NCBI GenBank assembly: GCA_045863395.1
Contig: BTVJ01000082.1
Coordinates: forward strand, 1-33,603
Source of the DNA: Myxococcales bacterium
Lineage (GTDB): Bacteria > Myxococcota_A > UBA9042 > JABWCM01 > BTVJ01
Reading direction: 5' to 3'
Length of the DNA: 33,603 nt
The notes under the pieces were generated by a model. That model did no database searches. It was given only the letters and a program-made list of their open reading frames with translations, and was not told the DNA's origin. Made by a program: the position numbers and the translations under genes. Shown in pieces: positions 1 to 33,603 of the stretch. Numbering within the stretch: position 1 is the stretch's first letter; each line of letters starts with the position of its first letter.

Positions 1-404
1 CGCCGTCCCGAGACGTTGATGCGTCTCCCGGCCCCTTTGGTCCGCTTGAATGCGAAGCTCTCTTCCCGCACCAGCAGCGTCCGGTTCTGCCAGAACGACA
101 GCTCGTATACGTCCAGCGCGGCCTGGCTGGAGTGGCGTGTCACCTGGGCGTGAACCCCCAGCTTGATCTTCTGGGCCCCGGACTCCCCACGGCCCTGATA
201 GCGCAGCGCCGGGAACCCCCCGTTCCGCTCGATGGCGGGGCCGAGGTCGAGCCGGGCCGTGTCCCCGAGGAACCCGATGGTGCGCAGGAAGTTGGACTTG
301 CCCGCGCCGTTGGGCCCAACGAGGACGTTCAGCTCGCGAAGCTCCACGTCCACCTGTCGGAGGCTGAGGAAGTTCTCTGCGGTGATCCGGTGGATGTACC
401 TCAT
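1..404 (-). CDS. ABC/SMC-like ATPase (AAA_15/AAA_21, COG4637-like), N-terminal part; runs off the window edge
   Basis: Not in the ORF track. My translation from ATG 404 reads MRYIHRITAENFLSLRQVDVELRELNVLVGPNGAGKSNFL..., showing the NF(L)S motif and Walker A GPNGAGKS; no stop before position 1. Confidence 0.85.
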   Translation of the reverse strand, partial: MRYIHRITAENFLSLRQVDVELRELNVLVGPNGAGKSNFLRTIGFLGDTARLDLGPAIERNGGFPALRYQGRGESGAQKIKLGVHAQVTRHSSQAALDVYELSFWQNRTLLVREESFAFKRTKGAGRRINVSGR

Positions 405-412
405 GGGCGCCA

Positions 413-441
413 AGGCTACCGCGCCTTCCCGCTGAGGGCAA
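413..441 (-). promoter_or_regulatory. Putative sigma70-type promoter of the ATPase gene (leaderless or near-leaderless)
   Basis: TTGCCC (441-436), 17 nt spacer, TAGCCT (418-413); ATG lies 8 nt after the -10 and there is no Shine-Dalgarno. Confidence 0.45.
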
Positions 442-505
442 CGTTGGGCCGCGCCAGGGTGAGAGGCGCCTCCAGCGGGCACCTCCTCTCACTCCGGTCG
501 CTCTC

Positions 506-1414
506 CTACCACACCGCCCGCTCGACCAGGAACCGCTTGACGCGCGGCACGATGAGCTCCGCGCGCTCCAGGAGCGCGAAGTGGCTGGCGCGCCAGAGCG
601 CGAGGTGCTCCGCGTTGGGGAGGCGGCGGGCGACGCGGTAGCTCTGGTAGGCGGGGGTGAGCACGTCGAGGGCGCCGCTGATGACGAGCGCCGGGGCGTC
701 GATCTCGCGAAGCACGTGGTAGACCGAGTGGGCGTCCAGCTCCTGGAAGAGGCGGACGTAGTTGGGGAAGCTCGGGCCCAGCACGTCGTCGAAGTAGCGG
801 CGCAGCATGGGGCGCATCGACAGGCTGCGGCGCCCGGCGGTCACGCCGAAGAGCAGGGCCGTCGGCAGCTCGATGAGGCGGCTGCCTGCGGCCAGCGGCC
901 GCGCCACCGCGGCGTGGTCCGACACCCAGTCGATGAGCCAGTGGAGCGCGCGCGGCAGCATGGGCACGGTGAACAGGGGCTGGAAGCCGTAGCGCAGCAC
1001 GTGGCCCCAGGTGCCGTTGATCAAGATCAGGCCCGCCACCCGCTCCGGGTTCGTCGCGGCCACGTCGAGAGACACCTGCACGCCCATGCTCCAGCCGACG
1101 AAGACCGCGCGGTCGACCCCCTCGGCGGAGAGCACCGCCAGGGCGTCCTCGCTGTGGTGGGCGAGGGACAGCTTGCGCCGCGAGGTGGGCGTGTCCGAGT
1201 CGAAGAGACCCCGGTAGTCCCAGGTGATCAGCCGGTGGGTCTGCCACAGCGCGTCGAGCAGCGGGCGCCACGCATACAGGCGTCCGCCGAGGCCGTTGGC
1301 GAGCAGGATGGCGGGCCCACCCTCGCCGACGACCTCGTAGTGGATGCGGGTGCCGTCGGCCGCCGTGACGCGCTTTCGCTGGAGAGTATGAGCCCACGCC
1401 GCGCCTTCGATCAT
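506..1414 (-). CDS. Alpha/beta-fold hydrolase (302 aa)
   Basis: ATG 1414 overlaps the stop of the upstream GH57 gene (ATGA); NGLGG oxyanion loop, WDYRG, GWSMG nucleophile elbow, candidate Asp (GALD) and His (ASHF). Confidence 0.9.
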   Translation of the reverse strand: MIEGAAWAHTLQRKRVTAADGTRIHYEVVGEGGPAILLANGLGGRLYAWRPLLDALWQTHRLITWDYRGLFDSDTPTSRRKLSLAHHSEDALAVLSAEGVDRAVFVGWSMGVQVSLDVAATNPERVAGLILINGTWGHVLRYGFQPLFTVPMLPRALHWLIDWVSDHAAVARPLAAGSRLIELPTALLFGVTAGRRSLSMRPMLRRYFDDVLGPSFPNYVRLFQELDAHSVYHVLREIDAPALVISGALDVLTPAYQSYRVARRLPNAEHLALWRASHFALLERAELIVPRVKRFLVERAVW

Positions 1415-4400
1415 TTTCCGCTGGTCTCCACTTTGGTCTTGGGGCCCAGGGTGCCGCTGGGCTGGGGCCGGTCGGCGAAGCAGTCCTTCAGGGTGACCTT
1501 CTTGATGCCCGGGTCCTGGGGCACCTCGTACCCGCGCTCGGTGAGCGGGAACTCCTCGGACTGGGACCAGCTCCCTTCTTGAGATGGCAGCCCCACCGTG
1601 TACTTGTAGCGCAGCAGCGTGCCCGGCGCGAAGGGGAAGGTCGCGGTCCATTTGTAGTCCTTGGCCTTCAGGTCTGGCGCCACGCCGTTGTCCACCATGG
1701 GGATCTTGTTCGGCACCCAGTTCGACAAGGAGTCCTGGTTGCCCGTGATGTAGACGATGCCCTTGTTGCCGTCCGGCGGCGGCGGCGGGTTCTTGAGGCT
1801 CGTGTACTTGTCGATGGCCTCGCAGGTGCCGCTCACGTCCACCTCGAAGGTCACGTACACCTGGTTGGTCACGTCCTCGAAGACGATCTTCGACCCCAAT
1901 GTCGGCGCCGCGTCGATGACCTTGCCGCCCTCGACCGCGACCACCAGCAGCTCCAGCGGGTCGCCGAGGGTGAAGCCCATGTCCGTGAAGGGGATGCCGA
2001 GCTCGATGATCTTGTTGCCCGCGAGCGGTCCGCCGAGCTTGATGCTGTTGGCCGCGGGGGTCCAGCCGCCGCTCCCGTTGGCCTTGTTGAGCCCGACCTT
2101 CGCCGTGGCGCCGGAGAAGTCCACCCGCACCTCTCGCGCCGCGCCGCCGGCCTTGAACTCCAGCTTCAGCCCTTGGGGGGTGGTGGTGTTGAACGGGTCC
2201 TGCTGGAAGGTGCCCGTCGCCGCGTCGACGACGTGCTTGTGGCTCAGGTAGACGGCCAGGTCGTAGCTCTTCCCCAGCTTGTCGGAGAGCACCTCGTTGG
2301 CGGAGATGCCGACGTAGAACGTCGTCGCGTCGTAGCCGTAGTAGACGACCGCGATGTCGTCGTCCGGGTTCTTGATGGCGCCGCCGCTGTCGTCGTCGAA
2401 GTAGAGCGCGCCGCCGATGTCCCACTCGCTCTCGTTGGGCGTGAACTTCCCGTCGATGACCGGCGGCTTGGTGAACGGCCCCTCCAGCGCCTTGGGCTTG
2501 GCCTGGATGATGGGCGGGCACTCGGGCACGTCGATGGGGGGCTTGCCCTTCATGGCCAGCGCCTCGTTCATGAACTCGGACATGCCCGCCAGGTGGGCGC
2601 GGAAGCCCTTGTCGAAGGGCGTGTCGTCGTTGGACGGGGTCGTCATGTCCTGGCCGAACCACCAGAACCAGTCGCTGCCCTCCGCCGCGTAGATCTCGTC
2701 CCACGCCTTCCAGACGAGCCAGGCGTAGCTGGACGTGTCCACCGGCGGCGGCGCCGACGGGTTCGGCTGGGGCAGGCCGCTCTGGGCCAACGCCGCCCGG
2801 GACTTGGCGAGGCAGCCCCAGGCGAGGTTCTCTTCCCCTTCCCCGATCCAGATGGCGAAGGTGCCGTCGATCCAGCTCCCCGCCCAGAGCGGCTCCAGCT
2901 CCGTCTGCTCGTGGACCGGGTGCGGGGGCACGTTGCGCGCCGGGTTGCCGTCCAGGTACTCGCTGACCGTCACCGGGATGATCTCGCCCACCTGGTAGGA
3001 CTGCTGGAGCGCCCCGTACAGGGCGTGGAAGAAGCCCTTGCCGTCGTGCTCGTACTTGTAGGACTCCCAGGCGTTCTCGCCGTCGAGGATCACCACCACC
3101 ATGCGGTCCTTGCCGCCGAAGGAAGGGGCCTGCGCAAGCACGTCCTTGAAGAACTCCTGGGTGGCCGCCGCCCCGGTCAGCGACTGGAAGGTGAAGCCCA
3201 CCTTGTCCGAGAGCTCCGTGTCGCGGAACAGGATGATCATCTCGTCGTCGGTGTTGCCGTTGTCGCCCACGGCCTTGTCGCCGTCGACGCGGTAGGGGTA
3301 GTAGGCGGGCTGCCCCGACGGGGTCGACTTCTCGAGCACCTTGCTGGCGGTGGCGATCCAGCGGATGCCGTTGTCGACGAACAGGTGCACGACGTCCTCC
3401 GCCACGGAGCCCTCGCCCGGCCACATGCCGCGGGGCTTGATGCCGAAGGTCTCCTCGAAGAAGGCGACCGCGCGGGCCACCTGGGCGTTGGCGTCCTCCG
3501 GGTAGGCGTAGGGGGGCGATGGGACCGGGTCGAAGGGCTGGCCCTGCTTGGCCAGGTCCGAGTTGAAGATCAGGGGCAGGATCGGGTGGTAGAAGGGCGT
3601 CGTCGCAAGCTCGATCTGCCCCTTCTTCGTGTCGGGGTCGTACATGAGCTTCTTGTGGATGGCCACCGTGTTCGCCATGATCTTGTAGTTGTCGGCGACG
3701 AGGCGGTTGGCGACGGCCTCGGTCAGCGGAACCCGAAGCGTGTACTTGCCGCCCTTCTTCTCCAGCACATCGGACAGGTCGACCACGCTGCCGTCGGGCA
3801 TGGTGACGGGCCCGTCGAGGAAGTCCGGGTCGAACCACGCCAGCTCGAACCAGATCTTGAGCGCCAGGAAGTCCTCTTGCGTCAGCTCCGCCGGGTTCTT
3901 CTCGCGGAGCGCCACGTACTCCGGGAAGCGCTGCATGATCTGGTCGCTGGTGCTCACGCAGCTCCAGGGGCCGGCGTAGAGCAGGTCGAGCTGCGCCTCC
4001 GTCGCGGACTTCGGGGTCGGCGTCGGCTCCAGCAGCAGGTCGACCCACGGGTCCGTGTGCCCCTTCCACTTGGCCAGGAACGCGGGGGCGTCCACCGTGT
4101 TCGTCTTGACGTCCACATAGGGGCCGAGCCGCTCCAGGTAGATGTTGAGCTGGTTGAGCAGCACCACCGTGATGTTGATGTTCAGGTTGACGTCCGGGTA
4201 CAGCTCCAGGATGGCCGCCATGTCGTAGTAGTCCTTCGTGGCGTGCTTGCGCACCCAGGGCCCGGACATCTCGTCGCGGATGGCGTCGTGGTAGAGCGGC
4301 TGGTGCTGGTGCCAGATGATCGTCAGATACACGCTGCGGCGGATGGTCGCCTTGTTCTTCTGCGGGTGGATCTTGTTGCCGGCGAGGTCCGTGACGTTCT

Positions 4401-4959
4401 TTACCTGCACGGTGTAGGTCAGCGACGGGTTGATCTTGGCCGCCGCGTCCAGGGTCAGGGTGGCGAAGAGGCCGTCGGTCTCTGCCAGGGTCACGCCGAG
4501 CTGGCTGTTGTCGCTGCCCCGGACCGTGAAGTTCTCGGCGTCGGCGCCCGTGACCGGGTCCATGTCCTCGTCGTAGCGCACCGTGATGCGCTCGCCGTCG
4601 CTGCTGAAGGCGCTGACCACCGTCGGCGGGGTCTCGTCGGGGGGGACGAAGACGTCCTCGCCCGTGTCCACGGGGCCGCCGTCCTTGGGGGGCGTCGTGC
4701 CGCCGTCCTTGGGGGGCGTCGTGCCGCCGTCGTTGCCCCCAGCGGTGCCGCCGTCCGTGAGGGTCACCCCGTCCTCGCCCGCCGTCCCGTCGGGGCCCCA
4801 CCAGGAGGCGCCGTCTCCGGCCGTCCACCCGTCCTGGTCGCTGGACGAGCCGGACCCGGCCTTCTCGGGCGGGGGCTTCTTCTCACACCCCGCCACCGCG
4901 AGGGCCAGGGCCGCGAGCAGCGCCCATCGCTGCGCTGTGGTTCTTGCCGGGGCGTACAT
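1411..4959 (-). CDS. Lipoprotein GH57 amylopullulanase-like glycoside hydrolase, with an Ig-like N-domain, a DOMON/CBM9-like domain and a C-terminal CBM-like module (1182 aa)
   Basis: Lipobox LAVAGC; GH57 conserved regions WHQHQP, ELATTPFYHPILP, GMWPGEGSV (nucleophile Glu), ILDGENAWE (acid/base Asp), GSWI and AEGSDWFWW. Confidence 0.92.
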   Translation of the reverse strand: MYAPARTTAQRWALLAALALAVAGCEKKPPPEKAGSGSSSDQDGWTAGDGASWWGPDGTAGEDGVTLTDGGTAGGNDGGTTPPKDGGTTPPKDGGPVDTGEDVFVPPDETPPTVVSAFSSDGERITVRYDEDMDPVTGADAENFTVRGSDNSQLGVTLAETDGLFATLTLDAAAKINPSLTYTVQVKNVTDLAGNKIHPQKNKATIRRSVYLTIIWHQHQPLYHDAIRDEMSGPWVRKHATKDYYDMAAILELYPDVNLNINITVVLLNQLNIYLERLGPYVDVKTNTVDAPAFLAKWKGHTDPWVDLLLEPTPTPKSATEAQLDLLYAGPWSCVSTSDQIMQRFPEYVALREKNPAELTQEDFLALKIWFELAWFDPDFLDGPVTMPDGSVVDLSDVLEKKGGKYTLRVPLTEAVANRLVADNYKIMANTVAIHKKLMYDPDTKKGQIELATTPFYHPILPLIFNSDLAKQGQPFDPVPSPPYAYPEDANAQVARAVAFFEETFGIKPRGMWPGEGSVAEDVVHLFVDNGIRWIATASKVLEKSTPSGQPAYYPYRVDGDKAVGDNGNTDDEMIILFRDTELSDKVGFTFQSLTGAAATQEFFKDVLAQAPSFGGKDRMVVVILDGENAWESYKYEHDGKGFFHALYGALQQSYQVGEIIPVTVSEYLDGNPARNVPPHPVHEQTELEPLWAGSWIDGTFAIWIGEGEENLAWGCLAKSRAALAQSGLPQPNPSAPPPVDTSSYAWLVWKAWDEIYAAEGSDWFWWFGQDMTTPSNDDTPFDKGFRAHLAGMSEFMNEALAMKGKPPIDVPECPPIIQAKPKALEGPFTKPPVIDGKFTPNESEWDIGGALYFDDDSGGAIKNPDDDIAVVYYGYDATTFYVGISANEVLSDKLGKSYDLAVYLSHKHVVDAATGTFQQDPFNTTTPQGLKLEFKAGGAAREVRVDFSGATAKVGLNKANGSGGWTPAANSIKLGGPLAGNKIIELGIPFTDMGFTLGDPLELLVVAVEGGKVIDAAPTLGSKIVFEDVTNQVYVTFEVDVSGTCEAIDKYTSLKNPPPPPDGNKGIVYITGNQDSLSNWVPNKIPMVDNGVAPDLKAKDYKWTATFPFAPGTLLRYKYTVGLPSQEGSWSQSEEFPLTERGYEVPQDPGIKKVTLKDCFADRPQPSGTLGPKTKVETSGK
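4675..4731. repeat. 24-bp tandem repeat (2.4 copies) encoding the DGGTTPPK linker of the GH57 protein
   Basis: gccgccgtccttggggggcgtcgt at 4675-4698 and 4699-4722, plus partial gccgccgtc. Confidence 0.9.
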
Positions 4960-4983
4960 GGTGCGACCTCTCGGGCGTGGGAG

Positions 4984-7900
4984 CTACTGGCTCCCGAAGA
5001 CGGTGAAGACGGCGACCGCGCTCTGCTGCGTGCTCCCCTCACCGGTCGCGCCCTCGGGCAGCGCCTGGTTGGCGTAGGAGTCGCCGTAGTAGGTGACGCG
5101 GACCACCACCGCCACCTTGGCGCCGCTCGCCGGGATGCCGGTCGGGAAGAGCGTCGCGAGCGGGATGGCCAGCTCCATGCCCTCCATGCCCGTGTTCACG
5201 TCCCCGAGGATCCACCCGAAGTCGTTCCACGGGCTCAGGCTTCGCCAGCCGGCCTCACCCGACAGGCCCTCCGACCCGAGGACCCAGTTCTTGCCGATGG
5301 CGCCCGCCCCCCACTCCGCGCCGAAGCCCGGCGCCGTCACGTTGAGACCGCCGGAGAAGCAGGCGTCGAGGCCCCCCTCCTCGTCGGTGAGCGCGCTCAT
5401 GTTCGACGCGCCGGTCCCTGCGCCGAAGTCCGTGTCGATGTAGGCGACGATGGCGTTGGTCGCCTCGACGGTGCCCGTGACCCCCAGGTAGAGCGTGGTG
5501 GCGTCGAAGGACGCCCAGAGGCCGCCGAGGGTGTTGGCCGCCGTCCAGTCCGAGACGACCGTGTTCTCCGCGAGCTGGAACTCGATGGGCCAGTCGGCGC
5601 CGACCACGCCGTCGACGGTCGGCTTGCCCACCTGCCCGTAGGCGAGGGTGCCCGGGACGTTGATGGTGCTCCCTGGGACGCCCACCTCCACGTCGACGAG
5701 GCCCTCGGCGTGGGGCGGCGCGGTGAAGGTGACCGTCGTGTCCGTGACGTTGGTGGTCACGGCGCTCTGCCCGTCGACGAAGACGCCGACGACCCCCGAG
5801 AGCTTGACGCCGGTCAGCGTGACCTTGGTGCCACCGAGGATCGAGGCCACGCGCGGGCTCATGGAGAGCACGGTCGGGGTCGTCGGCATGGCCTTGACGG
5901 TGAGCTTGCCTGCTTTCGACGCGGCGTACTCCGCGGGCGACGTCGCGCCGTCCCCGTCGGCCACGAGCCAGGTCAGCCCGCCGTTGACCGAGAAGCGCAG
6001 TGCCCAGTCGTAGGAGCCCGCGGTCGGGGGAGTGACGGCGCCGCCCCACACGTCGTTGTTGCCCTGGTCGCCCTGGTAGGCGGCCGCGACCCACTGCCAG
6101 CCGGCGGCGTAGGGGTCCGAGCCGGCCGGCCCGTAGCCGACCTCGGCCGTCACGCCGGAGCCCTGGCCCGGCAGGTTCGTCACGTCCGCCTCGTAGATCT
6201 CGCCACGCAGGAGCGGAGTCGCCTGGCCCTCGAAGACCTCCGCAGTCAAGGGAGACACGAGGCCGGCCCAGTCGGGCGCGTCCGGCACGTAGGTGAAGGC
6301 CCCGGCCTTGGTGTCCGACTGGCCGTTGGGGTTGGAGACGGCCACGTCCACGGCGCCCAGGGCGCCCGACGGGGTCTTGGCGGTGATCTTCGTGCCCTGC
6401 ACCACCGCGTCCGTCGCCTGCTTGCCCCCGAAGGTGACCAGGGCGCCCGCCGCGAAGCCGCTCCCCGTGATGGTGACCGCCGTGCCGCCCTTGACCGAGC
6501 CCGTGTTGGGCTCTACCGCCGTGATCTTGGGCGCCAGGGCCGCGTCCAGGTACTCGAACCCATCCGCCAGGGTGGACGTGCCCCCATCAGGGTTGACCAC
6601 CTTGACTTCCACCTTGCCGGCGTTCCCTGGGGGCGTCGTACACTGGACGCCGCCGCTCGTCTCGGAAACGCCCGTCGCCTGCGCCGCCCCGAACCACACC
6701 TGGACGCCAGAGAGCAGCTCGGAGCCCGTGATGGTCACGGCGGTGCCCCCCGTGGTGGGGCCGCTCGCCGGGTCGACGATCTGGATGACGGGCTTGGAGA
6801 CGGGCCCCGAGACGCACGCCCCGGTCCCGAGATCGCAGGTTCCGCCGGGGCAGTCGGCATCCGACGTACACCCCTGCTTGGGCACGCAGGTGCCGGTCCC
6901 GAGATCGCAAGTCTGGCCGGGGCAGTCGGCATCCGAGGTACACCCCGCCTTCGGCACGCACACCCCGGTCGCCTTGTTGCAGGTCTGGCCCGGGCAGTCG
7001 GCGTCGCTGGTGCAGGTCGGCGGCAGGTTGGAGTCGTCGCCGACGACGATGGCCGTGTTCAGGGTCTTGCCCTTGGAGTCGAGCTTGAGCAGCAGCTCCT
7101 CGGCGGTCCAGGTCCCGGGTGTCTCCCAGTCCGTCCAGACGGCGACGCCCTCCGGCGCCGCGTCACCGCCCACCTTGTACTCGACGCCCTCGTCGGGCCC
7201 GCCCTCCGAGTAGCCGATGACGAAGACGAACTGCGCCTCCTGCCCGATGAGCAGGCCTCCGTCGTGGGGACCGAGCTTGTCCTTGTGGATGTAGGTGTAG
7301 ACCCCGTCGCCGGCCGCCTCGTCGCCGCCGGTGCCGTCGTCGAGGATCTGGATGGCCGTCCACGAGTTCATGGTGCCCTTGACGAACACGCCCTTGGGGG
7401 GCACGCCAGCGAACTCCTCGTGGAGCGCGCCGGTGTCGAGGGTGACCCGCATGTTCACGTCCCCGAACGGAGGCAGCACCATGCCGTCCAGGTCGTAGCG
7501 GTCCGTGGAGCCGGCGGGGACGTCCACGAGGCCGTTGGGGCCGATCCAGATCCAGTTGCCGAGCTCGTTGAGGGCGCCGTACTCGATGGTCGTGTCGTCC
7601 GCCGCCGCGAGCCACACCTCCGTCGAGAAGACGTGGTCGCCGGCGACCGCCCCCTCCATCTCGTGGCCGCCCGCGGAGATGGGCCCGTCGTCGTAGAGGA
7701 AGGGGAAGGGGCCGTCGGTCGGGAGCCAGCTCGTGGCGTAGGTGATGGTGTTGTCCGCCTCGCTCCAGGTGAAGGAGCCGGTCCACTGCATCTCCCCATC
7801 GCCGTAGGTCTTGTTCGCGCTGTCGTCGATCCAGAAGGAGAGGGTGGCCGTGCCCGCCGGCTGGACCCAGCGCGGCTCCCCCGGCGCCACGTCCTTGCCG

Positions 7901-8067
7901 CCGGTGTCAGGGCTCCCGGGGCCCGTGTCCGCGACGACCCCGTCACCGCCGCCGATGTCCACGGCCGCCACGTCGCCGAAGGGCGTGGTCGTGTCCGAGC
8001 CGGCGTCGGTCGCGTTGGTGGGGCAGCCCGCCGTGGCGAGCGCGAGACACAGGATGAGTCGCTTCAT
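4984..8067 (-). CDS. Multidomain surface lipoprotein: two choice-of-anchor-X/CBM-like modules, Cys repeats, three IPT/TIG domains, a glucanase-accessory Ig-like domain and a C-terminal DOMON-like domain (1027 aa)
   Basis: Lipobox LATAGC; DDGTGGDEAAGDGVYT motif; IPT signatures (P-x-SG-x-x-x-GGTAVTITGS, twice exact and once degenerate); PTVDG...LWASFDATTLYLGV DOMON/CBM9-like pattern; GGAG RBS. Confidence 0.8.
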   Translation of the reverse strand: MKRLILCLALATAGCPTNATDAGSDTTTPFGDVAAVDIGGGDGVVADTGPGSPDTGGKDVAPGEPRWVQPAGTATLSFWIDDSANKTYGDGEMQWTGSFTWSEADNTITYATSWLPTDGPFPFLYDDGPISAGGHEMEGAVAGDHVFSTEVWLAAADDTTIEYGALNELGNWIWIGPNGLVDVPAGSTDRYDLDGMVLPPFGDVNMRVTLDTGALHEEFAGVPPKGVFVKGTMNSWTAIQILDDGTGGDEAAGDGVYTYIHKDKLGPHDGGLLIGQEAQFVFVIGYSEGGPDEGVEYKVGGDAAPEGVAVWTDWETPGTWTAEELLLKLDSKGKTLNTAIVVGDDSNLPPTCTSDADCPGQTCNKATGVCVPKAGCTSDADCPGQTCDLGTGTCVPKQGCTSDADCPGGTCDLGTGACVSGPVSKPVIQIVDPASGPTTGGTAVTITGSELLSGVQVWFGAAQATGVSETSGGVQCTTPPGNAGKVEVKVVNPDGGTSTLADGFEYLDAALAPKITAVEPNTGSVKGGTAVTITGSGFAAGALVTFGGKQATDAVVQGTKITAKTPSGALGAVDVAVSNPNGQSDTKAGAFTYVPDAPDWAGLVSPLTAEVFEGQATPLLRGEIYEADVTNLPGQGSGVTAEVGYGPAGSDPYAAGWQWVAAAYQGDQGNNDVWGGAVTPPTAGSYDWALRFSVNGGLTWLVADGDGATSPAEYAASKAGKLTVKAMPTTPTVLSMSPRVASILGGTKVTLTGVKLSGVVGVFVDGQSAVTTNVTDTTVTFTAPPHAEGLVDVEVGVPGSTINVPGTLAYGQVGKPTVDGVVGADWPIEFQLAENTVVSDWTAANTLGGLWASFDATTLYLGVTGTVEATNAIVAYIDTDFGAGTGASNMSALTDEEGGLDACFSGGLNVTAPGFGAEWGAGAIGKNWVLGSEGLSGEAGWRSLSPWNDFGWILGDVNTGMEGMELAIPLATLFPTGIPASGAKVAVVVRVTYYGDSYANQALPEGATGEGSTQQSAVAVFTVFGSQ
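6814..7014 (-). repeat. Three 72-bp tandem units encoding CTSDADCPG(Q/G)TC-x6-C Cys-rich repeats
   Basis: Direct translation gives near-identical units of 24, 24 and 19 aa. Confidence 0.9.
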
Positions 8068-8088
8068 GGTGCTGCTCCAGTGTGGTCG

Positions 8089-9573
8089 TCAGAACCCCGT
8101 GGCCTCGTCGCAGAGCAGCGGCGACGACGTGCCCCCGCTCGGCGCCGCGTCCGGCACGCAGTCCCCGTCCGTGTCGATCAGGTTCTCCCGCGTGTCGTGG
8201 CCACAGCCCGCAGTCTTCTCCGACTCCCACTTGTTCACGCCGCACCCGCCGTTGGCTGGCGAGCGCAGGTTGGCCTTGTCTTTGTTGGAGGTCTCGTCGC
8301 CGAACAGGTCGAAGCGGACCACGAGGCGGTCCCCGTCCAGGTCCTCCACCTCCAGGAGGCGCTGGTTGCCCGGCCACTCCTCCGTCGCCGTCCATCCTTG
8401 GGAGGGCTTGCCGAAGGTGTACTTGTAGCCGATGCGCACCCCGCGCCCGTCGGGCGACGTCGCCGTGGGCACGTACGGGAGCGCCACCGCCAGGGTCCAG
8501 ACTCCGTCGCCGGCCACCGCGTCGCCGTGGGTGCCGTCGTCGTACATGGGCACCTTGTTGGGCGTCCAGTTGCCGAGGACCTGGTTGGCTGCGTCCACTG
8601 CCGCCTTGGTCACGCACGCCGTGGTGCGCTCGGCATCGCACAGCGGCGCCGACTCGTGGATGCCGCCCGTGAAGAACACGGCCTTGCCCGCCTCCTGGCT
8701 CGCCCACTTGAAGGTCGCGATCTCTTTGCAGTTGGCGTCGAGGCCGCCCGGGCGCAGGTCGACGAGGAACACGACGCGCATGGCGTCATGAGGGTAGCAG
8801 GTGCCGCTCTGGACCTCGTCCTTGAGCGCCGGGTCTCCCGCGGCGGCCTCCAGGGCCGCGTCGAAGGGCGCCGTGCTTGGGTCGGGTTCGCCGTCTCCGT
8901 CGTAGTCCACCGCCGTGCGGTCGAGGAAGGCCACGTCCAGCGCCGTGGCCCCCGCCTTGCCGGCCCAGGTCGCGAGGAACGGCGTAGGGCCGACCCCCGC
9001 CGCCGGAGACGCCCCCAGCAGCCGCTCCACCATGCCGAGCAGGGTCGTGAAGGTGGGGTTGCCTGCGTCGAGCTGCGCCGCCACCTGGGCGGCTCCTTTG
9101 GCGAGCGCCTCACCGGCCAGGGGCGCCCCGGAGGTCAGGCGCGTCAGCACGAGAGAGGCCGTCGTGCTCCGCCCGTCCAGCACGCCCATGGCAGGCACTG
9201 CTTTTCCGAGATCGATGCGGCGCTCGGGGTCCAGCACGGACTTCTGCTTCGAGACCGGCGGCAGGAGCCCCCACACGGACCGCTGCCCCACGGACGCGAT
9301 CACGCGGATGCCCGTGAAGTCCGAGCTCCCCGGCAGCACCAGGGTCCAGCGCCCTTGGGCGTCGGCCGTCGTCTTGTAGGCATCCAGAGGAACGCCGCCG
9401 GACGTCCACACGGTGAGCGTCGCGCCAGGCATGGCGCCGACGAGCCCGCTCACGACGTTGGGCTGGGCCTTCGGCAGATCCGGGATGTCCTCCCCGGTGA
9501 AGGGCTGGGCGATCAGCGGCTCCAGACCACAGGCGGCGAGGCACAGGAGCAGGGGCAGAAATCGGGTGCTCAC
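8089..9573 (-). CDS. Lipoprotein with a C-terminal choice-of-anchor-X/CBM-like module (494 aa)
   Basis: GTG 9573 overlaps the upstream stop (GTGA); signal peptide MSTRFLPLLLCLAAC; MYDDGTHGDAVAGDGVWT motif. Confidence 0.8.
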   Translation of the reverse strand: MSTRFLPLLLCLAACGLEPLIAQPFTGEDIPDLPKAQPNVVSGLVGAMPGATLTVWTSGGVPLDAYKTTADAQGRWTLVLPGSSDFTGIRVIASVGQRSVWGLLPPVSKQKSVLDPERRIDLGKAVPAMGVLDGRSTTASLVLTRLTSGAPLAGEALAKGAAQVAAQLDAGNPTFTTLLGMVERLLGASPAAGVGPTPFLATWAGKAGATALDVAFLDRTAVDYDGDGEPDPSTAPFDAALEAAAGDPALKDEVQSGTCYPHDAMRVVFLVDLRPGGLDANCKEIATFKWASQEAGKAVFFTGGIHESAPLCDAERTTACVTKAAVDAANQVLGNWTPNKVPMYDDGTHGDAVAGDGVWTLAVALPYVPTATSPDGRGVRIGYKYTFGKPSQGWTATEEWPGNQRLLEVEDLDGDRLVVRFDLFGDETSNKDKANLRSPANGGCGVNKWESEKTAGCGHDTRENLIDTDGDCVPDAAPSGGTSSPLLCDEATGF

Positions 9574-11498
9574 CACGCCACCTCCACGCTGGCCTTGCTG
9601 CGGAACACGTCGTGGGTCTGGTCCGGCTCGGCCTCCCGGAGCTGCGCCTTGTGCACGTACTCCATGGACCACGCCAGGTGGACGCCGTCGAAGTCGTAGC
9701 GCAGGCTCGCCAGGAACTTCTCCTTCTCCGTGTCGGCGTCGTTGTAGACGGTCACGATCTTGGAGCGGTTCTTCTCGTACCAGCGGTCGATCTGCCCGCC
9801 GATGGAGACGCGCAGCTCGTCGGTGAAGGGGTAGCTCAGCCCGAGCCGCGCCGTGATCAGGTCCCCCGTGTAGTCGTCCTCCACCGATCTGTGGCTGCGC
9901 GTGTCCACGTCTCGTATGTACTTGGCCTTCCAGGTCAGATCCAGGCCGAGGCCCACGTCGAAGGTGTACCTGCCGGCCAGCACGGCGATCTGGGTCAGGC
10001 GGTCCTGGTTGTCCCGGTACACGCTCCGCGGGTCGCGCCCGCGATCGCTACCCGCCACGTTGGCGTAGCTGTAGAGGTCCGTGTCCGTGAAGCCGTCCGT
10101 GTGGAGGAAGTCGGGGTAGGTCTTCTCCACGTCGCGGCCCTGCTCGTTGGTGTTGAACGTCAGCAGGGTGTACTCGGCGCTCAGCTCGAGGGCCTCGACG
10201 GCCAGGTCGATGACCAGGGTGCCGCCGTGCCAGCCGATGCAGCTCTCCACCCACGCCTCGTCGAAGTCGATGAACTCGTTGGCCAGGTTGAGGGTGGGGA
10301 GCTGGCCCCCCTCGATGAAGCCGTCGGTGAGCAGCACGTCGGCCTCCCGGCGCGCGCCGAACATGGAGTTCCACGCCGATCCGATGTTGAAGTACTCCAG
10401 CTTGAACCCGAGGCCGACACCGAACGGATCGTCGAAATCCAAGCGGATCTTGCCTGAGAACGCGTCCGTGTCGCCGTAGATCACCGGAGAGACGCCCTGG
10501 TTCATCTCGACGCCGTTGGCGGTGAGCTGCGGGTCGAGCTGCTGGTGGGACCACCCGAAGAGCAGGTTGACGCTCATGAAGTCGAGGGGGTCGAGGCGGG
10601 CCTCGGCGGTGACCACGGCGTTCGAGAAGCGGGTGAAGGTGCCGACGGCGTGATCCCGCGCGTCCTCGCACCCGGGGACCGGGTTGCCGAGGTCGTCCTT
10701 GCACTCCGGGTACAGGGTCCCCTTGGCGTCCGGGTCGGTGCGGTCGATCTCCAGATCGTTGGTCATGGTCCCGATGAGCGTGAACGTCCCCCACCAGCCG
10801 GGCGTGGACTCCAGCTTGACGGCGTAGGCCCAGTCGTTGGCGTAGAAGGGCAGGTCGACGACGCTCTCCAGCGCCGGGTCGCCGATGCCCGTCGACCACC
10901 AGGGCCCGACGTAGAGCTTGGGCAGCGCGATGATGCCGAGCTGGTAGCTGAACGCCCGGTCGGCGAAGGTCGCCTCCACGAAGGAGCCGTTGGCGTTCTC
11001 CCGGTCGATGTAGCGGACCTTGCCGATGGTCCACGGGTTGTACATGCCGAGGTCCGAGGTCCCGATGTGGACCCAGTCGATGCCGGGGATCGGCGGCGCG
11101 AACCGGATGTAGGTGCCTCGGAGCCGCATGTACTGGGCGCGGTTCATGCCCATGCTCTCGCCGGAGGTGTTGACCTCCCCGACGCCGTAGCTCTGGTCGC
11201 CGTTCTCCCACCAGTCCTGCCAGAGCGCGCCGAAGCGGCTCTTGATGGTCGCGCCCGCCTCCACGTACTGGCTGACGCGGCCCGTGACCTTGAGCTCGAA
11301 CTCGCTCCCGACGCCGTTGTTGCCGGTCAGGTTGTCAGGCCAGAACGGGTTGCCGTAGGTGAGCAGGCCCTGGCTGTCGTCGTTGCGGTAGAGCCACTTC
11401 GTGTAGATCTTGCCCGCCAGATCGAAGTTGGCGATGTCGGCGCGCGCGGGTGTCGAGAGCGCGAGGGCGAGGGCGAGCAGGGCGATGCGGTGCTTCAC
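9570..11498 (-). CDS. Predicted outer-membrane beta-barrel, putative carbohydrate porin (642 aa)
   Basis: GTG 11498 follows GGGGAG; Sec signal MKHRIALLALALALSTPARA; many alternating amphipathic strands; C-terminal aromatic beta-signal (KASVEVAW); located in a glucan operon. Confidence 0.7.
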   Translation of the reverse strand: MKHRIALLALALALSTPARADIANFDLAGKIYTKWLYRNDDSQGLLTYGNPFWPDNLTGNNGVGSEFELKVTGRVSQYVEAGATIKSRFGALWQDWWENGDQSYGVGEVNTSGESMGMNRAQYMRLRGTYIRFAPPIPGIDWVHIGTSDLGMYNPWTIGKVRYIDRENANGSFVEATFADRAFSYQLGIIALPKLYVGPWWSTGIGDPALESVVDLPFYANDWAYAVKLESTPGWWGTFTLIGTMTNDLEIDRTDPDAKGTLYPECKDDLGNPVPGCEDARDHAVGTFTRFSNAVVTAEARLDPLDFMSVNLLFGWSHQQLDPQLTANGVEMNQGVSPVIYGDTDAFSGKIRLDFDDPFGVGLGFKLEYFNIGSAWNSMFGARREADVLLTDGFIEGGQLPTLNLANEFIDFDEAWVESCIGWHGGTLVIDLAVEALELSAEYTLLTFNTNEQGRDVEKTYPDFLHTDGFTDTDLYSYANVAGSDRGRDPRSVYRDNQDRLTQIAVLAGRYTFDVGLGLDLTWKAKYIRDVDTRSHRSVEDDYTGDLITARLGLSYPFTDELRVSIGGQIDRWYEKNRSKIVTVYNDADTEKEKFLASLRYDFDGVHLAWSMEYVHKAQLREAEPDQTHDVFRSKASVEVAW

Positions 11499-11563
11499 GG
11501 GCGTCTCCCCAGGCGCCGGAGGAGGTGACCGGCGGGAGGCGCCGGCGGGACCCTCCGGCGGCG

Positions 11564-12394
11564 CTACCGACGGATCATCGGGACCGTCGCGAGGGTGCTC
11601 TTCGAGAGGTCCCCCTTCGGGTCGCAGGTATACTTGAGGGCCTCGGCCTGGGCCTTGACCTCGTCGCTCCCACCCTTCGCCCCGCCCGCGAGCAGGTCGA
11701 TGACATGGGGGTCGCACTCCCAGTCGTTGCCGCCGCCGAAGCGGTGCTGCCCCCCGATCTCGTTGACCTTGCGGGTGAGCAGGTCGGCCTTGTCCGGGTA
11801 GCCCTCGTTGGACTGCATGATGAGCTGGAACCCGCAGCCCTTGATGTCCGCCCCGAGATCGCCCTTGCTGAAGATGGCCGTCAGGGTCTTGCCCCGGGCG
11901 CGGGTGACCCGGGGGACGATCACGTTGCCCTTGACGCTGGGCGCCTTGGCGCCCACCTCCGACGACAGCCGCGTCTTGCCCTGGGGGCTCAGCAGGACGA
12001 CCTTGTCCCAGGCGTCCTCTGGCGCGAAGCGGACGTTGATGCCCGGGAGCGCGTCGGTGTGCCCGCTGCCCGGCTTGTGGTCCGTGTCCACGTAGAGCTG
12101 GGCGAACTGGAGCGAGAAGCCGTTGCCGCCCCACTCCTTGCTGTTCCAGGGGTCCTCGATCTTGGCGGCCACGTCCACCTCGACGGTGATCTCGTCGCCG
12201 TCCTGCTTGACGCGGACCTGGGTGACGTCGAAGGACCCGGGCTTGTAGACCGCGTCCGTGGGATAGGTGTAGGTGCCGGGGCCCTTGTCGTCGCCTCGCG
12301 GGTCGTCGAAGGTGAGCTCCTCCGCCGCCGCCCCGGCCAGCCCGAGGGCCGCCAGGAATGCCGCCGACCGTGCGAGTCCGAGCTTGATGCGCAT
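11564..12394 (-). CDS. Secreted glucodextranase C-terminal (DOMON-like) carbohydrate-binding protein (276 aa)
   Basis: Signal peptide; DPRGDDKGPGTYTYPT...GSFD and DPW...GFSLQ..QLYVD motifs typical of Glucodextran_C; GGGAGGAG RBS. Confidence 0.88.
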   Translation of the reverse strand: MRIKLGLARSAAFLAALGLAGAAAEELTFDDPRGDDKGPGTYTYPTDAVYKPGSFDVTQVRVKQDGDEITVEVDVAAKIEDPWNSKEWGGNGFSLQFAQLYVDTDHKPGSGHTDALPGINVRFAPEDAWDKVVLLSPQGKTRLSSEVGAKAPSVKGNVIVPRVTRARGKTLTAIFSKGDLGADIKGCGFQLIMQSNEGYPDKADLLTRKVNEIGGQHRFGGGNDWECDPHVIDLLAGGAKGGSDEVKAQAEALKYTCDPKGDLSKSTLATVPMIRR

Positions 12395-12426
12395 GACGCT
12401 CCTCCCGAAGCCTGGAAGTCGAGCGC

Positions 12427-12456
12427 ACGCTACCGCCGGGTGTCGGAGGCTGTCAA
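12427..12456 (-). promoter_or_regulatory. Putative sigma70 promoter of the glucan operon
   Basis: Consensus TTGACA (12456-12451), 18 nt spacer, TAGCGT (12432-12427), about 30 nt upstream of ATG 12394. Confidence 0.6.
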
Positions 12457-12494
12457 GGCGTTGCAGGGGGCTGGGAGGGGGACGGATCTGGGAG

Positions 12495-13841
12495 TCAGGG
12501 GGTCGCTGTTACCGGCGTCGCGGGTGGCGGAGCGGACCCTCGCTCCGCCTGCGTCGGCGGCGCCGCCGGGCGGCGGTCTCGCGGCTCCGGGGGAGCAGGC
12601 GGGCGGGCCGTGGGGGCGGGCATCGTGGGGCGGGTGGCCGCGTCGCGCACGGCGATGGCGGCCAGGGCGTCCGAGACCCGGCGCACCGTGTCGCCGATCT
12701 CGCCCCAGTCGATGCGGAGCGCCGAGGGCGGTCCGGTGAGCACGAAGTCTGGCACCAGCTCGTCCCCCACGCGGAAGGCCTCGACCTCCAGGCGGCGCAT
12801 CGGCGCGACCGGCGCGGGCGGGGTCGGGGCCGCCGGGTCCCGTGCGCCGAGCCACTCGGCGACCCTGTGCGCGACCTTGTCGTTGCGCGGCGGGTGGAGC
12901 ACCCGAACCTCCTTGGGCGCTGGCCGGTCCGGCATGCCCCGCGTGAACACCACGGCGCGGCCCGGCGCCAGGTCCTCCAGGAAGGTGCGGAGCCCGGCCG
13001 GGGGGCCGAGGCCGCGCAGCTCCACCCGCATGACCGGGAGGAGCGCCTGCAGGTACACCGGATCGAACTCGTTGAGGAACCAGGGGCGGCTGTCGCTCGA
13101 CATGGCGCGCCCCAGGATGCGGGGTGCCTCCGGACCCAGGAGGTCAACCGCCGCCGCCACCATCAGCAGGGGGTCCAGGGTGTCCGGAAGGGGCGTGCCG
13201 AGCGACGGGTCCTTGACGAAGAAGCGGCGGATCCACTCCCAACGGGCGACGACGGCCTGGGGGGTGCCGTTGATCAGGCGATCATACGATGCGTCCCCCT
13301 CGGGCATCCGGGACTCGTCGTCGTAGCACGGCTCGTCCGGTGTACCCATGGAGCGGGCGCGCACCGCGAAGGCCGCAGAGTCGTCCCGCCACACGACCTG
13401 CTCCAGCTCGACCCGGTAGCGGGTCTCCTCCGTGGCGTCCCAGACCACGTCCACGATGTACCTGCGGTCGTCGCGCAGGTCGTGCAGGCGCAGGACGAGG
13501 AGCTGGGTCCCCGCTGCCGTGATGCGCCACCGCCCGTCCGGCGACTTGGGGCCGTGAGAGATGCGACCGGTGATGCGCAGCTTGCGGTCCCAGCTCTCCA
13601 GCTCCGAGTGCGGGGTGTCCACGTCCAGGAGCAGCTCGCCCTTCTCGTCGCGCGCCTCGATGAAGGCGCCTCTCTCCGTGGAGTCTCCGTGGCACAGGAA
13701 GGCCTGGCCGTCGCGGGACCAGCCCCGCAGGGTGAGCCACTGGTGGGGGGCGGGGCAGGCGAAGGCCGGACGGTCCACGGCCACTGCAGCGCTGAGCGCT
13801 GCTGCCGCCAACCACGTCCTGGCCTGCGTGAGCCCGATCAT
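12495..13841 (-). CDS. Hypothetical secreted protein (448 aa) with a Pro-rich tail
   Basis: AGGTG RBS before ATG 13841; Ala-rich signal-like N-terminus; GWSRDG and SPDGRW propeller-like motifs; fills the gap between rnhB and the operon. Confidence 0.6.
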   Translation of the reverse strand: MIGLTQARTWLAAAALSAAVAVDRPAFACPAPHQWLTLRGWSRDGQAFLCHGDSTERGAFIEARDEKGELLLDVDTPHSELESWDRKLRITGRISHGPKSPDGRWRITAAGTQLLVLRLHDLRDDRRYIVDVVWDATEETRYRVELEQVVWRDDSAAFAVRARSMGTPDEPCYDDESRMPEGDASYDRLINGTPQAVVARWEWIRRFFVKDPSLGTPLPDTLDPLLMVAAAVDLLGPEAPRILGRAMSSDSRPWFLNEFDPVYLQALLPVMRVELRGLGPPAGLRTFLEDLAPGRAVVFTRGMPDRPAPKEVRVLHPPRNDKVAHRVAEWLGARDPAAPTPPAPVAPMRRLEVEAFRVGDELVPDFVLTGPPSALRIDWGEIGDTVRRVSDALAAIAVRDAATRPTMPAPTARPPAPPEPRDRRPAAPPTQAERGSAPPPATPVTATP

Positions 13842-13948
13842 CCGGTCACCTTGTCGGAAGCCCGTTGCAAGATCAATTCCCGCCGCCGATCCCGCACTCA
13901 AATGCCAACAACAGTCCGGATTTGCGGCTCAATCCTCTGCCCCTCCGC

Positions 13949-14764
13949 TCAGCGGGGTGCGCCCCCCCGTGTCACGGTTGACACGGCGGCCTGGGATGGC
14001 GCCACGCGCCTCCGGGCCGTGACCTCGGCCGCGTGGAGGGCCCGGCGCTCGATGGGGCTCAGCCCGGGCGTCCCTCGCAGCGCCAGGGCCCAGGCATCCA
14101 GATCGGTGGCCGATCGGGCGGCGTCCAGCGCCGCCAGCAGCGTCTGGCAGGTCTTGCCAAGGCCTCCGAGGGCGGTCTGGACCGGGGCAAAGGACAGGCG
14201 GTGCTCCTCGCAGGGCCCATGGGCCATCAGCGCCGCGCGGTGCGCAGGGGTCGGGTAGCCCTTGTGCTTTGCGAAGCCGTAGACCGGGAAGCGCGCGTCC
14301 AGGGCGTCCATGAGGTGGTCCCGGTGCACCTTGGCGAGCACCGAGGCCGCCGCGATGCTCAGCTCTTGGGCGTCACCCCCGACGACGCGCGTCTCGGGGC
14401 AGGGGAGGCCGGAGACGGTGCGGCCGTCCACCAGGGCGTGCTGCGGGGGCATCGCCAGGCCCTCCACCGCGCGGCGCATGGCCAGCAGGCCGGCGTGGTA
14501 GATGTTGATCTGATCGATCTCGGCTCGGCTGGCCTGCGCGACGCACCACGCCACGGCAGCGTCCTTGATGGGCTGGCACAGGGCCGCCCGTTGCCTCGGG
14601 GTGAGCTTCTTCGAGTCGTCGACGCCCGGGAGCGAGCAGTGTGGCGGGAGGATCACCGCCGCGGCGACCACGGGGCCGGCGAGGGGGCCGATGCCGGCCT
14701 CGTCCACGCCGGCCACCCGAAGGAGGCCCCGGGCCCACAGAGCCAACTCATGCTTCCGGTCCAT
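13949..14764 (-). CDS. rnhB: Ribonuclease HII with a C-terminal extension (271 aa)
   Basis: AGVDEAG(I)GPLAGPVVAAAVIL, DDSKKL, LVDG, GD..ELSIAAASVLAKVHRD, YGFAKHKGYPT, HRLSF. Confidence 0.95.
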   Translation of the reverse strand: MDRKHELALWARGLLRVAGVDEAGIGPLAGPVVAAAVILPPHCSLPGVDDSKKLTPRQRAALCQPIKDAAVAWCVAQASRAEIDQINIYHAGLLAMRRAVEGLAMPPQHALVDGRTVSGLPCPETRVVGGDAQELSIAAASVLAKVHRDHLMDALDARFPVYGFAKHKGYPTPAHRAALMAHGPCEEHRLSFAPVQTALGGLGKTCQTLLAALDAARSATDLDAWALALRGTPGLSPIERRALHAAEVTARRRVAPSQAAVSTVTRGGAPR

Positions 14765-14936
14765 GGGTGCACCGTCCTTGGTCGGAGCGTCGGGAGCGCC
14801 CTTCGTACTCCACCTCCATCCTTCGATCAACCGTCCTCGGAGGGGACGCCGACGGGACCTCGGGGACGACCGCGCCGCTTGTATGATCGGGGCGCTCCGG
14901 GTATACACGCCGGTTGTTCTGCTCCGAGGTGGTTCC

Positions 14937-17558
14937 ATGTGCGATGTACGACGACCCTTGCCCCTCGCCTTGTTGCTGCTGGCCCAGCTCGGGCTCGCCT
15001 CGTGCGCCAAGGACGGTGGAGCGCCCCCTCCACCCCCTCCGCCCCGTGGGGCGGCGCCCGCGCCCGACACGGGCGTGCACCCGGACGCGGGGCCTGCGGA
15101 GCCGCCGAGCCCCCTCGCCGACGCGCGCGACGTGCTGAAGGTCTACGACTTTGGGGATGAGACCCTGTCCGCGCTCGGCAGCCTGCGTGCCTATGCGGTG
15201 GAGTTCCCGCGCGCCAGGGACGCCGCCGAGGCTGCCCGCCTCGCCGCGAAGACCGAGCTCGACGTGCTGGTGCGGGCGCTCCACACGAAAGACGCGGAGC
15301 TCCTGGCAGGGCTCGCCGGGCGCTTGGAGTCGCGGGCCACCGAGCCCGGACCCGCCGCACAGGCCGTGGCGGCCGACACCAAGCGCCTGTTTGCCGCCCT
15401 GGGCTGGCCGGAGAACGCAGACGAGGCCCTCGCCGCCGCGGCCGAGGAGGCCATCGCCGTCGCCGACGCCGTCGCGGCGGTGACGGCCGGCGAGGGGAGC
15501 GTCGATGTGGACAAGCTCTCGTCCATTCTTGCCGGCACCGGGGCGTATTCCGGTGCAGCGCGCTACTTCGTGGCGGGAAAGCTCGTCGATCTCTTGGAGC
15601 CGCTCCGTGGACAGCGCCAGGACGTCGTCTCGCAGGCGTTCGCGACCCCTGTCGCCCGGCTGCTCTGTGCCTCGTGCGAGCAGGCGGCGCGCGATGAGGG
15701 GGGGGACGTCACCAAGAGTCTGCTTGCCGGGGAGCCCGGGGTGGCCTGTGCCGCCATCCGCGACAAGACCGCCGGGCTTGGCGGGCAGGAGGCCTGGGCG
15801 TTGCTGGCCTCGGAGTGCTCGCCCGCCGACTGGGGCCTTCAATCCCGTGACCAGCTCATCCAGATGGCCGGGGCGAACTTCCTCCCCATGCGCGCCTATG
15901 GCCTCCTCTCCTTGGTCGCTGGGGCTCCCCCCCTCGGCAATGATCCCATGGGGCGCCTGATCCCGCAGCTCGTGGATCCGGCGGCGGGCAACAGCGAGCA
16001 CCCACCGGTCGCCTTGGGTCTCGCCGTGCCGTATGTGGCGCCCGCCGAGGACGCGAAGGACTCCCTGGTCGTGTCGGCCGCACCTCACGGCGGTCCCGGC
16101 TGGATGCTGTCTCCCCTCGAGACGCTCATCGTGGACTCCGCGGTGCGGACGGCCCAGCGCCCCGTCGTCGTGCTGTCCGAGGGCAAGGTGGCGCTGGAGG
16201 GCGGTGGTGACTCGCTCTGGCCAGGGCGCGAGGTGGTGACCCTGGAGGCGCTGCTTGCCCCGCCGCCCGAGGTGCCTGCGGGCGAGGCGCCTGCCGGGGA
16301 GCCGGCGGTGCACCCCGGGAAGGCAGCGCTGGCCAAGGGGCTGCAGGACCTCACCGCCTCTGCCAGCGAGCTCGCAGGACGCCACGCGGGGCTGGCCCCG
16401 ACGGTCTCTCCTCCGCCGGAGGGTGGCACGTCCACCCCTCGCAGGGCTGCGTGGGTCGCTGCCCACCGTGACACCGACGCCGCCGCCCTCTCTGCCGTGG
16501 TCGCCGGGATGGTGGAGGCTGGCTACGGTCGTGCCTGGTGGCTGACTGGCCCGGGGGCCCACGCGTATGTGCCGACGGCCATCGGCCCCTTGACGTCACT
16601 GCCCGTGCGCGCGGTGGACCTCCGCTACAAGCGCCCGACGCTCGTGGTGTTGACACCTGAAGGGGCCGACGTCTACCCGCCGGCGGGCTCGCTCGGTTCG
16701 GCGCGCGGGGCGCGACCGGGCGCGCCGACGGCGCTCCCGAAGGGCGCCCAGCCCTGGTACCGCGGCGAGGAGCTCTTCAAGGTCTCAGTGGCGCTGCCCA
16801 AGAAGGGGACGGGCGCCGCCCGTATCGTGGACACCGCGCGCTTCCTTGCGGGCGTGGCCGATGCGGGGAACGTGGTGCTGCTGGACGGGGTGGCCGGTGT
16901 CCCCGCGAGCCGCCTCGTGGAGGTCGCGGCGCTCCTCGGCACGGCGCCAGGGCCCGACTGGGATACGGCTCCGCGGGTCTTCAAGGGCCTCGTGTGTGCA
17001 CCCTCCGCGAGCCCGCCGCAGGCGGACCCCGAGGCGCCGGCCCCCGGCGGCCCGGACGCGGGCCCGCCGGAGGAGGGCGCCCGGGAAGGGCTGGACCCGA
17101 AGGCCGATTCGGGCTCCGCCTCGGGCACCTTTGGACCCTGTCCGACCCAGGCCGTGGTCATGTTTCCGGGCGTCGACGTGCCGAGCGCCGGCAACTTGAC
17201 GAAGGAGCCCGTGAAGAAGGAGGTGGAGAAGGTGCCGCCCAAGGTCGAGGTCAAGGAGGAGGCGTCGGCCGCGTTCTGCAACAAGGGCGACATCCAGCGC
17301 GTGATGGGCGGGCGCTCCGGGGCGTTCAAGTTCTGCTACGAGCGCGAGCTGCAGCAGAACCCCGATCTGGAGGGGCGCGTCGTCCTCCGGTTCAACATCG
17401 ACCTGTCGGGCGACCCCCAGGCCATCGCCATCGCCTCGTCCACGCTGAAGAGCGAGGCGGTCCACGAGTGCCTGAAGGCCAACGTGAAGAAGCTGACGTT
17501 CAACAAGCCCGACGGCGGCGTCTGCGCAGTCCAGTGGCCGCTCGTCTTCAAGAACTGA
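14937..17558 (+). CDS. Large lipoprotein with a C-terminal AgmX/PglI (TonB C-terminal-like) domain (873 aa)
   Basis: GAGGTGG RBS; lipobox LGLASC; C-terminus IQRVM...FKFCYERELQQNPDLEGRVVLRFNI...SSTL....VHECL......TF.KP.GG...VQWPLVF. Confidence 0.8.
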   Translation: MCDVRRPLPLALLLLAQLGLASCAKDGGAPPPPPPPRGAAPAPDTGVHPDAGPAEPPSPLADARDVLKVYDFGDETLSALGSLRAYAVEFPRARDAAEAARLAAKTELDVLVRALHTKDAELLAGLAGRLESRATEPGPAAQAVAADTKRLFAALGWPENADEALAAAAEEAIAVADAVAAVTAGEGSVDVDKLSSILAGTGAYSGAARYFVAGKLVDLLEPLRGQRQDVVSQAFATPVARLLCASCEQAARDEGGDVTKSLLAGEPGVACAAIRDKTAGLGGQEAWALLASECSPADWGLQSRDQLIQMAGANFLPMRAYGLLSLVAGAPPLGNDPMGRLIPQLVDPAAGNSEHPPVALGLAVPYVAPAEDAKDSLVVSAAPHGGPGWMLSPLETLIVDSAVRTAQRPVVVLSEGKVALEGGGDSLWPGREVVTLEALLAPPPEVPAGEAPAGEPAVHPGKAALAKGLQDLTASASELAGRHAGLAPTVSPPPEGGTSTPRRAAWVAAHRDTDAAALSAVVAGMVEAGYGRAWWLTGPGAHAYVPTAIGPLTSLPVRAVDLRYKRPTLVVLTPEGADVYPPAGSLGSARGARPGAPTALPKGAQPWYRGEELFKVSVALPKKGTGAARIVDTARFLAGVADAGNVVLLDGVAGVPASRLVEVAALLGTAPGPDWDTAPRVFKGLVCAPSASPPQADPEAPAPGGPDAGPPEEGAREGLDPKADSGSASGTFGPCPTQAVVMFPGVDVPSAGNLTKEPVKKEVEKVPPKVEVKEEASAAFCNKGDIQRVMGGRSGAFKFCYERELQQNPDLEGRVVLRFNIDLSGDPQAIAIASSTLKSEAVHECLKANVKKLTFNKPDGGVCAVQWPLVFKN

Positions 17559-18229
17559 TGCGCCTCGTCCTCGCCTCGGCCAACCCGGGCAAGCTGCGCG
17601 AGATCCGAAGGCTCCTGGCTGATCTGGCGGTGGAGCTGCTGCCTCTGTCGGACTTCCCGGCCGCCGTCGGGGCGCCGGAGACGGGCGAGACCTTCCTCGA
17701 CAACGCGATTCAGAAGGCGGCGTGGGTCTGGCGCCTGGCGGGCGTTCCCGCCATCGCCGACGACTCGGGCCTGTGCGTGGACGCGCTGGGCGGAGAGCCC
17801 GGCGTGCGTTCGGCGCGGTACGCGGAGGGCGGCGACGACGCCAACAACGCCAAGCTGCTGGGGGCTCTGCGGGATGTGCCCGTGGCACTCCGCGGGGCGC
17901 ACTTCCACTGTACGGTGGCGCTCGTGGGTCCGCCTGACCACCCTGCCTTGATGGGGCCGCTTCCCGAGGGGATGTCGCGCCTGACGGCGCACGCGGAGCT
18001 GCCGGACGGCGCCGTCGCCGTCTGGGCGGAGGGCAAGGTCTTCGGGGTGATCGCCGGGGCGCTGGACGGCCAGGAGGGCTTCGGCTACGACCCTCTGTTC
18101 ATCTACCCGCCCGAAGGCCGGACCTTCGGGGTGCTGTCCGCGGACCTCAAGAACCGAGTGAGCCACAGGGCACAGGCCTTCGGGCTGCTGTCCGCCTTCC
18201 TGCACGGGGCGCTCTCGGGCTCACCGTGA
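17558..18229 (+). CDS. rdgB: Non-canonical purine NTP pyrophosphatase (RdgB/HAM1)
   Basis: TGATG overlap with the upstream gene; LVLASANPGKLREI, ETGETFLDNAIQKA, ADDSGLCVDALGGEPGVRSARY, GFGYDPLF, KNRVSHR. Confidence 0.95.
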   Translation: MRLVLASANPGKLREIRRLLADLAVELLPLSDFPAAVGAPETGETFLDNAIQKAAWVWRLAGVPAIADDSGLCVDALGGEPGVRSARYAEGGDDANNAKLLGALRDVPVALRGAHFHCTVALVGPPDHPALMGPLPEGMSRLTAHAELPDGAVAVWAEGKVFGVIAGALDGQEGFGYDPLFIYPPEGRTFGVLSADLKNRVSHRAQAFGLLSAFLHGALSGSP

Positions 18230-19027
18230 GGGCTCCGTCGCCAGCGCGACGTCCAGCTCGACGAGCGCCCGGGCCAGCGCGTCGGCGATGCGGTCCTGGT
18301 GGGCGTCGAGGAGCAGCGCCGTCCCCTCGGACTCGTTGGTCAGGAAGCCGCACTCCACGACGACCGCAGGAACGACGGCCTCTTTCAAGACGGCGAACGG
18401 GGCCTGCTTGACGCCGCGGTCCGGCGCCGGCGCGGTCGCCTTCACGAGGTTCCGCTGGATCAGCTCGGCGAGGCGCTCGCTGAGCTGGTGGGCCGCTCCG
18501 AGCCGGGCGTCGAACAGGATGGCGTCGATGGCCGCGCGGTGCACGTCCTGCGGAGAGGCACCGACGGGCGGCGGCTCCGTCGCGCGCTCCTCGCGCTCGA
18601 TGAGAGCGGCGATCTCGTCCGTCGCGGCGCTCGCGCTCAGGAAGTAGGTCTCGGCGCCGCTGGCGGTCCCGCCCAGGGACGCGTTGAGGTGGATGCTGAC
18701 GAACACGTCCCCCTGGACCTCGCGGGCGTAGTTGGCGCGCTCGCGCAGCCCGAAGTCCTCGTCCCGCCGGCGCGTCAGGAACACCTCCGCGTCGCTCAGC
18801 TCCTGGAGCCGCCGCTCGGTGCGCTCGGCGATCTGCAGCGTGATGTACTTCTCGTAGACCCCATTGAAGCCCATGCAGCCCGTGTTCTCGCCCCCGTGGC
18901 CGGGGTCGAGGACGACGCGGCGCACGACCTTCATGGTGCGCTTCTTGGAGGTTGGCGGGCCAGCGCCCTCGGCCGCGGGGGCCAGGGCGACGAGAGCGAC
19001 GAGCACGAGCGCGAGGGGGGGCTGCAT
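18221..19027 (-). CDS. N-acetylmuramoyl-L-alanine amidase (Amidase_3)
   Basis: Signal peptide; VLDPGHGG, E(K), LTR, SIHLNA and VVECGFLTN zinc-amidase motifs. Confidence 0.92.
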   Translation of the reverse strand: MQPPLALVLVALVALAPAAEGAGPPTSKKRTMKVVRRVVLDPGHGGENTGCMGFNGVYEKYITLQIAERTERRLQELSDAEVFLTRRRDEDFGLRERANYAREVQGDVFVSIHLNASLGGTASGAETYFLSASAATDEIAALIEREERATEPPPVGASPQDVHRAAIDAILFDARLGAAHQLSERLAELIQRNLVKATAPAPDRGVKQAPFAVLKEAVVPAVVVECGFLTNESEGTALLLDAHQDRIADALARALVELDVALATEPSR

Positions 19028-19036
19028 CGGGTGGAG

Positions 19037-19066
19037 AGTCTAGGTGCGTCGTCGCCCGTGCGTCAA
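19037..19066 (-). promoter_or_regulatory. Putative sigma70 promoter of the amidase gene
   Basis: TTGACG (19066-19061), 18 nt spacer, TAGACT (19042-19037); ATG 9 nt downstream. Confidence 0.5.
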
Positions 19067-19100
19067 TCTCAGGAGGAGACCTCTCGACTCCGGCCCCACG

Positions 19101-19130
19101 TTGACAGGGGCGCTCCACCTTTGTTATGCG
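19101..19130 (+). promoter_or_regulatory. Putative sigma70 promoter of the acyl-CoA cluster
   Basis: TTGACA (19101-19106), 18 nt spacer, TATGCG (19125-19130) preceded by TGn; divergent from the amidase promoter; GGGAGGTGA RBS follows. Confidence 0.5.
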
Positions 19131-19162
19131 GCGCTCTGCCCGTGCGGGCAGGGAGGTGATCC

Positions 19163-19948
19163 ATGGCCGAGATGCTGCGGTACGAGGTGGACGCCCAGGG
19201 CGTCGCCCTGCTGACCATCGACCGTCCGGAGGCGCTCAACGCCATCAACGCGCAGGTGCTCGACGAGCTGCGGGAGGCGCTCGTCGACTTCGGGCGCGAC
19301 TCACGGGCGCGGGTGCTCGTCCTGACAGGCGCTGGCCCCAAGGCCTTCGTCGCGGGCGCCGACATCAAGGCCATGGCGCGGTGGGAGCTCGAGGAAGCGC
19401 ACGCATTCTCGCGCAGAGGGCAGGAGGTCTTCCGGTTGCTGGAGGAGGGCGACAAGCCCACCCTGGCAGCGGTCAACGGCTTCGCGCTGGGCGGAGGCTG
19501 CGAGCTGGCCCTGGCCTGCGACATGATCTTCGCGTCCGAGAAGGCGCGCTTCGGGCAGCCCGAGGTCAAGCTCGGCGTGATCCCGGGCTTTGGCGGGACC
19601 CAGCGCCTCGCGCGCCTCATCGGGCCTGGTCGCGCCAGCTATCTGATCCTCACGGGCGAGACCATCACCGCGCAGGAGGCCCTGGCCATGGGCCTCGTCG
19701 TGCGCCTGTTCCCTCCCGACGCCCTGCTCGACGGCGTGCTCGGCATCGCGCGCGCCATGGCGACCCAGTGCGGTCCCCTCGCGATGGCGGCGTCGCGGGA
19801 GGTCCTGCGGGAGGGGCTCCAGGGGCCGCTCCAGCGTGGCCTGGAGCTGGAGGCGCGGCGCTTTGCGGCCATGTTCTCCACCTCCGAGCAGCAGGAGGGC
19901 ATGGCCGCGTTCATCGAGAAGCGTCCGGCGAGATTTCACCAGCCTTGA
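19163..19948 (+). CDS. Enoyl-CoA hydratase (crotonase family)
   Basis: AFVAGADI, AVNGFALGGGCELALACD, FGQPEVKLGVIPGFGGTQRL (both catalytic Glu present). Confidence 0.95.
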   Translation: MAEMLRYEVDAQGVALLTIDRPEALNAINAQVLDELREALVDFGRDSRARVLVLTGAGPKAFVAGADIKAMARWELEEAHAFSRRGQEVFRLLEEGDKPTLAAVNGFALGGGCELALACDMIFASEKARFGQPEVKLGVIPGFGGTQRLARLIGPGRASYLILTGETITAQEALAMGLVVRLFPPDALLDGVLGIARAMATQCGPLAMAASREVLREGLQGPLQRGLELEARRFAAMFSTSEQQEGMAAFIEKRPARFHQP

Positions 19949-19958
19949 GAGGGCACCC

Positions 19959-21121
<1,163 letters not shown>

Positions 21122-21125
<4 letters not shown>

Positions 21126-22240
21126 GCGCCGTTCAGGGCTTCGACCCCCGGGCGCTGCACGCGGAGGAGCGCGCGAGGCGTGTCGCTGAGGAGATCGCGC
21201 CGCGCGCCGCAGAGGTGGATCGGGAGGGCAGGGTGCCCCTGGAGACGCTCCGGGCGCTCGCCGAGGCTGGGCTCATGGGCGTCAACGTGCCCGCGGCCTA
21301 CGGCGGCCTGGAGGCGACCACCGTCGGGTACTCGCTGGCCATGCAGCAGGTGGCGAAGGCGGACGCCTCCGTGTCCGTGGCCATGGCGGTCACCAACATG
21401 GTCGGCGAGATCCTGTGTCGGTTCGGGTCGGAGGTGCAGCGCGCGCGCTACGTGCCGCGGCTGACCAGCGGCGAGGCGGTCGCCGGCAGCTTCGCGCTCA
21501 GCGAGGCAGGCTCGGGGACGGACGCGGCGTCGTTGAGAACCACGGCGGTGCGGCGCGGGGACCACTACGTGCTGAACGGCAGCAAGATGTGGATCACGAG
21601 CGGCGACATCGCCGGCGTGATCGTCGTCTATGCGCGCACGGACGCGAGCCACAAGCAGCGCGGCATCTCGGCGTTCATCGTCGAGCCGACGTTTCCTGGC
21701 TTCCACGTCGGGGCCCACGAGCAGAAGATGGGGCTCCACGGGTCGAGCACCGTGGGCCTGACCTTCGAGGACTGCGTGGTGCCCGCCGAGAACCTGCTCG
21801 CCGAGGAGGGCCAGGGCTTCACCATCGCCATGGCGGCGCTGGATGGGGGGCGCATAGGCATCGGGTCGCAGGCCGTGGGCATCGCGACCGGGGCGCTGGA
21901 GGCGGCGGCAAGAGCTGGGGCTCCGAGCGGCGCGGCGCTGGAGGCCATCGCGGACATGGCGACCCGCCTCGACGCGGCGCGGCTGCTGGTGCTGCGGGCG
22001 GCCCACCTCAAGGACCAGGGCCGGCGCTTCACGCTGGAGGCGTCCATGGCCAAGCTCTTTGCGACCGAGTCCGCTCTGCGCATCTGCGAGGACGCGCTCC
22101 GGGTGATTGGGGCGGGGGCGATGTCGCGGGACCTCCCGGTGGAGCGGTTGCTCCGGGACGTCCGCGTGACGAGCATCTACGAGGGGACCAGCGAGGTTCA
22201 GCGCATCGTCATCGCGCGCGAGGTGCTGCGCGGGGCGTGA
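21122..22240 (+). CDS. Acyl-CoA dehydrogenase 2 (catalytic motifs intact, cross-subunit FAD motifs lost)
   Basis: GTGA overlap; [21 protein letters not shown] and YEGTSEVQ present; the RxxFG segment and QIHGGxG are absent. Confidence 0.9.
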
Positions 22241-22271
22241 ACACCGGTCGCATGGCGACCCAGGGGTAGAC

Positions 22272-22679
22272 ATGGCGACTCCCAAGGCACGAATCCTCAT
22301 CGGAAAGCCCGGCCTCGACGGCCACGACCGGGGCGCGAAGGTGGTCGCGCGCATGTTGCGCGACGCCGGCTACGAGGTCATCTACACCGGGCTCCACCAG
22401 ACGCCGGAGATGATCGTCGCCGCAGCCATCCAGGAGGACGTCGACGTGGTGGGCCTGTCCATCATGAGCGGCGCCCACAACTTCCTGGTGCCAGAGGTGC
22501 TCCGCCTGCTCGCAGACCAGGGAGCGGGCGACGTGCCCGTGTTCGTCGGCGGCATCATCCCGCCGGATGATGCTGCTGCCCTCAAGGCGGCCGGCGTGGC
22601 GGAGATCTTCACCCCGGGCGCGTCCATGGCGGAGATCGTGGGCGCGGTGGAGCGCATCGTCGCCGGAAGGGCGGAGTGA
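22272..22679 (+). CDS. Stand-alone cobalamin-binding subunit of an acyl-CoA mutase (methylmalonyl/isobutyryl-CoA mutase small subunit)
   Basis: [10 protein letters not shown] (DxHxxG), [19 protein letters not shown]. Confidence 0.93.
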
Positions 22680-23758
22680 TGAGCGAGCTGGCGCTGATTC
22701 AGCAGACCGTCCGAGACTTCGGTGCACGCGAAGTTGTGCCCTACGCGGCGCGGTGGGATGCCGAGGGACGGGTTCCCGCGGCCGTGCTCGCGGGGCTGGC
22801 GGAGCTGGGTCTCCTGGGGATGGAGGTGCCCGACGGTCTCGGCGGTTCCGGCCTCGAGGCCTCGGACGGCGCGGCGGTCATCGAGGAGCTGGCGGCGTGC
22901 GACGGGTCGCTTGCGCGCATCGTGTCGGTGCACAACGCGCTGGCGCTCGCGCACCTGCTGGCGGGGTCGGCGGAGCAGCGCGCCACGCTGGTGCCACCCC
23001 TGGCCTCGGGGGAGCGCCTCGGAGCGTGGGTGTCGGGCGGTGGTGTGGTCGCCCGCAGGGTGGGCGACGCCTGGGAGCTCACCGGCGTCGAGCCGCTCGT
23101 CCCGGTGGGGGCTCTCGCCCACGACTGCGTGGTGGTGGCCAGCACGGAGGGTGGCCCGACCGCCTTCCTGGTGGACACGGCCACGGCGGGCTGGCGTGCG
23201 CGCGCGGTGGACACCCACGGGCTTCGGGCGGCGGGGACGGCGGAGGTCACGCTGCAGGGGGTCGTCGCGCCGGATGCGCGGCGAATCGGTGGCATCGGGG
23301 CGGGCGTTCGCGACGCAGAGCGGGTGCTCCGTGGGGCGCACCTCCAGGTGGCGGCGATGGCCGTGGGCATCGCCCGGGGTGCGCTGGCGGCGGCGGCGCG
23401 CTATGCCTCGGAGCGCGTCCAGTTCGGCAAGCCCATCGCCGAGTTCCAGATGATCCAGTGGAAGATCGCGGACGCGGCGACCTCTGTGGACGCCGCGCGG
23501 CTGCTCACCGAGCGGGCGGCGACCCTGGCGACGGCGGGGAGGCCGTTCGGCCAGGAGGCCCTCATGGCTCGTGCCTTTGCCACGCGGGTGGCGCCGCAGG
23601 TGTGCAGCGACGCGATCCAGATCCACGGGGGCTACGGCTACACGACGGACTTTCCGGTGGAGAGGGCCTGGCGCGACGCGCGCGCGTGCTGCTTCGCGGA
23701 GGGGACCTGCGACGAGGTCGGGCTGGCGGTGGCGAGGGGAGTGCTCGCGGCGAGCTGA
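22679..23758 (+). CDS. Acyl-CoA dehydrogenase 3 (degenerate N-terminal flavin motifs; probable partner subunit)
   Basis: TGATG overlap (alternative GTG at 22676); ERVQFGKPIAEFQ and QIHGGYGY intact; the SEPxxGSD and GxKxWIT motifs are replaced. Confidence 0.88.
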   Translation: MSELALIQQTVRDFGAREVVPYAARWDAEGRVPAAVLAGLAELGLLGMEVPDGLGGSGLEASDGAAVIEELAACDGSLARIVSVHNALALAHLLAGSAEQRATLVPPLASGERLGAWVSGGGVVARRVGDAWELTGVEPLVPVGALAHDCVVVASTEGGPTAFLVDTATAGWRARAVDTHGLRAAGTAEVTLQGVVAPDARRIGGIGAGVRDAERVLRGAHLQVAAMAVGIARGALAAAARYASERVQFGKPIAEFQMIQWKIADAATSVDAARLLTERAATLATAGRPFGQEALMARAFATRVAPQVCSDAIQIHGGYGYTTDFPVERAWRDARACCFAEGTCDEVGLAVARGVLAAS

Positions 23759-23774
23759 GACAGATTGGAGAAGG

Positions 23775-24050
23775 TCAGTCGCCGTCACCGGTGGCGTCCT
23801 GGCCGCCGGCATCCTTGGCGCCGTAGGGCGTCTCCCCGCTCTTGGTGCAGGCGCCATCCGCGCACGCCTGCCCGTAGCCGCAGATCTTCGTCACGGCCCA
23901 CCCCCGCCCATCCGACGTACACTTCACGACGTTGCCGCCCTTGCAGGTGCTCGGCCCCCCTGGCACGCACACCCGCGCGACGACCGTCTCGACGGGCTCG
24001 CCGCAGCCGGCGAGCAGGAGCGTGAGGGCCAGCCAACGTGCGGTGGTCAC
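23775..24050 (-). CDS. Small Cys-rich lipoprotein (91 aa)
   Basis: GTGA overlap with the upstream gene; MTTARWLALTLLLAGC lipobox; six further Cys. Confidence 0.7.
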   Translation of the reverse strand: MTTARWLALTLLLAGCGEPVETVVARVCVPGGPSTCKGGNVVKCTSDGRGWAVTKICGYGQACADGACTKSGETPYGAKDAGGQDATGDGD

Positions 24051-25159
24051 AGGTCGACTGCCTCCGAGCAGTATCCGAAGCCCCCGTAGATGGGGTTGCA
24101 CTTCACGTCGAAGCTCTTGCACTTGGGGTTGTTGGTGTTCATCGAGGCGTCGCACACGGTGAAGCACTTGCCCGCGCCCTGGCACGTCAGGCCCGGCTGG
24201 CAGTCGTTGGAGGTGGTGCAGTTCTCGTACTTCTCCTTCTTGCCCGCCGACAGGCAGATCCACTTGTCGTCGCTGGGGTAGCAGCCGGCACCCACCGGGC
24301 AGTCGCTGCCGAGTGGGTCGCAGGTGGGGAACTGGACGTCCTCGGTGCAGATGCCGGTCTTCGTGTCCTTGTCCTTCTGCTCGAACTTGCCGGCGCCGCA
24401 CAGGCTCGAGCAGGCAAAGGAGGCGTCAGCTCCCGGGGCAGTGCTGCACAGCCGGGCGCAACCCTTGACGATGCCGTAGTTGAGGCACACGAGCCCAGGT
24501 GCGCAGTCGTTGGCGTTGCCGTTGCAGTTGTCCCCCAGGCCGTTTGAACCCTCCTTGAGGCAGGTCATCGCCGAACCGCTCAGGTAGCAGGCCTGGCCCT
24601 CGGGGCAGGAGCCGGCCACGAAGGCGTCGCAGGGCGGGGCGGCCTCGCCGCAGAACTTGAAGTGGGTGGACCCGGTCACGGTGATGTTGCAGACCCCGCC
24701 CTTGGGGCAGTCCCCGTCGGTCTTGCAGGGAGCGATGCAGGTGGCGGCGGCGGCCCCCTCGGCCTTGCCGCAGACGCCCGCGGTGCACTCGCTGGAGTCG
24801 TCGCACTCCGCGCCGGGCTCTACGTCCCCGGTGGTGACGCACTTCCAGCCGCCGCCGAGGAGGACGCAGGACTGGCCGGCTCCGCAGCCCGTGTGGCAGA
24901 GCGCGTTGCACTCGAGGCCGGAGGGCACGACGCACTTGGGATCGAGGATATCTGCGCCCGGGCTCGTCACGTCCGAGGGGTGGCCGCCCGCGGTGTCGGT
25001 CGGGGCGGCCGTGTCGGAGAGGGCGGAGTCGGCTGCAGGCCCGGTGTCGGCCGCGGTGGACCCGCTGTCGGCCGCCCCCGTCCCCCCGCTCGACTCGCAA
25101 GCGCCCGATAGCCCGGACAGGGCCACCAGCATCGGTATCATGAAGGATCGCGTGACCAT
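24047..25159 (-). CDS. Cys-rich lipoprotein with repeated disulfide modules (370 aa)
   Basis: Lipobox LSGAC; Asp/Ser/Thr/Ala linker; recurring C-D-x4/5-C-P-x-G-x-x-C-Y and C-x-x-x-x-DC-x-PGL-x-C units. Confidence 0.8.
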   Translation of the reverse strand: MVTRSFMIPMLVALSGLSGACESSGGTGAADSGSTAADTGPAADSALSDTAAPTDTAGGHPSDVTSPGADILDPKCVVPSGLECNALCHTGCGAGQSCVLLGGGWKCVTTGDVEPGAECDDSSECTAGVCGKAEGAAAATCIAPCKTDGDCPKGGVCNITVTGSTHFKFCGEAAPPCDAFVAGSCPEGQACYLSGSAMTCLKEGSNGLGDNCNGNANDCAPGLVCLNYGIVKGCARLCSTAPGADASFACSSLCGAGKFEQKDKDTKTGICTEDVQFPTCDPLGSDCPVGAGCYPSDDKWICLSAGKKEKYENCTTSNDCQPGLTCQGAGKCFTVCDASMNTNNPKCKSFDVKCNPIYGGFGYCSEAVDL

Positions 25160-25201
25160 GGAGCTGCTCCCGTCGTTGCCAGGCGCCGATGTGCGCCCCG
25201 G

Positions 25202-25229
25202 AGTATAGCAGGGGCACCCCCGCGCGCAA
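25202..25229 (-). promoter_or_regulatory. Putative sigma70 promoter of the Cys-rich lipoprotein pair
   Basis: TTGCGC (25229-25224), 16 nt spacer, TATACT (25207-25202) with extended -10 TGn. Confidence 0.55.
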
Positions 25230-25346
25230 GGTGACGGCTGGTGCCGCCGTTCGCTCCGTCACAGGCGCGAGCTGCTCCTCGGGCCATGAGACGTGCAACT
25301 GGTCGAGCATGGTGACGGTGCAGGGGATTGTGCGGCTACGGTGCAC

Positions 25347-25427
25347 AAAAAAAGCGACGGCGCGTGAACTCGACTGGTCTCGTGGCGGGGGGAACCGCGA
25401 GTCAGCTTACCGAATTCACGCGCCGTC
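25347..25427 (-). terminator. Intrinsic terminator-like 3' hairpin with U-tract
   Basis: Perfect 13-bp inverted repeat at 25356-25368 / 25415-25427, followed on the minus strand by GC and then T7 (25353-25347). Confidence 0.65.
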
Positions 25428-25484
25428 AGGTGTGACCCGCAGGCCCGCGGCGGGGGGGAACCGCGAACCCGAAGCGTTGGTCAC
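25347..25484 (-). ncRNA. Candidate small RNA with two C-rich-loop hairpins
   Basis: Intergenic; two hairpins share UCGCGGUUCCCCCC(C)GCC; G-U pairs work only on the minus strand; upstream promoter and terminal U7. Confidence 0.65.
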
Positions 25485-25491
25485 GACGGCC

Positions 25492-25519
25492 ATCCTACTC
25501 CGATTGTGCGGCCGGGCAA
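25492..25519 (-). promoter_or_regulatory. Putative sigma70 promoter of the candidate sRNA
   Basis: TTGCCC (25519-25514), 16 nt spacer, TAGGAT (25497-25492), AT-rich upstream; the predicted start (~25484) coincides with the base of the first stem. Confidence 0.55.
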
Positions 25520-25555
25520 GATGATCAATTTGGGACATCGGTTACATTGTTGGCG

Positions 25556-28228
25556 TCATCGGTCGGACCACGTGCACACGGGCGGTGGGGCGGACAGGTC
25601 GCCCTTTCGGCGAAGCAGCAGGATCCGCTGTGCCCTGAAGTGGAGCAGCGCCGGGTCATCGAAGGTCCTGTCGAGTGCGAAGTCGCGCACGGGCGGCATC
25701 CGCGATAGGGACTCGGGGGCGAAGAGAGATCGCGGGGTGCTCACGAGGATCGCGAGCTTCGTGTCGCAGGCGCGCCGGAAGAGGCCCTCGACACGTGAGA
25801 TGCCCGTCTTGAAGCGCTTGGAGTTGGTGTCCACCTCGTTGGCGGCGATGGCCCGGCCGGCGAGCAGGGCGATGAGGGGCGTCGTCGTGGACGCACCGAG
25901 GATGGTCGCGTCGGGCGGGGTCGTGTCGCGGATGTGCGCGGCGATGGCCTCCGCGGTCGAGAACCACCGCTTCTTGCTCCACAGGTAGTGCGCCGGGCCC
26001 GGCTGCAGCTCGCCTCGGACCCTGTGATCGCGCCAGAACAGCAGGTGGACGACGCCGGACAGGCTCGGCAGCACGGGCGGCTCGATCCACCGGAAGTCGA
26101 CGCGGGTGCCGGCGGCCTCCTGCTCCTCCGGCCAGGCCTTGGCGTTGGCGCGGTGTCGGAGTGGGGACGCTGCGAGGGTCAGGGCGAGGACGGCGACGCC
26201 GAGCCAGGCGCGGCCGGCGGGCAGGCCGTCGCGGAGGCGGGCGAGGCCGTCGGTGACCAGAGAGGCGGAGGCGGTTAGGGTGAACGCAGCGAGAGGCGCC
26301 AGCGCCGCGAAGGGCAGCACGAAGTAGAAGTCGTAGAGCTCCTTGAACATCGAGAGCTGGAGGAAGTAGCCGAAGGCCACGAGGTACAAGAGGCGGGCGG
26401 CGCCCTCGGGGGTCCCGTCCCAGAGCGTGCGGGGATCGAGGAGGCGGAGCAGGCGCCGGGAGCGAGGGCCCCCTGCCGCAGGCGTGAGGACGCGCGCGAG
26501 CAGCGGCAGGGGCGCCAGCACGGCGGTCCAGAACAGGGAGCCGTGGTAGTAGAGGCTCTCCTGGAGCTCCTTCCCGCGCAGGAACACGCCGAAGTTGTGG
26601 ATTACGGCGCCGATGGGGCCGCCCGGGGAGCCGAAGAGGGGGAGCTGATCCGGGTCCTTCGCCGCCTTGAGAAGGTGGTAGCGGTACACGCCGTCCACGT
26701 AGCCCTGGCCGCCGATGGCCCAGAAGGTGAGGTTGATCGCGCCGAAGACCACGGCGAAGCCAGCGGCGAAGCGCAGCGTGGGGCGCAGGCCGCGGAAGGG
26801 CAGGGTGGCGAGGAGAACGGCGAAGCCGGCCATGGCGTAGAAGCCCGTGGACGCTGCCAGGCCGAACAGGGCGCCACCCAGCAGGAGCCGGTCGGTGAGG
26901 GCCGCCCAGGTGCCGCCCGCGCTGAACAGGAGCGTCAGGTTCACGCCCGTCAGGTTGGTGCTCGCCTTGAGCAGCTCGCTGGCGAACAGGAAGGCGCCGA
27001 GGGTCAGGAGGGCGGCGAAGGCGCCAAATCGCCGGCGAGCGAGGGCCCAGGCGAAGGCGCCGGCGCCAGCGGCGGCCAGCGGGGCGATGGACTTTGCGAG
27101 GAGGAGGGTGAACCCGAAGACCTTGAAGAGGGCCGCGGGGACCAGCAGGTGGACCGGAGGGTGTGCGAAGAAGAAGTCGCGGTAGGGGAGCTGCCCCTCC
27201 GCGAGGAGGTGCGCCATATAGAAGTAGATGTTCTCGTCGCCGTCGGCGGCGCGCAGGCCGTGGGTCTTGAGCAGGGCGTAGAGGGCAAAGGTTGTCGCGA
27301 CGGCGAGGGCCTCGGCGGCGCGGGCGGTGGTGACGAGTTGCGGTGGCGAGGTGGCCAGCGCGTGTGCGGTCGTGGCCACGGTGATGGCGGCGGCAAGGGC
27401 AGCGGCGACGGCCGCCCAGGGGGCGCCGGTCACCGCGAGCCACAGGACCGGGTGCAGCAGCGTCACGACTCCCAGGGCGCGGTTCAGCGGGGGACGTGGC
27501 CGTAGCGCGAGCGGAACGAGCGCGAGGGCGGCGACCAGCGCGAGCCCGAGCAGGGACGTTGGCAGAGGGGACGTGGGGTCGGTCATCGCCAGCACGGGGA
27601 TGGTCAGCGTGCCTCCGGGCCACTGTGGGGAGACGAGGAGGCCCGCGACGAGAAGCGCGGAGCCAGCGGCCACCACGCGGGCCGCCAGAGATGAGGGCGC
27701 GTCGGCGAGCGAGAGGAGCGCGGCGCCGAGGGCCGTCATGAGCAGCGGCGCCGGGACTCCGGCGACGCCCCGATCCCAGGGGTCGAGGAGGGTCGACACC
27801 CCGGACTGCGACACCCCGTAGAGGGACCACATCGCGAGCGTGGCGACGACTCCTCTGGTCAGGTCGAGGCGCGGGGTCGTGGAGCGGCGTGTAAAGGATG
27901 TGCACGCCAGCAGGAGAGTCAGCAGGGCTGAGAACCATGCCAGACCGGGAGAGATGGGATTCCCGACCGCGGCGCCGCCCCCTAGCGCTCCAATGAAGGG
28001 TCCCGAGCCCCACGGGAGGAGGAGGGCGGCGACTGCGAGGGACGCTGCGGCCAGGTGCGCGCGCCTGAGCAGGGCGGGGCGCTCCTTGGCGGGGAGGGAC
28101 GGAGCGGGCCCCGTGGAGGTCGCCGGGGTGTCAGGTGGCCGTGCCGCATCTGACGGTACACCCGGGCTCGTCTGTGGCTCGGGTCCCGGAGCGTCGGTCC
28201 GGCGCTCCTTGGGGCGCTTGCGGCTCAC
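25556..28228 (-). CDS. Polytopic membrane GT-C fold glycosyltransferase (ArnT/PMT-like) with an extra N-terminal membrane domain (890 aa)
   Basis: GTGA overlap with meaB; many TM segments; GDENIYFYMAHLLAEGQLPYRDFFFAHPP loop motif typical of GT-C enzymes. Confidence 0.75.
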   Translation of the reverse strand: MSRKRPKERRTDAPGPEPQTSPGVPSDAARPPDTPATSTGPAPSLPAKERPALLRRAHLAAASLAVAALLLPWGSGPFIGALGGGAAVGNPISPGLAWFSALLTLLLACTSFTRRSTTPRLDLTRGVVATLAMWSLYGVSQSGVSTLLDPWDRGVAGVPAPLLMTALGAALLSLADAPSSLAARVVAAGSALLVAGLLVSPQWPGGTLTIPVLAMTDPTSPLPTSLLGLALVAALALVPLALRPRPPLNRALGVVTLLHPVLWLAVTGAPWAAVAAALAAAITVATTAHALATSPPQLVTTARAAEALAVATTFALYALLKTHGLRAADGDENIYFYMAHLLAEGQLPYRDFFFAHPPVHLLVPAALFKVFGFTLLLAKSIAPLAAAGAGAFAWALARRRFGAFAALLTLGAFLFASELLKASTNLTGVNLTLLFSAGGTWAALTDRLLLGGALFGLAASTGFYAMAGFAVLLATLPFRGLRPTLRFAAGFAVVFGAINLTFWAIGGQGYVDGVYRYHLLKAAKDPDQLPLFGSPGGPIGAVIHNFGVFLRGKELQESLYYHGSLFWTAVLAPLPLLARVLTPAAGGPRSRRLLRLLDPRTLWDGTPEGAARLLYLVAFGYFLQLSMFKELYDFYFVLPFAALAPLAAFTLTASASLVTDGLARLRDGLPAGRAWLGVAVLALTLAASPLRHRANAKAWPEEQEAAGTRVDFRWIEPPVLPSLSGVVHLLFWRDHRVRGELQPGPAHYLWSKKRWFSTAEAIAAHIRDTTPPDATILGASTTTPLIALLAGRAIAANEVDTNSKRFKTGISRVEGLFRRACDTKLAILVSTPRSLFAPESLSRMPPVRDFALDRTFDDPALLHFRAQRILLLRRKGDLSAPPPVCTWSDR

Positions 28229-29187
28229 GGCGTGCGCAGGAGGGCTCCGAGGACCTCGTCGCCCACGCTGTAGGGGTCGGTCTCCCGAGCGATGATCTGG
28301 TCGATGTACGTGTCGCGGCGCCCGTCCGTGGCGAGCCATCCGTCGATGGCGCGGACCGCCAGGTCTCGCAGCACCTGGTCGAGCACGTGGCGCTCCCGCA
28401 GCCGCCGCCTCCCGCGGGTGCCTGCGTCCGTGGTCAAGAAGGCGCGGTGCTCGGCGATCTTCTCCGCGACGTCCGCGATACCCTCCCCGCGCACCGCGAC
28501 GGCCTTGACGATGGGAGGGAACCAAGGCGGCATCTCCGACATCATGGCCTGCATCTGGCGCAGGTCGCGCAGCACCCGGTCGGCGCCGTCGTGGTCCGCC
28601 TTGTTGACGACGAAGATGTCCGCGATCTCGAGGATGCCCGCCTTGATGGCCTGGATGTCGTCGCCGAGGCCCGGCACCACGACCACCACGCACGTGTCGG
28701 CGAGGCGCACGATGTCGATCTCGTCCTGCCCGACGCCGACCGTCTCCACGATGATGGCGTCGTACCCCATGGCGTCGAGCACGGACACCACGTCGTGAGT
28801 GGAGCGGGACAGCCCGCCCAGCGCGCCGCGCGTGGCCAGGGAGCGGATGAACACCCCCGGGTCCGTGAAGTGATCGACCATGCGGATGCGGTCGCCGAGG
28901 ATGGCTCCGCCGGAGAAGGGGCTCGACGGGTCGACGGCAACGACGCCCACGCGGAGCCCCTCGCTGCGGTAGTGGCGCACGAGCTGGTTGACGAGCGTGC
29001 TCTTGCCGCTACCCGGGTTGCCGGTCAGCCCCAGGACGAAGGCGCGGCCCGTGTGGGGATAGAGGCGCTTGAGGGCCTCGGTGGCGCCCGCGGAGCGGTC
29101 GTCGAGCAGGCGCATGAGGCGCGCGCCGGAGCGCACGTCGCCCGCGAGGATGGGCTCCACCAGGGCCAGGGGATCTCGGGTGCGCAT
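28225..29187 (-). CDS. meaB: Methylmalonyl-CoA mutase-associated GTPase MeaB/ArgK
   Basis: GLTGNPGSGKST, AVDPSSPFSGGAILGDRIRM, RGALGGLS, ETVGVGQDE, KAGILEIAD, NKAD. Confidence 0.95.
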   Translation of the reverse strand: MRTRDPLALVEPILAGDVRSGARLMRLLDDRSAGATEALKRLYPHTGRAFVLGLTGNPGSGKSTLVNQLVRHYRSEGLRVGVVAVDPSSPFSGGAILGDRIRMVDHFTDPGVFIRSLATRGALGGLSRSTHDVVSVLDAMGYDAIIVETVGVGQDEIDIVRLADTCVVVVVPGLGDDIQAIKAGILEIADIFVVNKADHDGADRVLRDLRQMQAMMSEMPPWFPPIVKAVAVRGEGIADVAEKIAEHRAFLTTDAGTRGRRRLRERHVLDQVLRDLAVRAIDGWLATDGRRDTYIDQIIARETDPYSVGDEVLGALLRTP

Positions 29188-29319
29188 TGTGTCTCCGGGG
29201 TCCGGGGGGCGCGGAGGCCCATGAGCCCTTCTATCGTCTGCCCGGCGCGCGGGTCAAGGCGCGGGTCGGGCTGGAATGTAGTAGGGTGCCCGCAGGTTCT
29301 GCGCCGTCGGAGGAGCCCC

Positions 29320-29958
29320 ATGACCATGCGCCTGTTCGTGTGCCTCGCCCTGCTCGCCGCCTGTCGCAAGGACGAGGCGAGCGAGGCTCCCGCCGTTCCC
29401 TCCCTCGATGAGGCCCCGGCAATCCGTGTCGCCGAAGACAACCCCGGCCTCGCCTTCCGCTACTTCGACGCCGTCGAGGGGAAGCTCGTCACCGTCGGCG
29501 CCATTGACGTGGTGCCGGAGGAGGTCCGCTCGGCGGTGATGGTCGTCGATACCAGCGCGCCTCCGGCCCCGCCCAATGCGCTCTATGTGGCGGACCTCAC
29601 CAGCAAGCGCGACGACGGCACCTACGCGTGGCGGGTCGTGGATCGCTTTGCCTACGAGAAGGTGGGCGTCCCGGAGGTGCGGGCGGAGGGGCGAGCGCCC
29701 GTGACCATCTACAGCGCCGAGTGGTGCGGCGCCTGCAAGCAGGCCATGGCCTGGATGAAGAAGAACGGGGTGGCCTTCGTGGAGCGCGACGTGGAGAAGG
29801 ACCCGAAGGCGCTGGATGACCTCAGGGCCGACGCGCAGAAGGCGGGGGTGCCGTACTCCTCGCTGGCGCGCAAGGTGCCCGTGATCGTCGCCAACGGGAG
29901 GGTCATGTCGGGCTTCGACCCGGGGGCGCTCCAGGCCGCCCTGTCTGGATCGCCATAA
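29320..29958 (+). CDS. Lipoprotein with a C-terminal glutaredoxin/NrdH-like domain (212 aa; alternative ATG 29326)
   Basis: GGAGGAG RBS; lipobox LLAAC; IYSAEWCGACK, ERDVEKD, VPVIV, GFD. Confidence 0.85.
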   Translation: MTMRLFVCLALLAACRKDEASEAPAVPSLDEAPAIRVAEDNPGLAFRYFDAVEGKLVTVGAIDVVPEEVRSAVMVVDTSAPPAPPNALYVADLTSKRDDGTYAWRVVDRFAYEKVGVPEVRAEGRAPVTIYSAEWCGACKQAMAWMKKNGVAFVERDVEKDPKALDDLRADAQKAGVPYSSLARKVPVIVANGRVMSGFDPGALQAALSGSP

Positions 29959-29988
29959 TCGTTGCAGATCATGTGAGTACACGCCACT

Positions 29989-30029
29989 GTCAACAACTTG
30001 TTGACTCCTGAACGGGTGTTTCCTACAGT
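29989..30029 (+). promoter_or_regulatory. Sigma70 promoter with a palindromic operator overlapping the -35
   Basis: TTGACT (30001-30006), 17 nt spacer, TACAGT (30024-30029); perfect palindrome GTCAACAA-C-TTGTTGAC at 29989-30005. Confidence 0.65.
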
Positions 30030-30079
30030 CGCCGGCCAAGGTGAGAACCGGAACCTCTCGCAGGAACAGGTGCTGTGCG

Positions 30080-30430
30080 ATGACGATGGCGTATGCGGTC
30101 CCCGAGGCGGCCGAGGTCATGGACGTGGCAGCCTCCTTCAAGGTCGAGCAGGTGTGGTCTTCGACGGAGGCCCGGACGACACAGGCCGTGCGGGTCGGTC
30201 CCGAGGCCATCTGGCTGTCACGCATGCCCGGCGACGACCGCAAGCGCTTCCTGTGGCTCGAGTTCACGCTCCCCGGCACAAACCAGCGAATCCGCGCCCT
30301 GGGCGAGGTGCTGCCGGCGCCCGACGCGAGCGTTCGCTGGACCTGCGTGCGCTTCAAGCACCTGTTCCCGGACCAGCAGCGCGTCGTGGAGCGCTTCGTG
30401 TCGGCCCACCGGCCACGCATGGCGGCTTGA
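30080..30430 (+). CDS. PilZ-like single-domain protein (degenerate)
   Basis: LWLEFTLPG...IRALGEV...VRFKHL.PDQQRVVERFV resembles the PilZ barrel C-half and terminal helix. Confidence 0.6.
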   Translation: MTMAYAVPEAAEVMDVAASFKVEQVWSSTEARTTQAVRVGPEAIWLSRMPGDDRKRFLWLEFTLPGTNQRIRALGEVLPAPDASVRWTCVRFKHLFPDQQRVVERFVSAHRPRMAA

Positions 30431-30464
30431 TCCGGCATCCCTCGTCGGCGCTCGCGAGGTCCCG

Positions 30465-31709
30465 ATGACCCGCCCCTTCGAGCAGGTGGCGTCCGCCCTC
30501 CTGTCCCTGGATCCCGAGCGCATCGTGCCCGGCCTGGAGCGCACCCGTGAGGCGCTGCGGCGGCTGGGTGACCCGCACGTCGGGCGCACCCGCTGGTGCA
30601 TCATTGCCGGCACCAACGGCAAGGGCTCGACGGCCGCGTTCCTCGACGCCATCTGCCGCGCGGACGGCCGCCGCACCGCGCTCTACACGAGCCCCCATCT
30701 GGAGCGGGTCACCGAGCGCATGAGGTTTGGCGGTGCGGAGATCGGCGAGGAGGACTTCGCGCGGCTTGGCGAGAGGGTGTTGGAGGTGGTCGCCGGGGGA
30801 GTCCCCCTCAGCTTCTTCGAGGCGCTGACGGTGACCGCCTTTCTCTGGTTCGCCGAGGTGGAGCCCGAGATAGGGGTCCTCGAGGTGGGCCTCGGGGGGA
30901 GGTGGGATGCGACGAACGTAGTTGATCCCGCCCTGTCGGTGCTCACGACGGTGGGGCTGGATCACACCGAGTGGCTTGGCAACGATCTCTGGAGCATCGC
31001 CCGGGAGAAGGCGGGGGTGGTCAGGGGCGGTGGCGTCGTCGTCAGCGGACTGCCCGACGCGCTGCACCCGGTGGTCGAGGCCGCGGTCGCGGGGGGGCGC
31101 GTGGTGCGCATCGGGCGCGACGTGGAGGGGAGCCTCTGCGGGGGGCGCTTCTCGTACCGAGGGCTGGGCGCCGGTATCGACGACGTGCTCCTGGGCATCG
31201 GGGGCCACTGGCAGCGGCACAACGCGACCCTGGCGGCGGCGGCGGCGGAGCTGCTGGGCGCCGGCGGGGAGGCCATCGCGCGTGGGCTGGAGTATGCCCG
31301 CTGGCCGGGGCGCTACGAGCGCATCCCGGGGGCGCCGGCGATCATCCTCGATGGGGCGCACAACGAGCAGGGGGCCCGGGCGCTTGCGCAGACGCTGGCG
31401 GAGGATCGGCTCGGGCGCGTGATCCTGGTGGCCGCCTGCCGCCAGGACAAGGATGCGGGCGCGATCCTGGGAGCGCTCTGGCCGCACGTGTGGGCGGCCG
31501 TGCTGACCCGGGTGCCGGGGCCCAAGGCGCGCCAGCCGCAGGAGCTCGCTGCGTTGGCGCCGGGCCCGCTCCCGGGTGGAGTGGTCGAGGCCCTCGATGC
31601 CGAGGCCGCGCTGGAGGGAGCGCGAGCGTTGGCGTCCCCCGAAGACACGATCCTGATCGCCGGCAGCCTGTACCTCGTGGGGGCGCTGCGGCCGCTGGTG
31701 CGACGGTAA
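30465..31709 (+). CDS. folC: Bifunctional folylpolyglutamate synthase/dihydrofolate synthase
   Basis: IAGTNGKGST, YTSPHL, SFFE, LEVGLGGRWDATNV, GLDHTEWLG, REKAG, WPGR, DGAHN, AGSLYLVG. Confidence 0.95.
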   Translation: MTRPFEQVASALLSLDPERIVPGLERTREALRRLGDPHVGRTRWCIIAGTNGKGSTAAFLDAICRADGRRTALYTSPHLERVTERMRFGGAEIGEEDFARLGERVLEVVAGGVPLSFFEALTVTAFLWFAEVEPEIGVLEVGLGGRWDATNVVDPALSVLTTVGLDHTEWLGNDLWSIAREKAGVVRGGGVVVSGLPDALHPVVEAAVAGGRVVRIGRDVEGSLCGGRFSYRGLGAGIDDVLLGIGGHWQRHNATLAAAAAELLGAGGEAIARGLEYARWPGRYERIPGAPAIILDGAHNEQGARALAQTLAEDRLGRVILVAACRQDKDAGAILGALWPHVWAAVLTRVPGPKARQPQELAALAPGPLPGGVVEALDAEAALEGARALASPEDTILIAGSLYLVGALRPLVRR

Positions 31710-31850
31710 CCGCGCGTCCCGCGCCGGGCGCGACGCGGGCATTGCGGTGACCGGGGCGCGCGGCGATCCTTGCCCTTCGGTGGGGGGCGGAGGCTGGTGC
31801 GGCACAGCGACCTGGGGCCGGCGGCGCGCGTCTGCGGCGCGGAGAGGCGT

Positions 31851-33603
31851 ATGGGCAAGGCATGCACATGGTGGATCGCCGTCGCGCTGTTGGCGTGCTG
31901 CGGTGACGCGCCGGGAGGCGCTCCCATCGGCGACACGGGACCGTTGCAGGGGGCGGACGATCCGCGGTGGTCGGGCGGTCGCGGAGCTGGGGACGGGGTT
32001 GGGGGCGGTGATGGGGGCGGCGCACGAGGCGGGGTCCTGGACCCGCACGCGGACGCGAGCGCGGATCAGGCGTCGAGCGGCGGCCCCGCCGACTCCGAGG
32101 CGTGGGGCGACGCACTCGGAGTCGGGGACGTCGCCGCGCGGGCCGCGTGCGGTGACGGGGTCTGCGGTCCCGGCGAGGGGCAGTGCACCTGCCCCGCGGA
32201 CTGCGGCCCATGCCCGGGCTGCTGCCAGGGGGAGGTCTGCCGCAAGGGGGACACCGACGATGCGTGCGGCGTGGCGGGGGAAGAGTGTGGCGCCTGCGCC
32301 CCGGGGACCCGCTGTGACGAAGGGGCGTGCATCTGCGCGCCTGCCTGCGCGACAGCGTGCGGCGACGACGGCTGCGGCGGCTCGTGTGGCGCCTGCGCGC
32401 CGGGCGAGACGTGCGTCGAGGGGGCGTGCATGGCTGGCTGCACCCCCCAGTGCGGAGGAGCCGCCTGCGGGGACGACGGCTGCGGCGGGTCCTGCGGGGC
32501 GTGCCCGCAGGGGCTGAGCTGCCAGGCGGGCGCCTGCCAGCCGGGGCCGTGCGCACCCTCCTGCGCGGGCAAATCCTGCGGGGACGACGGGTGCGGGGGC
32601 TCCTGCGGCTCCTGTGGTGGGGGCCAGACCTGCACGGCTGGCGCCTGTGGCTGCCTGCCTTCGTGTATAGGCAAGTCCTGCGGCGACGATGGGTGCGGCG
32701 GCTCCTGCGGGACCTGCGACGACGGCGACGGCTGCAACGGCCTGGAGACCTGCCAGGCTGGGGCGTGCGTGACGGCGGCGACGGCCTGCCCGGCAGCCCC
32801 GGCGGAGTGCGGGGTCTCGCCGTCCTCGCCGGGCCCCAAGGCCGGCGTCCTGACCGCGGCGCCCGCCGCCGGCTTCCGCATGGTGGACCAGAGCGGCTGG
32901 GCGGCCGCCACGAGCGCAATCGACGCCATCGCCGCCCACCCGAGCGTCCAGGCGGTGAGCCTCGCCGACGTGCTCGCCGACCTGAACCGCACCGCAACGA
33001 AGGTCTCGTCGGTGCCCGGCGTGGAGTGCTTCCACACGGGCTTCACGTGGGAGCCGGGCGACGTGAACGTCGACTACTGGTGGCCGCAGGGCATCTGCGG
33101 CACGGCGTCGGCCTACCCGGACGGCGCGTACCAGGGCCGCAAGGTCGCCATCGTGACCTGGTACCACAAGCCGGAGCTGGACACGGCGGGTTCGCCGGAC
33201 AAGGGCGTCCGCGTAGCCATCGTGGACACGACGAACCTGGCGGACGCCCGCTACCGCCTGGCGCTCCTGGTCGCGCCCACGACGACGGGCGGGGTCCCCA
33301 CCTACGGCGCGGTCAAGGTCCACGCGGGCGGCATCGCCTGGTACCGCGACCTCCTCTACGTGGCGGACACGTCCAACGGCCTCCGCGTGTTCGACCTGAC
33401 GCGCATCCTCCGCGTCCAGACGGGCGACAAGGACGCCATCGGCAAGGTCTCCGATGCGGCGGGCTACCACGCGGCGGGCTACAAGTACGTCATCCCCCAG
33501 GTGACCCGGTACAAGCTCTGCGGCCCGTGCTGCGCCCGCTTCTCCTTCGTGGAGGCGGACCTGAGCACCACGCCGCCGTCGCTCCTCGCCGGCGAGTACT
33601 CGG
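31851..33603 (+). CDS. Large lipoprotein with a Cys-rich repeat stalk and a C-terminal globular (propeller-like) domain; runs off the window edge
   Basis: Not in the ORF track. GGAGAGG RBS; MGKACTWWIAVALLACC signal; open to the window end; CGDDGCGGSCG repeats followed by WWPQGI, VTWY, KGVRVAIVD and HAGGIAWYRDLLYVADT. Confidence 0.8.
   Translation, partial: MGKACTWWIAVALLACCGDAPGGAPIGDTGPLQGADDPRWSGGRGAGDGVGGGDGGGARGGVLDPHADASADQASSGGPADSEAWGDALGVGDVAARAACGDGVCGPGEGQCTCPADCGPCPGCCQGEVCRKGDTDDACGVAGEECGACAPGTRCDEGACICAPACATACGDDGCGGSCGACAPGETCVEGACMAGCTPQCGGAACGDDGCGGSCGACPQGLSCQAGACQPGPCAPSCAGKSCGDDGCGGSCGSCGGGQTCTAGACGCLPSCIGKSCGDDGCGGSCGTCDDGDGCNGLETCQAGACVTAATACPAAPAECGVSPSSPGPKAGVLTAAPAAGFRMVDQSGWAAATSAIDAIAAHPSVQAVSLADVLADLNRTATKVSSVPGVECFHTGFTWEPGDVNVDYWWPQGICGTASAYPDGAYQGRKVAIVTWYHKPELDTAGSPDKGVRVAIVDTTNLADARYRLALLVAPTTTGGVPTYGAVKVHAGGIAWYRDLLYVADTSNGLRVFDLTRILRVQTGDKDAIGKVSDAAGYHAAGYKYVIPQVTRYKLCGPCCARFSFVEADLSTTPPSLLAGEYS
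32358..32717 (+). repeat. Four CGDDGCGGSCGxC repeats spaced about 105-111 bp apart
   Basis: tgcgg(c/g)gacga(c/t)gg(c/g)tgcgg(c/g)gg-tc-tg-gg recurs four times in frame. Confidence 0.9.

Follow-up and report, generated by a model that had tools for sequence, protein, structure and literature searches.

The gene-free gap at 25347–25519 of the window (the whole analysed stretch of 33,603 nucleotides) very probably encodes a real, uncatalogued small RNA (sRNA) gene on the minus strand. The element combined a predicted sigma-70-type promoter, two hairpins (A and B) with nearly identical poly-C loops, and a U7 tail, and very probably belonged, as the twin form, to a small group of poly-C-loop hairpin RNAs with sigma-70 promoters in the order. 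The proposal of a sequence-only reading that the element was an sRNA gene of its own was well supported by its single copy, its tRNA-style promoter, the separate ancestral promoter of the downstream gene, and a design with two further occurrences in the genome and one in an order-mate.

The host genome was composed of 8.77 Mb with 71% G+C, and was the sole member of its family among the genomes compared. The assembly contained no 16S gene. The Myxococcota affiliation was indicated by a myxo_SS_tail domain over the cut-off and by the look-alike clusters of the downstream lipoprotein. This AgmX/PglI C-terminal (myxo_SS_tail) domain was located in a protein encoded at 14565–17558 on the plus strand of the window. 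Elsewhere in the host genome (G000), ARAGORN predicted a tRNA-SeC gene near 15654 of contig C66.

Overall structure of the twin-hairpin element

The features of the element and its flanks were as follows.

25519–25514, minus: predicted −35 hexamer TTGCCC of a sigma-70-type promoter
25497–25492, minus: predicted −10 hexamer TAGGAT, with a 16-nt spacer to the −35 hexamer; predicted +1 at 25486–25484
25432–25484, minus: hairpin A, with an outer 6-bp stem, an inner 11-bp stem with G-U pairs, and the tip GGU[U-C7]GCC
25484–25479 / 25437–25432, minus: outer stem of hairpin A
25452–25459, minus: loop A, U+C7, unpaired probability ~1.0; putative seed
25355–25428, minus: hairpin B, with internal loops and the tip GGU[U-C6/7]GCC; also the terminator stem
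25427–25415 / 25368–25356, minus: 13-bp perfect base of hairpin B, extended to ~17 bp
25387–25393, minus: loop B, U+C6 in the assembly; C7 in the contigs of 4/4 RNA runs examined
25353–25347, minus: U7 tail, predicted 3′ end
25556–27832, minus: upstream gene of a polytopic membrane protein without a family hit (its start was set by a crude gene caller)
24047–25159, minus: downstream gene of a predicted Cys-rich lipoprotein (without a family hit; its look-alike clusters are mostly from Myxococcota)
25229–25202, minus: separate lipoprotein promoter TTGCGC-17-TATACT, outside the RNA

The promoter, the stems of both hairpins, the U7 tail, and the second promoter were all located where the sequence-only reading had placed them. 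The minus strand of the element folded with −77.5 kcal/mol and a z of −4.71 (0/200 shuffles as good), whereas the plus strand gave a z of −0.48 (59/200 shuffles as good), and only the minus strand stood out against its shuffles. The orientation, which had been argued from four G-U pairs, was thereby upheld, although the minus-strand fold contained eight such pairs. When folded separately, hairpins A and B gave z values of −3.25 and −7.29, respectively, and were each equalled by 0/300 shuffles.

Loops A and B were assigned as U+C7 and U+C6, respectively, because a U-G pair closes both. The inner stem of hairpin A, described before as 10 bp, was present and comprised 11 bp with G-U pairs. The 13-bp base of hairpin B was indeed perfect, but its inner stem carried one C-A mismatch. 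The proposed duplication of the loop motif was found in both tips, which shared the form GGU[U-Cn]GCC, although the exact repeat covered 14 nt in the assembly. This tip pattern occurred twice in the window, against 0.03 occurrences expected. In the RNA runs X19, X20, X17, and X11, loop B gained one base by a G inserted behind 25386. The U7 tail was the sole one of 24 intergenic hairpin-plus-T6 sites with a C5+ loop on its hairpin. Both BLAST and a covariance model of the element found a single copy in its own genome. The short ORFs across it showed, by eye, no Shine-Dalgarno-like sequence.

Promoter of the element

A generic promoter and terminator scanner called neither the promoter nor the terminator of the element; therefore, the promoter was called on evidence specific to this genome. 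In the same genome, a tRNA-Met gene was preceded by TTGACC-17-TAGGAT, with an identical −10 hexamer, and a tRNA-Thr gene by TTGCGC-16-TATAGT, with an identical 16-nt spacer. The pattern TTG-N19..21-TA-NNN-T had a genome-wide frequency of 6.4e-5 per base and preceded 7/57 tRNA/tmRNA calls. No sigma-54 signature was found near the element, and the single GG-N10-GC within 25340–25640 on the minus strand was located at 25603, inside the upstream gene.

Two further observations concerned the promoter region. A 12-bp imperfect hairpin overlapped the promoter (25523–25491, minus) without reaching significance (z −1.85, 19/300 shuffles), and would be the first stem if the RNA start lay further upstream. 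The sequence TGTAA-N6-TCCCA (25546–25531, minus) was located within an AT-rich patch, centred ~53 nt before the predicted start. It resembles a CRP/FNR-family site, at an unusual distance from the start.

Sibling C-loop hairpin genes

Within the host genome, 3 of 1460 intergenic promoter-like sites led into a hairpin with a C7+ loop, and none into one with a G6+ loop. One of the three sites was the window element; the others were single-hairpin genes on contigs C8 and C62. In each case the stem began 6–7 nt after the −10 box. The promoter pattern of this survey was composed after all three had been seen; therefore, it demonstrates their rarity and is not a blind prediction. A further single-hairpin element was found in G002, an order-mate of the host.

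C8, hairpin ~93086–93032, locus 93123–93026 (L231:1427-1524), minus: single-hairpin gene of the host genome
C62, hairpin ~11967–11910, locus 12002–11904 (L230:1405-1503), minus: single-hairpin gene of the host genome
G002, contig C137, L254:1473-1572, minus: single-hairpin element

Both host loci were located between convergent genes. The C8 gene had a TTGACT promoter and a U-C8 loop without a U tail, and the C62 gene had a TTGACG promoter, a 64-nt hairpin, a C-U-C7 loop, and a short U tail. Their hairpins were the two most stable among the 692 U-C6+ tip hairpins of the genome; the fold z values were −9.7 (C8) and −8.2 (C62). Rfam gave 0 matches at E 2 at either locus. The two loci are probably sRNA genes.

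The G002 element was composed of TTGACA-18-CAACAT followed by one hairpin with a GGU-U-C8-GCC tip and a U6 tail. Its fold z was −2.67, and none of the other C-run sites folded from G001 and G002 (30 in all, out of ~90 matches) was as stable. It scored 4.6 bits with the covariance model of the whole twin element. The G002 element was located behind a carboxyl-transferase and UspA-like gene pair, and was not syntenic with the host, because the own-genome uspA orthologue has no hairpin gene behind it. It is likely homologous to the window element. The other order-mate, G001 (92% complete), showed no such hairpin among the sites folded. Among the five hairpins (A, B, G002, C8, and C62), the tip was kept while the stems were freely variable. 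Three of the four elements had a TTGAC −35 box that placed +1 at the stem base.

Neighbouring genes and synteny

The upstream membrane protein gene ended ~70 nt before the element on the same strand. The 'GT-C' label once attached to this gene had no Pfam or NCBIfam support. The downstream lipoprotein gene had its own promoter, as had been proposed, and in the relative G012 a TTGCGC-type promoter was found at the same place. In that genome the same two flanking genes were ~80 nt apart with this promoter between them and without the element. In G001 and G002, the lipoprotein gene was directly behind meaB, again without the element. Since relatives without the element keep the lipoprotein promoter, the promoter at 25229–25202 is read as ancestral and the element as gained upstream of it. 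Where orthologues of the upstream gene were found, in four relatives, no such structure was present at their ends. Homologues of the lipoprotein (P0002–P0004 and P0008) showed 54–77% identity where measured, and their genes were located on contigs of 4.8–178 kb.

The locus was flanked by genes for an enoyl-CoA hydratase, three acyl-CoA dehydrogenases, and a methylmalonyl-CoA mutase C-terminal domain, and by meaB (19163–23758, plus; 28225–29187, minus). The G002 element was likewise located near a carboxyl-transferase gene.

RNA-library contigs

Six RNA runs held part of the window, and four of them (X11, X17, X19, and X20, from three studies) were examined. The element was covered in 4/4 runs by contigs, which carry no end, strand, or level information and possibly include DNA. 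The element contigs stopped at 25508 in X11 and 25463 in X17 without loose ends, and at 25465–25466 in X20 and X19 with loose ends. The contigs of the upstream gene were separate from those of the element in 4/4 runs, which is a weak hint from RNA runs only. In X11, X19, and X20, a contig ran from the element across the U7 tail into the lipoprotein gene; therefore, read-through occurred or DNA was present. In X17, the lipoprotein contig ended at 25176, apart from the element contig.

A more distant strain, which differed at 76 of 1414 sites in a neighbouring stretch, showed 0 differing letters in 80 in a contig over 25387–25466, among the differences listed, which may hint at purifying selection on this sequence. 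A 96-nt contig of X19 (25387–25466) appeared to join the 66-nt loop-to-loop unit to itself as a cycle, which would reflect template switching or a tandem copy. In one X20 contig, from a strain ~95% identical, a 30-nt loose end behind 25465 replaced the 5′ arm of hairpin A; by eye, the new sequence could still pair with the 3′ arm.

Searches for relatives

No relevant Rfam match was obtained with the whole window at gathering thresholds or with 25150–25650 at E 10, and the element was thus outside the known Rfam families, as had been suspected. BLAST against 60 relatives gave only chance matches of 18–35 nt, and the whole-element covariance model matched 0/106 other genomes of the class. Class-level sequence patterns gave no twin; in one of these searches, 30 of the 41 listed matches were folded. 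One class pattern and one phylum pattern required exactly C7 and were blind to the C8-looped G002 element. Two phylum patterns matched 2 and 1 of 401 genomes, with neither a hairpin nor a twin among them. The latter, a tip-plus-tail pattern, gave five control matches for comparison.

The twin-loop pattern gave four matches in genome contigs, and these were rejected as unrelated tandem or REP-like repeats. In metagenomes it matched at least 119 stretches, mostly homopolymer noise, with no homologue among the matches listed. Plasmids gave a single 23-nt match and phages none. The viral contigs gave 17 and 14 pattern matches and no twin. One of the 14 (L468:301-332, minus) was a hairpin with a GGU[U-C7]GCC tip followed by U6; therefore, the tip alone is not diagnostic and can arise without shared descent.

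Two other kinds of repeated structure were noticed. At L455 (minus) and L456 (plus) of G191, TTGAC boxes were followed by non-coding sequences of >150 nt that were similar to each other, shared C-rich blocks, and were not of the hairpin-tip type. L025:520-579 and L024:2501-2582, from two MAGs, contained tandem REP-like units with base pairing between a G-run and a GCGGTTCCCCCC run.

Comparison with Pxr and other C-rich sRNAs

Pxr (Rfam RF01812) is an sRNA found in Myxococcus and further Cystobacterineae that blocks fruiting-body development and occurs in processed long and short forms (PMC5684412; PMC5568312). It is transcribed from a sigma-54 promoter directly downstream of the NtrC-like pxrR/pxrK genes (PMC5684412; PMC5568312). 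Mutation or deletion of the stem-loop SL1 loop abolishes its function with its level unaffected (PMC5684412). Its direct targets are described as still uncharacterised, with 25 predicted (bioRxiv 10.1101/2024.05.04.592516).

The sequence-only reading had linked the element loosely to Pxr and had not noted how alike the tips are: the Rfam consensus SL1 tip, GGU[U-C7]ACC, is one base apart from the GGU[U-C7]GCC of the element, which conforms to the SL1 tip form GGU[U-C7]RCC. The same GGTTCCCCCC as in the SL1 tip is carried by a primer listed in PMC5568312. As in Pxr, one unpaired base directly precedes the GG in hairpin B and in the G002 element, and the window RNA and Pxr are both U-tailed and multi-hairpin in an Hfq-less myxobacterial setting. 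The other features of Pxr were missing. The element has two C-loops where Pxr has one, and its second C-loop is located on the terminator stem. Compared by eye, it lacks the short SL2 and a separate SL3 terminator with its conserved 8-bp segment. Its promoter is sigma-70-type instead of sigma-54, and its upstream genes are a membrane protein gene and meaB, with no NtrC-like gene. The RF01812 model gave no match at the locus (gathering 80 bits); its cut-off was reached in 0/151, 0/5, and 0/2 genomes searched, so these searches were without a positive control. Weak full-length Pxr matches in G077, G166, and G183 were rejected as a tRNA and terminators. An identity of the element with Pxr is thus ruled out by the model score and by the missing SL2/SL3, sigma-54 promoter, and pxrR neighbour. 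Pxr is regarded as a recent invention of the Cystobacterineae.

A close design analogue absent from the sequence-only reading is the 6C RNA of Actinobacteria (RF01066), which likewise has two stem-loops with at least six C each and a U tail in a high-GC host without Hfq (PMC6486639). In mycobacteria, the 6C loops pair with G-rich ribosome-binding sites (RBSs) without chaperones (PMC6486639). The element differs by its phylum (Myxococcota) and its much longer stems. RF01066 gave no match at the locus (gathering 47 bits), and its only match in the host genome, elsewhere, was of 20.9 bits (E 7.9). The cuckoo RNAs of Alphaproteobacteria share adjacent hairpins, one repeated C-rich loop on variable stems, and a hairpin number that differs between members, as here; however, their loop motif is the anti-SD-like CCUCCUCCC (PMC4615179), whereas that of the element is an unbroken C7, and the element had no Rfam match. 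LhrC of Listeria is a multi-copy sRNA whose redundant CU-rich sites pair with mRNA with Hfq not needed, but its host is a low-GC Gram-positive, its motif is another one, and it is under a known two-component control (PMC4132741). The element belongs to none of the 6C, cuckoo, and LhrC families. A full-text literature search, with subscription journals mostly outside its scope, found no paper on C-rich hairpin small RNAs of Myxococcota or myxobacteria.

Candidate targets and protein partners

Pairing with G-rich RBSs, which had been suggested from the known C-loop sRNAs, did not show up as G-run enrichment at the RBS or as a conserved target, and such pairing would stay an analogy. In the host genome, G6 runs were flat around start codons, whereas GGAG peaked there. 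Among 316 orthologue pairs of G000 and G002, for which 1.06 of the ~2.7 Mb of G002 was used, G5+ runs were near both starts in 2 pairs against 1.19 expected, which is chance level, and G6+ runs in 0 against 0.19. The target scan covered 1356 of 5921 called genes, namely those with a G5 within −50 to +100. The top RBS-overlapping candidates among these 1356 genes, ranked with no control, included an SMC-like ATPase gene and, judged from their N-termini, putative mraY, murB, sufS, and sufU genes. A G6-A stretch in the early coding region of the lipoprotein gene could pair with the loops and ranked 133/1356.

No Hfq was found in the host genome, with the control positive in 5/14 genomes. KhpA/B-type KH proteins over the cut-off were found in 3/3 genomes of the order and in 6/14 controls.

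Proposed function and alternative explanations

The element is proposed to be a stand-alone sRNA gene of ~139 nt, which would be transcribed by the housekeeping sigma-70 polymerase from ~25485 to the U7 tail. Its two very stable stems would hold two near-identical U-C7 loops fully exposed, and these would most likely seed pairing in trans with G-rich single-stranded mRNA stretches without Hfq, like mycobacterial 6C. The second loop may provide redundancy or two-point binding. A trans-acting, Hfq-independent role in the manner of the 6C, cuckoo, or LhrC RNAs is considered reasonably probable by analogy; loop-seeded pairing is favoured because of the analogy and because exposed, repeated loops are kept while the stems vary freely. 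A single hairpin-terminator sRNA, like those elsewhere in the genome and in the order-mate, was probably duplicated to give the twin form, and the element would have been gained in the host lineage upstream of the ancestral lipoprotein promoter.

The same kept tip on varying stems would also suit a real sRNA that acts as a protein decoy, in which the identical loops titrate a pyrimidine- or poly-C-binding protein of the KH-domain or cold-shock type. CsrB and RsmZ are protein-titrating RNAs and serve as the model for this reading. No conserved G-rich target was found, KhpA/B-type KH proteins occur in 3/3 genomes of the order, and the direct targets of Pxr are described as uncharacterised (bioRxiv 10.1101/2024.05.04.592516), all of which would fit a decoy. 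However, two loops are few for a sponge, KhpA/B is so widespread among the controls (6/14) that its presence says little, and the loops of 6C and LhrC pair with mRNA (PMC6486639; PMC4132741); a decoy is therefore held to be unlikely. Less likely again is that the element is a mere structured 3′ end, as terminator region or 3′-UTR, of the upstream membrane protein gene, with a promoter match by chance. It would agree with this that the element lies ~70 nt behind a same-strand stop codon, that the C8, C62, and G002 elements likewise follow same-strand genes, that the generic scanner missed the promoter, and that a weak hairpin overlaps it (z −1.85); C-rich stem-loops as alternative terminators are an idea mentioned in PMC6486639. 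Against it, the TTGAC −35 box places +1 at the stem base in 3/4 elements, the orthologues of the upstream gene in four relatives end without such a structure, and, weakly, the contigs of the upstream gene were separate in 4/4 runs.

A leader, attenuator, or other cis-acting RNA that controls the lipoprotein gene would explain why the X11, X19, and X20 contigs join the two and why the early coding region has a G6-A stretch that could pair with the loops. This is very unlikely, as the lipoprotein gene has its own promoter, also in relatives without the element, the lowest-energy fold keeps the hairpins separate from the 187-nt spacer and forms no anti-terminator, the X17 lipoprotein contig ends at 25176 apart from that of the element, and the G6 site ranks 133/1356. 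A MITE or REP-like repeat, to which a lineage-specific insertion with a 13-bp perfect inverted repeat might point, is largely refuted and barely credible: the element is single-copy by BLAST and covariance model, its strand asymmetry is strong, and its promoter and U tail are where expected. A high-copy REP-like occurrence, which the sequence-only reading had named as a possible refutation, was thus not found.

Implications for Myxococcota sRNAs

Pxr is the main functionally studied myxobacterial sRNA in the literature found, and its direct targets are unconfirmed. Among C-rich-loop sRNAs, the element adds sigma-70 drive, a loop on the terminator stem, and a near-exact Pxr tip. There is a small chance that the GGU[U-C7/8]RCC tip and that of Pxr SL1 go back to one ancient functional module of Myxococcota. 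If so, Pxr would represent a single sigma-54-driven branch within a set of poly-C-loop RNAs that spans the phylum, and these RNAs would have been duplicated, moved, and re-promotered while all reading the same partner, either G-rich RNA or a poly-C-binding protein. The twin sigma-70 element would then be a deep-branching witness of this set and a handle on the direct target of Pxr. Should the tips be alike by convergence, the annotation of uncultured Myxococcota still gains a small group of uncatalogued sRNAs in the element and its siblings. The presence of another RNA with a Pxr-like tip and a promoter of its own in a distant, non-model lineage, alongside single-hairpin sibling genes, suggests a general use of poly-C loops for regulation in these high-GC bacteria without Hfq.
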